Assembly: GCA_964234715.1 (NCBI GenBank)
Contig: OZ174280.1
DNA from: Podarcis melisellensis
Lineage: Eukaryota
DNA length: 64,000 nucleotides
Direction: 5' to 3' (one strand)
Shown: positions 1-64,000 of the stretch, one piece after another
How positions within the stretch are numbered: the stretch's first letter is position 1
Layout of the letters: every line of letters starts with the position of its first letter
Program-made: the position numbers and the translations under genes
Notes under the pieces: generated by a model
The model's input: only the letters and a program-made list of their open reading frames with translations
Database searches by the model: none
Told to the model about the DNA's origin: nothing

Positions 1-363
1 GGAAGTACTGAAGTTATGAACAGAAGATGCAAGGCAAATAAATCAAAGTTTATTCTGGTTCACCTCATCCTGGCTTTCACTGTGGAAAACCTCTGCTTTA
101 TTTGATTTTAACATAATCAATTGTTATACACCCCACATTTCCACTTACAGTGAGAGATTGCAGGAGAAGGCTACCCTGGTCTGGCTTTCTTTGGAGGAGA
201 AAGAGAGACTGTGTTTCTGTGATACTTGGTTCATAGGTGGAAGCAAGCAGTATGTACATTTCTACAAGGCAGCAGATTCACTCCCTCAATGATCTGCAGG
301 GAAAACCACAATGCACATCAAGATGCTCCCTGGCTTCATCACACAGGTCTCTGTGCTTCTGTA

Positions 364-698
364 AAGGTAAAGGGACCCCTGACTATTAGGTCCAGTTTTG
401 GCCGACTCTGGGGTTGCGGCGCTCAACTCGTTTTTTTGGCCAAGGGTGCCGGCGTACAGCTTCTGGGTCATGTGGCCAGCATGACTAAGCCGCTTCTGGC
501 GAACCAGAGCAGCGCACCTTCCCTCTGGAGCAGTACCTATTTATCTACTTGCACTTTGGTGTGCTTTTGAACTGCTAGGTTGGCAGGAGCAGGGACCGAG
601 CAACAGGAGCTCACCCCGTCACAGGGATTTGAACCGCCGACCTTCTGATTGGCAAGTCCTAGGCTCTGTGGTTTCACCCACAGCGCCACCCGTGTCCC
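364..698 (-). mobile_element. Sauria SINE (Squam1), near full length
   Basis: Minus strand starts GGGACACGGGTGGCGCTGTGGG with a tRNA-like B box (GGTTCAAATCC) and ends GGGGTCCCTTTACCTT (ACCTTT tail). Flanked by direct repeat TTCTGTA at 357-363 and 699-705. Confidence 0.93.
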
Positions 699-987
699 TT
701 CTGTACCTTCTGTGCCTCTGTTCAAAAACTGCATATTTTTGTTCCTTCACATAAACTGTATATTAAACCCCACTCCTTAGCTGGAGTTAGGCAAGGAAGG
801 GATGTGTCACCTTCAAGCACTACAGCAAAACATTTGAGAGTGTTTTGCGTATAAAGAAGCCAGCTTCTAACACCTAGCTCCTTTAAAGTGACATCCACTC
901 TGGGGTAATAGTCACCCTGGACCATTAACCAACCATCTGCCTGAAATCAAAGATCGGGGACTGAAGGGGGGGGAGTTAAATCCAGTA

Positions 988-1130
988 NNNNNNNNNNNNN
1001 NNNNNNNNNNNNNNNNNNNNNNNNNNNNNNNNNNNNNNNNNNNNNNNNNNNNNNNNNNNNNNNNNNNNNNNNNNNNNNNNNNNNNNNNNNNNNNNNNNNN
1101 NNNNNNNNNNNNNNNNNNNNNNNNNNNNNN
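988..1130. other. Assembly gap
   Basis: Run of N. Confidence 1.
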
Positions 1131-1754
1131 AAAACATTTATTTGGGAAGGCTGTATCTGAAAGCATGTTTCTCCTTTCAGCTTTGGTGTCAAATGAGATT
1201 GTCTGGACATTTTAAGGCTTGGGTTGCACAGAATCATTGGGTCCTTGAACCCTTTGACATCTCTCAAGGGATTTTATCCATCATGTAAGGTTGTATTTCA
1301 AAGTGCCTCTCTGTTATTTCCACCTGGATGCTTCAACATTGTTTCCAGCTCAATGTGTTCATGACCAAACTTCTCCGCTTGCTTGCCAAACCTACTTCTC
1401 ATACACTCACTCGTTGAGGCCACAGGCGAAAAGCTTTGGTTTTCTTTTTGACATTTCTTCCTTTTTGCCTCCCATATTCTGATTGGTACAAAATCATGTC
1501 ACTCCATCTTAATACTTCCTTGCCCATGATTTTCATTCATGCATTTTCAGTTTCTAAAGATCTTTCACCCACTGAATTTTCCTCTTCCTTTTCTCCCTTG
1601 TTTTCCCTTATTCCTAGCACTAGCTCCCATAAGGCCGTAGTTCTTCTTCAAAGCCCGACTCTCCTCTGAAGGCTTTTGCACAACACCTCACCCCCACCAC
1701 CTCCAGTAGTCTACTGAAACTATGTCTAGGTTCATGTAACTGAAATGATCACAT

Positions 1755-1985
1755 AGGGTTGTAGTCAATGTAGCACTACGGTTAAGGTTCTGTCAGTTAA
1801 AAAAATTCTCCTTGCGTGCTTGAATGATTTCCCCCTCTCCTCATTCCATCCACCCTTTAAATCTGTTCTGAGGGTTCCCCCAACTCTCCAGAGCAGATTT
1901 TGGGTTGATACAGGGGGCTCAAGAGGGAGGAGAAGAAGGAAGTCCCATTGTACTCACAGCAGTTCTTCTGTGCATGCAACTATTT
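1755..1985. repeat. Old palindromic interspersed repeat (MITE-like); related copies near 4322-4540 and 12745-12905
   Basis: Internal inverted repeat AAATCTGTTCTG...CAGAGCAGATTT and a shared AAGTCC(C)ATTG motif. Similar blocks recur at about 4.4 kb and 12.8 kb. Confidence 0.5.
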
Positions 1986-2168
1986 CCACTTTCCTGCATC
2001 TTCCTTTCCATGCCTCTTCACCCAGCAATATGCATTGATAAAAGAGTTTCATTTAAAATTAAGTGATCCAAATTCCTGAGGAAAAGCTGCCGAAGAGTTT
2101 CTATTTATCCTTCCCCTACACCAGAATATTTGGTAAACCATTTTGGCACCTACAAATCACATGGAGAA

Positions 2169-2893
2169 CATAGCTGTCAAGCGTCCCTTATTTGGAGGGA
2201 CAGTCCCTTATTCCAGCGCCATGTCCCGCTGCTGTCCCTGGGCTTTCTGCCTTTGGCTCAGAGGGGTTCAGAAGTTGAACATACCTGTGCTCTGTGCTGA
2301 GTGCTCGGATCGGAATTGGATGGATAAGTCATTGACGGCCCACAAACCCTTGCCTGCAAAAAGGTCTGTCTGGAGTGGGGGCACATGGTGGGGGGAAAGG
2401 AAAGGAGATCTCATGGGAGGGGGGCTTTTGAATTTGTTTTGGAGGCTCCTTCGATTGACTTATGGGGGGAAAGAAAGGAGCTGGTTGACTAAAATGGTGG
2501 GTGACTGACGATCTCGTGGCGAGGGGGGGAGGCTGTGTGTGTGTGGCTAGTTAATGCAAGCTGAGGAGGTTTTTGAATGCTGGACGCCATTTTGTTGCAC
2601 GTGCTGCTGCAAACTTTGCAGTGCAAAGCCAGGCCGGGGAGCCATCTTAAGTTGAGGCTACATAGGCCTTGTGATGCATGTGATTCAGATTCTATTCAGT
2701 TGAACCTCTGGTTACAAAGTTGGTTGGACAGTGTTCTCGAAGCTACCAGCATGAGTTTGACCTGACTGCAGGAGGACAGGAAGAATGGAGTGCCTGGAAC
2801 AGGTGAGGCTGCAGGTCCCTTATTTTGGCTGCTGATCCCTTATTTTCAAGGCTGCTGGTCCCTTATTTTCAAATCTGTAAGTTGACAGCTATG
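2169..2893. mobile_element. Non-autonomous TIR DNA transposon (hAT-Blackjack-like subterminal motifs) containing a Bov-B fragment
   Basis: Perfect 12-bp TIRs CATAGCTGTCAA (2169-2180) and TTGACAGCTATG (2882-2893). Flanks are CATGGAGAA and CATAGAGAA (9 bp, 1 mismatch). TCCCTTATT subterminal motifs repeat at both ends. Confidence 0.85.
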
Positions 2894-3566
2894 CATAGAG
2901 AATTTAGGAGGACATTTTTGTTATACCTTTTGATTGGTAGAATGCTGAGGGGTCAAACTCTTCCTACAGAGCTTAGCAATCCAGATTTCCATTCCACTCT
3001 GCGAGGACAAACCCTCAGCCTTCAAGCTGTTTTGTCCCTGTCCCATCTCTCCAAAATACAGTGTTGAAAACTGACAAAGGTAAGTTGTGACTGGAAGCAG
3101 CTGATATCAGATCTACAAATAGGGGTTTCCAGACCACATGGAGACAGTGGAAGTAAACTGCTGTTTGTTTGTGTTGTCTGTGTGACTTTGGCCTTCACAA
3201 AACCTAATGAACCAATGCTCGGAGCCCAAGGTAGAATGATGATGAAAAAGGCTAGCACTGACCTGTAGAGTCAGCCCAGAAAAATCCCCTCCAGCTATCT
3301 AACTGTCCTTAGCAAATGTAACCTCACTGCAAACCAGGGCTGATTAGCCGGGTTTTCTATATGTTAACACTTTCCTGGCTACTGAGAGCTGTGTGAGGCA
3401 GAAGGAAGCCCAGCCCTCAGTTTTAATGAGTCTCTGCTGTCCCGTGAGGGTTCAGAGTGGGCTACACATCACCATCTTTTAGTCAAGGTTGAGGAACAAA
3501 GGCCAGATTTACCAGGGACCGACTCCCTACAAGCTATTCCTGCCAAATTCTTGGTTAACATGCTTG

Positions 3567-3758
3567 GAGAAGGGCTGCAGCTCAGTGGTAGAGCATATGT
3601 TCTGCATGCTCAGAGTCTCAGGTTCAGTCACTGGCATCTCCAGGTGGAGCTCCTGCCTGAAAACATAGAGAACTGCTGCCAGTCACTATAGAAAATACTG
3701 AGTGAAATAGATCAATGGTCTGACTTGGTATAAGGCGGTTTCCTCAGGAGTGTTTCCT
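3567..3758 (+). mobile_element. tRNA-derived SINE with CR1-type tail (Squam2-like)
   Basis: A box GCAGCTCAGTGGTAGAGCA, B-box-like GGTTCAGTC and 3' GGTCTGACTTGGTATAAGGCGGTTTCCT. Homologous to the copy at 56282. Confidence 0.8.
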
Positions 3759-6700
3759 GAGGAAAACTGATAGAATTCTTATTGGTCTCCAGCCATGGGA
3801 TCATGAAGATGCCTCTGGTTTCCCATGTTGGAAATTTTAAATTTAAACACAAAAAAGTAGAAGAACCAGGATCTAGGGCACATTTTTTGAGGGGCATGAC
3901 CAGGTACCCCCATGACAGGCTCCTTCATTGGAGCCTGGTTCTGGCATGTGAGAGAGCTGTGGAGGCAACCTGCTTGTGTGACAGCCCAACATGCCAGCCA
4001 GTCACAGATCCACTCCCAGGTCAGGCCTGGCCCTGGTGCGGAAAGGAGGATAATTGGCACCAGATTCACTGCCCCTCTCCTCAGCTGGGCTGCAGTGTGC
4101 GAGTGCGCCCCCTATGCCACTTTGCCAGGTGATCCACAGTGAGCTCCCTCCACACCCTATCCCCCTTAGAGGCACACCAAGGCAGTGGTAGCATATGCTC
4201 CTCCACTGCCAATATCCTGGTTTCCAATATCTCCTGCTCCCACACCTCCCCAGCTGGTATCAAAGAAGACAACAAAAGCCACCTGTTATGAAACATCTAG
4301 AGTTCCAGGTACTGAATACATGGGGTTGAATTCAACATAATGAACCTTTGGTCTGCACAATTATTTCAGCTTGTCCGATGGAATGATCCCATGGGCACTG
4401 TTCTGAGGGTTCTCCCAGCCCACCAGAGTCTATTTCAGTGAGTACAAGGGCAGACAAGAGGGGCCAAAGGCCAGTTGTAGAAGCAGAAGTCCTTGCACAG
4501 CGCTTCTACTGGCAGGGCTCGTTAGGTTTATCCTGCCCTAGGTTCTTAATCCTTCATATTATTCTTTTTCCCCACATGAGACCTGATAGGAAAAGGATTT
4601 GTATGCAGATCATCCTTCTTGGATTAGGGTGAGTGATTTCTCTCCTTGTATAAGCCTTAGAGGAACTTTTAATCAGGGCAATAGCAAGCTCTTTATTTTA
4701 GCTATCTGTTTCTTTTATTTGTTTAGTTTGCCTAGAGGTGTAATGCACCATTAGATGTTGCTACTGTATTTCAACAATGTATCAAATGATTTTTTTCTCT
4801 CCCTACCAAACTGCTATATCATTTCTCACCAGTCTTACATTTTAAAATGGAAGAGCGGTGGATTCATTTTTGATGCCCCTTCTTATAATCAGTAGTGACA
4901 AACAGGTCATTAAAAAATTGCTTGCTGGACTGAATATCCTGTCATTTAGCACCATGCTTTGAAAAGAGAATATGAGGGTTCACAGAGATCATTAAAAGAA
5001 CTACCACATATTTCACACCTCAGTAAGAAACCAGGGGGAATAAGAATCAAGACTCTTCAGTTTCATAAATGCATAAGAGGCTTAGAAGGAAAGGAAGGTA
5101 TGAATAATGAAGAGTAGGGAAGGGGTTTTCAATAAAAAAAAAATACCAAAAAAATCCTTCCATATTATACAATATAATTATTTTAATCCTCTATAAAAGG
5201 TTTAAGGATTCATGGGACTAATAAATACACCAGGAATAGGATTTGAAGCAAACTCCCCCATGTGATCCAAAATCCTTTCAACCACCATTAACTTCAATAG
5301 CCTGTGTGATTCAGATCCCCAGAAGCACACAGCATATCTGTGCATGTTAACATGAGTCAGTGTAGTCACTTGAGTAAAATTAAAGTTAAACACAGTTGCC
5401 ACAATGAGCAAGAACAGCTGCAGCAATATGCCCACAGCCCATTCAAAATAACTAATATCCTGCCAATCAGCTGTGGAAGGAGGAGCAGGAAAGGCGAGGA
5501 ATTCGAACCCAACTCTTGAGCCCAGCTGATCAGAGGCATTTGTTCCATTTTGAAAGAGCTCTGCATGTGTTCCCCAAATTATCAATTGGGGGGTGAGCTG
5601 TTTGTTTGACCACGCAGAGGGCTCTTGCAGTTCCCCACCCAGCTAGAGATACACACACTGAATCCTGTTTTTGTACATATGGTTGGGGTGGACAAAATAT
5701 TGTTACAAAAGTTGGGCATCATCCCCACTCTCTGCTGAACATTTCCAAGATTCCATGGGGGTTCAAGACACTCACCCAAGGTCTATGCTCCCTTGAGAAT
5801 CAAGATATGGCGGAGGCTGTTGTATCTTTAAGAAATATTGTTTATTCACATATTTACACCTGAGTTTGCATGGAGGAAGTCCAGATCTTACAACATGCTC
5901 ATCTCAAGAGGGGCTTGTTCCCCACAGCAGTGCATTACTGAAGTCCAAGGCACGTCTCCCAGGCTCCCTTCAGCCAGCCTGCCCAAGATGGATCTGAGAT
6001 TTCTGGTTTTTGTTCTGTTCTCCAAGTACAGCTTCCTAAAGGCACTGTTTTCCTGTCACCTCACACCCAGTTACCCTGGCAACCTTCCAAATCCCCAGGC
6101 TCTGTTCAGGGCAGGGAGAGGACAGTTCTGTTGCATTGCCAATGGCCCTCAATGGCCTTATCTTGTTTCTTAATGCCCCAAGCTTGGCCAAGTCATCCTG
6201 CATAGGCTATCTCAGGAATTCCTCTGCAGGTTGTGTATTCCATTCATATCCCAAATAATCAAAATCTTATCATTTATTAGTTTCTAGGGCCCCCCGCCCC
6301 CCAGCAAACAATTTTCAGCATGTGATGCATTCCATGAAATACATGCTTTTTGTTGTGTTTGCTATCCAGCTTTTTTTGCTACCCAATTTTATCCAGTGCA
6401 TTGGATGAAAGCATGAAGCCTTTTAATTGTTCAGCACATCTATTTTTCACAGGTTTCTGTTTAAGGCCACCTCTTAATTGCACACACAAGAGCACTATTG
6501 CATCTTAAAGCAGACTAAATCAAAGAGGGTCACCAAAACAAAAGAAGCATTTAAAATACATATCTCCTGAAATACTTAAAAGTGAGTGAGTGAGAGAGAA
6601 AGAGAATACAAAGCAACAAAATTATTGTGAGCCATTGTCTATGAAACACACTAATTGCCTCAGTTCACGAATAGCAGAATAGCAATCTGTGCAATGAATT

Positions 6701-6916
6701 ATTTTAAGATGACTGCTAGCTTTGCCTGCCTGCTTTGCCAGAAAAATAACCTCCCATCCACCAACAGGTGAATACATCCATCTGAGGTTCCCTATACAAT
6801 CTTTAAAGTAATGATGTTGGACCCTAGGCAGCCCATAGAGCTGGTAGAGTGAAAAGCATTAGGCATAAGTCTGTGGCAACAGACTTGATAGGTAAGTGCT
6901 GACTCTTGCCCAGGCT

Positions 6917-7260
6917 AGGGAAGGGGGTGAAAGATGAATCAGGTCACATTTAAAGGTGGACTTACTTGATTTGCACTGTCTAAAATAATATGTGAACCTA
7001 ATCAACAATTATTCAAAATTCTCATTTCTCTGAATTTTGCACTACAGTTTCTATGCAATAATGTGTACAAAGGACAAAATGTTCATATAAATACAAATAT
7101 TAATGAAAATCACATGTAAAAATGTGTCATATTAGGGGAAATTGTTTTGCAGGCAGTATTGGGTACAAAAATGTGTCCATTAGAAGAAATTCACCCAAAA
7201 ATGCTCATGAAGACTCTTAAAAAGAAACCACAATTTGATGTGGAAATGTGGATAACTGTT
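6917..7260 (+). mobile_element. Degenerate non-autonomous DNA element, same family as 53343-53770
   Basis: Shares the blocks TTCAAAATTC.CA.TTCTCTG..TTTTGCA and GATGTGGAA.TGT with the 53.3 kb copy. Confidence 0.6.
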
Positions 7261-8094
7261 TGCCAGTTTATTGTTTAGTAAGAGTTATCTGAATCAATCA
7301 AAAGAGCCCATATTCACAACCACATCCTGAATTGGAGCTGTACCCTGCATTTTAGGCAACATCCCTACCTGTGATGAGAAGTAAAGACAGTCTCATGAGA
7401 GATTCCTGTTCAGAGCTCCATGTGCACTGAGCTTTAACATGTGAATTTAAACACTTCGCCCTTGACCTGCATCTGCAAAATGGGCTGGGGGAGGATCCAT
7501 TCACAGTGCTACCAAGCTTAGTAGTACTTACTCTAAACTAAGTGTATATGTTATACACATGGTATAGGACTGACCCCTACTACAACACAGGCAGATAATT
7601 TATTTCATCTAGGATAAATTCAAAATAGTCCTCCTACATTTATTCTTCTTTCAGATATGTTTTGCACCACCTATTTTCTGAAGTGTGGTTACCAGAACTA
7701 TATCCAACGTCCAGTCTTAGACACTTGAAAAGTAAGGTGTTAATATATGATGAACCAAAGCCTTCTCAGAAAATTTGGCTTGATAAGAAGCATTACGCAA
7801 ATAGTTGTTGGAAAAAAGCATTTTTATTGCACAGTCATATTTAGATGCTTAGGTCAATTTTAAAAGTTATGTCTAGATTCATCATCTATTGTAACATAAT
7901 ATTTTTTTAAACTCATATTGACTGGCCATGTAAATTATTAATTCATCACCATGGAACATAGCAGAAAAGGAAATAGTTCATATTCAACCATATTTTATGC
8001 AAAAAATTCTAATAGATATAATTAACACAATGTGTTCATACCAATGACTTGAAAAGTTGTAAAAATGCAACTGTATGTCAACCCCTGTATGTTG

Positions 8095-8793
8095 AACCCC
8101 TACATTTCCCACCCCGACCTGGCCACAGTGATCCATGCGACAGTCACCTCCAGGCTTGACTACTGTAATTCGCTCTACGTGGGGCTGCCCTTGAAGCTGT
8201 CCCAGAAACTCTAGTGGGTGCAGAATGCAGCAGCGAGGCTCCTCACAGGGTCTCTGCCATGGGAGCATATTCATCCAGTGCTTTCCCAGCTGCACTGGCT
8301 CCCGGTGGAGTACAGGGTCAGATTTAAGGTGCTTTGACCTTTAAAGCCCTTCAAGGCCTAGGACCCTCGTACCTACGGGACCGCCTCTCCCGGTATGCCC
8401 CACGGAGAGCCTCATGGTCCATAAATAGCAACACCCTAGTGGTCCTGGGCCCTAAGGAAGTTAGATTGGCTTCAACCAGAGCCAGGGCCTTTTCAACTCT
8501 GGCTCCGGTCTGGTGGAACGCTCTGCCTCATGAGACCAGGGCCCTGCAGGATCTGATTTCTTTCCGCAGGGTCTGTAAGACAGAGTTGTTCCGCCTCGCC
8601 TTTGGCTTGGAGCCAATTTGATTCCCTCCCCCTCTTTCTTTTTTCTTTTTCCTTTCTCCTCCTGCGATGAGGCTGCATTTTAATATTTTAATGTTTCAAT
8701 ATTTTAATTGTTGTATTTTAATCTTGTTTTTATTATTGCCCTGAGCCCGGCCTTGGCAGGGGAGGGCAGGGTATAAATAAAAAATATTATTAC
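8095..8793 (+). mobile_element. 5'-truncated L2 LINE (ORF2 C-terminus and 3' UTR), inactivated
   Basis: Encodes ...DLATVIHATVTSRLDYCNSLYVGLPL... and TFKALQGLGPSYLRDRLSRYAPRR...KTELFRLAFG, highly similar to the 62-64 kb ORF. Has an in-frame TAG and a frameshift, and ends in GCCCTGAGCCCGGCCTTGGCAGGGGAGGGC...AATAAA. Confidence 0.95.
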
Positions 8794-9822
8794 TCCCCTG
8801 CAATTATTGTTTCCTATGATCAGAGTTCTATTTATGTCAATGCACTATTATTCAAGAAAATGGGGTTATCTATTGTAACTGGCCTCTATAATTCTCAGAT
8901 AAGAAAAAGAATATGGAGTGAACAATTGTAGACAAGCTGAACTGTAGACTTTTTGTTCTGTTAAAGATGCTTTTCTAGCTTTGATTGCTCCTAAACAAAC
9001 AATTTAATTTAATGAATAAAGATGTGTGCAAAAGGAATAGTTTCTAAAGGGGGATGCTTCACATTCCTTTTAGATGATGTATGCTCTAGTATTCCCTAAG
9101 AGTGAATGGAATAATGAGCTTATACTCTCTTTAGACAGAATGCAGAAAGAACCTATTCCAGCTCATCCAGGTTCCAGAGTGGATTTCTGAAATCTATTCA
9201 GGATGCTGGAATCTCCTCCAAGCATAACATGTTTCTTTGTCAGCCATTCAGTGCATTGGAGGATCCAGAGCAGATGTAGGGATATCTAGCCTATCATAGC
9301 TCCTCTGGGCCAAATTAGGCATACTGTATTCTTCACCCATGCCCCAAAAACACCAGGGACTCCCAAACATGGGAAGAATGCAGGGAAGCCAAGCTGGTGT
9401 CTTCCAATTGTAATTGGACTCCAACTCCCATCAGCCCCAGTCAGCATGGCCAATGGTCAGGGATGGTGATGATTAACTGATTTACATGCCAGAATGGTCT
9501 CTAAGTGAGCTATTAGGAGTAATGGTACAACAAGCTATAGAGGGAGGACACAACACTGGCTACTGGTTGGGACATGGCTCAGAATGGCCTTGGTTGTTCT
9601 GTCCTCTGGCTAGGATGGCCCTGAAAAGATATTGGTGGTTTCCCCAACCCCCGGGGAAAGTAGCCTCATCCTTCTTAGAGTTTTCTTCCATGCATTCTGA
9701 GTTCTGAGTCATGACACCAAGCATCCACATCTCATACCGAACACAAAAACTATACTTTCCGACATACTTTGCGTGCTTGCCCAGGCCTTCTGCTGACAGG
9801 GCTCATGAGGTGAATCCCACCA

Positions 9823-10082
9823 AGTGTGGTGTAGTGGTTAAGAGCGGTGGACTCGTAATCTGGTGAACCGGGTTTGCTTCCCTGCTCCTCCACATGCAGC
9901 TGCTGGGTGACCTTGGGCCATTCACACTTCTCTGAAGTGTCTCACTCACCTCACAAAGTGTTTGTTGTGGGGGAGGAAGGGAAAAGGAGATTGTTAGTCG
10001 CTTTGAGACAACTTAGGGTAGTGATAAAGCGGGGTATCAAATTCATACTCCTCCTCATCTTCTTCTTCTTCTTCTCTTCTTC
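9823..10082 (+). mobile_element. Squam3-like CORE-SINE (MIR/Ther1-derived)
   Basis: tRNA head GTGTGGTGTAGTGGTTAAGAGC, CORE-like GCTGGGTGACCTTGGGC, L2-type 3' end and (CTT)n tail. Confidence 0.92.
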
Positions 10083-10499
10083 TACTCCTCTGGGAAATAA
10101 AGTTCTGCCAGGGTTTCCTGATCGCGTGAATCCTCCTGATCACATAATAGGTTGTGGCAGCGGTACTGGAGGGCTCCTCAGATGAACACTGGATAGGCTC
10201 CATTAAAACTGCCCACAATGTCCCACCGGAGGAGCACTGGAGAAGGGAGCCCAGGGCAGAACCATCAGCAGCGATGAGCCCCTCATCAGCTCCCTGGGGA
10301 TGTCACTTGCCGATGTTGTGCCTGGACAGGAAGAAATTTATACCAGAAGAAGGAAGATGCATCGGATGTTAATTCTACATGCTTCAAGAAAGAGTATATG
10401 CTGGATTCAGTACACTTTATATGCTGTTCCAGCTCTTACCCTTTCCCACTTCTTTGTCCCACATCCCCTGCTTTCTCTTAAATCAACTTCAAGTACATA

Positions 10500-11360
10500 T
10501 TCAGCAAGGTGTGGGCTGATCAGGAAGTCTGTTGATTTTGCTCCTTCAGAGTCAATCCATGCTGTCAGGCTGGCTCAGGATATGAGGGTTTCTCAAAAGT
10601 AAAATCAATCTAATGGGTCTTTTAGGGTGAATCATAGAGTGGATGTCTTGAGCTTTCAGATTTTGAAAGAGCAGACTGTTGTTGAAAAGAAAAAGGGAAC
10701 AAAAAATGCTGGCAATCTTTTTTATATTGCGTGGCCTGCTCAATCTGTATTCAGAGAGCTGTGAAATAAAGTGACTGCCAGCCCTAGCAGTCATTCCAAC
10801 ATAACCTGGCCTAGCCTAGCTCTTCAGGATGGTGCATTTAACCTAATCTAAGATTGCACTTGAGAGTAGTGCATTGCATAATGTAGAGCCAGACAGTCGA
10901 CAGCAGATGTAGTCAAATCTAAGGCCTATCCAGGACTCTTCTATTTCCACAGCCCACTCACACTGGAGATGCAATCTTGCTCCCTCTATTCCCCTCCTGT
11001 TGTAAAGATAAGTGACAGGATCGAGATACAGGCATGTGTCTTTGTGGAAACAAGGAGGGAAGATTTATGTCTTCTCTATCGAATCTATCCCAACCAGGGG
11101 GAAAAAATTCCAGGTCTGTAATGCTAACCTCGATTTTGCAATGAGGATTATAAACCTCTAAATTCACCATTCAGGTTCAGGAAGTATTAATGTTGAGACC
11201 ATCACTAATTCCAATGGGGGAACCTTTCTGGATGGAGCCTGAAGGCCTTGCATTAGCTATGCTTGATCTATAACGTAACTTCTCAAGTGGAATTCCTTGT
11301 ATGCAGTGGATGTTTCATGGCTGTATGAAAGTATCTGTCTGGAGATCTAAGATGTATATC
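10500..11360 (+). mobile_element. Highly degenerate DIRS-type (tyrosine recombinase) retrotransposon relic
   Basis: Broken motifs in DIRS order: *E*CIA (cf. RNase H WEWCIxH, about 10860), GDAILL/PSIPLL (cf. GDAF..FPPIPLL, about 10965-11000), and recombinase-like GLxNL, PQW and YAVDV (11140-11320). Confidence 0.45.
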
Positions 11361-14231
11361 CTAAATGTCCCTACTTCTGCTAGAATTTAAAGACACTTAT
11401 AAATCTGGAGAATGTGTTAGGCCTCTTTTAATATTTATGTCTTCTGGTGGCTTAAAAAATAAAAACCTCAGCTGCTAAAAGGGGTGGGGTGGGAGATATC
11501 CACACAACTCCTCTGCCAAGAAGTGGGGGCAGCGGGAGAGAGATATTCTATTATTGATTAAGAGAATGTTCTTTGAAGGCCACAAATAAGAGATATTGGC
11601 AAAAATATTGTGAATTTGCTACATTGCATTCTGTCAGTGTGCCGACTAGGACACACTGTTACTAGATGACATTAGTAACAAGCCATCTCCAATTATATTG
11701 AAATCCCAGCCAGAGGGCTTAAAGATGGATGGTCTACCACCACAAACCAAGGTATTGTTCCTTTGTGAAGAGTCCCACTGAAAACACTGTGTTCTTGCAC
11801 CTCCTTAAGAAACACAGTGTTCCTTAAATAAACATCTGGTCTGGGAGATAATAGAATGAAACAGAAATTCAGTGATTTTAACTGTCTTTTTGCCAGACCA
11901 CCAGCAGATATTTGCAGCCTCAAACAACAATAGACAAATGTATGAGGGGGGGGTGTCATTCCCTTTTCTTAGATAATGACGATATGGTCATGTATGATCT
12001 TTATTTGGCTTTTGATTTGGAGGTTAGGCTTTGTCACTATCAAGTCAAGTTTGAAAGAGCTGAGTTGTTCGCCGTTTTCATCTGCATGATTTCTGGCACG
12101 GTAAATCTAAAGGAAACGTCAAAGCTTTCATTCTAACCCACGCAGACACAATTCAATGGCTACCTGATGAATCTGGAGACATGAATACGTATGCGTGCCC
12201 CTTCTTTACAGCCTTGATACAGTCCCCCTTGAAATGAAAAGTCTCCTACTGATTTCAGTGGCCTTTGGAATCAAGTCCAAATATTAAGCTGGTATTATTA
12301 TGCATAATGCTGTTGAGGGCTCAATTATGTCCCTTGTGTGGTGAGGCAAAGCTGGCAGGGAATGGAGGAACCTCCCGAGGCCTTCTATTAAGAAGTATTG
12401 TGTCTTTTCAAAAGATAATTCCTCCATATTTGGAAAGTTAGCAAGATCACTGGAGTGAAATGCAAAGCCAACCCCCCCCCCCAAAAAAAAACCCTTCTAC
12501 CAAAAGAAGTACAACTATTATCACTGCAGAATCTTGTTCAAGGGAAGTTGCAGGGGGGAGAGAGTTACTACCCAACTTCTAGATACTTTAACAAAGCTGA
12601 TAGCAAGTTCCCCTCCTCTGAAAAGAAAAGTTATGCACTGAGACTAGGCTGTGTGTGCTGCTAGATGTTGCAATGGTGGAAACTGATGTTTCCTCCAAGA
12701 TGGCGTACTGTACATCAGAAAACGACAGCCCATTACTACATGTTTTAAGCCATCTTGTGCAGTGGAACTCCCATATCCCTCCACAAATCTCTTCTAGGGG
12801 TCCAACTCTCTGTGGGAGATCTGGGGAGGGGGCAGAGTGCCAGTTGGCAGAAAGGAGAGAAAGTCCCATTGCATAAGCATAAGTCCTTGTGCTAACAGGA
12901 CACATTCATTGGATACCTTCTGAGGGCTCTAATCTCTGTGGTGTAAAAATGGCAGATGCACCTGTTCAAATTCCCTGTGAAATTCAGCACCACTTGCTGA
13001 AATTCCTTCTTCCTTAAATATATGAATCCCTGTGGACCCAACAAAAGAACCATCTGGATGCCTGGATTCTGAACATGGGGCTTGCACACAGAGAGCCCCA
13101 GCAGCAGAATATTAAACTCACAAAAATAAGCAACATAGCAAAAACATTAGGAATATAGGTTGTTAGACCTTTCTTCTCCTGTTCAGCTGCACACAGCAGC
13201 AGACCTCTTTCTACCTCTCTTGCAATGAGCAGACTACATACTGTTAAGTTTAAAATGCTTTACTTACAGATTCAAGGTCTCAGGCATGCATTGTTCCATG
13301 TAGCAGCAAGGACAATACAGGCAAAATGCTCTGGCATAGAAAGTACAAAATATAATTCAAAACATGTGCTGTAAGCTTGGGAGCAGGTTCACACATGTCC
13401 TCCTTTGTTGATTACATGATGCAGAAAGAGAAAGAGAATGGAAGTAAAGGGGCTTCACTTCCTTCCTCTCTGTAGAAGAAGCGGCATGATCTAGCTGAAT
13501 CCATCTAGCAAAACAACTCTGCGGTCCATTACCCCTTCATGCTTGCTAGTTGTATTTCACAGCAATCTCTCACATTCCACAGGTGTCTTCATAGCAGAGG
13601 AGCCCTGACCACTTTTCCATGTTGTAAGCACCTCCTTTTTAGTTCTATGGAAGTAGACTGAGCTTTGTAAAATTCAGGATTGTTCTTCAGTTGTCATGAA
13701 CAACTGAGAGGAATGCTTCCCCAAGAGCCAGGACTAGTCCCAGATGGGAATAGTATTCAATGCACATTTTAGCCCATTCCAGATGTTTGATGCAAAGTTG
13801 CATTCATGATCTATCCCTGTCAATACAAGACAATTAATTTGTATACATGGATCTGATCACACTTATTATCCATGAATTGTTGGCAGAGATTAATACACAA
13901 ATAATGTGTGGAAGTTCAGACGTACTGTTTGTTTTGATCATATGCTGAGTGATTTTTTCTTTTGGTGCAATTGATGGCCCTTAGCAAAATAAAAGAGGTT
14001 TAATTTGATCATTACTTACTCACTGATCATGCTTACTCATGTGCACACTGTATACTGAAGGGAAACTGGTGTTGTAAATTTTGCCATGAATAAATAAGAA
14101 ATGCCTGTTAACTTGATGCAGGTCGTGCAGGTTAGTTGCCTGCTACTTTACCAAGTGAAGATGGACTTCTTGTACTATGTCTCGACTCTTGCTTCTTTCC
14201 CTCCTTGTCCAGAACAGGAATTCCACCCAGG

Positions 14232-14538
14232 CAGGGCCAACCCAAGGCATTTTGCTGTCTGAGTCAAATAATAAGACTGTGTTTCCTTTCCCTCGCCCTC
14301 ATTCCATGTACCAAAGCCAACTGGCCTGGTAATTTGCTTTTACTTCATCTCAAGTAATGGGATAGCAGCCTCCACACCCAAGCACAGCAAGTTAGCTCAG
14401 GGGCTTCAGGGCAAGCTGTAGAGCATCCACAGCTCTGTTCTCCACCACTTTGTCACTGCTGCTGTTCTCTGCCACTACCCCCAGCATCTACTGCCTGAAG
14501 CAGCTACTTCACTTTGCCTAATGGTAGGGACAGTCCTG
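14232..14538. mobile_element. Degenerate hAT (Tip100-like) MITE
   Basis: Termini CAGGGCCAACCC and GGGACAGTCCTG are imperfect TIRs of the CAGGGCC type. Confidence 0.55.
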
Positions 14539-14831
14539 TATCCATTTTAGGAATTCATTTCTATAGTGTGTGCAATTGAGTGCAAATATTTTCTATGATG
14601 CTTGTTCTCTCTGGCTATGAACTCCATACCCAACAGGACTTTCATATAGTTCTTAATGATTATGCTGATGTCTCAGCCCCTGCAAACAAAATTGGGACCA
14701 GCATTTGGTCTTCCTTTTGGAGATTAATGCTTCTTTCCCATGCACATGTATTTGGTAGTAGGCCCAGGTGAACACAGTGTGACTTGCTTCCAAATAATCA
14801 TGCATAGGATCCGCCTATAATCGGTCTATAT

Positions 14832-14967
14832 CAGTGTTCCCCAACCTTAGGTCTCCAGCTGTTTTTGGACTACAACTCCCATCATCCCTCGCTAGCAAGA
14901 CCAGTGGTCAAGGATGATGGGAATTGTAGTCCAAAAACAGCTGGAGGCCCAAGGTTGGGGAACACTG
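14832..14967. mobile_element. hAT (Charlie-type) palindromic MITE
   Basis: TIRs CAGTGTTCCCCAACCTT and AAGGTTGGGGAACACTG. The whole element is near-palindromic, with a perfect 8-bp TSD GTCTATAT (14824-14831 and 14968-14975). Confidence 0.95.
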
Positions 14968-16384
14968 GTCTATATGACTACAATCCTGAGCACTCTTCTT
15001 TGGATGTAAGCACCCCAATAGACTTGTATCTGAAATCAGATGACATAAGACCAAGCAATCAGACAGTGAAGGAAAAGTAGTTCTGAATAATGTTTATTCT
15101 CTCCTTTGCCAACACTGGTTACTAATAATTCTTCATTCTAAAATGTATTTTAGTGGCCCCAAGGTAAGTCTGAATACAAAAGTTAGTGATTTGAATGTGA
15201 ATAATTTTGTTTATTTCCACTGATATTTGTTCATCAGTGGCTTGACTGTATTGATTATGATTTTGTATTCTAACGAATTGCTCACATATATTTAACACAA
15301 GAGTTGCTTCCTGACATATATATGATTTTTCACCCATTTCCACTCATCCTCCAAAAATAGTGTCTACCAGAGTTCCAGATCACATCTTATAGCACACATC
15401 TGTTTGTGGGGTAGCTTTCTTCACATGTTATAATGAACACGTATAGCTTAGGGGAGAATCCTGATATTTTCTCCTTTGCTTACATCTGTTTATTTTTACC
15501 TGGGTCAGCATCTAAAAAAGAAAAGAAAAAAGATTTATGGTATGTGTTGCTGTGAATGTGTGAGTATAGCATCTCAGGAGCATCAACGTCACTTTCTGAA
15601 AGTCCTTCTGGTTGATAGATAGCTTGGTCAGTAATGCCAGGAAAGAAAGCTGGCTTGTGTATGCTGGAAATATGAATCTCACTTCCCTTGACGATTTGAG
15701 AAGCTTGGGGCAACTCTTTAGGATATACGTCTCTCCTTGGCTAATGTGAAGAATAAATCTTGCAGTCAGTCCTTCCCCAACAAACAGACCTTGGAGACAC
15801 TGTTAATTCAAACCTGGCCTTGTGACTACAGAGACAAAATAAAGCACCCCATGCTCCTTAAAGTCTGCTTTATGGAAAAGCTGAAAGGGGCTAGCAATTA
15901 TTTTAAATTGCTCTTTTTTATTCTCCCTGTCTTGGAATCCTGCATCATTCTGATGCAGTATATCTGAGTTCTAAAGGCTAGTGGGATTTTAGTTTGGTTT
16001 TAATTTTTTGCAGCTCATGAAGAGGAATCTGTTTGCAAAGCCTGATTTGTTCTGCTCTGGGGACACACAGCAGCTAGACTGGCTCAATATCTGGCAGTAG
16101 CATGCATCTGGCTCCTTAGAGCAGGGAAAGAAGACAGGTTGATAACCAGAGCTCTGCAGATTTTGCTCCCCATTGCAGGGCTGCTTCACCTGTCCTGTGG
16201 CTTGTTAGCAGTGCCTGGTACTCCTTTGCACTCAAAAAGGAGCACCAGCAGCTCTGCTGATACCTCATTAGAACAAAAGAATTGAACTTATGCACCACCT
16301 CCTTTAGAAATCTACTCTTAGGGTGAAGACAGGCACGGAACTTAAAGACCAGTCACAAAAGTGCTACTGTGCTCATCTGTTGCT

Positions 16385-16490
16385 TGTAGGCATCCCATAG
16401 GCAGCTGGTTGGCCACTGTGGTAAACGGAATGATGGGTTAATTTGACCTTTACTCTGAATCAGAACAGGCTCTTCATATGTTTATATGTT
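16385..16490 (+). mobile_element. CR1 3'-tail fragment (similar relic at 34480-34550)
   Basis: GGCAGCTGGTTGGCCACTGTG...GGCTCTTCATATGTT, as in squamate CR1 3' ends. Confidence 0.6.
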
Positions 16491-16639
16491 CTCCAAAGAG
16501 TCTTTATTTGTGGTGTAAGGCAGTTTTGCAATTTTGCTCTCCTGCTCTCCTTCTCATGTTGTATCCATAGAACTGCTGCCTCTCTTCTCTAGACCTTTTT
16601 ACGTAGAGTAAAAATGAATCCCAGACAATGCTGTTGTCT

Positions 16640-17010
16640 ACCTAACCCAAATGAGCCTGTCAACATGGTCCTCAGGGAAGGCCTTGCACACATCCATTGC
16701 CATTTCATATGTGTGGCATGGGAAGAATGGGGGCCTTCATGGTAGTGGCACCCAAGCTGAGGAATTCTGTGTAATACAAGCTGTCCCAGAATATTTCACT
16801 TTTCTCCCTGCTATGCAGTAACAGGTAAAAACTATGCTTTTCAAGTGTGTATTAGCTTAGGCTATTAATCTCAGTGACCTAAGCATTTGGTCTCGATAGA
16901 CTCTAAATTTATACTGTGTTGAGGGAGGTTGTTTCATCTGCTTGGTTTTAAATGTGTTTTATAGCATCTTTGAAGGTCTATTTGGAGATGGAAAGGTGAA
17001 GTATAATGAT
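16640..17010 (+). mobile_element. Old L2 3' fragment
   Basis: GGGCCTTCATGGTAGTGGCACCCAAGCTGAGGAATTC resembles the L2 RAFSVVAPxLWNS motif and is followed by a T-rich UTR. Confidence 0.5.
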
Positions 17011-17944
17011 CTTAATACAGAAAGAAAACTTACATGCATGCACACCAGCAAGCTGAATTCCCAATAAGCCTTCCATTTTGTTTCATCCCTTCTGCATTTT
17101 TGGGTGGCCTGCCTCTTTTTCTCCCAGATTGGCACAAATAGACATATTCACAAAATCCACAAACCATTTAGAAATAGATTCTAAAACTATTCCAGGGATT
17201 GAGGGAGCCGGAATAGGTGTGTTGTTGTCATGAGAAGCTAGATGGCATGTACTTCAGCCAATAATTTCTCCCATCCAACTGCACCCACAGAGCCATTCGT
17301 ATTTTTATTTTGCTAGTGCTTGCCTCAGAGTAGAACAATATAGGTGCTATCAAAAATAGAGGTGCAGCAATGGTGGTGCTATCAAACTGTCTCTGCCATT
17401 CTTTAAAATGTTATGTTTTCTTTTACCCTTAAAGATACTGTAGCTCTTGATTGATTGAGAAATGGCAAACCTACTGACCTCTGGGAAGTCAAACATATCT
17501 CTCGTATCCTCGCTTTAAAGAATCCCTACTTGGAGGTGGCTCCCTCTTTTCAATGACTTATAAGACGCATATGAAGAAAGCTGATCATAAACATTTGCAT
17601 TAAGGGAATATATTAATATTGGTGAATCCGTTTCTCTCTCCGCCTCAACTCCCATGCCTACTTCACTCCTCTATGCTTTGTGAGTTTGTTTTATGTCCTA
17701 GCTATGGATTACATTGCTTAGTGAGAAAATATTAGGAAAGATCCAAAATACCTCTATCCAACTGTAGGCTATCCTAAGTGTAGGCTGTAAGTTTAAGGAG
17801 GCGTTTCAGGACAATGGGATTTGATGGCATGGTGTCACCATAAAGGCAAATCAGATGGAGGCCAATACTTCCTGCCTTCACTCTCAAGTCTTGGTGGGCA
17901 ATAGTACCGGCAATTATTCAGGGATACAATTTCTCACACTATGT

Positions 17945-18193
17945 AGAAGAAGAAGAGGAAGAGTTTGGATTTGATATCCCGCCTTTCACCCCCTTCAGGA
18001 GTCTCAAAGCGGCTAACAATCTCCTTTCCCTTCCTCCCCCACAGCAAACACTCTGTGAGGTGAGTGGGGCTGAGAGACTTCAAAGAAGTGTGACTAGCCC
18101 AAGGTCACCCAGCAGCTGCATGTGGAGGAGCGGAGACGGGAACCCAGTTCCCCAGATTACAAGACTACCGCTCTCAACCACTACACCACACCA
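17945..18193 (-). mobile_element. Squam3-like CORE-SINE
   Basis: Reverse complement of the 9823 family, with the tail appearing as (AGA)n on the + strand. Confidence 0.92.
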
Positions 18194-18347
18194 GGTTTAG
18201 TTTAAAAAGCAAACTAATGAAATCTCCCACCAAGGCCACCATTTTCAGTCAAAAAGGTTCTGAAAAGAACTTTTGACTTGGCATTTGACTTGCCATATCC
18301 ATCTCAAAGAAAAACTGGCATTTGTGTACAGTTAATTTTTAAACACA

Positions 18348-18524
18348 GTTGTTGCTTAGTCGTTTCGTCATGTCTGACTCTTCGTGACCCCATGGACCAG
18401 AGCATGCCAGGCACTCCTGTCTTCCACTGCCTCCCGCAGTTTGGTCAAACTTATGCTGGTAGCTTCCAGAACACTGTCCAACCATCTCGTCCTCTGTCGT
18501 CCCCTTCTCCTTGTGCCCTCAGTA
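18348..18524 (-). mobile_element. Bov-B (RTE clade) LINE 3' end
   Basis: Minus strand reads EGTRRRGRQRTRWLDSVLEATSISLTKLREAVEDRSAWHALVHGVTKSQT, followed by a CAACAAC tail. Confidence 0.93.
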
Positions 18525-20078
18525 TTTACTGAGGGTAAATGCAGTATTTAAACACACTATTTACTGGTTAATACAGCAGGGGATAGCAGCACTTATTGCT
18601 TACATGCCTTTATTGATGCATATTAAAATATTCACAGATATCATCTTGTTAAGGTTTATAACATCTCTGAATAAGGTGATATTCTCACTTCATAAGTGAG
18701 AAACTGTGGTTGAGATTTATAGTGCAACCCTAATGTCGGGGGAGGGACCCAAAGATGGTTGAACCACCTCATACAATGTTCTGCTGGGTTCTCGCCAGCA
18801 GGTATTTCATTGCCATTAATGCTGATGTTTGCGTTTACGGTGTGTGTGTCTGACAACTGAGGATCACACCCACACTCCATGCAGATCAAGAGATGATAAC
18901 TGTTTTGCATTATTTGATTTGATAACTAAACCAACAGCAAGAGGCAGCTTTTTACTGCATCTATTGATTTCAAGCAAAGCTTTGGGGTCGATAAACCGAA
19001 ATCACACTTGGAATAAACTGACAAACACAAATATTGATATAAGACTTTTATTCTTAATTTGAGTGTTTTATACAGAAACGTATCTGAGTGTCCACTATGT
19101 AGATCCCCTGCATATAAGAGCAATGAGCAAGGCTGCCCAATGAATTAAAATTAATTAATGACATAGGGTGACATCCAAAAATGCATCAGATTTCAACTTT
19201 CACCATGACACTGCTTCATTTCAAGACTATGAACCAATCTCAGTGGAGTCTATTACAACCTATTACTGCTGCAAGAGAATTGTCAGAATAGGCAGAAATA
19301 TCCTGATTTTACTTGATTCATAGTAGGAAGAAACCAATAGGGCACTATGATGTCCCACAGCTAGACATTGCAGGGCCTCACCTTCTTCATCTGATACAAC
19401 CTTCTTGCAAAATATCAACATCAGCCAGCCAATCCTCAGCACACTAAGAATAATAGAGCACCATAATCCAGAATCAGGCCATAGGTTTTTAGCATTACAG
19501 CACTGATTTTTATTTTACATCTGGAGGGAGAGAAACATGCAGGAGATGAAATGGCTGAAGGGTTGACAATGTTAAAGGGATTTATTTTATTTTATTTATT
19601 TTGCTAATTACTGGCATTGTCTGTCCTGTGACAGTAATCATTTTGATTCTAATACCATCCCAAGGTGGAATATTAGGTTGGGGTTTTTTTAAGACACCTG
19701 TTCAGGTGTGATACTGCTGGATGCTCACCAATCTTTCGCAGGTCAGGTATGTCACCTGTAGCCTTAGGTCTTGCTTTTCCGTTGCAGCATATCTTACATT
19801 GAAGATAACATATCAATATGAGATAAGACAATGATGAAATATGTTCTGCCTGAAAAGATAATTGTTTGGCTTTGTTTCTCCTTATCCACGGTGTTTCTAC
19901 AAGCACTTTATATTTAAGCTTTCTTCTAGCTTTAGATCATGAGCAAAGAAATTGTTTGGTATATACTATTTTATTAAAACAAATTCCCTGACAGACATCA
20001 GACAAGACCTGTGTTGAAGCTTACATCTTCCTTTAGGTAGGGAGGCACAGGCTTGCACCAGTTATTTTGCACCTTGTA

Positions 20079-20302
20079 CAGTGGTACCTCTGGTTACAAA
20101 CTTAATTCATTCTGGAGGTCTGTTCTTAACCTGAAACCGACCTTAACCTGAGGTACCACTTTAGCTAATGGGGCCTCCCGCTGCCACCGCACCACCTCAT
20201 CCTGAGGTAAAGTTCTTAACCCGAGGTACTACTTCCAGGTTAGCAGAGTCTGTAACCCAAAGTGTTTGTAACCCGAGGTGTTTGTAACTCGAGGTACCAC
20301 TG
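20079..20302. mobile_element. Tc1/mariner (Tigger/pogo-like) MITE
   Basis: TIRs CAGTGGTACCTC and GAGGTACCACTG, with TA on both sides. Confidence 0.93.
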
Positions 20303-20884
20303 TAGCAAACACACACACACACGCAGAATAATACTTATCAAGTCACAATTGTTCATGTTCTTTTAAAGCCAGAAGAAAGATTAATTGTCAAGCACTTTCA
20401 GAATCACCAAGGGAGGGACAGGGGTGAGAAATAAGTAAAAACAGAAGAATTACCTTTTCAGATAGAACATTTTTTTGCTTGTGCACACAATGCATGTAGG
20501 AAAGATCCAAATGTGGAAAAGAAAGAAAGGCAGCAATGCCCATCAACTTTGGGGGACCCAGCCCCCTCAAATATTTTATTCAGGGGGTGAAGGGACCTGG
20601 GCTGCTAGGAGTTGGCACCTATGTTGAGTAGAATTTCTGCAGATGATCTAAGTGAGTTTGTTTCTGAGTAAACATGCCTTGGAGTGAGTTGGATATCTGT
20701 AATGATTTCCATCTGAATGTTGTGACTGCAATATAGAAAGCAGAAGAGAGGCATTTATCAATCAAATGCAAGGTAAGTTTCATTTAACTTACAAATGAAG
20801 TCAACTGAAATGACACTATATGAACACTGCTTATGAAAATACCTCTAGACACCACATATCAGCTGTTTACTTTCAATGTTTCAG

Positions 20885-21413
20885 NNNNNNNNNNNNNNNN
20901 NNNNNNNNNNNNNNNNNNNNNNNNNNNNNNNNNNNNNNNNNNNNNNNNNNNNNNNNNNNNNNNNNNNNNNNNNNNNNNNNNNNNNNNNNNNNNNNNNNNN
21001 NNNNNNNNNNNNNNNNNNNNNNNNNNNNNNNNNNNNNNNNNNNNNNNNNNNNNNNNNNNNNNNNNNNNNNNNNNNNNNNNNNNNNNNNNNNNNNNNNNNN
21101 NNNNNNNNNNNNNNNNNNNNNNNNNNNNNNNNNNNNNNNNNNNNNNNNNNNNNNNNNNNNNNNNNNNNNNNNNNNNNNNNNNNNNNNNNNNNNNNNNNNN
21201 NNNNNNNNNNNNNNNNNNNNNNNNNNNNNNNNNNNNNNNNNNNNNNNNNNNNNNNNNNNNNNNNNNNNNNNNNNNNNNNNNNNNNNNNNNNNNNNNNNNN
21301 NNNNNNNNNNNNNNNNNNNNNNNNNNNNNNNNNNNNNNNNNNNNNNNNNNNNNNNNNNNNNNNNNNNNNNNNNNNNNNNNNNNNNNNNNNNNNNNNNNNN
21401 NNNNNNNNNNNNN
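20885..21413. other. Assembly gap
   Basis: Run of N. Confidence 1.
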
Positions 21414-23214
21414 GGCAGATGTTCAGTTGTGAATTTTGCTTTGATCCCTTTTTACGATTGTTCCATGTTTCTCATTGTAGCTAAGATTTCTGTTTAATTT
21501 GCATGACACTGTAACCACCCAGGCATTTATATTTCAGCTACTGTTGAAGAAATGAATGACTCTTTATACTGTGGGGAATGCCTTTTTAAATAGTGCAATT
21601 TCAGCTTCTGGGGGGGGGGGATCTGCTAATTTGCTTTGTGTGATCTCATTACTACTCACTTTTCTTCTTTTATTTCTTTTTTCTTTGATCAAATCTTAAA
21701 CACAGTTCAAGAGACCTCCCATGAAATGTTAACCTCAGAAGTGTTACTCCCCTTATTTGGACTCATTGAATTTAGATGCCTTGATAGAGTGAAAGAATTA
21801 AACAGTTCCACAGCTGAAACATTTAGTGACATGAACTCCTTTTCACTTATATTACTGAATGATGAATGAGTCATCTTTACTGTATGCTTGGTAATTATTT
21901 TCTTATACTCTTGAACTGAGTGTGAATGGGATACATCTCTTTCATTTCTGCAGGCCATATGCATAAATGCTATGGCAGATCTCCGGAGGCTCATCCCATC
22001 GGGCTCAGCTTACAGAAATGAAGCAAATAAAGAAAGCAGTGAATCCAATGGGGCTTTTTAACAAAGTTATCAGTTTTGCATTTACATCTCTCAATGTATG
22101 ATACAGAGAAGTGCCTACCTCAATCCAAAGGCTATTGCAGAAGCACTCTGAAAAACGTTATATTTGCATGGCAACCAGCTTATTACATTTACATGAACAT
22201 CTGTTGCAGGTTCACTAAAACCCTAAAAGCAGATGGACGTGAAGCGGGGGGGGGGGGACCCTATTAATTAACAAAGCTATATGTTGATTAAATCAGCATG
22301 TGGTTAATTTTAATGATGGCTGATCTTCAGTGGGGTTTGCAAGCAAATGTCGGAGCTGACATGTTGATTGGTCACAAAAGCTAAAACAGAAAAAGTTTCT
22401 TGTTCTGGTAATGATTACGACAGTTCTCTGTAAAGCGCAAAGTCCTGTTGAAGTTAATACTAGCAAGTAATTAACTGGTGAATGTTCCAGGGTCATGACC
22501 ATCATTGCCTTACAACTTGTGGCCTTTAATATAGATATTCATTCCAATAGTTGTTCGTTTCACTAGCAAGGAGCCGTGTCCTATGCTTGTGTCTGCAGAC
22601 ATTTGAATGCTTCAAGGGGTGAGGTGCCCCTCCACACCCAGCTTTGAAAAACATGAGAGTAAAAAAATCCTTTGTGTTCCTTATCTAGTTGTATCTACAC
22701 CAAAATGGTTTAAATGGTTTAAATGACAGACACAAATCTTTATGGCTGAATTAGAAATGGGCAAAGCATGATAAAACAATTAATCATTAATTATTAAGCT
22801 GAACAATTAATTATTCCAATTACATAAGAACAAAAGAAGAAAACAGTAGTGTAACTAAGGGGTGAAAATTGTCAAAACCTTAAACTGCCTCAGCCTTGTG
22901 ACCATACTGGAGTCTGCTCACACTAAAAATTAGTGTCCGTGGCCCACAAGCACATAGGTAGGGGTGCTTGTGGAAGTCATTACATGGGTGGCTTAATTCA
23001 GATGCAGAAAGTTCCAGGTCATCTTATTTTAAAAATTGGCTATAAGTCCCCAGGGAAGGACTAGCCAGATGTGGATGAGAGACAGCTATAAACAAACAAA
23101 CAAACAAACAAACAAATAAGGTGTCCCTGTAATATTTGCTTCATTTACAATCACAGAACACAATTGGAGGGAAAGGGACAGCAGATTCACTATCCCACAT
23201 ATATTCCACAGACG

Positions 23215-23380
23215 GTCACACTCACACTATGCATTTAAAGCACATTTAACACACACTTCACGTGGCTTCCCCACCCCCAGGTGCTGGGAATCATAGCTCT
23301 GTGGTGTGTAAACTAAAGTTTCCAAGGTTATTTAGGGTGAGTCATGTGTTTTAAATGTGCTTTAAATCTACAGTGTGGGT
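23215..23380. mobile_element. Palindromic MITE, same family as the host element at 42012-42385
   Basis: Inverted arms CATTTAAAGCACATTTAACACACA and TGTGTTTTAAATGTGCTTTAAAT. Confidence 0.65.
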
Positions 23381-23483
23381 TTTGAAGACTTTGCACTCCC
23401 TACAGCCAACTCTCGTTTTCTCAGCCTCTGTCATTTCCCAACTGCTTTTATATGTGCTTGCTATCTCTATATCTATCTATCAT

Positions 23484-23613
23484 CAGTGGCGTAGCCTGGG
23501 TTGTCAGCACCCGGGGCAAGGCAAGTAATTTGCGCCCCCTAACCCGTGGATTTGGCCCCCTAACCCTAACCCCCAGATGTTGCGCCCGGTGCGGCCGGGC
23601 CCCCCTGCACCCC
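23484..23613. mobile_element. Young GC-rich hAT (Tip100-like) MITE, left part, truncated by a gap
   Basis: Starts CAGTGGCGTAGC, is CpG-rich with repeated TTGCGCCC motifs, and shows an abrupt composition change from the flank. Confidence 0.7.
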
Positions 23614-23888
23614 NNNNNNNNNNNNNNNNNNNNNNNNNNNNNNNNNNNNNNNNNNNNNNNNNNNNNNNNNNNNNNNNNNNNNNNNNNNNNNNNNNNNNNN
23701 NNNNNNNNNNNNNNNNNNNNNNNNNNNNNNNNNNNNNNNNNNNNNNNNNNNNNNNNNNNNNNNNNNNNNNNNNNNNNNNNNNNNNNNNNNNNNNNNNNNN
23801 NNNNNNNNNNNNNNNNNNNNNNNNNNNNNNNNNNNNNNNNNNNNNNNNNNNNNNNNNNNNNNNNNNNNNNNNNNNNNNNNNNNNNNNN
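23614..23888. other. Assembly gap
   Basis: Run of N. Confidence 1.
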
Positions 23889-24799
23889 TTCATATACACA
23901 CAAGCCACCTTCCTCAAGCTCTGTTATGCATCCCATTCAAATGCAAACAGGGCACCTCATGACCAATATCTCCCACTGAGGCAACATCAACCAGGCATTC
24001 TGGACTATGAAATCCAACTGGCAAAGGAATAATTAGCCACAATCAGTAGCTGGAGCAAACTACTTCCAACATCAGCCAGCTCTATATTTGGAGTGGTTTC
24101 TAAGAGATCACACTGTTTTGGGCTTGGAAATGGCTTGAAGTTATCTAGCCTAGCCATTGTTCCAACTGGAGGGTCCATCAAACTCAGATGCTCAAATGTC
24201 TGGCACTTGTATAAAAATATATATAGCCTGTGATCATCCGTTTTAGTGTGGAATCAAAAGAAAGCCAGGGGGGTTAAACTGCATAATTGCCTGAGGTGTT
24301 TGTAGGAAAGGAGCAGGTTAATCAACAATGATGAACCAATGACTCATGTTCATTTCACCTGATTTGATTTTAATTCATTTATTTTAATTATCCCAAAGTT
24401 GCCAGTAGCTAAAAGCCCTTGACAATGATATGACTAAAAAAACCACAATAGTAGCATTATACATGCACAGTATAGTATCTTTTTATATAACCTGCATAAA
24501 AGAAGCAAAAATAAAAAATACAGCTGACCTAGTATAACTAGTCTGAAGGAGCAGCACTAGGTACTGCTCACAGTTTTGCTGGAAAGACATTTTCTGTATA
24601 TTGTTTTCCTGTTAAGAATGACCAGCAAACATGCTTTCAGCTCTGATTGTGGACAGATTTTAAAATCGAGCTGTACTCCTCCCTGCCTCCTTTTCCAAGG
24701 CCAGGACTCTCTATAGTAGTATCCTTATATTTAATTAGTTAATTAAATTCTGGGAGGGTAACCCCACCCAGAACAGGCAGACAGCCAATTAATTAAGGT

Positions 24800-25975
24800 A
24801 TTTATACATTCTAAATTATTTGCATTTCTAAGAGGTGTACACAAATCCACAGAAAATTGAACACTTAAACAAAACAAAACAAAAATTATAGACTGAATAC
24901 TGCCTCAAAATGCCTTCAGGAACAAGAAAGTCCCAGTGGCTGACGTTCCTCAAGGAGAGTGCCTGTCTAATCTCTGTTGAGAAGGTACTCCACAGGCTTT
25001 GGTGCATAACACCGAATGCCCAGCTTCTAGTAGTGATGAACTGTACATCTGAGGCAAGCAGGACCACCAACAGAAAATCCCCCCAATATCTCAGTGATAG
25101 GGCTGAGATACATATAAAGGACCAGGGAGTCCCAGTCCTTGAGATATCCTGGACCCATGTTGTTAAGGGCCTTGTAATTGAATACAATAATCTTGAACCC
25201 AGTAACATAATGGGCAAACAATGAAAGTTAGTCAATCCTCATCAACAGTTTAGCCACAGCATTTTGGTCCAGGTGGAGCTGCTGAGCCAGGCACAAGGGC
25301 AGCCTCCCCACAGAGCTCATTGCAGTCAACAAGTCTTGAGGTGACCAATGCAGGAATCGCCACAACCAAGAACGAGCATAATTGGTGCCCTGGCCAAAGT
25401 TGGTAAAATGCACTCCTAGCCACTGAGGCTGCCTGAGCCTCAAGTGACAAAGATGGATCCAGGAACACCACCAAACTACACACCTGTTGTTGTTTGCGGA
25501 GGGAGGGTAACCCCAACCAGAACAGGCAGACAGCCAATCTCCCAGACACTGGGACTACACACCCACAGTTCTGCTGTCTTCTTGAGTTTTAGGCTCAGTT
25601 TATTAGCCCTCATCCATTCCACAACTGCATCCAGACAATGTCTCATTCTCTCCTGGAGAAACAGGGTTAGGTGTCACCAGGATACCAAGCACACTTCGCC
25701 CCCAAACTCCTCATGACCACTCCCTATGGCTTCATGTAGAAAGACATTGGCTACAGGATTGTGCCTTGCAGCACACTATAGCACAAGGAATGGGAGCTTG
25801 AGACACAAGCCCCCAGTGATATTCTCTTCAGGTAAAACAGTACCCAAAATACCCATCCTACAGAGTCCATCCAGGAGGTATTGAAAGCAGCCAACAGATC
25901 AAGGAGAAGGAGCAGAGACACATCCCCCCTGTCCCACTGTCAATACAGGACATCCATCAAGGTGATGAAGGCTGA
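24800..25975 (-). mobile_element. Old degenerate L2 LINE (RT to 3' end)
   Basis: Fragmented peptides LLLDLLAAF, VFLDPSLSLEAQAASVARSAFYQL, ALVTSRL and YKALNNMGPGYLKD match L2 ORF2, with many frameshifts. Confidence 0.88.
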
Positions 25976-27601
25976 GTCAGTCCCCAAACTGCATCTGGGC
26001 CCAGTTTGAAATGGAGCAATAGTGGGTGCATGGGGCCATTTTCATCCCCAAAGCCACATTCCCTTCTGGTCAACTTTCCAGTGGTGGGCAGGCCAGAGGC
26101 AAAAATAGGTGGAGAAATTGATGCATTTTTTAACAGGAGGCTAGTTTCTACATATATCCACATATCCCCACCTCTTTATCCATCCGCCCAGGCAAGCAAG
26201 TTTTTTTGAGGGGGTACAATACAGCCAAACAAAAACACTAGAGGAGGGTGTGGAGCAAAGCTGGTGAGGGGTGAACCCTTAGGAGGGAGGGTGTGGCTGG
26301 AGAAAGGGTGTGGCCTGGGGAAAGTCCCAAGGGCCATTGAGAGTGGCCTGGAGGGCCACATTTGGCCCTTGAGCCTGAGATTCCTTGTATCTCAGGGCGC
26401 ATGGGGCTGATGTTTGTTTCTTCTTCTACTGAGCATTTTCTACTGTAGGAGGATTTTACAGTACCAAGCCCTACAATTTTGCTATAGTAATTTTCTCCAC
26501 CCTCTGGGGATGTTACTATAAGAGAACAGTCTAGTGGCACATTTTTAAAAATGTAATCTTGTCAAAGGAGAAACATGTCACCGAGTGGCCTCATCCTTAG
26601 GCAGAAGTTCAATTCCAATTAAAATGAGTTGTATTTTTTTCTTCCAAAAATTCAAAATGCTAAATGTAATGCTCAGCGATAAGAAATCCTGCCATATGCT
26701 ACAACAGCCCCTCTTTATACTCATTTGGTGATTACAAGGATCAACGAGACATTGTTAGAAATCATTTCAGTTCATATGGATGCTACTGCAGAGATTAGAT
26801 TAATTAAAGTGATAAATCCCTAGCACAGATCAAAAACATTTGACAGCAAGAAAGAAAACCAAGGAAGAGGCAGGAACTGTTGCCAAGAAGCTCCCACCAG
26901 TCCAGGATGATTGGCAAACCTACAGCGTTAAAGAAAGCAGCAGCCAACAAAAATGCCAGGTAAGTGCAGGCGTAGAAGTCTGATTTGTATTGTGAAACTG
27001 GCACCAAAATACAAAAGGGACTTATCGCTGCAAAAGCAGGACTTCTGCATTTCACAGGAACAAGGAGCTATTTCTTTTCCCACTCAGGCAGTCAGCGCTT
27101 CCAAATGCCATTAAGTGAATTTCAGCGGATCCCTGATTTACAAAAGTTAGGCAAGTTTTTAAAAAAAATTTTAAAAAAGCAGGAGAAATGCTCAATCTAC
27201 ACAACTTATTTTTTCTCCAATCAGGACTTAAAATAAAATAAAATCTGGATTTATTTAAATATTTGTAAGACACACTTTGATCACACGCGTGCACATACAC
27301 ACATGGTAGTGCATAACATCAAAACACAATACAATGTCTAATAATGGTTTGGTTAAAAAAATAATAGTCACATTGCAAAGGCATGTCCAGAAAAAAAAAT
27401 GACTCCTGCCAGACCTCTATTGGCAAGGAGTTCCGCAAGGCAGGTCCTTCCACACTAAAGGCTTGGTCTCTAGTAAAGGCTTTGAAGGAAATGTTGTTCT
27501 TGGTCTAAGGCAGAGCTGGGGAGCCTTTTTTCTACAAAGAGCTATTATTATTATTTACTGAATTTATATACCACCCTATACCCAGGGGTCTCAGGGCAGT
27601 T

Positions 27602-27648
27602 CACAGAATAAGCTATTGTCCCACAGAATAAGCTACTGTCCCACAGAA
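27602..27648. repeat. 20-bp tandem duplication beside an L2-type 3' tail (27547-27610, minus)
   Basis: CACAGAATAAGCTA(T/C)TGTCC repeated about 2.3 times. Confidence 0.85.
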
Positions 27649-28440
27649 AGAAGTCATTCATCATTATACAGCTATGGCAGTGCCTTTGTATACAAAGCGA
27701 TTTTGTTAAAAAAATTGCTATAGTAAAGAACCAATCAGAAAGAAAGAAACACTGAGTGAAAAGAGGAAGAATGAAGGAGTGGGGCACACATCTGAATGGC
27801 AGCTCCTTAAGTTCTTTTAAAATAGTCTCGAGATGTTTGATTCTGTTGAATATATCCAAAAACCTGGCTTCCAGAACATGCTGCTATAACCTTTCTTGAA
27901 ACATCTGGTGGTAGGGGTCAGAGATACAAAAATCAGACTAGCTGGGGCATTTTTTAAAAAATTGTTTCTGAGTAATAAGAAGCAATTTTGCTCAAAAACT
28001 GAAACATGAGGATAAATAAATATCCCAGGCCATAGCTAAGAGGCAGGAAGCAAAAAGCCAAAAGAGAAAGAGAGAGAAGAGTGTAGCAAATGCTGAAGGG
28101 AACCCAAGACTGGAGAAGACAGCAAATTAGACATGAAATTGCAATGCAATTTGGCAGCATAAAAGGTCAATGCAATTTGAGACCGCATATGCCAAGAATT
28201 CCTGTCACAGACCAGGGAGGTTATGGCCTATTACCAATTTTGCATACTTAAAAGGCTTGGCCACTTGAATAAGCTTTGTCAAAATAAAACCCATTTAAAG
28301 TGTCTGGGTGTTTAACTAAGCCAAATCAAAAACCTTACTGATTCTTCCCTTTTAATCCTAAACAGCTTTATTAGGATGACTTATTTACCCATCAGCATTC
28401 AAATCTATTGTTGAACTGGGTCCTTCAAGATAACTTGAGG

Positions 28441-28547
28441 GTAAAAAGGTAAAGGTAAAGGGACCCCTGACCATTAGGTCCAGTAACTCTGGGGTTGCGG
28501 TGCTCATCTCGCTTTACTGGCTAAGGGAACTGGCGTACAGCTTCCAG
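28441..28547 (-). mobile_element. Sauria SINE 3' fragment
   Basis: GGTAAAGGTAAAGGGACCCCTGACCATTAGGTCCAGT, matching the tail of 364-698. Confidence 0.9.
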
Positions 28548-29029
28548 GAATGTTGTGCAAATCCTAGAAGGCCGGTTACCTACTGGGACATCCATCCAAA
28601 CATAGCCATTAAAAAAATTCATAACGGGGGTGCTTGGAAGATTCTGTAGAGAAGAACCATTCAGAAAAGTGGGAGCATACGACCATTTTGAAGGATTTCT
28701 GATTGAGCTTTTTGTGGTCTGAATATTATTCAGTTAGAAGTATTTATACAGTTTTATCCTATAGGCTTGCACCACTCAATAAGCATGATTTTATCCTATA
28801 CCTTGCTTTCTCCTTTTATGCACACCTGTTTTCAAACAATATAATTTTTCACCCTCTTATCCATCCTATCTTGTTCCATTTCATACTCTTCCAACCCATG
28901 CACACTAAAGCTAAAAAAGCATAGGATGCTATTGTTTCTGTGAGAGATGACAATATAATGAGCAAGGTTTTAGCAATAACCACAGAAAGGAAAGCAGGGA
29001 TCTTGAAAATGATGGAGAAGCAAATATTA

Positions 29030-29385
29030 TGATTAGGATTAAGATTAGCTGTTTGTTTCCTAAAAGATCTCCAAGTGGCTTACATTTAAAAACATAAACA
29101 TAAACATATTGTACCACAGACAAAAGCAAAATTCAACACTAACATTATCATAAAACTTACAAAAAAGAGAGAGAGACCTTCTCCCATAGAAGCCATAGCA
29201 TGCCTTGACAGTCAATCAACAATAAAAAAGAATCAATCCATCAAAGACCTGTGGGGGGAAAGATGTCGATGAAGGTGTCAGGGGGGCCTCACTGTGGAGA
29301 ACATTCTACAGGAGCCACATCTGAAAAGTCCCTCTCCTTTACCTTCACCCTCTGAGCTTCCCTCAGAGAAGCGACTCAGAGAATT
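29030..29385 (-). mobile_element. Old L2 3' fragment
   Basis: Minus strand GAGAGGGACTTTTCAGATGTGGCTCCTGTAGAATGTTCTCC (RxFSxVAPxxWN-like) plus an L2-type tail. Confidence 0.5.
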
Positions 29386-30762
29386 AGATATTGAAGTTTT
29401 TCAGGATTTCATGTTTCACAGACTTTTGCAGGCATGAAGATGTCAGTAATTCGGAATGGTCATTTGCAGTGTTTTTCTCCCCCCCCCCAACCTGACATTA
29501 GTTTTTTATGTGTGCAATTCATCACAATAGCAAACACTCTTTGCTTCTGAAATCCGTGGATTCTACATTTGTTTTTACATCTAAAATTACATCTCTCAAC
29601 TGTTCATTATTGCCTCACGTAACTAAATCTTCAGTGTCAAGGAAGTTAACATCACTTCAGCCCAAACATTCACTAGCAATTTTCTTTGAAGGAGGCCGGA
29701 ATTTATTTGGCCTGACCTAATCATTGATCTAAATAGGTTTTCTTTAAACTGCCTGACAAAACAGACTTATTCTTGTTTACTTTGCTCATGCATTGGAGTT
29801 ACATTAATGGCCCAGTCTTCTACTGCACTGGTAAGTGAAGACCACATCACACAATACCTTTTTTGCTGCATAAAGGTTATCCTACATGAAGTCAAGAAAC
29901 CATTCTGTGAAGAACACAAAGTGTCTATGTTCTCAGGCCTTTCTCTAGAGGTAGTAAGGGTAAGCATTGGAACAAGTGCCCACCCAATGGACCACTGTCC
30001 AGCAGTGATATGCTCTTCAATTTGCATGGAGTATACAAGAAAGCGTGGTGTATTTCTCAGTTCATTGCTCCAAAAGACTACCTTCTCCAAGCCTTCCAAA
30101 GCCTGGGGTCTGCACTGTAGTTTGCCACTCAGCATGTTGGTAACATGCTGTGTATATTGGCTTTTAAAGATCTGTGTCCTCTCCAGTTGCAACACAACAA
30201 CACTTGCATGATAATGTACACAATTTTTAATAAGCAAAACGTTGTGGATGATATGGCAGTTGCCACAACTACTAACCCAATGTGGTCAAATTCCATCCCC
30301 CATCCCCCAACTTGCAGAATATTAAAGCGGGGAAGATGGGAGAAGTTATTTAAATGGTGCAATGTGCAAAACAAAGCAAGTTGTGGTTTGAGGATATAGG
30401 TTTGTGCATCTGTTTCAGTCATGTATGTGTGCAAATAAGCAGCCGGGGTTGCTTGTGGACTGTAGCCTAAGACTGCCCATTCAGTATTACTGTATGGGTA
30501 TGAGGAACTGTGAAATTGATGGTTTAAAATACCCTAAATGATATCTATAGATGGCAGTAGTACTTAATCTCATTTGAGGCTGAAGAGACATGTCTGCTCT
30601 TTCAAGGAAAAGTGTGTTGATTTGAAGAATTTGTGTTAAAATATGGACAGAATTATCTTAATTCAATTTTACTTGAGGGTTCTCTACCCTTAGCAAAGGA
30701 GTCATGTGCTGAGCTCAAGACTCTATGGAGGAAATGGGATCCTCCTAAATTGAGGGTCCTGA

Positions 30763-31509
30763 TTGTGCTCAGACCCCTTAAGCCACCCCCACGGGGTGAG
30801 CTGTTACTAGGCATGGCACAAACTTTGTCAGTTGGGCCGTGGGATCATGCCTGGCTGTTTGGGCCAATTGGGGCAGGTGGCATGATCCTGGGGTCCTATA
30901 AATGCTGCAACGTGATGTAGGTGGAGTACTTGCTTTGCGCTGCCGAACACCCGCCCTCCCCCCCTAATTTGGTGCTACTAATTGCCCTTGGTTTGGATTG
31001 GGTTGCCTGCTTTGGAGCTGGGTAGGAATTTTTCCATTTGGCAAATTGGCTTTGGCCACTTGGTTTTCACCTACCCCCTTAGCAATCGTAACAACTTTGT
31101 AAGGTTTGGCAGTTAGGCATTGGTTTATAGAAATGTCCGGGAGGGGAGGTGTGGCCATCACCTGCCCCTCCAAAAATAGGGCATTCTGGTAAAGGAATCT
31201 GGGGGTCCTAGATCTCATCTGAAGTCCGCTTGAGAGGCTAGGGCCATGCCAGGATCACAGGAACCCTGGGGTGAGCTTCAATCGATCTTCACCGATGTTG
31301 CTCCCTCATTTGGTGTTTACCCTTTCAGACTGCCAGCCGGAGAGGCAGGAGTCAGTTATAGTGCCTGACCAATGCCTAGGCCAATACCACTCAATTTGTT
31401 TTGTAATCAATAAAGTTGTGGCCAAAATTTTGCCCGAAAACTTAAACTAAAATTATGTGTCCATTTGAATTTGTTTACTGGGTAAGGGCTTGGGGGCCTA
31501 AGGGTGCAA
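30763..31509 (+). mobile_element. Solo LTR-like terminal repeat (probably Ngaro/DIRS group or LTR retroelement)
   Basis: CCAAT (30863), TATAAA (30897), CACCCGCCCTCCC tract and AATAAAGTTGTGGCC (31409). Ends are imperfect inverted repeats TTGTG...TGCAA with no TSD. Related to 36100-36748. Confidence 0.65.
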
Positions 31510-34500
31510 AAGTTATATTCATGTCAAGAAGAAATGGCACACGACCAGCTGCTTGCTGATTTCAAATGAGAAAAAAGAGTTAGTGTAGATACTTCACATA
31601 GGGCTTAGCTCTTCCAGGTCATGAAACAGAACACAAGGCAGGAACGGGAGGCATTTTTGCCTTTTTGCAAAGGACGTGTTGCACAAGTGCGATGCAGAAA
31701 TAATATTGTTGCTTAACTTTTTGGAGGGGGCAGGATTGCATCCCAACTTCTTTTAAAAAAAATCTCAAACAAGCAAATAAAACATAAAGCAAACATTACA
31801 AACCCTGAGTTCTCCTGAATGGTTTTCAGTCCAAGCATCTGAAGTGCTCAGCTCTTTCCTGCATCCAATGGATATGATTTAACTCATATTGGCTCTAAAG
31901 AAACAAACCTATTTCTGCAAACTCAGGAAATAGCCTATTCTGAGCCAATTCAATGTGAGCTGGAGTGTGTGGGTGTGTTTGCAAATTAGTAATTATTATT
32001 TAAATGTTGGAGGCAACCAGAAACATTGGAGCTATAGAATTAATTTTAAAGTAATCCATTTTATGGATTCCAATTCAGCTAATCAAGAGACAACCTTTCT
32101 AGCAGATAAAGAGAATAAACAAGAAACCTTAAGTTAGCCACCTTTGATCTGTGTTCACCGCAGAGGTCCAGAACTGCTACATCCCACTGTGACACTGAAT
32201 GCAGAAATACGTATGCAAAGATATCCTTTATTAACAGAATAGTACATTAAGGTCTGTCCAGAATGAGCTGAAGCACTTAAATGTACATTCCAAATGGTAT
32301 TTTATTACTAGGGGGAAATCTTTTTTCCTGAAGATCACCCATTCAAATTCAGGTGACTACCTATACAACATCACCGTCATAATTAGTACCCTCATTGTCA
32401 GTCTCCTGTTAAGAGGCCATGGATTAATGGGTACAGAGGACCAACTACACTGCCATTGCTAGATAATAAAATGCTGAAAGATATTCATAGGGCCACATCA
32501 GAAAATTTGCCCCTTAAGCCAATGGTACAATGCTTGCCTTTACTGATAGAGATGTTCATTTTTGTGGTGTGTCAATTTAATTTGGTGTATTTTAAGGAAG
32601 TTTAAAATCAGTTAAATTTAAATTCAACTGCCCTTATGAATCCGGCTCCCAGTGTTGTATAGAGCAATATATGTTTTTATTTTATTCATGGTAAAAGCAT
32701 CTTAGGAAAGGTTTTTCTGAAGACATTGTCCTTCTCATGGAAGGAGAAGTGGCTCAGCAAGGCAAATTTATATCCTGCTCTCCTGGTGCAAAAATACCAC
32801 ACAGAGTGGCTGCCAAGGTTTAAAATGAGAAATTTACAAAACATTATTAAACAGTCAGCCTAGGAGATATGGTCAGCAAGCACAACCGAGCATTAAAACT
32901 CATTGGGATAAAATGTGCATTACTCCAGTTCTGAGACACACATTTAACATTTTTTTCTTCCCCTTTGAATTGCTCTGCTCAGGTAGTATTGAAATGTGAC
33001 AGAACACAACCTGGCCCTGTTTTGCCAAGTTCTCCAAGCTATACTAGTTATACTTCACATGTTCTGTAGATAACAATAACCAGGGCTTTTTTCCAGCCAG
33101 AATTTACCAGAACTCAGTTCTGGTATCTCTCACCATTGACATTCTATAAGAATGAGGGACATGTTCACGGTGAGTTCCAATACCACCGACAATAACACTG
33201 AATTTCCTTCTTTCAAAGTCCCTTAAATAAGATGAAATTGTTAGCCTGATAGAAGTCTATCCCACTATCCAGTATGAAACCACCAACAAATAATAAATAT
33301 TGTTATTTGGCACTATCTTAATGAACAGAGAGGAAAAGTGCTAAAGGAAACTTTGCTTGAAGTTGCCATTATATTTTTCCTCAGGCACTCAAATAGCTGT
33401 GTCAACTAATGAGGATGCTAAAATGGTGCTGTGGTTATTTCAACAAGACAAGAAGGCTCTTAAAAGAGTCCCAGAAGACAATGGTCGTTCTTTGATGTGC
33501 AATAGGTCAGAATTGACAGAGCTTTTGTCTCTAAGCTTTTTATAATAATGAGGTGGAAATTCATGAATCCCCCCCTTGCTATTTAGCTGAGGAAACAGAC
33601 CTTTGCTTCATTTCCTGACTGTGCACCTTTGATTACCACCGAGATTTGTTTCTTACTTTGCACTCTAGTGAATTTAATTATCAGTTGTTGCCAAATTTAT
33701 ATTATGAATCTGACCATTAAAAATTCCTCTTAACATAGTGCTGAGCACTTAATGGCACTTAAAGAACCAAATGAAACTGCATTACATGGAGGCACTAATC
33801 AGAAGGCTAGAAAAGCCCCAATCAGCTGGAGTAGTTAGATTCATTTAATGGCATATATGATTTAATTTTAAAACAGCTAAATTGAAATATTGCTGAGGAT
33901 GTTGCAACAAATCAAAGGCAGACTAGGGAAATAAAAGTTGTGGTTTGCAGCTTAAATTTGTGGCTTCAGTTTAGTCACCGTGTTTCTGGAGGGAAACCCA
34001 AAAGAGTGGACTGGAGCCAGAGAATTCTGCTCACAAAATATTGCCGTAAAAGTGGGGGGTGATTTTTACCAATCGCTTCTTACCAAATCTGCTCTAGGGG
34101 ATTGCAGAACAGGTCTTGTGCAAAGAGTGGGCAGCAGGGGCATTGGGGAACCTGTGAAAACTGCTGCTCTCTTCTTCTACACCCTACCAGCATGAGCCTT
34201 CAACGCAGCTCAGTTCCTTCTCTGAGCACAGGATCAAATCTAGAAATGAAATGGCAAGTCTAAATGTAAGCTACCTGTCTGTTGATTATACTTCAATATA
34301 TGGATCTAAGAATATTCTTGATATAAGCTAATGAATACCCCAAATATATCTAGAGATGTTACAGTGGAAACTGATTATACATTTATAATCAGTGTAGACT
34401 GATTATCTATTTCAAGCAGCATCTTTAAAACATATATGAAGACTGAAAGTAAGTGATGATGTGGGTGAAATATTCAGTTGGCATCTGGTTGGCCACTGTG

Positions 34501-35426
34501 AGAACAGGATACAGAACTGGACAGGCCACTTCCGGATCCAGAAAGTTCTTTAACAGTGGAGGATGTATACAGTGGATACCTGTGTCATGAACATTAGAAT
34601 ATATTGTCAGTTTGTAAACACACAATGGGATTCATATTTTACATGTAAAGCTCCAGCCACATACCAGTTGACCCCAGATTTAAAAACTGTGGGAAGTGTT
34701 TAGGAGAAGGAGAAAGGGGGCACTGTCATCTTTTAATGGCGTCTTTGTCAATCTGGCCCCCTCCAGATCATCCCCAAATGGAAGTTACAGTCCAAAAAAT
34801 CTGGAAGATGCTAGGTTGCTGAAGGCTCCTTTTACGGGCTCTCAGCTGGGAGCTGTTTTCAAACGCTCTGCCTCAAAATTGCATTGTTCTTCCATCAGCA
34901 TCCTAGGTCAAACACCTTCCTTTTTAGCTCCAGAACTCTGTAGACCTGGTTCCAGTGGGCATGCTTAGATCTTTCATGTTTACTTCAGCACAACCAAGGA
35001 AGATTTGTAATGGTTGTTTACCCTAATAGATAATTTTTAAGCCTTAAGAGGACCATGAAGGATGCCTGTCAGCACACAGAGCTTAAATTAAGCCCTGAAC
35101 ACTCTGTGCAGTACTAGTAAATGTATTACTATCATGTCAACACAGAACCTGACAGTTTAGTATTCTTCTATAAATTTATGTAGCATAACTACATTTATAA
35201 ATCTTGCTGTCAACCGCCTGCAATACCTCACTCCAGTTGTTGACTGAGCTACTGCAATGTCACAGAATTTACATAAATACTACTTGTGAGGGGGAATGTT
35301 CAAGTCACAGACAGAGTGCTGGTGCATATGCTATGAGGGAAGAGGAAGGTCATTTTGGCTGGGGGAAGATTTTGCACAGGACCTAGGATCAATAGACTAT
35401 AATGTTCTCAAGGGGCAAAATTTAGG

Positions 35427-35519
35427 TAGGGCTGCTGTACGTCTGGAATATTCTGGACATATCCAGAATACAACAGCGGGCAGCAGTGTCTGGGAAAATC
35501 TGCATGTATGGCAACCCAT
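35427..35519. mobile_element. Short hAT-Blackjack-like MITE
   Basis: Ends TAGGGCTGCTGTACGTC and GTATGGCAACCCA (TAGGGTTGCCATAC-type TIR). Confidence 0.55.
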
Positions 35520-36099
35520 GGCAGCAGTGCTATATTTGACATTTTCCCATAAAAATAGGTTTAAAAAATGGCTGGTTTATTTTCGATTTTGCCCAAAAAA
35601 CTTTTCTATCTGGAATTTTATTACCCACCCAGAAATTGGAATTCCCAATAACCTGATGCTGTTTTAAAAGTGGAAATGATTAGACCCAGATTAAGTGGCA
35701 CAACTCACATTATTATTTTGTTGTCTATATTTCAGTAGTCTCAAAGTAGCACAGATGTTGTAAGAGTGTGGTGATCTGTCATGGAACAACCCCATTGAAG
35801 GAGATAAGAGTAGTTACCCATATCTCATTGCTGATTGCAAAGGGGCACCCATGACAGTTCAAGTTTCAGGGCCCCAAAAATGTAGGTCCACCATTTTGTG
35901 TGGGTTGCTTCTTTGGTTTTTGTGGGTTGTTTGTTTTTGTTTTGTTTTTTTAAATGAGGTGTCACTACTCCTCACTTGATAAAAGTGTCATTGGTGATTG
36001 CACAAAATGGCCGCCATGGGCAGAACAAAGATCTGATGGTATTCTTTACTAGTGAGTACCATCACACAACAAAAAACTGCTATATAATTCATCAATATT

Positions 36100-36748
36100 T
36101 ATCAATATCCCCAGCTCCCAGGTATCATAAGGAAGGAATAAAGACTCTGACAACGTTACATGGAATTAAAATTAGGCCACAACTTTATTAAACTTCCTGG
36201 GGGAACTGGGGCTCATCAGAGTAAATGAGATATGGGGGTGCTCTGTGAGACGTAAGTGTAACAGGCAGGCAAGCCCATATCCCTGCACAAGGGGGACCCT
36301 GGAATCGCCACCGCAGGGGGGGGGGTGAGTCACCACTACACACACACACACACAGAAGAAAAGACTCAAGGATTCCACCCAAGGCCATAACCGCCAAAGT
36401 TGAGACGAATTGCTACAGGGAAGACAAAACCTGCCAATGCAGGAAAATTTCTTCCTGGTCCTTCAACAGCAGCCAGTCAAGACCATAGCAGCGCCCGCTA
36501 AACAGGAAGAAAAAGTTAACCTGCAAACAAGAAACATTAAACAACGGGAGGGTGAATCTCTAGAGCTGACTGCCTGGCTATTGTCGGCTCTAACCCCTAT
36601 TTATAAATGGGGCTGGCCCCACCTCCCAGCAAGAAACTTGATTCCTGAGGCTGGGTGTGAACCTCCAAAAATGAACACTGAGAGGCAAGCCAGCCCCTGT
36701 TTGCCAGTAAGCTCCCTGGGAACTGTAGCACCACGCACAATCCCGCAA
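36100..36748 (-). mobile_element. Solo LTR-like terminal repeat, diverged relative of 30763-31509
   Basis: Minus strand has TATAAAT (about 36600), the core TAGCAATTCGTCTCAACTTTGGCGGTTATGGCCTTGG (cf. TAGCAATCGTAACAACTT...TTTGGCAGTTAGGCATTGG) and AATAAAGTTGTGGCC (36175-36189). Confidence 0.65.
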
Positions 36749-37326
36749 AGGGCACCCACAATGTAAAGTGTGAGTGCTCATTAATAAAAACAGACAAGTG
36801 CATGTTCCAATTCCAGAATTTTTTTAATGTCCTGGTCATATTGGAATTTGGAAGGAATGCAGCCCCTTCCATTTGCATGTTGGTTAGCTGAAGTCTTGGT
36901 AAATGCAGAAGAGTGAAGAGGGCTAAAAGCCACATGTTTCAAAATAACCTAGCAGATCTTTGGCTGCTGGTTGCAAGCGTCCCCACAGCATTCTCTTTAA
37001 AATTCTTCTTGAACATACGATGTGTGTTTCAATTACAATACCTCATTACAGCATCCAGCTTACATCTCAAAGCGTCCAATTTTTCAATTAAGCCCTTGCA
37101 TGCAAAATGACCTTCATGCTACTCTCTCACAAAGTGTCTGGCCACAAACAGGCATGAGTGGCAAGCTGAAACTAGACCAACTCCAAGCCAACTCCCAGTC
37201 CAATTATAAAGGCAGACAGAGGGGGGGGAGGGAAGCGAGAGGGGATATGGGGGAATATTGTAAGGAATAGCTGTTGCATGCAGAAATGATGACATGACCT
37301 CAGGAAACTAAATGGGGGCATTTGCC

Positions 37327-37413
<87 letters not shown>

Positions 37414-37414
37414 A
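37327..37414. repeat. (AAAG)n microsatellite
   Basis: About 22 perfect tetranucleotide units. Confidence 0.99.
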
Positions 37415-40400
37415 CAGCTGGGATGGGATGTCTGTCAGTGTCAACAAGTTGCAAAGAGACTCAACACATCCTTCAAACGAGCAAACCATGGCGTGCCAGG
37501 TATTGCATCACACAAAATGACAGATTCCAATGTAAATTAAGCTTGACTTTCTTTTAGGAAACCATGGCTATCTAAGGGACTGATTTGTTCAGCAAGTGTA
37601 ACTTCGGAGCACAGAGCTGCAAGTGGGGTTGGCCATTTGGGGATGTATAAATTTCAAAAAATAGTGGCTTCACGAAATGTGGATTAGGTCTGTTCTCACT
37701 GAAAGGTGAAACTGAGAACGCCCCACCCCTGCCTCGCCATGCATTACTGAAGTTTGTTTGGAGCCAGTAGGTTGGAGAGTGCTCTTTTACTAACATTTGA
37801 GAAAGGCTGATACTGAATGAGACTGGTAGGGCCAACAGAAGGCAGAGCTAAAAACCACTGACTGGCAGGGGCAGAGCCAATGAAAGGTAGAAGCAACTAA
37901 ATCTAGTTTTGTTCCCATCTTCCTTTCTGCTCAGTTCTGCAAATGCAACATGAAACCTAAGGAGGAGAAAGCTGACAGCCAGTGCCACCGCTGGATAGGT
38001 TGTAAGCAGGAAAGGTAGGTGGGAGGAGGGTTGACCAAAGGAAGTGGGGGGGGTGGCAGTATCCCATTTGCCCTAATAGATCAGCCACCACTGTTAATAT
38101 GCGCTGATGTCCAATGCTGATGACGATCAACTGCTGCTTATTTGTATGCCACCTTCCCACAAAAGTGTGCCAAAAGTACCTCACAACATATCAAATGATC
38201 AATGAGTATAACATTTTTTATAAAAAAGAAGATAAAAACAATTACAAATAATCATAATTCTAGTAAGTAATTTAAAAATATATATCCGTACAACATTGCT
38301 TAAATCAATACAAATAAAGTAAACTAATTTAACAGCTTCAGCTCAATAGAAGGGAGAATACTATTAATAATAACATACCAGCAAACTCCCTTGCCTGTTA
38401 CAGGGATGATTCACATACCAGGGCATCCTTCTTTGTGAAGGCATTCCTGCATAATAGACCAATGAAAGTAGAAAAAGCTGAAATCAGCCTTCAAGCAAAA
38501 GGGAAATCTCATTCAACTGCAGCAACAGACCCAGCAAGAGATTTAGGCTCCCGGAAGGCACACACCAGCCATTGCTTCCCATCTTTTGTGTTGGCCTTAA
38601 AGAATAAACATGCAACAGAGTTTGTACCGTTCTCCAAAACTACCACCCAGACAGTAAACAGAATGCACAGCTTTAGGGATCTTCCATCCAGTAGGTGGCA
38701 GTATAGACCTCCCTGACTCTGATCCTTTTTGCTGGCCCAATCGTTTTCGCAGGATTTCAAAACGCAAACTGCGCACACTATTTTAAAAACACTGTTAGGA
38801 CCTGCTATTGTATTTCTTAATAAAAAGAACTGCCAGAGGAGAGGCAAATCTACACTGGGAACAGGGCACTGGGTAGGTGGGATGTTCACTCTTTTATCTG
38901 TACCACTTTGATGTCCAAATGCTGCTATTTGGCCCCCAAGTGCTATAAGTATTAATAAACAGATCACACACACAAACTTAGTTTTTTTTAATTATTGGCA
39001 TTTATTTTACTTAAGCTATAAGCTGCCTTATAGGGTACAGGCAACAACAACCACTTCTTAGTAAGATCCAAAATGTATTTCTGTTCCCCCACCCCCATGA
39101 AACTTTTTCTTTTTAACCTACAATGCGGATGTTTATTGCATCACAGGTTGTCTGTGCCACTAGCATGCTCTCCCCTCAGCAAACCAGGCAAAAGAAGCGC
39201 CATGGAGCTGCCTGCCATTTCTAGTTTAAACAGTCCGATTTCCTGATCCCTCATTTTGAATACTGTCTGGCAACCTCACAAATCAACTGACACTGAAGTC
39301 AGCTTCTCAGGTTGCTGCCAGATAGCCTGCTTACAGGTCATTCATTCTTATTTGTTCACAGGGAGGTTAGATGGTATTGCGTCAAAGCAAGTGCAATGGT
39401 ACAGAATATTTTCCCTCACTTTCCTTAACTCAAACAGTGGCTTGTTGTACAAAGCCTCCCAATCAACTATAATTGTGCAACTTGAATTTTCTGGTATGTG
39501 ACTGAATCTCACCCAAAAAACAGCACCCTCACTCTAAGCAGTCTGAGTAACCACACTGGCTGCTATTTATTGGCCCAAAAGCAAACTGCCAAGCAAAATG
39601 ACTGGCTCAGAAAAAGAAGGAATATGTGAATGCCTTAACAAATACAGTCCCTTCCGCCGCTGAGGAAGGCATATCTATAATCGTAAGTACTACGTAGAGA
39701 AGTCGGCAATTATGTTTCATAGATATGAAAGCAAGGCGCTGAACTTTGTTCATGTACACACAAACACACACATTGATGTAAACACTTCAAAAGCGTTGTT
39801 ATACGTAGCTTCTCACTTCATTAAAATGTCCTTGGTTAAGAACACACACACACACCAAACCCCAGAACGTAATTCATTTGTGTCATCATGTTTTGCCAAA
39901 TGGAATCATGACCTCCGCAATTCAGAGATGAACGGCACCAGAATCAAAGCCCATCTCCAGCGGTAGTATTAAATATGACAAGGCAAGTACAAGCCAGGTC
40001 TAATAGCAAAAGACTTTTGACTTTTTTTAAGATGTTCAATCGAACATTTAAAAGGTTTTGTCTGTATCAGGTCTAGAAAGCACCCCTGGGGCAGGCTTAA
40101 GTAACTATGCCATTAGGCACAGAGCTGCAAATTGCCTATTAAGCCTGACTGAAACTGTAAAATTGCTTTTCACAATGCAAATTAATGTAAATAAGAACAA
40201 TTGGTTACACATATCAGAGACTATCAAACTGTCAAAGATGATGCAGTCTGCTTTTTCCCCTGGAATTAGCATTACTTTAAAGTTATATTTAGTTCACGTT
40301 GAGTCCCGGGTATTCCTGTGATGAATTCTTCAGAACTATTATAAACTGCCACATATACACAATAATATCTGCCCTCCTGCCTGCCAAAATCCTTATTAAA

Positions 40401-41309
40401 AGGGCAGGTGGGAGAGGTTGTAATGTTCTCATCCAGGTCCAACAGAAATAAAATTTATAAGAGACAAAACATAAAGACATTTTGTACCAATGTTTTGTTT
40501 GTTTCAAATTGGCTGTAAGATTCTACGAACGGCCAAAGCTCTCTTCTGTACCCTCCGGGCAGCAGCTGTATGCCATTGCTAATGCTGCAGTTTCTGAGAC
40601 CTCCCTACTTTGTGCGGTGTGTGTTTTAAAAAGTCATTTCGCAAAGATGTATCACAATGGAAGGTTCATTCAATTTGTTGTATGCAAGCACTCAGACCTA
40701 GGAAGCTGGAACTGAGTCATTGCATGATATTGTTTCTGCTTTGCTGGCTACTGAACTGGCCGTCCATGAATTCTCATCTTCTGACAATAAGATAGAAGCA
40801 CTAAGGTGGCCCTAGAAAAATGCTCATCCTTTCACTGTTTCGATGGAGCTGTGACATATGGAGGCCAATGTCCATGCAAGGCTGCTCAGACCCAAGAAAG
40901 GAGGTGCACTAACCGAGTCGGGGCAAATGAGGTGTGACAAGCTCTTTGTGCTGCCTGCTTAGCAAGAGTTTCGGCAGCCATGGAGTTTGGGAAAGAGAGC
41001 ATGACAGTCAGACAACAAGTCTAGGCCGGGCAAGAATGAAACCATTTATCATCTACTCTATATACATACACTTATGGAATTCCTCAGCAGTGAAGCCACA
41101 GTCTCCAAAAGGGTCAAAAAAAGTCGTCTCCTGCAAGAGAATTTGGACAAGTCTGTCTGACATGTGTGAGGTGAGCAACAGACCAACAGCAAAGGCAGCA
41201 ATCCTATGTGAGACGGAAACCTAATTGTTAGGATAGGATTGCTCCTAAACTCTCCTTTACTTATAGAATGCAAGTTCAGCATCAGAAAAGCAAATAAACA
41301 GTGATATCT

Positions 41310-41998
41310 TTCCTTTCCTTTTTTAAATATTTCAATTTTCAAAATAACAACATCTTTCCTTTTGTGTATACATATCCAATCCAAATTTGCATTAAATAAC
41401 TCCCCCACCCCCGGTTTCCATCCCCCCTTTTATTCTCCTTGCACATAATTATATTTCTCCAATTAATTTCAACTTCTTTTCTCATCCTAATTCTATTATT
41501 AGTTCATAAATGTTACATCAAACCTGCTAATGTTTTAATATTTTCACAGTGTTCTTTAAAGTAATCTATAAAGTTTTCCCATTCTTGATTGAATTTTTCC
41601 TCATCTTGGTGCCTGATCTTCACAGTAAGTTTACCCATTTCAGCATAGTCTATCATCTTAGTCATCCATTCTTCTTTCATTGGGACATTTTCATCTTTCC
41701 ACTTTTGGGCAAATAACATTCTAGCCACTGTAGTCACATACATAAACAGTCTCTTTTACTTCCTTGGCACTTCTCCTATTGCTCCTAGTAAAAAAGCCTC
41801 TGGGTTTTTTTTTTTAACAAACATACTCTTAAACATTTTTAAAATTTCATTATATATCATTTCCCAGAAGCCCTTTACTTTCCACCACATATGAACAAAT
41901 GTACCTTCTTTATCCTTACATTTACAGCATAAACTAGAAGAAATTTTATACATCTTAGCAAGCTTTACTGGAGACAAATACCACAGTACATCATTTTC
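41310..41998 (-). mobile_element. L1-clade LINE 3' fragment (ORF2 C-terminal cysteine-rich domain and 3' UTR)
   Basis: SPVKLAKMYKISSSLCCKCKDKEGTFVHMWW and MYVTTVARMLFAQKWK...EEWMTKMIDYAEM match non-mammalian L1 ORF2 C-termini. Confidence 0.88.
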
Positions 41999-42011
41999 AG
42001 TGGGACTTAGC

Positions 42012-42385
42012 TTGACGTCAACGCCTCATACATTTAAAACAAATCTAAAGCACCCACCCAAATAATCCTGGGAACTGTAGCTTTAAGGGTGCTGGGAACT
42101 GTTGGTCTATGAGTTTCCAGTATTCTTCGAAGTGTATAGTGGTACCTTGGGTTACGTTACCTTCGGGTAACGTAATTTTGGGTTGCGAACACAGCAAACC
42201 TGTAAGTGTATACTTCTGGGTTTCTCCATGCGTGTATGCGCAGAAGCGCTCTATCACTCCCTGTGCATGTGCAGAAGTGGCACCTCTGGATACGGAGTTT
42301 TGGGGTAAGTACGGACCCCCGGGATGAATTAAGTTCGTATCCAGAGGGTCCACTGTATTTTAAATGTATGGCATGTATGCAGCCA
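42012..42385. mobile_element. Palindromic MITE interrupted by a nested mariner-type MITE
   Basis: Arms CATACATTTAAAA and TTTTAAATGTATG, and internal CTGGGAACTGTAG motifs. Split at 42136. Confidence 0.65.
42137..42355. mobile_element. Tc1/mariner (Tigger/pogo-like) MITE, related to 20079-20302
   Basis: TIRs (C>T)AGTGGTACCTT and GAGGGTCCACTG, flanked by TA. Confidence 0.88.
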
Positions 42386-45180
42386 TAGACTGGACAAGAC
42401 TACACAGTGCGTTAAAAAGATAAACCTTACCTCAGAATAATACATCAAGAAACAGTGTGTGTGTGTGACTGGCTGCATAGTCCTCCAGTCAAGACTATAC
42501 CTGGAGCATGTTGTTTTTAAAGCAGTTGTGAGCAATTTGGGGACACAACTGCAATACCTTCTCTATGTGTTGATTTGCACTTAATGTGCCTGGAGAAATG
42601 TAAAAGCAGCTAGTGATGAGAAGCATGCTAAAAATAATGTACCCGAATGCATTTGGTGTACAAATGCTTAACAGATGGACAAGGCACCAGAAGGATTGCA
42701 CCAGGAAGTCAGCAGGTGGACAGAGAAGCCAGAAATGGCTGGCGCCCATCTGATTAACAAACACAAATACCTTGAAAAGTGTACAAGCTGGCCACACCGC
42801 CGACTGGCATAGGACAGACAACGAAGCAGAAATAGCTTGGAGATGTCAAGTAAAACAGATATTTGCCAGTTTTAACAGCTGAATAACAAAATGGCTGTTT
42901 CTCCCTCCATTATGGGGATGAAGCCAGCCTGGAAATACATGTCTTGAAAGGTGGAGGTAGAGATGTACAAAATAAAGAAAGTAATCCTGTTTCCGTCTCA
43001 CCTGGAGTGGCTGTGTGGCCATTCAGGGATGGGAGGCAGGGTTCCTGGCTGGAGTCTGGGGTGTGTGTGTAATAGATGCAGGGACTGCTTAAGCCTGCTC
43101 TGCTCTTCCTTCAATTTGTGTGTCCACCTTCCTCCTCTACAAACTTTCAAGGTTCACAAAGCCCCCTGGGCTTATTTCCGTCATTTGGCATTAATGCAGA
43201 GGGGCTACTATCCTGGCAAATTTCTTCCACTTCTGTCAAAAGGGGTGAAATACAGCAATTTCTTTTTATTTCCCAAAAGTGAAGGAGTGGAAATAAAATC
43301 CCCTTTTTTCTGAAACAGGCTTTGCCTCAAACACAGCACCAAACTGCAGCATATGAAGCATTTTTGGTCAAGGCAGGGAGTTTTCCAAATCATCATATTG
43401 GGGTCAAAACCAAAGCTTGTGCTTGGTGCATATCCCTAAAGCAGATACGCATGATATCCATACATTCAGACATTCAAAACCATGGAAAATTTAAAATACT
43501 AAAAACCAAAATAAACGTTTCAGAATACAACAGTAGAGTTTGATCGCTCCATTGATGGTTTCTTGATAATAGACGCACCCTTGCCTGTTATTTTCTTCTC
43601 TTCATAGCACTTTAATGTGTTTCTGGGACAACCTTCTCCAGCTAGAATTTTAGTCCTCTGTGGCTCCCTTCAGGACGAAATGACATGATCTCTCTAGTCT
43701 GCTTCTTCTACTGCTTTTTTCATAGATGTCTCTGGTTATTAGGCTAGCGATAATCCTTGCAGAAACTGATGACTATACAACCCTAGTTTAAGCTTCTCTT
43801 CTGCCATATGCTATCATAAGATTGGCTCCAGAGATACACCAGTGGAGGAAACTTTGGTGGTGATGCTGGAAACCATAATACAGCACAGACTTAGTGGAAG
43901 GCTGCTGCTTGAGAAGTTGCAGAAGACTTTGTACATGAGACTGTGCTGTGCCTTCTGCTACCTGCTATCTTAAGATGTGCAAGAGATTGCATAATGCATT
44001 GTGCTAATTGAAGAACACCAATCTGGTCTCCTTTATGACACAAGGATTTTGTGCCAATCCCTCTGTCTTCCAGAAGAGGCAGCTTTGCATCCAATCTATA
44101 TTCTAGTCCAGTCTAGTCTATTCTTAACTACATTTCTTATTACTATTCTATATGGTTAAAATAAGAGGGAGGGATACAAAAAAAACCTGTTCATAAAATT
44201 TCCCAGTAATGACATTTTACAGTCATGTGCTTTCTTCATCTCAGAAGTATTTGTGACTTCTGTTGACGAATGGAGATCGGGAGAGCCTAATGAATTAAAA
44301 TCATACCAAATCAGCTTTCCTCCCTCTTCCTCTTAAAAAACACGGATTAAATCTTGCCTGCCCCCTTGCTGATCTGAAAACAGTTTTACATGATTTAACA
44401 ACATCTAGGCAGGATTACTGTAATTCGCAGTTCACAGTTCTGCCAATGTCATCATTACGGAAACTGTATTTGCTTCTGAATGCAGCAGCAGCAGCCTGAG
44501 TGATCTCTGGCACCTTTCAAAATGAGCACACATTACCGTGGTCGTTGAGCCTTTTTGCTGGGAAAAGACTATAAGCTTTCCTTTCAGAATTACAAGCCCA
44601 TAATAGTTTGGGGATTGATTATCTCAGTCCACCTTTTTTAATACTATTTCCCCATTATAGGCCTAACCCAGCAATCCGATAGGTGACTTTATCAGGAGCT
44701 CAGGACCATTAACTCTGAATGATGTCCTATGGGGGAAGAGGGGGATTAGGGTGCTCAGTGCAAAGATCAATAGCTGTAATGCCAGCCTATTTGTTTTGTC
44801 TATATCTCTAAAAATTCTTCCATTCCAGATTGTTCATTCCTTTTCCATTCAGTTGCATTTTCATTCTGAAAGCATTCCTAGATTTTTTAAAATTTTATTT
44901 CAGACTTCTCATTCACCTTATATTCATACCACGATGCTTTCCACAGCAGAAATGCATGAGATTAAATACTGTGGTTCAAACCTAGATTTAGTCTCTGGTT
45001 TCTCCAGTTGCAAAAAAAAGAAAAAAGAAAGAAAAGGATGAGTGAGCAGGTGATGTAAAAGAGACCCTCAAGAGTGTCTGCCAATCATAATAAAAAATAC
45101 TGTTAAATTTCCCCATCATACTTGCTGCAACGCTAATAATTATCAGCCCGTGCCAAACTGGTACTATTTGTACCCAATAA

Positions 45181-45411
45181 TGTGGAGTGGAACTGCTTAC
45201 CTGAGCTTCTGGCAGGTGACTTACTGCCACTTACCAGGAGTGGGGAGTGACATTGGTGGTGACATTGGTATGTTTCAAATGCACCAGCAGAACCAATTGG
45301 ATGCTCCCACTGGTGTGATTACATTGCACTCCCCCCCCCCTGCTGCCTTGCTCCTCTCCCTCCTGGTAAGCCGCAGCAACTCACCTGCCAGAAGCTAAGC
45401 ATCCCCATCAC
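45181..45411. repeat. Long imperfect inverted repeat (MITE-like)
   Basis: AGCTTCTGGCAGGTGACTTACTGCCACTTACCAGGAG (45204-45240) pairs with CTCCTGGTAAGCCGCAGCAACTCACCTGCCAGAAGCT (45360-45396), 33/37. Confidence 0.85.
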
Positions 45412-46290
45412 ACCACCTGTTGCTGCCTGCACTTTAAGCATCTTGTGTGGCAGGAGGTGGATGGAAGAGATTTTTTTGGTGTTAAGAACACCAGCCAAAC
45501 AAGGGCAGACTTTGGTCATGGGGAATTGTTGTAGGGCATCACTTTACTTGAGATTTGACTCATTCATTTGAAAAGAGTTACTTCACTTTATTTCAGCAAC
45601 TACCGATCAGTGCATTCACCTTGGATAAAGCGAAAATGGAGGCAGGCCTCGAGATATATTTTTTCTTAACAGGTCAAATATTGGGGTAAGTGAAGTTTTT
45701 CAGAAATAGACAGTTTGGTTCAGATAGAGATCTGGAAGTGGGATTTTGCAGGAAGGAGAAAGCAACAAGGGCCTTTGACATTCTTGGCTAAACCTTTTAC
45801 TGCAGCTGCACTCCCATTAAAAGGTAATTCTGCTTTTAATGAACTAGATTAAAGGCCCCATCTAATTTTAATGCCTAATAGTGTTTTTAAAAATACAGTT
45901 AACAGTAAAACTGTTAGTGCTGAAGGATGTTGCATGTTCTAATCTCCAGCAACACTGAGTATATATATGTAGATACAGAGTGGGGAAAAAAATTAATGAT
46001 TACCATTATTATAACATACATGGTAGCATAATACTATGCTCCTAGAACCTGCTCTCAAATATATTCATACAGGATTGTAATTTTATCCTAATTTGTAGTC
46101 TTTCATACAATTGAAAACATTTACAGATGAGCCTTGTAAATTATCAAAAGCAAGCACCATTATTAGGGTCTACTTCCAGAGAAGTGGTCAAGGGATTGCA
46201 GCCTAAGTCTTATCAAATCAAAACAGTTGATTGTGGAAGACTCCAAAGAAAAACAATTCAGATGTTCAATACATCACATTATTTGATATA

Positions 46291-46351
46291 TATAATAATA
46301 TAATATAATATAATATAATATAATATAATATAATATAATATAATATAATAT
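46291..46351. repeat. (TAATA)n pentanucleotide microsatellite
   Basis: About 12 tandem TATAA/TAATA units. Confidence 0.97.
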
Positions 46352-46871
46352 GATTTATATATATAAACAATATAAACAATATATATATTGTTAAAAGCAC
46401 CAAGTTACCTTCACCCTGAAGGGTGATTCCACAAATTGTACCCACACCCACACACTTTCATACGTGGATACGCACACCATATTTTGCCCATGTTCCAAGT
46501 CAATAGTATTATACAAATTTCTAATTTTAGTCATGTTTGAATGAATCTTCGTTTTATTTCTTCACCTCCTAGGATATCAAAATCATTAATTCCAGTGAAC
46601 CAGCATTAACCCAGCATACAATTTTTACTAGCAAAGTCATCATTTGAGTCATCACCAGCTGAGCCCACTGTGGATGTCCAACTGCTTGGAGATGTGTCCC
46701 TCCAATACAATCTTTCCTTTCCCCTCATATCTTCTCCTCCCATTTGACTTTGGTGATGGACTTGAAGGGGGATGGGGAGGAACGACAATCTTGTAGTGTC
46801 AGAACCTATTTAAAAAAACCACCTGTAAATATTGTCTAAGTTCCTGGTCAAAGCTAAATATAGGCTAGCAA

Positions 46872-46983
46872 TTTCCAGAGTGGTAGCTCTTGCAACGAAA
46901 ACCTGTAGCACTTAAAAAAAAACCTAACACATTTATTGTGACAGAAGCCTTCTGTGGACTATAGTCCACTTCTTCAGTTGCAT
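46872..46983 (-). mobile_element. Penelope-like element terminal repeat relic with a degenerate minimal hammerhead ribozyme
   Basis: Minus strand ATGCAA-CTGAAGA-A-GTGGAC-TATA-GTCCAC-AGAAG-GCTTCTG...AATAAA...TTAG...TAAGTGCTACAG...GCTACCACTCTGGAAA, the layout of reptile Penelope pseudo-LTRs. Confidence 0.78.
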
Positions 46984-47285
46984 ACTTGCAAGGGGCACCT
47001 AAAAACTGAATAAATGGCAATTGCAGGCATTGGATAGGGCACTGATTCCAGGGGATGAATGAGGCATGCACTAAGGTGATTCATTCACCATGGGGAAATC
47101 CGCTATTCAGCAGTCCCTCTGAGGATGATCCTTGTCAGGAACTATTGAAGCATTTCCCATATGAATGACAATAGACCTGTCCATGCACTATCACCATGAT
47201 CCTTCCACAGAGTAAAACCAAATTACACACAAGGTCTTGGGGCATGTGCAGAGTCCCAGTTGAACCAAGCTTCTCAGTAACAACA

Positions 47286-47640
47286 CAGGGTGACCAGATG
47301 CAAAAGAAAAGAAGAGGAGGAGGAGTTTGGATTTGATATCCTGCTTTATCACTACCCTAAGGAGTCTCAAAGTGGCTAACAATCTCCTTTCCCTTCCTCC
47401 CCCACAACAAACACTCTGTGAGGTGAGTGAGGCTGAGAGACTTCAGAGAAGTGTGACTAGCCCAAGGTCACCCAGCAGCTGCATGTGGAGGAGCAGGGAA
47501 TCGAATCCGGTTCACCAGATTACAAGTCCACTGCTCTTAACCACTACACCACTACACCACACTGGCTCTCCTGCCAGTGTCACTCTGGCCCCTTTTTTAG
47601 CTATGTAGAACAAAGTCCCCTTCCACATCTGGTCACACTA
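47286..47640. mobile_element. hAT-Blackjack-like MITE interrupted by a Squam3-like SINE
   Basis: TIRs CAGGGTGACCAGATG and CATCTGGTCACACTA (13/15) bracket the SINE. Confidence 0.65.
47310..47570 (-). mobile_element. Squam3-like CORE-SINE
   Basis: Full-length reverse copy with an 8-bp duplication (CCACTACA x2) in the head. Confidence 0.92.
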
Positions 47641-48222
47641 CCATCATACAGCATCCGTTCCGCTATGTTGGTGCATCTCATTAAATGGAGATGCTCAGCT
47701 TGTACCAGAAACTGAAAACAGAAAGTGGGTAATGTGGATGTGTAGCAGATGATGTATTTTTTGACCTTCACTGATCAGCAGCATTTGCAACTACTGGGAT
47801 TGATATATAGTGTAACTCTGCAGTATTACTGGCAAACATTCAAGTTTGTGTGTCACTTGGGGAGAAATCAGAATTAATTTTGGAAAGCAAAGCAAATTCT
47901 ATTTTTGAAGTGTGGGTTTTTTTTAAGACCTCATATATAAACCACTAATGGTAGAGTCAATATGCACATCATAGATGGATAATTAACTGCTAGGTAAATT
48001 TTAAAATACTAGTAAAGGCCAGTCCTGAGCTAGTGGGATGGGAAGTTTTTTCTTCATCTTCAAATCACCACACTTGAGCAATCGGTATGGCCTGATTTGT
48101 GTTGGTACATATATCAAAGTAATTCTCCCCAGCATAGTTGTGGGTGTAGGTGTGCTCAAAGTGACAAGCCCTCTTCAGTCAACTAAATTCTGTGGGCAAT
48201 GGACATTGGACAATGAACATTT

Positions 48223-48344
48223 GCTGGGATAGCTCAGTCAGCAGAGCATGAGATTCTGGATCAAGCCCTACATTGGGCAAAGGAGGGGGTTGGACTACAT
48301 GATCCTCATGATCCCTTCCAAATCTAAAATTCTAGGATTCTATG
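48223..48344 (+). mobile_element. tRNA(Lys)-like SINE with CR1 tail (lacertid P.s.1/SINE-like), internally deleted
   Basis: GGATAGCTCAGTCAGCAGAGCATGAGA head and GGGGGTTGGACTACATGATCCTCATGATCCCTTCC...ATTCTAGGATTCTATG CR1-type octamer tail. Confidence 0.75.
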
Positions 48345-50472
48345 CATGGTTGGCAGTTGAGATGAGATCATGCCTGACGACCCTGTCTGTGAACATCATC
48401 TGATATTTTGTACAGAACCTATGCATTGCACACACACATCCCTAGTTTCAACAGTCTTGATCAGAAGTGTTCTCTTTGAGTGGGTGCCCCCTGAGATAGG
48501 TTCAAGGTTTGTTTCCTACATGTGGCAATCTCAGTATCAAGAGCCATCTTTACTTTCAGCAGGTCTTGGTACTTTCTCAGTTGGCAAGTATATTGGTTCT
48601 AAGCTTTGTATTTTAGCACGGTACATATTGCAAGAAAACATATACTTTTTGTATTTATAGATTGTGAGTAAGTATAGGCTGTCACAGATATTCAGAACAA
48701 CATATGGAGGTAGGGCAAAGAACCAGCAGACAAGATGCTCATTCTCCCTCACGTTTGTTATCTATGGAAGTGAGTTGAATGATAAAGGCTGCTGTTTTCT
48801 ACTGGTACAGAAGGAATATGAACAATATGTAGTGGTTGGCGCAGTAGGCCTGTGGTTCTAGTAAGCTTTTTCCTGCAGATAATCAATTGACTACTTTCTT
48901 TTACAAGAGTTGCAAGATGTTCCTTTTCTTGCTCAGTCCTTTTCTAGCACATTAAATCCTGGATTATTAGCAAAGTGATAAAGTTGCCATCTGCAAAAAG
49001 TACATGGCATTTGATCTCTTTCTTTCTGGTTCTTAAATGGTTTCTTTTCTCCCCCCTCAACAAAACACACCAAATTATAGATAGGAAACAGGAAAAGCCA
49101 CATGCTTCCTAACAACCATACTGTCAAGAGCAGCAATCAGCTTGTCTCCAACTACAAATGTTAAAAGAAATCTACCACATACTTTGCAAATAGTATCTGC
49201 CCTTTTTTCTATAGGCAGAGTGTGTGTAACAACTCACATATAAAAAGAAACAAGAAGAAAGTGAAACAAAATAGCCTTTATTTGCTGCAATAAAGGACTC
49301 AACTAAAAGGAAATGCTACAGCCTATGAGAGACGGAGGCAAAGCAAGGTGCAGACTTCAGGACTGTGTGCATACTGTTAGTCTCAGATAGATTGTACTGT
49401 TGGTATAGACCCCATAATGTCAAGCAGGCTAGAGTTGTACAGGAGGAAAAAGTAGTAGCCTAGATAAATGCTGGGCCTATGCTAGACCTATGAAAGTTTA
49501 GGGTATTTCTAAGTGGCTAGCATATGCTCTTCTTTATGAATTCAGGTCACTATTAAATCACTGCAAAAACAATCTGTAAGGGGATATAAAGGCAGTGATT
49601 AAAGTTAGCATTCTCAATCGCATTTTCTGACAAATCCTAGTTTGATCCCTGCAGTGTGTATATAGCCATACTTCCTAAAACAATGTCTCATGGGCTAAAA
49701 GACTCCTCCGGTCTCTGCTGCAACTCTGTGGCAAGAAATACATACAACTCATAACTATTCACTCTTATTAAATGTTACCTATGCCCTTCCTAGACATTAA
49801 TGAGTTCCCTTTGCAAAGGCAGGATAACACCAGTTTTTAAGCTCATTCCCTATAACTAGATTCCCTCTTGAATCCCAAATTTCCTCAGCTTCTTGGGACA
49901 CATCTAGAAGGCTGTTTCATGCTTCTCCTTTCAGACAATAACCCTATGAATTGTCATTGTAGCAGGCTTCTCTCTTTTCTCTAGTTTTATCTTGTATCCC
50001 ACCTTAACTCTGATCCCTGTCCCCTCTATCTGCTCTGTATTTGTTACCAATTTCCCTTGAGATTGGACAGAACACCTTGCAGAAAGTACAGCCTTGTGAA
50101 CCTTATTGGAAGGTTCCATGGCATCCAGGTTGGAGTCAAACAGCTAGACAAGGCCTGAACCTTATAGACACATGGTGGAGATAACAGAGGCCCAATTGAC
50201 CTTCAAAACTCATGGACAGGTAGCACAGAAGTGAGGAAATGGTCTCTTTCTCTGTTCTACCAGAGTTTTTACATAGGAGAACATTAAAAAATGTGACTGG
50301 CCACCTGCAGTTTACAACACCATTTCCATGCATGTATTGACCAGACCTTACTGTCAACCCTCCCCAAGTTACAGAAAGAAGAGACTGTTGAAGGAATCTA
50401 GACAAAAACATTAGGAAGCCAGAGCCACTTACCTTTTCATTGTTTATATTTGCTAGCTATCATATATCTCTT

Positions 50473-50823
50473 GGGACGTGGGTGGTGCTGTGAGTTAAAC
50501 CACAGAGCCTAGGACTAGCCTAGGTCAGCTGTTCGACTCCCCGTGACGGGGTGAGCTCCCGTTGCTCGGTCCCTGCTCCTGCCAACCTAGCAATTTGAAA
50601 GCACATCAAAGTGCAAGTAGATAAATAGGTACCACTCCAGTAGGAAGGTAAATGGTGTTTCAGTGCACTACTCTGGTTCGCCAGAAGTGGCTTTGTCATG
50701 CTGGCCACATGACCTGGGAGCTGTACGGTGGCTCCCTCGGCCAATAAAGTGAGATGAGCGCCGCAACCCTAGAGTCGGCCATGACTGGACCTAATGGTCA
50801 GGGGTCCCTTTACCTTTATCTTT
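50473..50823 (+). mobile_element. Sauria SINE (Squam1), near full length
   Basis: GGGACGTGGGTGGTGCTGTG head, GGGGTCCCTTTACCTTT tail and 11-bp TSD ATATATCTCTT (50462-50472 and 50824-50834). Confidence 0.95.
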
Positions 50824-51485
50824 ATATATCTCTTAGTGGCTGTTCATCCCTGTTTCTTTTCTCTTTTGTGTACTTGCTTTTTTTTTAGTACATTTATATT
50901 CTGCCTTTCTTCCATTTTGGAACTCCTTCCTCTCCCAGTCCCTGTTGCTTTGTTTTCAGAGACTGCAAGGTGGTTTGAAAATGCGGTTGAAGCTCAGGAC
51001 ATTTATACTCAATTTTATTTCACCTCTGAAAAACAGGTTTTTCAGGATTTTTGCATTGCTTCAAAAACCCACAGCAACATTTGAGCTGATGGGATGGGGG
51101 GAGCAAAAGAAATGGGTCTGTGCCCTGTGGAAAGTGCTGTCCCTCTCACATTGCTTTCAGTTATCTTTAAAATATTTGTCTCTCTCTAGCCATGATGAAC
51201 TCCATTATATGGAAGAAGCCCTCATATATAAAACTTCATGTGTTAAGGGGGATATCTCATAATCACAGGTATCTTTTAGTTGTTTGAAATGTTGTGAGAC
51301 AATGCAGGCACATGAGAGGAGAGGCAGAAATATTTTAAATAAGTAACTCAATCATTCCTGGTGGCTGGAAAAGATGCTGTGATGACTGCAGGAAGCATTG
51401 CACAGGGATTCACATGCAACAATAAACCCTTCCTGAATTGAGTTACTTCAAAATGATGGGGTGGATGAATCAAATGATTTCTCGG

Positions 51486-51515
51486 ATTATTATTATTATT
51501 ATTATTATTATTATT
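51486..51515. repeat. (ATT)n microsatellite
   Basis: About 10 units. Confidence 0.95.
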
Positions 51516-52599
51516 TAAAAAAAGCTTCCTCCTTGGATAGGGAGTATTGACATTGGGAAACATTGAAGCACACCATCTCCCACATGAATTCTGAAGGGAT
51601 ACTGTCCCCAAAGGAGTGTTCTCCATGGATTTTGAGAACGCTAAATGAGTATTATGGATTTGAATACAATGTGCTGTGCAGTCTTTTTTATTTTTCCCCA
51701 TTCTCCAACGCAGCCAAAAGGTGGGTGGCAAGTTGTACTTGAATCCCAGAGGCACTGGTTAAATTTCCCACTCGAGCCTCTGTTTGAGATGAACCTTCCT
51801 CTGCCTGTGAGTGTTGATCAGGTGGACTCAGTCAACAGAATCCTATGCACACTTCCTTGGAATAAGTCACATTGAACACAGTGGCACTTGGTTCTAAACA
51901 AATATACTTAACATTGAGCTGCACAAATAATTCAATCGCTGGTCATTCCTCCCAGAAGGCTGATCGTTATCATTTTTTAATTGCATAGTACTACTTCTAG
52001 TGGGAATGCATTCAACGAGACAAGGCATTTGTTGATCTCCACTTTCTTGGTCTCCATGAAGAAGACCTTGGAGCATAACACCTTGAGCTCAGAAGTATCA
52101 GCTGGAAACAGTTTTCAGTTTAGAGAGCTGTAAAGCTGAATGACCTAAGCAAACAACTAATTGGCTATTCTAGAGAAGCTGCCAAAAAGGAAAGGACCTA
52201 CTGCTGACTCATATGCTGTACTGGTGCTGAAGTCCTCAACACTCAAAGCTGGGTAGGAACACATACATCTTTAAAATGATGACTTGTCATAAATGCTTGA
52301 ACCCTGAGATATCTCACTGGGAATTTAGCCAGAGATTCCATTAATGGATTACAGTCCTGCATGTCATAACAGCCTCCATAGAGATTATTTATTTATTCAT
52401 TTATTGCTTATGGTGACAGGTGGTATTTTACACCCCTCCCCCAAATAAATAAAATAAAAGGGACCAAGTAATACCCTTCCCCATCTATATACATTTGGTG
52501 CCAGCCTGGGGCACTGCCATGCATTTTGATGGCAAACAAACAAACATACCATCGAAGGTCAAACGAATGACTTTTCTCTCTTTGGCGATTAGGAAGTCA

Positions 52600-52930
52600 A
52601 ATAACATCTAATGTGATAGGAAATATTCTGCCCTCTCAAAGTGGCTCTTGATTGCAGAGCAATTTACACAGCTGGGAAGGCCCACAGGTGGCCAGAAGTG
52701 TGATAGGCAGGTGGTCGCCTATTAGAGAGGAAAGTAATATGCAACAGATAGCAGATCTCGCAGGGATGTGATTTTGCCGGCTATTAGCACCGGTGACCAT
52801 GGATAGCAGGTGGCCGTAGGCTCAGGTTTGGCTGTAATGCAGATGCCTCATTATTAAATATTAACTACCTAATTATCTCAAGCAACAGTGTGATAACTAT
52901 CTTCTGGAAAAGGCAGAGATAGGCGACCTT
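52600..52930. promoter_or_regulatory. Candidate enhancer with clustered GATA sites and E-boxes
   Basis: At least 7 GATA/TATC cores and 5 CAGNTG E-boxes in 330 bp of non-repetitive, CpG-retaining sequence. Confidence 0.5.
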
Positions 52931-53342
52931 TAGATTTTATACATGCAAGGAGCTTCTGAAGACACCTCCACGGGAAAACTTGAGGAGAAACTCCCATAGA
53001 ACTCAAGATTCCTTGAGTCGAATGGAATTTGAAGGCCAGAAATGGTATCCTCAGGGATGGGGGCAGGAGAAGGAATGGGATAAAATTTTGGCTCTCAGTT
53101 TTCCGCAGAATCAGTTATCACTGGGATTAATTCCCATAGAGGCATTTCCACTAGAAAGAAATGGATCTGAGAGGAAATGTGGGAAACTTTGTGCTTCAGC
53201 TATAATATAGCAAGAGGGGCTCCTGGGTCTCTTCATTTCCCTTATTACTGTAGAACAATGAGTTTCAGCCCCTCCCTGTCAACTGCTATAGGACACTTGC
53301 TCTTTCTTCTGCAGCATGTTTTAGCATGCACAGTTTTGTTGA

Positions 53343-53770
53343 TAGGAATGGGGCAGAAATTTGATTCAGTTCTTATTTGGAGACAAACTTGCCTAATCTA
53401 CACTTTCTGAAACTATACTCAAACCAAAACACAGGCATCCTTCAAAATTCACACTTCTCTGGGTTTTGCAATGTAGTTCTCCAGCCAAGTGATATATATG
53501 AAACAAAAAACACCCACATGTCCTGAGGTAGTGTGTGCATCAAAATGTATACCTTAGTGAAAATAATGTACAAAAATATGTTGCATTGGGGAACAATGTA
53601 ATGTGTGTATTCGGATAAATTCTCACTAACATGCTGATGAAGATTATGAGAGGTTTTTGTAAGAAAAAAAAGAAAGAAATGCGAAGTGATGTGGAAGTGT
53701 TGAAAACTGACATTCAGGTTGGAAAAATGAAAAACAGAGAAACCAAAATGGATAGATTTGCCCATCCTTA
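53343..53770 (+). mobile_element. Non-autonomous hAT (Ac-type TAGGGATG TIR) element
   Basis: Ends TAGGAATGGGG and GCCCATCCTTA. Homologous to 6917-7260. Confidence 0.65.
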
Positions 53771-55070
53771 TACAGGACCCTGCATAGCCCACATGAACTA
53801 GGTGCACAATTTAGAAGACACCCAACTCTCCTGTGGCTGCACATGGCAGGCAGATGATAGTGGTGGCAGGAGCTCATCTTTCATGGAGGCTTTTTTTGGT
53901 CGTTTATTGATCTTCTCAGTGAGGTACACACGAAAAGCTTCTGAAAAGGGAGTCGGGAAAATAAGTTATCAAAGATGAGAAACTAAAGAGAGGGATTTTT
54001 TTCTTTTTGTGTATTCTCTGTGCTTGTGTATTTTCTTTTTGTGTATTCTCTGTGCTTCTTTGTGTGTATTTTTTTTCTTTTGTTTTCTTTCTTTTTTATG
54101 TATGCTGTTATTTTTCTTAAAAAAAAAACCCTTAATGAAATATTATTTTAAAAAAAGAAGAAGAAAAGCTTCTGAAGAATCCCAGTATTTCCCAGCACAT
54201 TCACGGTTTGGAAATACAGCAATAGAAACAAAGAAAAAGGAAATGTGCATCTCTTCTATTCCTTCTTTTGCCACTTTTCTGTCAGTTTGAATGGACTCTT
54301 ATTATAGAGACAGAATTCCTTGGTACCTTGCCCTATGATGGGCCAAGGGTTTATTTGGAAGGATATAAGGGCCCAGATGGAATAACTGATGGAGAAATGA
54401 GCTTATGAAAATTGGATGCCATGAAAAATCCGCCTTCCAGAAACCCCCTGCCTCACTTTGTTAAGCAAAGGAACATGGGGAGGGGCCTCCTACGAAGATC
54501 TTCCAATCAAGGTCTTCCTTGCTCCATAACATTTTGACAGATAAGGAATAGCAGATTGTATCGTTTAATGTAACAAACCAGAGGGGAAGCTGAAGGAAGT
54601 CAATGGGAAGGGTGGGGAATGTAGAATGTATGTTTGGAAATGATTTTGATATTTGTTGTTAGAAAAGAAAACTAATAAAATCATATACAAAAAATAACAA
54701 CACTCTTCCTTGCTCCTCTCATAGCCCTCCTTGTTGATGTTGCTTAGATCTTCCCTCCAACTGGCTGATTTTCTACTGTTCACTCTTCACACTGAACAAC
54801 TGGCATATTTAACTCTCATTTCACTCAGCCACTCCTATTTCACTCTACCTCGCCTCTGAACAGAGAGCTTGGAGAGCTAGTGTGGCACAAATCACACTCC
54901 CATGGAATAAATAAGCACTTGTTCTGGATAGGCTTTCCAAGGATTGTACTGGCAGAACTAATTTCTGTTAACTGCTGCATTGTCAGTCTACTGTTTCAGC
55001 CCATTTCAGCCCATTCTACATTTGGTGTATTCGTTTAACTTGGTTTTTTTTTCTGTAAACCATTATAAAT

Positions 55071-55395
55071 AGAAGAAGAAGAAGAAGAAGAAGAAGAAGA
55101 AGAAGAAGAAGAAGAAGAAGAAGAAGAAGAAGAAGAGTAGTAGTAGTAGTAGTAGTAGTTTGGATTTGATATCCTGCTTTATCACTACCCGAAGGAGTCT
55201 CAAAGCAGCTAACATTCTCCTTTCCCTTCCTCCCCCACAACAAACACTCTGTGAGGTGAGTGGGGCTGAGAGACTTTGAAGAAGTGTGACTGGCCCAAGG
55301 TCACCCAGCAGCTGCATGTGGAGGAGCGGAGACGTGAACCCGGTTCCCCAGATTACGAGACTACCGCTCTTAACCACTACACCACACTGGCTCTC
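55071..55395 (-). mobile_element. Squam3-like CORE-SINE, young, with an expanded (CTA)n(CTT)n tail
   Basis: Full head GGAGAGCCAGTGTGGTGTAGTGG, several CpGs intact, and a compound trinucleotide tail at 55071-55158. Confidence 0.95.
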
Positions 55396-56281
55396 CAGTA
55401 GAAAAGTTATTAAGTAAGCAATAAGACAGAGAAAACACTTCGATTTAAAATGTTGTAACATATGAATCAGCCCTTTATCACCTAATACAACCATTGTCAA
55501 ATTCATTCCAAGTGGCACAGCTTGCAGGTCGGAGTATGAAGGTGGTAATGGGCTATACATATACGAATACTACTTAGAGTCCTCTGAATTTCTCAACAGA
55601 TCAGATACTCTCACTGAGTAGAAGACTTCCATCTAATCTCAGAAAGTTTTGCCCACAACCATCAGGTATGTAGCTGATCTTCTTGGCTGCTTGGCTATGG
55701 ACAGGTGGCTAAGATGTATTAATTATTGAAATGTTTATTTCCTTTTTTACAGATGCAATAAATGAATCATGTTTTTCAAATAAAGCAATAGGTTAAAAAA
55801 TGAGAATTCAGATGCTCCAGCACTTGTGCATTTCTGGAAGTTCTGTTCACAGACATAGAGCTTCAAATAGGCCAAAATTTTATTCGTTTATTAGATTTGC
55901 ATCCTACTTCATGATCAGAGAACCAAAGCAATCAATGAGTCACAAAAGGCAATATGTTCTTACATGGTGTGATGGTGGTCGGAACTTCTCATACAAAGAA
56001 AAAGTTTAGCTCTTCTGAACATGGTAGAGAACAATGGAAGAGACAACTCTGGGGTGATCCAGGTGTATTTGTCTGCTTGTCTTACTAAAAGTAAACTGCT
56101 AAAGGTCTTACACAGCTACTGAGGTGGGAGAGACAACAGTTCACCTGATCCATCAACATGCATTTGAGGGATGCTTGTGAATGCTTGAAGTGCCTCTATC
56201 CTCTTTAACATTAGGGGATTCTTTGGGTGTAAGTGGAATACACAGAACTTTCCCCACTTTCGAATAGGATGGACTATCACA

Positions 56282-56457
56282 GGGAAGGGTCATAGCTCAG
56301 AGATAGAGGATACTGGAAGTCTTAGGTTTACTCTCTAGAATCTCAAGGTAGGGTTGGGGAAGACTCCTGCCTGAAAGAGCTATTACCAGTCAGTTCCAAA
56401 AGTACTGAGCTGGCTGGATCAATGGTCTGAATCAACATGTCAGCTTCCTATGTTCCT
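56282..56457 (+). mobile_element. Squam2-like SINE
   Basis: GGGAAGGGTCATAGCTCAG head and CAATGGTCTGA...CAGCTTCCTATGTTCCT tail. Confidence 0.8.
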
Positions 56458-57021
56458 GTACCCTGGTTGCAATGAGCCATGCGGGACTTTTGATTCCATC
56501 AGAGAGCAGTCACCTCTCACTGTTCCAGCCTTACAATTATTTTCCCCATCCCACTTTTTTATATCCTTTCATGCTATGGAATTTTTACATATTGTACTGA
56601 CTAGACAAATCTCTCCGCTGCTCAGCCTTCAGAGGTGCTTTCTTATCTTAGAAGGCAGTATCATATAGCATCTTTGCATAATTCAGGAATGTATGACAAA
56701 GATATAACACAAGTGTGTGGACGAGACTACTAAATAAAGGCTAACAAGCCATCTGCTTCACGACACGTGCTTTCATAAATGTCATGAAACTTTATGCTTC
56801 CATAAAACAGTGCAATACTGGGAGGGGGAAAACTCCTCTTCCATTATTTCACTGCAAAGGGCAAATGCTCTTTTTTGCTTCTTGTCAAGGCTTAAATCCA
56901 GAGACACCAAGAAAAATAAACACAGAAAGAAAAAAATATTGCAAGGGTGCAAAACCCACAGGAGTGACAATGATTTGATCCTCATGACTAGGAGCATCAT
57001 CATTTCAAACAATGCTTCCCA

Positions 57022-57543
57022 TGTGGGAATTGCAGGGAAGAAGGCTCAGAGCCCAGGGAGTGGTGGTGGGGCAAGAATCAGAGGGAGAAGACTGGGAAGA
57101 AGAGGTGTTGGAAGCTGAAGAGGTTAACAGGGCTTAGTGAGCTAGGAGAGTCTGCGGCAGAGAGAATCCTAGAATCAGAGGCAGAAGCTAAAGCAGGAGG
57201 GTGGGAGGAGGGAGGCCAAGAGGCAGAGGTGAGCGAGGCTAGTGAAGAGTCACTAGTGTCTCCCCCTCCTGCTGTGAAAAGCTCCCCTCCCCTCCTTGTC
57301 CCTCAGAAACAGAAAAGGCATGAAAAGGGTGGACACCATTTCTGATTGCTTGGGGAAAGCTCTGGAGAGGAGGGGACTTAGATGGCTGTGAGGAGGCAGG
57401 GACTTTCATGGAGTAAGACCACTGGAAATGATCTTCTCTGCTCCTTAGGTCTGACACTCAACCAAGTCTGTGGAGATTGTGGTTTTGCTAATAAAGAGTT
57501 AACTTTGAACTGTGTGATTACTGACCGGCATACTTCTGTGACA
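57022..57543 (+). mobile_element. Probable solo LTR (Gypsy-like)
   Basis: TG...TGACA termini, purine-rich U3-like body and AATAAA at 57490. The TSD is imperfect. Confidence 0.55.
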
Positions 57544-58184
57544 CCTCCCCATCACTGCCATAAAGCCACCAGAAGGGAATGTGGTCCTCTGGAAAATGTT
57601 CCCCAGCCCTGATCTTCAGGCATTTGATCACTTGTTTTGCAATGTTAATTAATTATACTACTATTGTATATTATCTTACTGCTTGTTTTGCAAATCAGAA
57701 GGCAGAGCTCCTGAATAAGTGGAAGCGGTGGGTGTGATAGGCATGTCATACTCATATGAGAAATCCTATGGCTTCACTGTTATCAAAATTTGATAGACTA
57801 CAGTGAGGGTTGATGAGATCCTGAAGCATTTGTCTTTTAACTTTCCCATTTCTGTGGTCTTGAGCACTGTTAGTAGGCAACACTATTATCAAATGACAAT
57901 GTTTGCAGAGATATCCAGTTTAATTCACAGAATGGTAGCACAGCCTGAACGCCTTACTCTTTTAAAGGCAAATCATATACAGAACCTTCCAATTTCACAC
58001 TAAATGATGAGATAGTATTTGAACAGAGATTTAAGGTGGAGCAGAAAAGTACTTACACTCACAGATACACAAAGCACTTGCATCAATACCTTGCCTTGCA
58101 TTCCTTTCCAAAGGCCCGTATGATCAACTCAATGGGCCTGTTTTCACGAACACAGGAAGCAATGCTAAAAGAAAGTGCCTCTGG

Positions 58185-58625
58185 ACACAGGCAGGGTGCT
58201 TCCCCCCTCTATTCTGTCTTGGTAAGACCCCACCTGGCATACTGTATCCAGTTCTGGGCACCACAGTTTAAGAAGGTTACAGACAAGCTGGAACATTTGC
58301 AGAGGAGGAGCAAAGGTTGAGGGAGTTGGGTATGTTTAGCCTGGAGAAGAGAGGACTGAGAAGTGAGATAGTGGTTATCTTCAAATATCTAAAAGGTTGT
58401 CACATGGAAGATGGAGCAAGCTTGTTTCCATTGCTCTGGTGGATATGACCTGAACTAATGGATCCAAATTACAAGAAAGGAGATTCCTACTAAACATCAG
58501 GAAGAACTGTCTAACAGTAAGAGCTGTTGGACAGTAGAACAAACTACCTTGGAAGGTGGTGGTCTCTCCTTCCTTAGAGGTTTTTAAAAAGAGGTTAGAT
58601 GGCCATCTGTCAGAGAGTCTTTAAC
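58185..58625 (+). mobile_element. CR1 LINE 3' fragment
   Basis: [35 protein letters not shown] and ELGMFSLEKRGLR are the CR1 ORF2 C-terminal signature. Confidence 0.93.
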
Positions 58626-59710
58626 TCTCTTGACTGTACCACACTCACTCCCCTGAGACAGGATAAGGAAGCTGTGCTTAGCGGTGGAACGATGCGCCTC
58701 TGTTTGCTTTTGAGGAAAAGGTTGTTGAGGAGATATTATAGGAGGGCAAAACTCTAAAGCTGTTTGGAATTGATAGGTAATGAATGGCTTCTCTTGGTAC
58801 CATTTTTATAGGGGCAAATGAGAGTGATTCTGTCTTCTGAAGTATTACCTCTCCCAGTTCTGTCTCATCTGCAGATTTAATGAGCAGCCCCTCTACGTGC
58901 CAAAGTCATTTTTTTGCCATGTTTTGGGACCTTCTACCAGGCTTCACTGCTAAGAATACCACCAATGAGCTTTCCCCTTCCCATCTGGTGGTCAGAAGGG
59001 GGGTCTGCACTGATGGAGTGATGCAACTGTCACTTCATTGCTGATGGTTCTTGCAAGGCTAGTTGAACTGGCAGATGCCATCTATACTCAATACAATATC
59101 CCCACAGTCTGGCATAAGAAGGGGGTTGGATTGTAGCCTAAAGTAGCTCAGGCAGAGGACCACAAATTGTGGCTCACATAGCTATCAACCATCCTTTTAC
59201 ACTAATACAGTTTGACCCCGATATTGCATAAATATATTTATTTTTCAACACAGTTACTGAAATGGATGACATCAGGCTTTGTGTAAGTTGATGAACACAT
59301 TTATAGAAAATAAATGCCATATAGCTAGGTTTCTGGCTGACTTTTAGTCGTGTCCCCTGCTGCCCATTTGAACCATTAGGTCACCCAGATTCTCGACTTT
59401 CATTGAGGAAAAGAAAGAGCAAGTCAAGCTCTTATAGAACCAGAGATGCAAGGCAAAAAAACAATGACCAGGCAGTTTTTTGGCCCACTCAATTTCTGAT
59501 AAGCCACCCTGTTCCTATTGTCCTTTGCTCTTAGCCAATCTAACAAGACAACCCATTATTATTAGGATCACCATGCAATATATTATAATGAACAAAACAT
59601 GACACCATATTCATAAAATCTCAACTCTTCTGTGCACATTGTTCATGATGTCAGGAGTGCCTTTTGAATGAATGCACAGTAAACTATCACGGCCCTCAGT
59701 CATTGCATAT

Positions 59711-59843
59711 NNNNNNNNNNNNNNNNNNNNNNNNNNNNNNNNNNNNNNNNNNNNNNNNNNNNNNNNNNNNNNNNNNNNNNNNNNNNNNNNNNNNNNNNNN
59801 NNNNNNNNNNNNNNNNNNNNNNNNNNNNNNNNNNNNNNNNNNN
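59711..59843. other. Assembly gap
   Basis: Run of N. Confidence 1.
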
Positions 59844-61943
59844 TGATACTCGGCATATGTCATGTTGGGAAACGTCTCTTGGGTGTTAGGGTGTGCCTCT
59901 GTGCTCAGATCCCCAGCACCTAAGGCTCAGTGCACTGAATCAGCAATAATGAGTGAAACTATTGGAACTCATTAAGAACTTCCTAATCAGTCTGTTAATT
60001 GAGGCTATCAGCTTCCCATTATACCGAGACAAATTAAGCAGGTTAAAATGGTTCTCAAAAAACATCTGCTGAAGCAAGTCAAAATTAATGATAAATAAAA
60101 TTGAGTTCCCTTTGTGGTTGGTTTCCCCACCCCACCCCATCTGCACCTATAAAAATGCTATCAAGAGAAATCATTCGTTACCTGTCAGTTCCAAAAAGCC
60201 TTAGAGTTTTGCCCTCCTAAAATATCCCCTCAATAACCTATCTGTCAATGGCAAACACAAGTGTGTTGTTCGACCACTAAGCACAGCTTCTTCTTCCTGC
60301 CTCAAGGGAACCAGTGTGGTGCGGTCAACAGAGATGGGTTTGAATTCCTGCTCACAGTCACAATGCACTTTGCCCAGCCATTTTCTCTAAACCCCACCTA
60401 TCTCATAGGGATAGCCCCACCTCTACCCCATGTGCCACCCTAATCATACATTTGAAAGGGAACGGCAGGCGTAGCTAATTCAGTCACAATTTTCTTTCCC
60501 AATAGTGAGAAAGTGAATTTATTATTTCCAGTTATTATTTCCATGTATCAACTGCTTACTATTTGAAAAATTTCAAAATGGTTTACAATAGATAAATACA
60601 TAAGGAGAGGGAGAATCAAAGAGCACTGAAGGGCAAAATAATATAAAACGTTGATATACATTCCGTCACTCACTACCCATTTCACCCACCCAACATTCAC
60701 TACCTTAAATATTACGTCTACCAACCACTCATACATAAGCCACTCAACAAAGGGCCACTGCCACACATGAACATATATGATACTTTCCTAATCTCTGAAG
60801 GACTAATGAACTCATGCCCCACACCCATTGAATTACATAATGCTCCTCCCCCATTTCTCACCTGAAAGGAGACCATACCAGGATCTTACCCTGGAGGGAA
60901 TAGAACTACTTTCATCTGCTAACTTCCAACTATATAATCATAACATGCATAATAAATGAACCATGAACAATTAGCACTGGTAGAAATGAACCCTAAGACT
61001 AATTAAGGGAGCCTATGAAGTGCCTCACACTGAGGTGCGTTGTTTTCTGTAGTCCAAACTGAATCTAGTTGTCAGTGCACACCCTAAATCCAACCCATAT
61101 TGTCACTGATAAATGGAAATGGTATTTGGCTTTCTTTCTTTTTTATAGAAAAGGTGTGGCATTTTTCATCTGGGATGTGACTCCACAGAATTTCTTGAAT
61201 ATCATGTGCTGTATTAGATGGAATAAAATCATAAATTGATATTTTGAAGAGAGAGAAGCTTCTTCATAAATGCCCAATTGTGACTGAGCTTCCTGTAAGT
61301 GGATTTCATTCTCAGTCAGCTTCGAACAGCAAAATGCCTGACAGAATTCTGCAGATGTTTCAACCATCTTGAGATAACCAGCATGGCCATTGCTGTTGAG
61401 ACTGTATCAAGCAACAGGTACATTGGGTTTTTCACCAGCTCACCAGTAGCAGGCAGATTTCTTTTCTGAAATAAATGTTTTGAAGGGAGGAATCCCACCC
61501 ACCCCTTCCTCTCAAATTAGATGTACAGAGCAAACAGGAGCAATCTTCTTCTTCAACTGCTCTCATCCATGCCATAGCACTGATGTGGAAATTACAAGAA
61601 CAAAATGTACTATATCAACTGGGAAGATTTCCAGATTCATTTTGAAGCGAGATAAGTTCAGCGCAGCATGGCTGAACAACATACCTCTCTGTCACTTTGC
61701 CACCAGCCTCACCAGATGGAGCATGGAGGACACTTGGTTTGCTGGATGGTGTGCAGGTGAGATAATAATGATTTTCTGCCCACAGCCAACTATCATCAGC
61801 TTTCTAGGTAAATGAGAGAGTGTCGCTGACACTGATAGACATGTCATGGTGGAGCTGTTTCCCTCTTTAGAACTGCTGCAGATTGTTTTGCCTGCATTAT
61901 CTCGTTGATGACAAATGGCCCAGAGAATTTGGCTGCTCCACAG

Positions 61944-64000
61944 AATAATAATAATAATAATAATAAATTTTATTTATATCCCGCCCTCCCCAGCCGAAGC
62001 CGGGCTCAGGGCGGCTAACAACACCAAAATAGTGCGACATTATAAAAACATTATAAAAATTAATTAAAATCAAGATTGATGGCAGCCATAAAGTTTTGTA
62101 AAGGTTGCCAGAGGAGGGAGTCAGGCTGCGCCCTAACCAAAGGCCTGGCGGAACAGCTCTGTCTTGCAGGCCCTACGGAAGGATGTCAAGTCCTGCAGGG
62201 CCCTTGTCTCTTGTGACAGAGCATTCCACCAGGTTGGAGCCGCAGCCGAAAAGGCCCTGGCTCTAGTTGAGGCCAGCCTAACCTCTCTGTGGCCTGGGAC
62301 CTTCAAGGTGTTTTTGTTTGAAGACCGTAGGTTCCTCTGTGGGGCATACCACGAGAGGCGGTCCCGTAGGTACGAGGGTCCTAGGCCGTATAGGGCTTTG
62401 AAGGTTAAAACCAGCACCTTAAACCTGATCCTGTACTCCACCGGGAGCCAGTGCAGCTGGTATAGCACTGGATGAATGTGATCTCGCAGCGAAGACCCCG
62501 TAAGGAGTCTCGCTGCGGCATTCTGCACCCGCTGGAGTTTTTGGGTCAGTCTCAAGGGCAGCCCCACGTAGAGCGAGTTACAATAATCCAGTCTGGAGGT
62601 GACCGTCGCGTGGATCACAGTAGCTAGGTCAGGGCGAGAGAGGTAAGGAGCCAACTGCTTAGCTTGGCGGAGATGAAAAAATGCCGCCTTTGTAATAGCT
62701 GCAATCTGCGCCTCCATGGAGAGGGAGGTATCGAAGATTACACCCAAACTCTTAACGGACGGTGCTGGCACTAATTGCACCCCCGCAAGAGATGGGAGCT
62801 GCCCCCTCAGTCCCATATCATCCCGTCCCAGCCAGAGGACCTCTGTCTTCGAAGGATTTAACTTCAACCGGCTCCCACGCAACCATCCAGCCACAGCTTC
62901 CAAGCATCTGATCAGTGTGTCTGGGGCCGAGTCAGGATGGCCATCCATCAACAGATAGAGTTGGGTGTCATCAGCATACTGATGGCAGCCCAGCCCAAAA
63001 CTCCTGACAAGCTGGGCGAGGGGGCGCATAAAGATGTTAAAAAGCATCGGGGAGAGAATCGCACCCTGAGGCACTCCACACACCAAGGAGTGGCACGATG
63101 ACAATTCCCCCCCAAGCGCCACCCTCTGTCCCCGACCAGAGAGAAACGAGCGCAGCCATTGAAGGACTGTGCCCTGGATCCCCACGTCGGCAAGGCGGTG
63201 GTCCAGAAGTTCATGATCGACCATGTCAAAAGCTGCTGACAAATCTAGAAGAATCAGCAGCCCCGACCCGCCTCGATCCAGCTGTCTACGAAGATCATCT
63301 GTTAGGGCAACCAGAGCCGTCTCGGTCCCATGGCCAGCGCGGAAGCCGGACTGGAATGGATCCAGAGCCAATGTTTCATCCAGAAACCCACCAAGCTGTT
63401 CAGCAACCGCTCTCTCAATCACCTTACCCAGGAACGGAAGATTCGAAACCGGGCGGTAATTGGATAGATCTAAAGGATCTAATGATGTTTTCTTTAAGAG
63501 CGGGCGCACCACTGCCTCCTTCAGTTCCCCTGGGAATGTCCCCGTGCCAAGGGACAAATTGATGATATCCCCCAGGAGGGCCCGCACCTCGTCTGGACAC
63601 GCTCTAATCAGCCAAGACGGGCACGGGTCAAGAGGACAGGTGGTGGGCTTTCCAGCTCGGAGGAGTCTGTCCACATCGGCTGGGGATATCCGGTCGAAGT
63701 GGTCCAATACTGGACCCGAGGACAGTCGAGGGGCCTCCAATTCCTTTATTGTATCCAAATTGGCAGGGAGGTCATGGCGGAGCGACAAGACCTTCTCCGC
63801 AAAAAAGCTCGCAAATGCCTCACAGCTGTGTGTCAATTTGTTATTTAAATTTGGCTGTCCTTCGAGGGACGTTAAAGACCGAATTATACTAAATAATTGC
63901 GCCGGGCGAGAGCTAGCGGATGCAATGGAGGCCGAGAAGTAGGACTTCTTAGTGGCCTTCACAGCCATCTCGTAGGTTTTCATAAAAACCCTATAAGATG
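61944..64000 (-). mobile_element. Young L2 LINE, 3' 2 kb; continues beyond the window
   Basis: Intact RT ORF, about 190-nt 3' UTR with a terminal stem-loop, AATAAA and an (ATT)n tail. GC- and CpG-rich relative to the flank. Confidence 0.97.
62133..64000 (-). CDS. L2 ORF2 reverse transcriptase (partial; frame stays open past the window edge)
   Basis: More than 616 aa without a stop. RT motifs NYRPVSNLPFLGKVIE, DPFQSGFR, LLDLSAAFD, GVPQGAILSP, YADDTQLY and LKLNPSKTE, then L2 C-terminal LHWLPVEYRIRFK. Confidence 0.96.
   Translation of the reverse strand, partial: SYRVFMKTYEMAVKATKKSYFSASIASASSRPAQLFSIIRSLTSLEGQPNLNNKLTHSCEAFASFFAEKVLSLRHDLPANLDTIKELEAPRLSSGPVLDHFDRISPADVDRLLRAGKPTTCPLDPCPSWLIRACPDEVRALLGDIINLSLGTGTFPGELKEAVVRPLLKKTSLDPLDLSNYRPVSNLPFLGKVIERAVAEQLGGFLDETLALDPFQSGFRAGHGTETALVALTDDLRRQLDRGGSGLLILLDLSAAFDMVDHELLDHRLADVGIQGTVLQWLRSFLSGRGQRVALGGELSSCHSLVCGVPQGAILSPMLFNIFMRPLAQLVRSFGLGCHQYADDTQLYLLMDGHPDSAPDTLIRCLEAVAGWLRGSRLKLNPSKTEVLWLGRDDMGLRGQLPSLAGVQLVPAPSVKSLGVIFDTSLSMEAQIAAITKAAFFHLRQAKQLAPYLSRPDLATVIHATVTSRLDYCNSLYVGLPLRLTQKLQRVQNAAARLLTGSSLRDHIHPVLYQLHWLPVEYRIRFKVLVLTFKALYGLGPSYLRDRLSWYAPQRNLRSSNKNTLKVPGHREVRLASTRARAFSAAAPTWWNALSQETRALQDLTSFRRACKTELFRQAFG

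Follow-up and report, generated by a model that had tools for sequence, protein, structure and literature searches.

A conserved U-loop stem-loop resembling a poly(A)-clamping ENE in terminal-repeat-like retroelement remnants of the lizard Podarcis melisellensis

The ENE is a stem-loop whose internal loop, rich in U and bordered by G-C pairs, holds the poly(A) tail by means of U.A-U triples, thereby blocking deadenylation (PMC7583470, PMC13541005). ENEs are reported from plant, fungal and slime-mould transposons, stickleback retroviruses are predicted to have them (PMC7583470), and some are described as embedded in both the 5′ and the 3′ LTR (PMC13541005). The ENE of the Arabidopsis element Evade (Copia93) is stated to raise, and to be needed for, RNA stability and transposition (PMC12501189). 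The related loops of MALAT1 and MEN-beta are characterised by G/C interruptions, an encoded A-rich tract and a tRNA-like element, according to the account in PMC7583470. Poly(A)-clamping triple helices have so far been tested in viruses, in plant transposons and in two lncRNAs of mammals. Among vertebrate retroelements, the predicted stickleback case is the only one found in the literature. Given the plant, fungal, slime-mould, LTR-embedded and Evade precedents, an ENE in a retroelement repeat is an already known kind of element. The lizard motif described here had been put forward in an initial annotation as one not known to be described for squamate retroelements. No reptile case was found among the papers listed by the literature searches, an entry in the Tycowski 2016 survey and its supplements being possible, and to this extent the proposal stands; the stickleback prediction (PMC7583470) means that vertebrate retroelement ENEs as such are not new.

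The window is a 64,000-nucleotide stretch of Podarcis melisellensis DNA. It is repeat-rich vertebrate DNA with SINE and LINE fragments, and its GC content is mostly 0.36-0.47 along its length and 0.42 overall. The motif lies within a unit of GC 0.50, termed E1, and a second unit, E2, is found on the other strand (Table 1). The ENE-like layout claimed for E1 is borne out by the sequence, by script location and by the minimum-energy fold, which is the fold described, at -20.9 kcal/mol. The TATAAA and AATAAA signals are likewise in place, the latter 333 nt 3′ of the motif. The outer stem (31020-31026 with 31070-31076) contains seven Watson-Crick pairs and the inner stem (31034-31036 with 31061-31063) contains three. 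The 5′ side of the loop consists of AA (31027-31028) followed by five U (31029-31033), and the 3′ side of four U (31064-31067) followed by CA (31068-31069). Two donor-like splice words are present 3′ of the motif in E1 and none in E2.

Table 1. Features of the two terminal-repeat-like units and their ENE-like motifs
Feature	Position	Strand	Remarks
Unit E1, solo terminal-repeat-like retroelement remnant	30750..31500	+	Ends approximate; recognised by GC, promoter and poly(A) words, relatives elsewhere
CCAAT box, E1	30864..30868	+	From sequence; putative function
TATAAA box, E1	30897..30902	+	From sequence; 123 nt 5′ of ENE-like motif
ENE-like motif, E1	31020..31076	+	7-bp outer stem, internal loop, 3-bp inner stem, apical hairpin
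Conserved block directly 3′ of motif, E1	31080..31109	+	Common to E2 and third copy
AATAAA poly(A) signal, E1	31409..31423	+	In 15-nt word identical in E2; followed by GU-rich stretch
Unit E2, second, diverged solo unit	36108..36762	-	Same part order as E1; ends approximate
TATAAA box, E2	36600..36605	-	150 nt 5′ of E2 motif
ENE-like motif, E2	36419..36455	-	6-bp outer stem, AA+U4 / U4+G loop, 5-bp inner stem, 4-nt loop
Conserved block 3′ of motif, E2	36384..36415	-	From alignment with E1
AATAAA poly(A) signal word, E2	36175..36189	-	230 nt 3′ of E2 motif

All folding figures are predictions from an energy model that cannot score triples. As a plain hairpin, the E1 motif is modestly stable (z = -2.22), with 5 of 200 shuffles folding equally well. 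In all eight simulated full-length RNAs, its stem pairs have probabilities of at least 0.92 and its U tracts are unpaired at a probability of at least 0.93. The corresponding values for E2 in whole predicted RNAs are at least 0.76 and at least 0.90. It had been cautioned that the 5′ AA could pair with opposing U residues and shrink the loop. This closure costs +3.0 kcal/mol in E1 and +2.2 kcal/mol in E2 under the energy model, which together with the unpaired U tracts of E1 speaks against the caveat. Because the stems consist of Watson-Crick pairs throughout, the fold of the opposite strand is nearly as stable (-20.3 kcal/mol for E1, -13.3 kcal/mol for E2), and no G-U pair identifies the strand.

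The rarity of the layout was assessed with a strict descriptor, comprising an outer stem of at least 6 bp, at least four U, an inner stem of at least 3 bp and at least four U, applied to both strands of the window. There are two matches, E1 and E2; 100 block shuffles average 0.12 matches, and none of them reaches two. With the outer stem reduced to at least 5 bp the same two matches are returned, and two are reached in 9 of 100 shuffles. Shuffling of the TATA-to-AATAAA stretch alone yields a match in 3 of 5000 trials for E1 and 5 of 5000 for E2; for E1 the figure is optimistic, as the descriptor was composed after its motif had been seen. Relaxation of the U tracts to three residues gives 14 matches, of which only E1 and E2 sit between an upstream TATAAA and a downstream AATAAA. 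No Rfam family matches the window at its gathering score, nor the interval 30700-31560 at E<=10.

Unit E2 was flagged first by BLAST, independently of structure. The search of E1 against the window returned one notable match at the poly(A) signal (20 of 22 nt; 36189-36168, minus strand; E = 0.013), 230 nt away from the motif. Nine stem pairs can be aligned between the two motifs and all nine are kept: six are identical, three are changed on both sides and none is broken. A neutral-substitution simulation yields nine kept pairs with three two-sided changes in 32-58 of 200,000 trials, depending on which of three rates is assumed. RNAalifold recovers both stems from E1 and E2 unprompted. Its count of two-sided changes (7 of 18) is overstated by an inner stem one column off register, and 3 of 9 is the figure used here. 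The apparent covariation is that of two DNA copies, too small a number for a covariation statistic.

The U tracts and the adjoining C-G pairs are invariant between E1 and E2, and the apical part shortens from 24 to 8 nt. Above the loop there are two C-G pairs in both motifs. Below it, E1 has two G-C pairs and E2 an A-U followed by a G-C pair. Both have a run of purines ahead of the 5′ U tract. The apical part of each contains ATTGGC, a reversed CCAAT box (31045-31050, plus strand; 36438-36433, minus strand), and a third copy, described below, is compatible with it. The letters UGCU before and AGCA after the motif could lengthen the lower helix (31007-31013 with 31080-31084, plus strand; 36472-36467 with 36415-36411, minus strand). 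As these letters are invariant in E1 and E2 the additional pairing carries no covariation evidence, and it is not picked by RNAalifold.

Outside the motif, the similarity of the two units is confined to short segments. The alignment score of the block downstream of the motif is above that of all 5138 background windows, and the poly(A) word is equalled by 10 of 2312. The remainder is at background, with equal scores in 95 of 3730 windows for the 5′ end, 1998 of 2228 for the TATA region and 761 of 1466 for the middle. Likeness over whole units is not significant: an alignment with lax gaps is matched by 64 of 200 shuffles, and nhmmer gives E values of 0.19-2.4. A further nhmmer match at about 62722-62825 falls in a LINE reverse-transcriptase frame and was dismissed as chance. 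The downstream block forms no part of the descriptor and exceeds every background window, and the two motifs are therefore homologous. E1 and E2 are distantly related, with signal surviving in the motif region and the poly(A) word alone. Survival of these parts alone is what selection on an RNA element would leave.

Additional copies were sought in protein sets with the antisense junk frame of E1 that crosses the motif. The exhaustive search returned two matches, P0001 and P0002. P0001 aligns over 31248-30994 with 44% identity (E 9e-15) and is the translation of a third copy. Its codon-forced differences affect 5 of 33 positions in the core, 4 of 24 in the apical part, 5 of 29 in the block 3′ of the motif and 22 of 58 in the flanking sequence. 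Over 31080..31109, the antisense frame has six of six residues identical. Its codons would allow an intact 5′ U tract and intact CC/GG pairs. As read from the antisense translation only, one outer-stem pair cannot form and a purine lies inside the 3′ U tract. These defects may reflect decay of an old copy, or may be a sign that the U tract is not strictly kept. P0001 is mixed evidence: the region is preferentially kept, yet the copy has two defects. The stem covariation and U-tract conservation looked for across copies are seen between E1 and E2, with all nine pairs and both tracts kept, but not fully in P0001, with its broken pair and interrupted tract. P0002 was set aside, as its 27% identity over seven stretches looked compositional.

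A profile search adds P0003, a Podarcis muralis model of TMEM207, which contains an antisense copy over 31245-31108 that ends short of the ENE-like motif. Its residues 116-164, approximately the last 50, are an antisense reading of the E1 repeat family; the last exon of the model is therefore suspect, and is probably repeat-derived or mis-predicted. The window contains no TMEM207 exons, so this copy belongs to another locus. The copies in P0001 and P0003 make the E1 element a dispersed (interspersed) lacertid repeat. Protein searches by word index, each with one junk frame of E1 or E2, gave no match, and a search of the ESM Atlas gave no usable match. Six pattern matches in bacterial and archaeal genomes were attributed to chance, none of them having the motif or the poly(A) word.

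The conserved features of integrase-type LTRs include a TATA box, AATAAA, a GT-rich tail and TG...CA ends, as outlined in PMC3601003. The TATA box, AATAAA and GT-rich downstream stretch are present in E1 and E2. TG...CA ends with a flanking duplication were not found for either unit, the best end pairs having 5-6 of 7 positions and a duplication of 0-1 nt. Several duplications of 5-7 nt lie near the ends, as chance predicts for the ranges searched, and none is accompanied by TG...CA. This argues against a young integrase-type LTR and is compatible with a Ngaro-like origin. Either the ends have been erased by age, or the parent was a tyrosine-recombinase element such as Ngaro. In Ngaro-like elements, split direct repeats are arranged as A1 ... 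B1 A2 B2 around gag, RT/RH, YR and SGNH frames, as set out in a preprint (bioRxiv 2021.08.05.455354). The label 'LTR-like' given in the initial annotation is thus sound for the TATA box, AATAAA and GU-rich tail, but not for the ends; the '750-bp element' is found as a unit, with limits that are only approximate. By analogy, a solo unit could remain from split repeats of this kind.

The Pfam scan covered 142 of the 809 frames of at least 40 aa, namely all 106 at 29.5-38 kb and 36 others. No coding remnant was detected in any of the 106, and the sole frame among the 142 to pass a curated cut-off was RVT_1 at 62136-63998. As the 29.5-38 kb interval holds no coding remnant, E1 and E2 are regarded as solo units. 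Their CpG observed/expected ratio is 0.28-0.29, against 0.21 for the window and 0.63 for the young LINE; this depletion near window level marks them as old, methylated insertions. The best reading of both is a retroelement terminal repeat, with an LTR, ERV or Ngaro-like parent as candidates. E1 had also been described as a self-contained unit. The CCAAT box, TATA box, motif and AATAAA do lie in one unit, but no special system need be invoked: CCAAT/TATA ... AATAAA with a GU-rich tail is ordinary terminal-repeat anatomy as given in PMC3601003, and a solo remnant is the simplest account of E1. Its motif most likely arose in the service of the parent element's RNA.

Several other repeats occur in the window. 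An uninterrupted frame of 621 aa at 62136-63998 (minus strand; RVT_1, E 1.8e-35) is the 3′ part of a young LINE that runs off the window end, and which we take to be L2-like. An older inverted copy of it is located at about 8091-8792. A 38-nt direct repeat (24752-24789 and 25501-25538, 749 nt apart, 97% identical) lies around a decayed LINE-like stretch. A SINE-like repeat of about 240 nt is present in four copies (17952-18189, 47315-47552 and 55148-55385 on the plus strand; 9819-10064 on the minus strand), two of which match the relaxed descriptor with 3-U tracts, without TATA/AATAAA context. An inverted repeat of 196 nt (58625-58820 and 60138-60333, 80% complementary, 1317 nt apart) spans an assembly gap and is possibly a DNA-transposon remnant.

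Sequence, predicted fold, motif homology, compensatory stems and repeat nature together give good support for a conserved U-loop RNA structure with compensated stems in a retroelement repeat of lacertids. The favoured and moderately likely reading is that E1 and E2 are solo terminal repeats of one lacertid retroelement lineage and that the motif is a single-domain ENE of the PAN type, modelled as clamping a poly(A) tail. The two units would descend from diverged subfamilies of this lineage, each terminal repeat carrying the U-loop stem-loop between its TATA box and poly(A) signal. Transcription of E1 would begin near 30922-30927, judging from the usual TATA spacing. In the parent RNA, or in a short RNA of the solo unit, 230-330 nt would separate the loop from the downstream poly(A) site at which transcripts would end. 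The added tail would fold back into the loop and form about four U.A-U triples, and this triple helix would slow deadenylation of the intronless RNA; such stabilisation might in turn benefit transposition. The partner of the clamp would be the added tail, as in PAN and unlike MALAT1, since E2 lacks a downstream A run and no tRNA gene is present. By analogy, two diverged remnants sharing a clamp-shaped motif suggest that reptile retroelements may use poly(A) clamping in the manner of plant and viral elements.

The main competitor accepts the fold as real and selected, but as a protein-binding or replication signal, active in packaging, export or reverse-transcriptase recognition, instead of a poly(A) clamp. 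The 30-nt downstream block, the ATTGGC of the apical part and the 5′ AA are conserved alongside the U loop, and a bare ENE needs none of them; it is this wider conservation that places the signal reading ahead of the other alternatives. The interrupted U tract of P0001 points the same way, and long R regions of LTRs are said in PMC3601003 to keep stem-loops generally. A signal of this kind is nevertheless rather unlikely: facing U tracts bordered by invariant C-G pairs are kept in both DNA copies through a threefold change in apical stem length, and the placement on the sense strand ahead of a poly(A) signal fits an ENE. Conservation might alternatively act on the DNA, through a promoter or enhancer word (ATTGG, the reversed CCAAT) or through a single-stranded DNA hairpin serving replication or integration. 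The presence of ATTGG in both apical parts (31045 and 36438), the all-Watson-Crick stems and the nearly equal fold of the opposite strand would suit such a role, which is judged highly improbable because a double-stranded factor site leaves the compensatory stem changes unexplained and a DNA hairpin does not account for facing U tracts on the strand of the TATA box and poly(A) signal.

Each unit of 650-750 bp could also be a stand-alone small RNA gene or non-autonomous element, with the RNA of about 500 nt as the functional product. All signals do fall within one unit with no coding remnant attached, and short tyrosine-recombinase elements made of terminal A and B repeats only are described (SIRE, PMC6681497). 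The same layout is however shown by any solo terminal repeat, and CpG depletion marks E1 and E2 as old, methylated insertions, so that this is a very unlikely account. A chance arrangement in a U-rich repeat is the least credible of all. It would agree with a hairpin z of only -2.2, a post hoc descriptor and whole-unit similarity that is not significant, but a second instance was found independently and has compensatory stems, and local shuffles match in only 3 and 5 of 5000 trials.

The preferred reading, an ENE in a lacertid terminal repeat, may be compared with the LINEs of other tetrapods. In some CR1 LINEs of turtles, crocodilians and frogs, the 3′ UTR may contain a similar order of stem, U tract, inner hairpin, U tract and downstream word; a resemblance to vertebrate CR1 3′ UTRs was also suggested in the initial annotation. 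CR1 RNAs have short tandem repeats at their genomic 3′ ends. A fragment at 58180-58620 (plus strand) resembles what we take to be the end of CR1 ORF2; it stops before any 3′ UTR and contains no ENE-like motif. It is doubtful, though conceivable, that the motif is a widespread vertebrate module common to lizard terminal repeats, possibly Ngaro-like, and the CR1 3′ UTRs of other tetrapods. A short-word search of the supplement to PMC4316615, whose CR1 alignment omits the ORF2/3′ UTR boundary, gave no motif match. Were the module real, its parts would be a clamp formed by the U loop with a bulge of purines on its 5′ side, the ATTGGC of the apical part and the block 3′ of the motif. It would represent an overlooked ENE family of very high copy number that has passed between classes of retroelement, and host transcripts could borrow a promoter, clamp and poly(A) site from its thousands of solo copies. 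Should the resemblance to CR1 be genuine, it would bear on the 3′-end protection of LINE RNAs without a poly(A) tail in the genome.

If true, a conserved ENE in retroelements of reptiles would extend decay evasion to amniote mobile DNA. The E2 motif would then be a compact natural variant of 37 nt with natural compensatory pairs for structure work, and the genomic copies of the repeat would form a rich set for covariation analysis.

Among known repeats, solo Gypsy/ERV LTRs and Ngaro-like A+B repeats share with E1 and E2 the TATA box, AATAAA, GU-rich stretch, lack of coding sequence and dispersed copies; solo Gypsy/ERV LTRs differ in having TG...CA ends with a flanking duplication. Among triple-helix systems, MALAT1 and MEN-beta also have a vertebrate U-rich internal loop, whereas the loops of E1 and E2 are plain U and a poly(A) signal is present. 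There is no run of four or more A 3′ of the E2 motif, and ARAGORN found no tRNA gene; with the plain-U loops, these results led to the rejection of a MALAT1-type 3′ end. The KSHV PAN ENE has, as predicted for E1 and E2, a two-sided U-rich loop between short helices with G-C pairs beside the loop, upstream of the poly(A) signal in an apparently intronless RNA. Five triples are formed in PAN according to PMC7583470, against at most four possible in E1 and E2, which in addition have the 5′ AA, sit in a chromosomal repeat and lack an Rfam match. The double ENE (dENE) of transposons has two U-rich loops with a short duplex between them, an adenosine triad and a 3′-end pocket. The paired loops are absent, as a 2x2 U loop below the outer stem of E1 is not kept in E2; by analogy, and as a guess, the purines that precede the 5′ U tract may contribute to a dENE-like pocket for the tail end. 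Transposon ENEs and dENEs resemble the lizard motif in their proposed role in RNA stability and mobility and in the placement of an ENE-like loop in a retroelement, including inside the terminal repeat; the lizard motif differs from them in its single U-rich domain and squamate host.

Follow-up and report, generated by a model that had tools for sequence, protein, structure and literature searches.

Two diverged retroelement-like units in a lizard genome share a hairpin with facing U tracts and compensatory stem changes: a possible ENE-type structure

The window considered here, the whole 64-kb stretch of Podarcis melisellensis DNA that was analysed, has the composition of vertebrate DNA (GC 0.41, CpG observed/expected 0.21). 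Two islands with a GC content of 0.50, each roughly 600-700 nt long, lie in surroundings with a GC content of 0.39: unit A, on the plus strand, and unit B, on the minus strand. CpG retention is slightly higher in both units than in the surroundings, and the difference in GC content fits what would be expected of inserted elements. Unit B and the signals of both units, with distances given to the hairpins described below, are as follows.

~36175-36765, minus strand: unit B, GC-richer (0.49-0.50), non-coding, with AT-richer flanks; ends approximate
36605-36599, minus strand: TATAAAT of unit B, 150 nt upstream of hairpin B; a predicted promoter, read directly
36189-36184, minus strand: AATAAA of unit B, 230 nt downstream of hairpin B
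30897-30903, plus strand: TATAAAT of unit A, 123 nt upstream of hairpin A; a predicted promoter
31409-31414, plus strand: AATAAA of unit A, 333 nt downstream of hairpin A

Inside each unit TATAAAT and AATAAA lie in one orientation, which is the layout of an LTR-type unit, and direct reading places hairpin B between the two on the minus strand, as the original prediction had it. Because the orientation is the same in both copies, the U-rich strand of the hairpins falls in the predicted RNA. Neither unit contains a noteworthy ORF. A parent element with adjacent ORFs for a reverse transcriptase (RT) and a tyrosine recombinase or integrase had been anticipated; the stretch from 27.5 to 40.5 kb contains 54 ORFs of 50 aa or more, none with a Pfam match, so no RT, recombinase or integrase adjoins either copy (within 5 kb). 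The 64-kb window holds no repeat partner for unit A or unit B, no third copy of the conserved module described below (nhmmer with the A+B module), and neither split direct repeats (A1 ... B1 A2 B2) nor inverted terminal repeats with an internal complementary region. A search for TG..CA ends flanked by target-site duplications returned many chance candidates and nothing convincing for unit B. Unit A has one candidate (30751-31424, with an AAAT duplication), but the homologous ends in B lack a matching duplication.

Several more definite assignments were considered and rejected. A and B are not opposite, inverted ends of a single DIRS-type element: they are nearly unalignable, far too diverged for such a pair, and have nothing coding between them. 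A primer-binding site or polypurine tract was rejected from reading the sequence, and a candidate internal tandem duplication in unit A (~300 nt) is not significant, since 35 of 200 shuffles score as high. The units are best called LTR-like or terminal-repeat-like retroelement remnants, and the copies in the window are probably dead.

The only RT ORF of the window (62133-63983, minus strand; 616 aa, RVT_1 E 1.9e-35) reaches the window end. Its 3' end recurs in inverted orientation (8091-8629 versus 62113-62655), and the ORF together with the copy at 8.1-8.6 kb resembles a LINE-type family in which one copy is truncated at the 5' end, unrelated to A and B.

Each unit contains a hairpin of the same architecture, in which two stems are separated by an internal loop with U tracts on both strands.

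36455-36419, minus strand: hairpin B, 37 nt, read directly and folded
36455-36450 (GGAAGA) with 36424-36419 (UCUUCC), minus strand: lower stem of hairpin B, 6 bp
36449-36444, minus strand: 5' loop of hairpin B, AA+UUUU
36443-36439 with 36434-36430, minus strand: upper stem of hairpin B, CCUGC/GCAGG, 5 bp
36438-36435, minus strand: apical loop of hairpin B, AUUG
36429-36425, minus strand: 3' loop of hairpin B, UUUU+G
31020-31076, plus strand: hairpin A, 57 nt, with a 7-bp lower stem, a loop of AA+UUUUU on the 5' side and UUUU+CA on the 3' side, and a longer, interrupted upper stem
31037-31067, plus strand: 14-nt tandem duplication, 2.2 copies, forming the upper stem of hairpin A

The string that the original prediction gave for 36416-36459 is present, with one correction: the 5' loop begins with AA rather than AAA. 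The hairpin itself occupies 36455-36419, within that interval. In hairpin B two C-G pairs close the upper stem directly at the U tracts. Its minimum free energy (MFE) structure has an energy of -15.3 kcal/mol and makes up 85% of the ensemble (z = -3.7 against 200 dinucleotide shuffles); hairpin A folds at -20.9 kcal/mol (z = -3.0, dinucleotide shuffles). The 14-nt tandem duplication suggests that the upper stem of A was lengthened by slippage, with pairing left intact.

Folding was extended to predicted transcripts running from ~30 nt past the TATA box to ~25-30 nt past the start of AATAAA (415 nt for B, 503 nt for A). The lower-stem pairs have probabilities of 0.75-0.98 in the predicted B transcript and 0.99 in that of A, and the U tracts of both are at least 0.9 unpaired in the whole transcripts, with or without a 30-nt A tail. 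An ENE is defined as a hairpin with a long internal loop, mainly U on both strands, near the 3' end of an RNA (PMC7583470, PMC8704770, PMC12501189), and adjacent G-C pairs support the triplex and A-minor contacts (PMC7583470, PMC8704770, PMC12501189). In these models, from secondary-structure programs that cannot represent the triple helix itself, the open U loop appears pre-organised as an ENE would require. The opposite strand of the hairpin folds equally well, because all of its pairs are Watson-Crick, and the choice of strand therefore rests on the orientation of TATA and AATAAA.

A shape descriptor was written for these hairpins. Each of its two T runs has a length of 4 or more; the upper stem, of 3 bp or more, ends in G-C pairs that adjoin the runs, and the lower stem, of 5 bp or more, lies no more than 2 nt from them. 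The descriptor matches only hairpins A and B on both strands of the window (128 kb); dinucleotide-shuffled windows are expected to give 0.47 matches each, or 0.23 if the lower stem is 6 bp. Since the descriptor was derived after A and B had been seen, this count is supportive rather than a clean test. Other candidates were set aside. A hairpin-like stretch at 31645-31671 and a fragment upstream of A that resembles the hairpin flank are not significant; a Pol III type-3 gene is contradicted by the T runs, at which transcription would stop short of a complete hairpin; and the NF-kB-like site in GGAATTTTCC lacks its first G in B and leaves the stem changes unexplained.

Similarity between the units is concentrated in a module around the hairpin and a second block at the poly(A) signal.

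36472-36391, minus strand: conserved module B, made up of the P1 5' arm CUGCU (36472-36468), the hairpin and a 3' block
36415-36395, minus strand: 3' block of module B, TAGCAAT-T-CGT-CT-CAACTTTG, whose AGCA can pair with P1
31007-31103, plus strand: conserved module A, made up of the P1 arm, the hairpin and a 3' block
31080-31099, plus strand: 3' block of module A, TAGCAAT-CGT-AA-CAACTTTG
36189-36168, minus strand: poly(A)-signal block B, AATAAA followed by GTTGTGGCC and then 7 bases; 20/22 identical to A
31409-31430, plus strand: poly(A)-signal block A, 333 nt past hairpin A

In a hand alignment made from the coordinates, modules A and B are identical in 59 of 78 aligned columns (76%), and the RNAalifold consensus retains P1 as well as both hairpin stems. 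The 3' block starts 4 nt past the last stem base in both, with 3 unpaired nucleotides between. Its pattern (TAGCAAT, an optional base, CGT, two bases, CAACTTTG) specifies 18 bases and is found at 2 sites in the window; like the shape descriptor, it was derived after A and B had been inspected. Farther downstream of the hairpin, AATAAAGTTGTGGCC is exact in both units, collinear and in the same orientation, and the match extends to 20/22; a 15-mer repeat by itself is not rare in 64 kb.

Over their whole length the units align poorly. The global A/B alignment score is 299, compared with a mean of 247 and a maximum of 293 for 64 genomic control segments, and with nhmmer the best match of each unit in the window is the hairpin region of the other (E 0.11 and 2). 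The alignable parts are ~100 nt around the hairpins and the 22-nt poly(A)-signal block; identity elsewhere is at the level of chance, including the region before the TATA box (25% ungapped). The presence of GATTGTGC at equal spacing from the TATA box was rejected as an anchor, since that register is only 25% identical without gaps and an 8-mer match is expected about 1 time in 3.

Judged from these comparisons, B is convincingly a positional homologue of A by common descent, which follows from four features taken together: the hairpin shape, the flank block at equal offset, the collinearity of the poly(A) block and the TATA box upstream. The original prediction, that most of the two elements barely aligns, agrees with this outcome.

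The sequence AATAAAAGTTGTGG at 33930-33943 (plus strand) looks like the poly(A) block that A and B share, except for an additional A. It has no GC-rich unit or hairpin upstream and is probably a chance occurrence or a tiny fragment. In viral and metagenome contigs, a search with the flank-block and poly(A)-block patterns gave two chance matches, in bacterial coding sequence, and otherwise none. The motif GGGT-N4-CGTTAAAGG occurs at chance level only.

The lower stems are GGUAGG/CCUACC in A and GGAAGA/UCUUCC in B. Their best sequence alignment is also the structural one, with a single 1-nt gap, located in the U tract. Four of 12 bases differ, and these four changes amount to two pairs altered on both sides (U-A to A-U and G-C to A-U), with no pair broken. 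Under a simple neutral model, with four unlinked changes distributed over 12 bases, all six pairs would stay Watson-Crick with a probability of about 0.003. The upper stem has been rebuilt: in A it consists of CCA..UGGC with GCCA..UGG, interrupted and duplicated, and in B it is a plain 5-bp stem. What the two hairpins have in common is the U tracts (U5/U4 in A, U4/U4 in B), the CC/GG closing pairs and AUUGGC at the tip. The main structural claims of the original prediction, namely two compensatory pairs in the outer stem, an inner stem differing in length and sequence, and retention of the U tracts, closing pairs and apical motif, are thus borne out.

That all six pairs came through four base changes intact speaks for constraint on the fold, and for a comparison of two sequences a structural constraint on the hairpin is reasonably supported. 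Template switching during replication of inverted repeats can also yield paired changes without selection, and can create and maintain hairpins as well. The earlier proposal of selection on RNA structure holds in part: the lower-stem probability favors it, while template switching can mimic the pattern and there are only two sequences.

The hairpin could instead have no function. It would then be an inherited inverted repeat, its paired changes would come from template switching or chance, and the resemblance between A and B would reflect uneven decay. The small number of sequences and the weak nhmmer E-values are in keeping with this, as are the strand symmetry at the DNA level that goes with all-Watson-Crick pairing, the ability of template switching to generate hairpins, and the post hoc descriptor, for which about one chance match per two windows is expected. 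However, conservation is very uneven, reaching 76% and 91% in the two blocks as against chance elsewhere, and the U tracts, closing pairs and flank block were kept through a remodelling that left the upper stem still paired. Absence of function is considered unlikely.

The two best conserved blocks, the 3' block of the module and the poly(A)-signal block, are mutually complementary in A and in B.

31091-31100 (ACAACUUUGU) with 31410-31419 (AUAAAGUUGU), plus strand: long-range helix A, 10 bp, one of them G-U
36402-36395 (CAACUUUG) with 36187-36180 (UAAAGUUG), minus strand: long-range helix B, 8 bp, P = 0.10

Helix A has a P of 0.005 against composition-matched shuffles. Helix B is part of the MFE structure of its predicted transcript, with a probability of 0.39; the pairing probability of helix A is 0.02, because a rival helix of 12+5 bp (31114-31130 with 31356-31378) is preferred. 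The rival pairing involves a perfect 12-bp long-range inverted repeat plus 5 bp in unit A that has no sequence counterpart in B. In the models, either helix would close the stretch of 220-260 nt from hairpin to poly(A) signal and place the 3' end near the hairpin. Pairing of the two blocks could hide AAUAAA or move the 3' end up to the hairpin.

This complementarity allows a reading in which the module serves replication and the hairpin is just a neighbor. The 3' block would pair with the poly(A)/terminal block in a DIRS-like manner, or, where an end is repeated, would mask the poly(A) signal of one of its copies. There is a precedent in DIRS-type elements, whose internal regions are complementary to the element ends (PMC9210276), and the complementarity of the internal and terminal blocks here recalls that arrangement (PMC9210276); it joins the two best conserved blocks. 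Unlike Ngaro/DIRS elements, the units have neither ORFs for RT, RNase H or a recombinase within 5 kb nor split direct repeats in the window. The helix is also short (8-10 bp, with P of 0.10 in B and 0.005 in A) and without covariation, its probability in A is only 0.02, and the U tracts are left unexplained. A role in replication appears distinctly improbable. A text search found no literature link between Ngaro elements and RNA triple helices.

The preferred reading is that the hairpin acts on the poly(A) tail. Known ENE-type triple helices guard against decay in viral RNAs, in MALAT1 and in the RNAs of some plant retrotransposons. In the KSHV PAN ENE there are five U-A-U triples, and three A-minor triples on the G-C pairs of the lower stem (PMC7583470). 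ENEs in transposable-element RNAs are mostly from plants and fungi (PMC12501189, PMC7583470, PMC8704770); the other hosts listed are a slime mold and one stickleback retrovirus (PMC7583470), the latter being the one entry for an animal mobile element (PMC7583470). The ENE of Arabidopsis Evade/Copia93 shields its RNA from deadenylation by CCR4a and raises mobility (PMC12501189).

Hairpins A and B resemble the PAN and other viral ENEs in their facing U runs, in the G-C pairs above the loop and in their location upstream of a poly(A) site. They differ from PAN in having 4 U facing 4 U, spacers beside the lower stem and, in B, an A-U top pair; they also lie 230-333 nt from the poly(A) signal. With the double ENE of rice TWIFB1 and with Evade/Copia93 they share a hairpin with a U-rich loop hundreds of nucleotides before the poly(A) site. 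Most of the plant elements have two U-rich domains, whereas A and B have a single domain with shorter U tracts, in a lizard host. The Evade ENE lies before the 3' LTR, and the distance of a few hundred nucleotides to AATAAA in A and B is not unlike this, but their hairpins lie between the TATA box and AATAAA of the same unit rather than in the interval from an ORF to a 3' LTR. MALAT1 and MEN-beta are comparable as vertebrate RNAs in which a U-rich internal loop clamps an A-rich 3' end. Their loops, however, are interrupted by C or G, and their partner is an A-rich tract encoded in the genome and produced through RNase P cleavage at a tRNA-like structure; no tRNA-like element or matching A-rich tract of the MALAT1 kind was seen at A or B.

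Only part of what defines an ENE is found in hairpins A and B. U lies on both strands of the loop in each, and two C-G pairs adjoin the U tracts on the upper side in both copies. On the lower side the U tracts do not adjoin the stem, since spacers of AA (5') and of G or CA (3') intervene, and the top pair of the lower stem is G-C in A and A-U in B; this side is atypical of an ENE on account of the spacers and the A-U pair. A search of the window with Rfam 15 as a whole gave no match at gathering score, and none at E up to 10 in either unit. Counted against ENE function, then, are the limit of 4 possible triples, the spacers, the A-U top pair in B, the 230-333 nt to AATAAA, equal folding of the opposite strand, nhmmer E-values of 0.11 and 2, a helix A probability of 0.02, and the sample of two sequences. 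The original prediction regarded the second copy as independent support for an ENE, which is overstated: B is a relative of A rather than an independent origin, and the comparison comprises these two sequences only. Structural conservation suggests that the hairpin matters; it does not imply poly(A) binding.

Alternatively, the hairpin could be a selected structure in the element RNA that does not bind poly(A). It might offer a host or element protein a docking site, on the U-rich loop or on the AUUGGC tip, act in packaging or dimerisation, or aid transcription or export as R-region stem-loops do in retroviral leaders; all of the structural evidence for an ENE applies here as well. If the predicted TATA box is used, the hairpin would lie about +95 to +155 from the predicted start, a usual place for retroviral R or leader stem-loops. 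TAR-type hairpins of retroviral R or leader regions are similar in being stable hairpins between TATA and poly(A) signal in an LTR-like unit, although they have no paired U-rich internal loop, and LTR ends of the TG..CA kind with a duplication could not be fixed here. Conservation of the AUUGGC tip and the 20-nt block as sequence would suit recognition by protein or RNA, and the incomplete set of ENE features points in the same direction. On the other side, the facing U tracts and C-G closure, kept even though the upper stem was rebuilt, are a specific ENE signature with no obvious use in the other roles, and no protein motif or palindromic loop was found. A structure of this sort is possible, if somewhat unlikely.

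The best explanation as a whole, itself short of probable, is that A and B are old, related retroelement remnants in which the module was kept and the hairpin takes up the poly(A) tail. The two would be separately inserted, non-coding remnants, either terminal units of an LTR-like kind or terminal-repeat modules from a tyrosine-recombinase element. Each would have a TATA box, a non-coding transcript of about 400-500 nt and a poly(A) signal. During the active period of the parent elements, nearly everything would have diverged except the poly(A)-signal block and an RNA module of ~100 nt, consisting of a short outer helix, the hairpin with its U-rich loop, kept as structure, and the 20-nt block. 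The open loop, with U4-5 facing U4 and two C-G pairs above, may take up the RNA's own poly(A) tail and form U-A-U triples with it in the manner of an ENE; with such a triple helix in place, deadenylation and decay would be slower and template RNA more abundant. By pairing with the poly(A) block, the 3' block could draw the tail towards the loop. ENE function by itself is a plausible, specific and testable hypothesis to be held tentatively, and the fuller claim, of a lizard retroelement family with a working single-domain U4/U4 ENE and a conserved tail-positioning helix, is rather unlikely to be right in all its parts.

ENEs are almost undescribed in animal mobile elements. If the ENE reading is true, a covarying ENE-shaped hairpin would extend this strategy of RNA protection to reptile transposons, and would offer a short natural variant (4+4 U, with spacers) bearing on the minimum requirements of poly(A) clamping, as well as an animal transposable-element ENE with a built-in positioning device. 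By itself the window is of modest value, with one diverged copy and two compensatory pairs.

Other repeats are present in the window. A SINE-like family of ~240 nt has copies at 17952-18189, 47315-47552 and 55148-55385 and, inverted, at 9819-10064, which are 81-93% identical. A second family (362-698, 28442-28544, 50473-50826) starts with GGTAAAGG repeats, like squamate SINEs. Near unit B there are a T/G-rich tandem repeat (35895-35949) and a perfect (AGAA)22 microsatellite (37327-37414), and a CpG-richer patch at 39500-39999 has an observed/expected ratio of 0.56, compared with about 0.15-0.25 around it.
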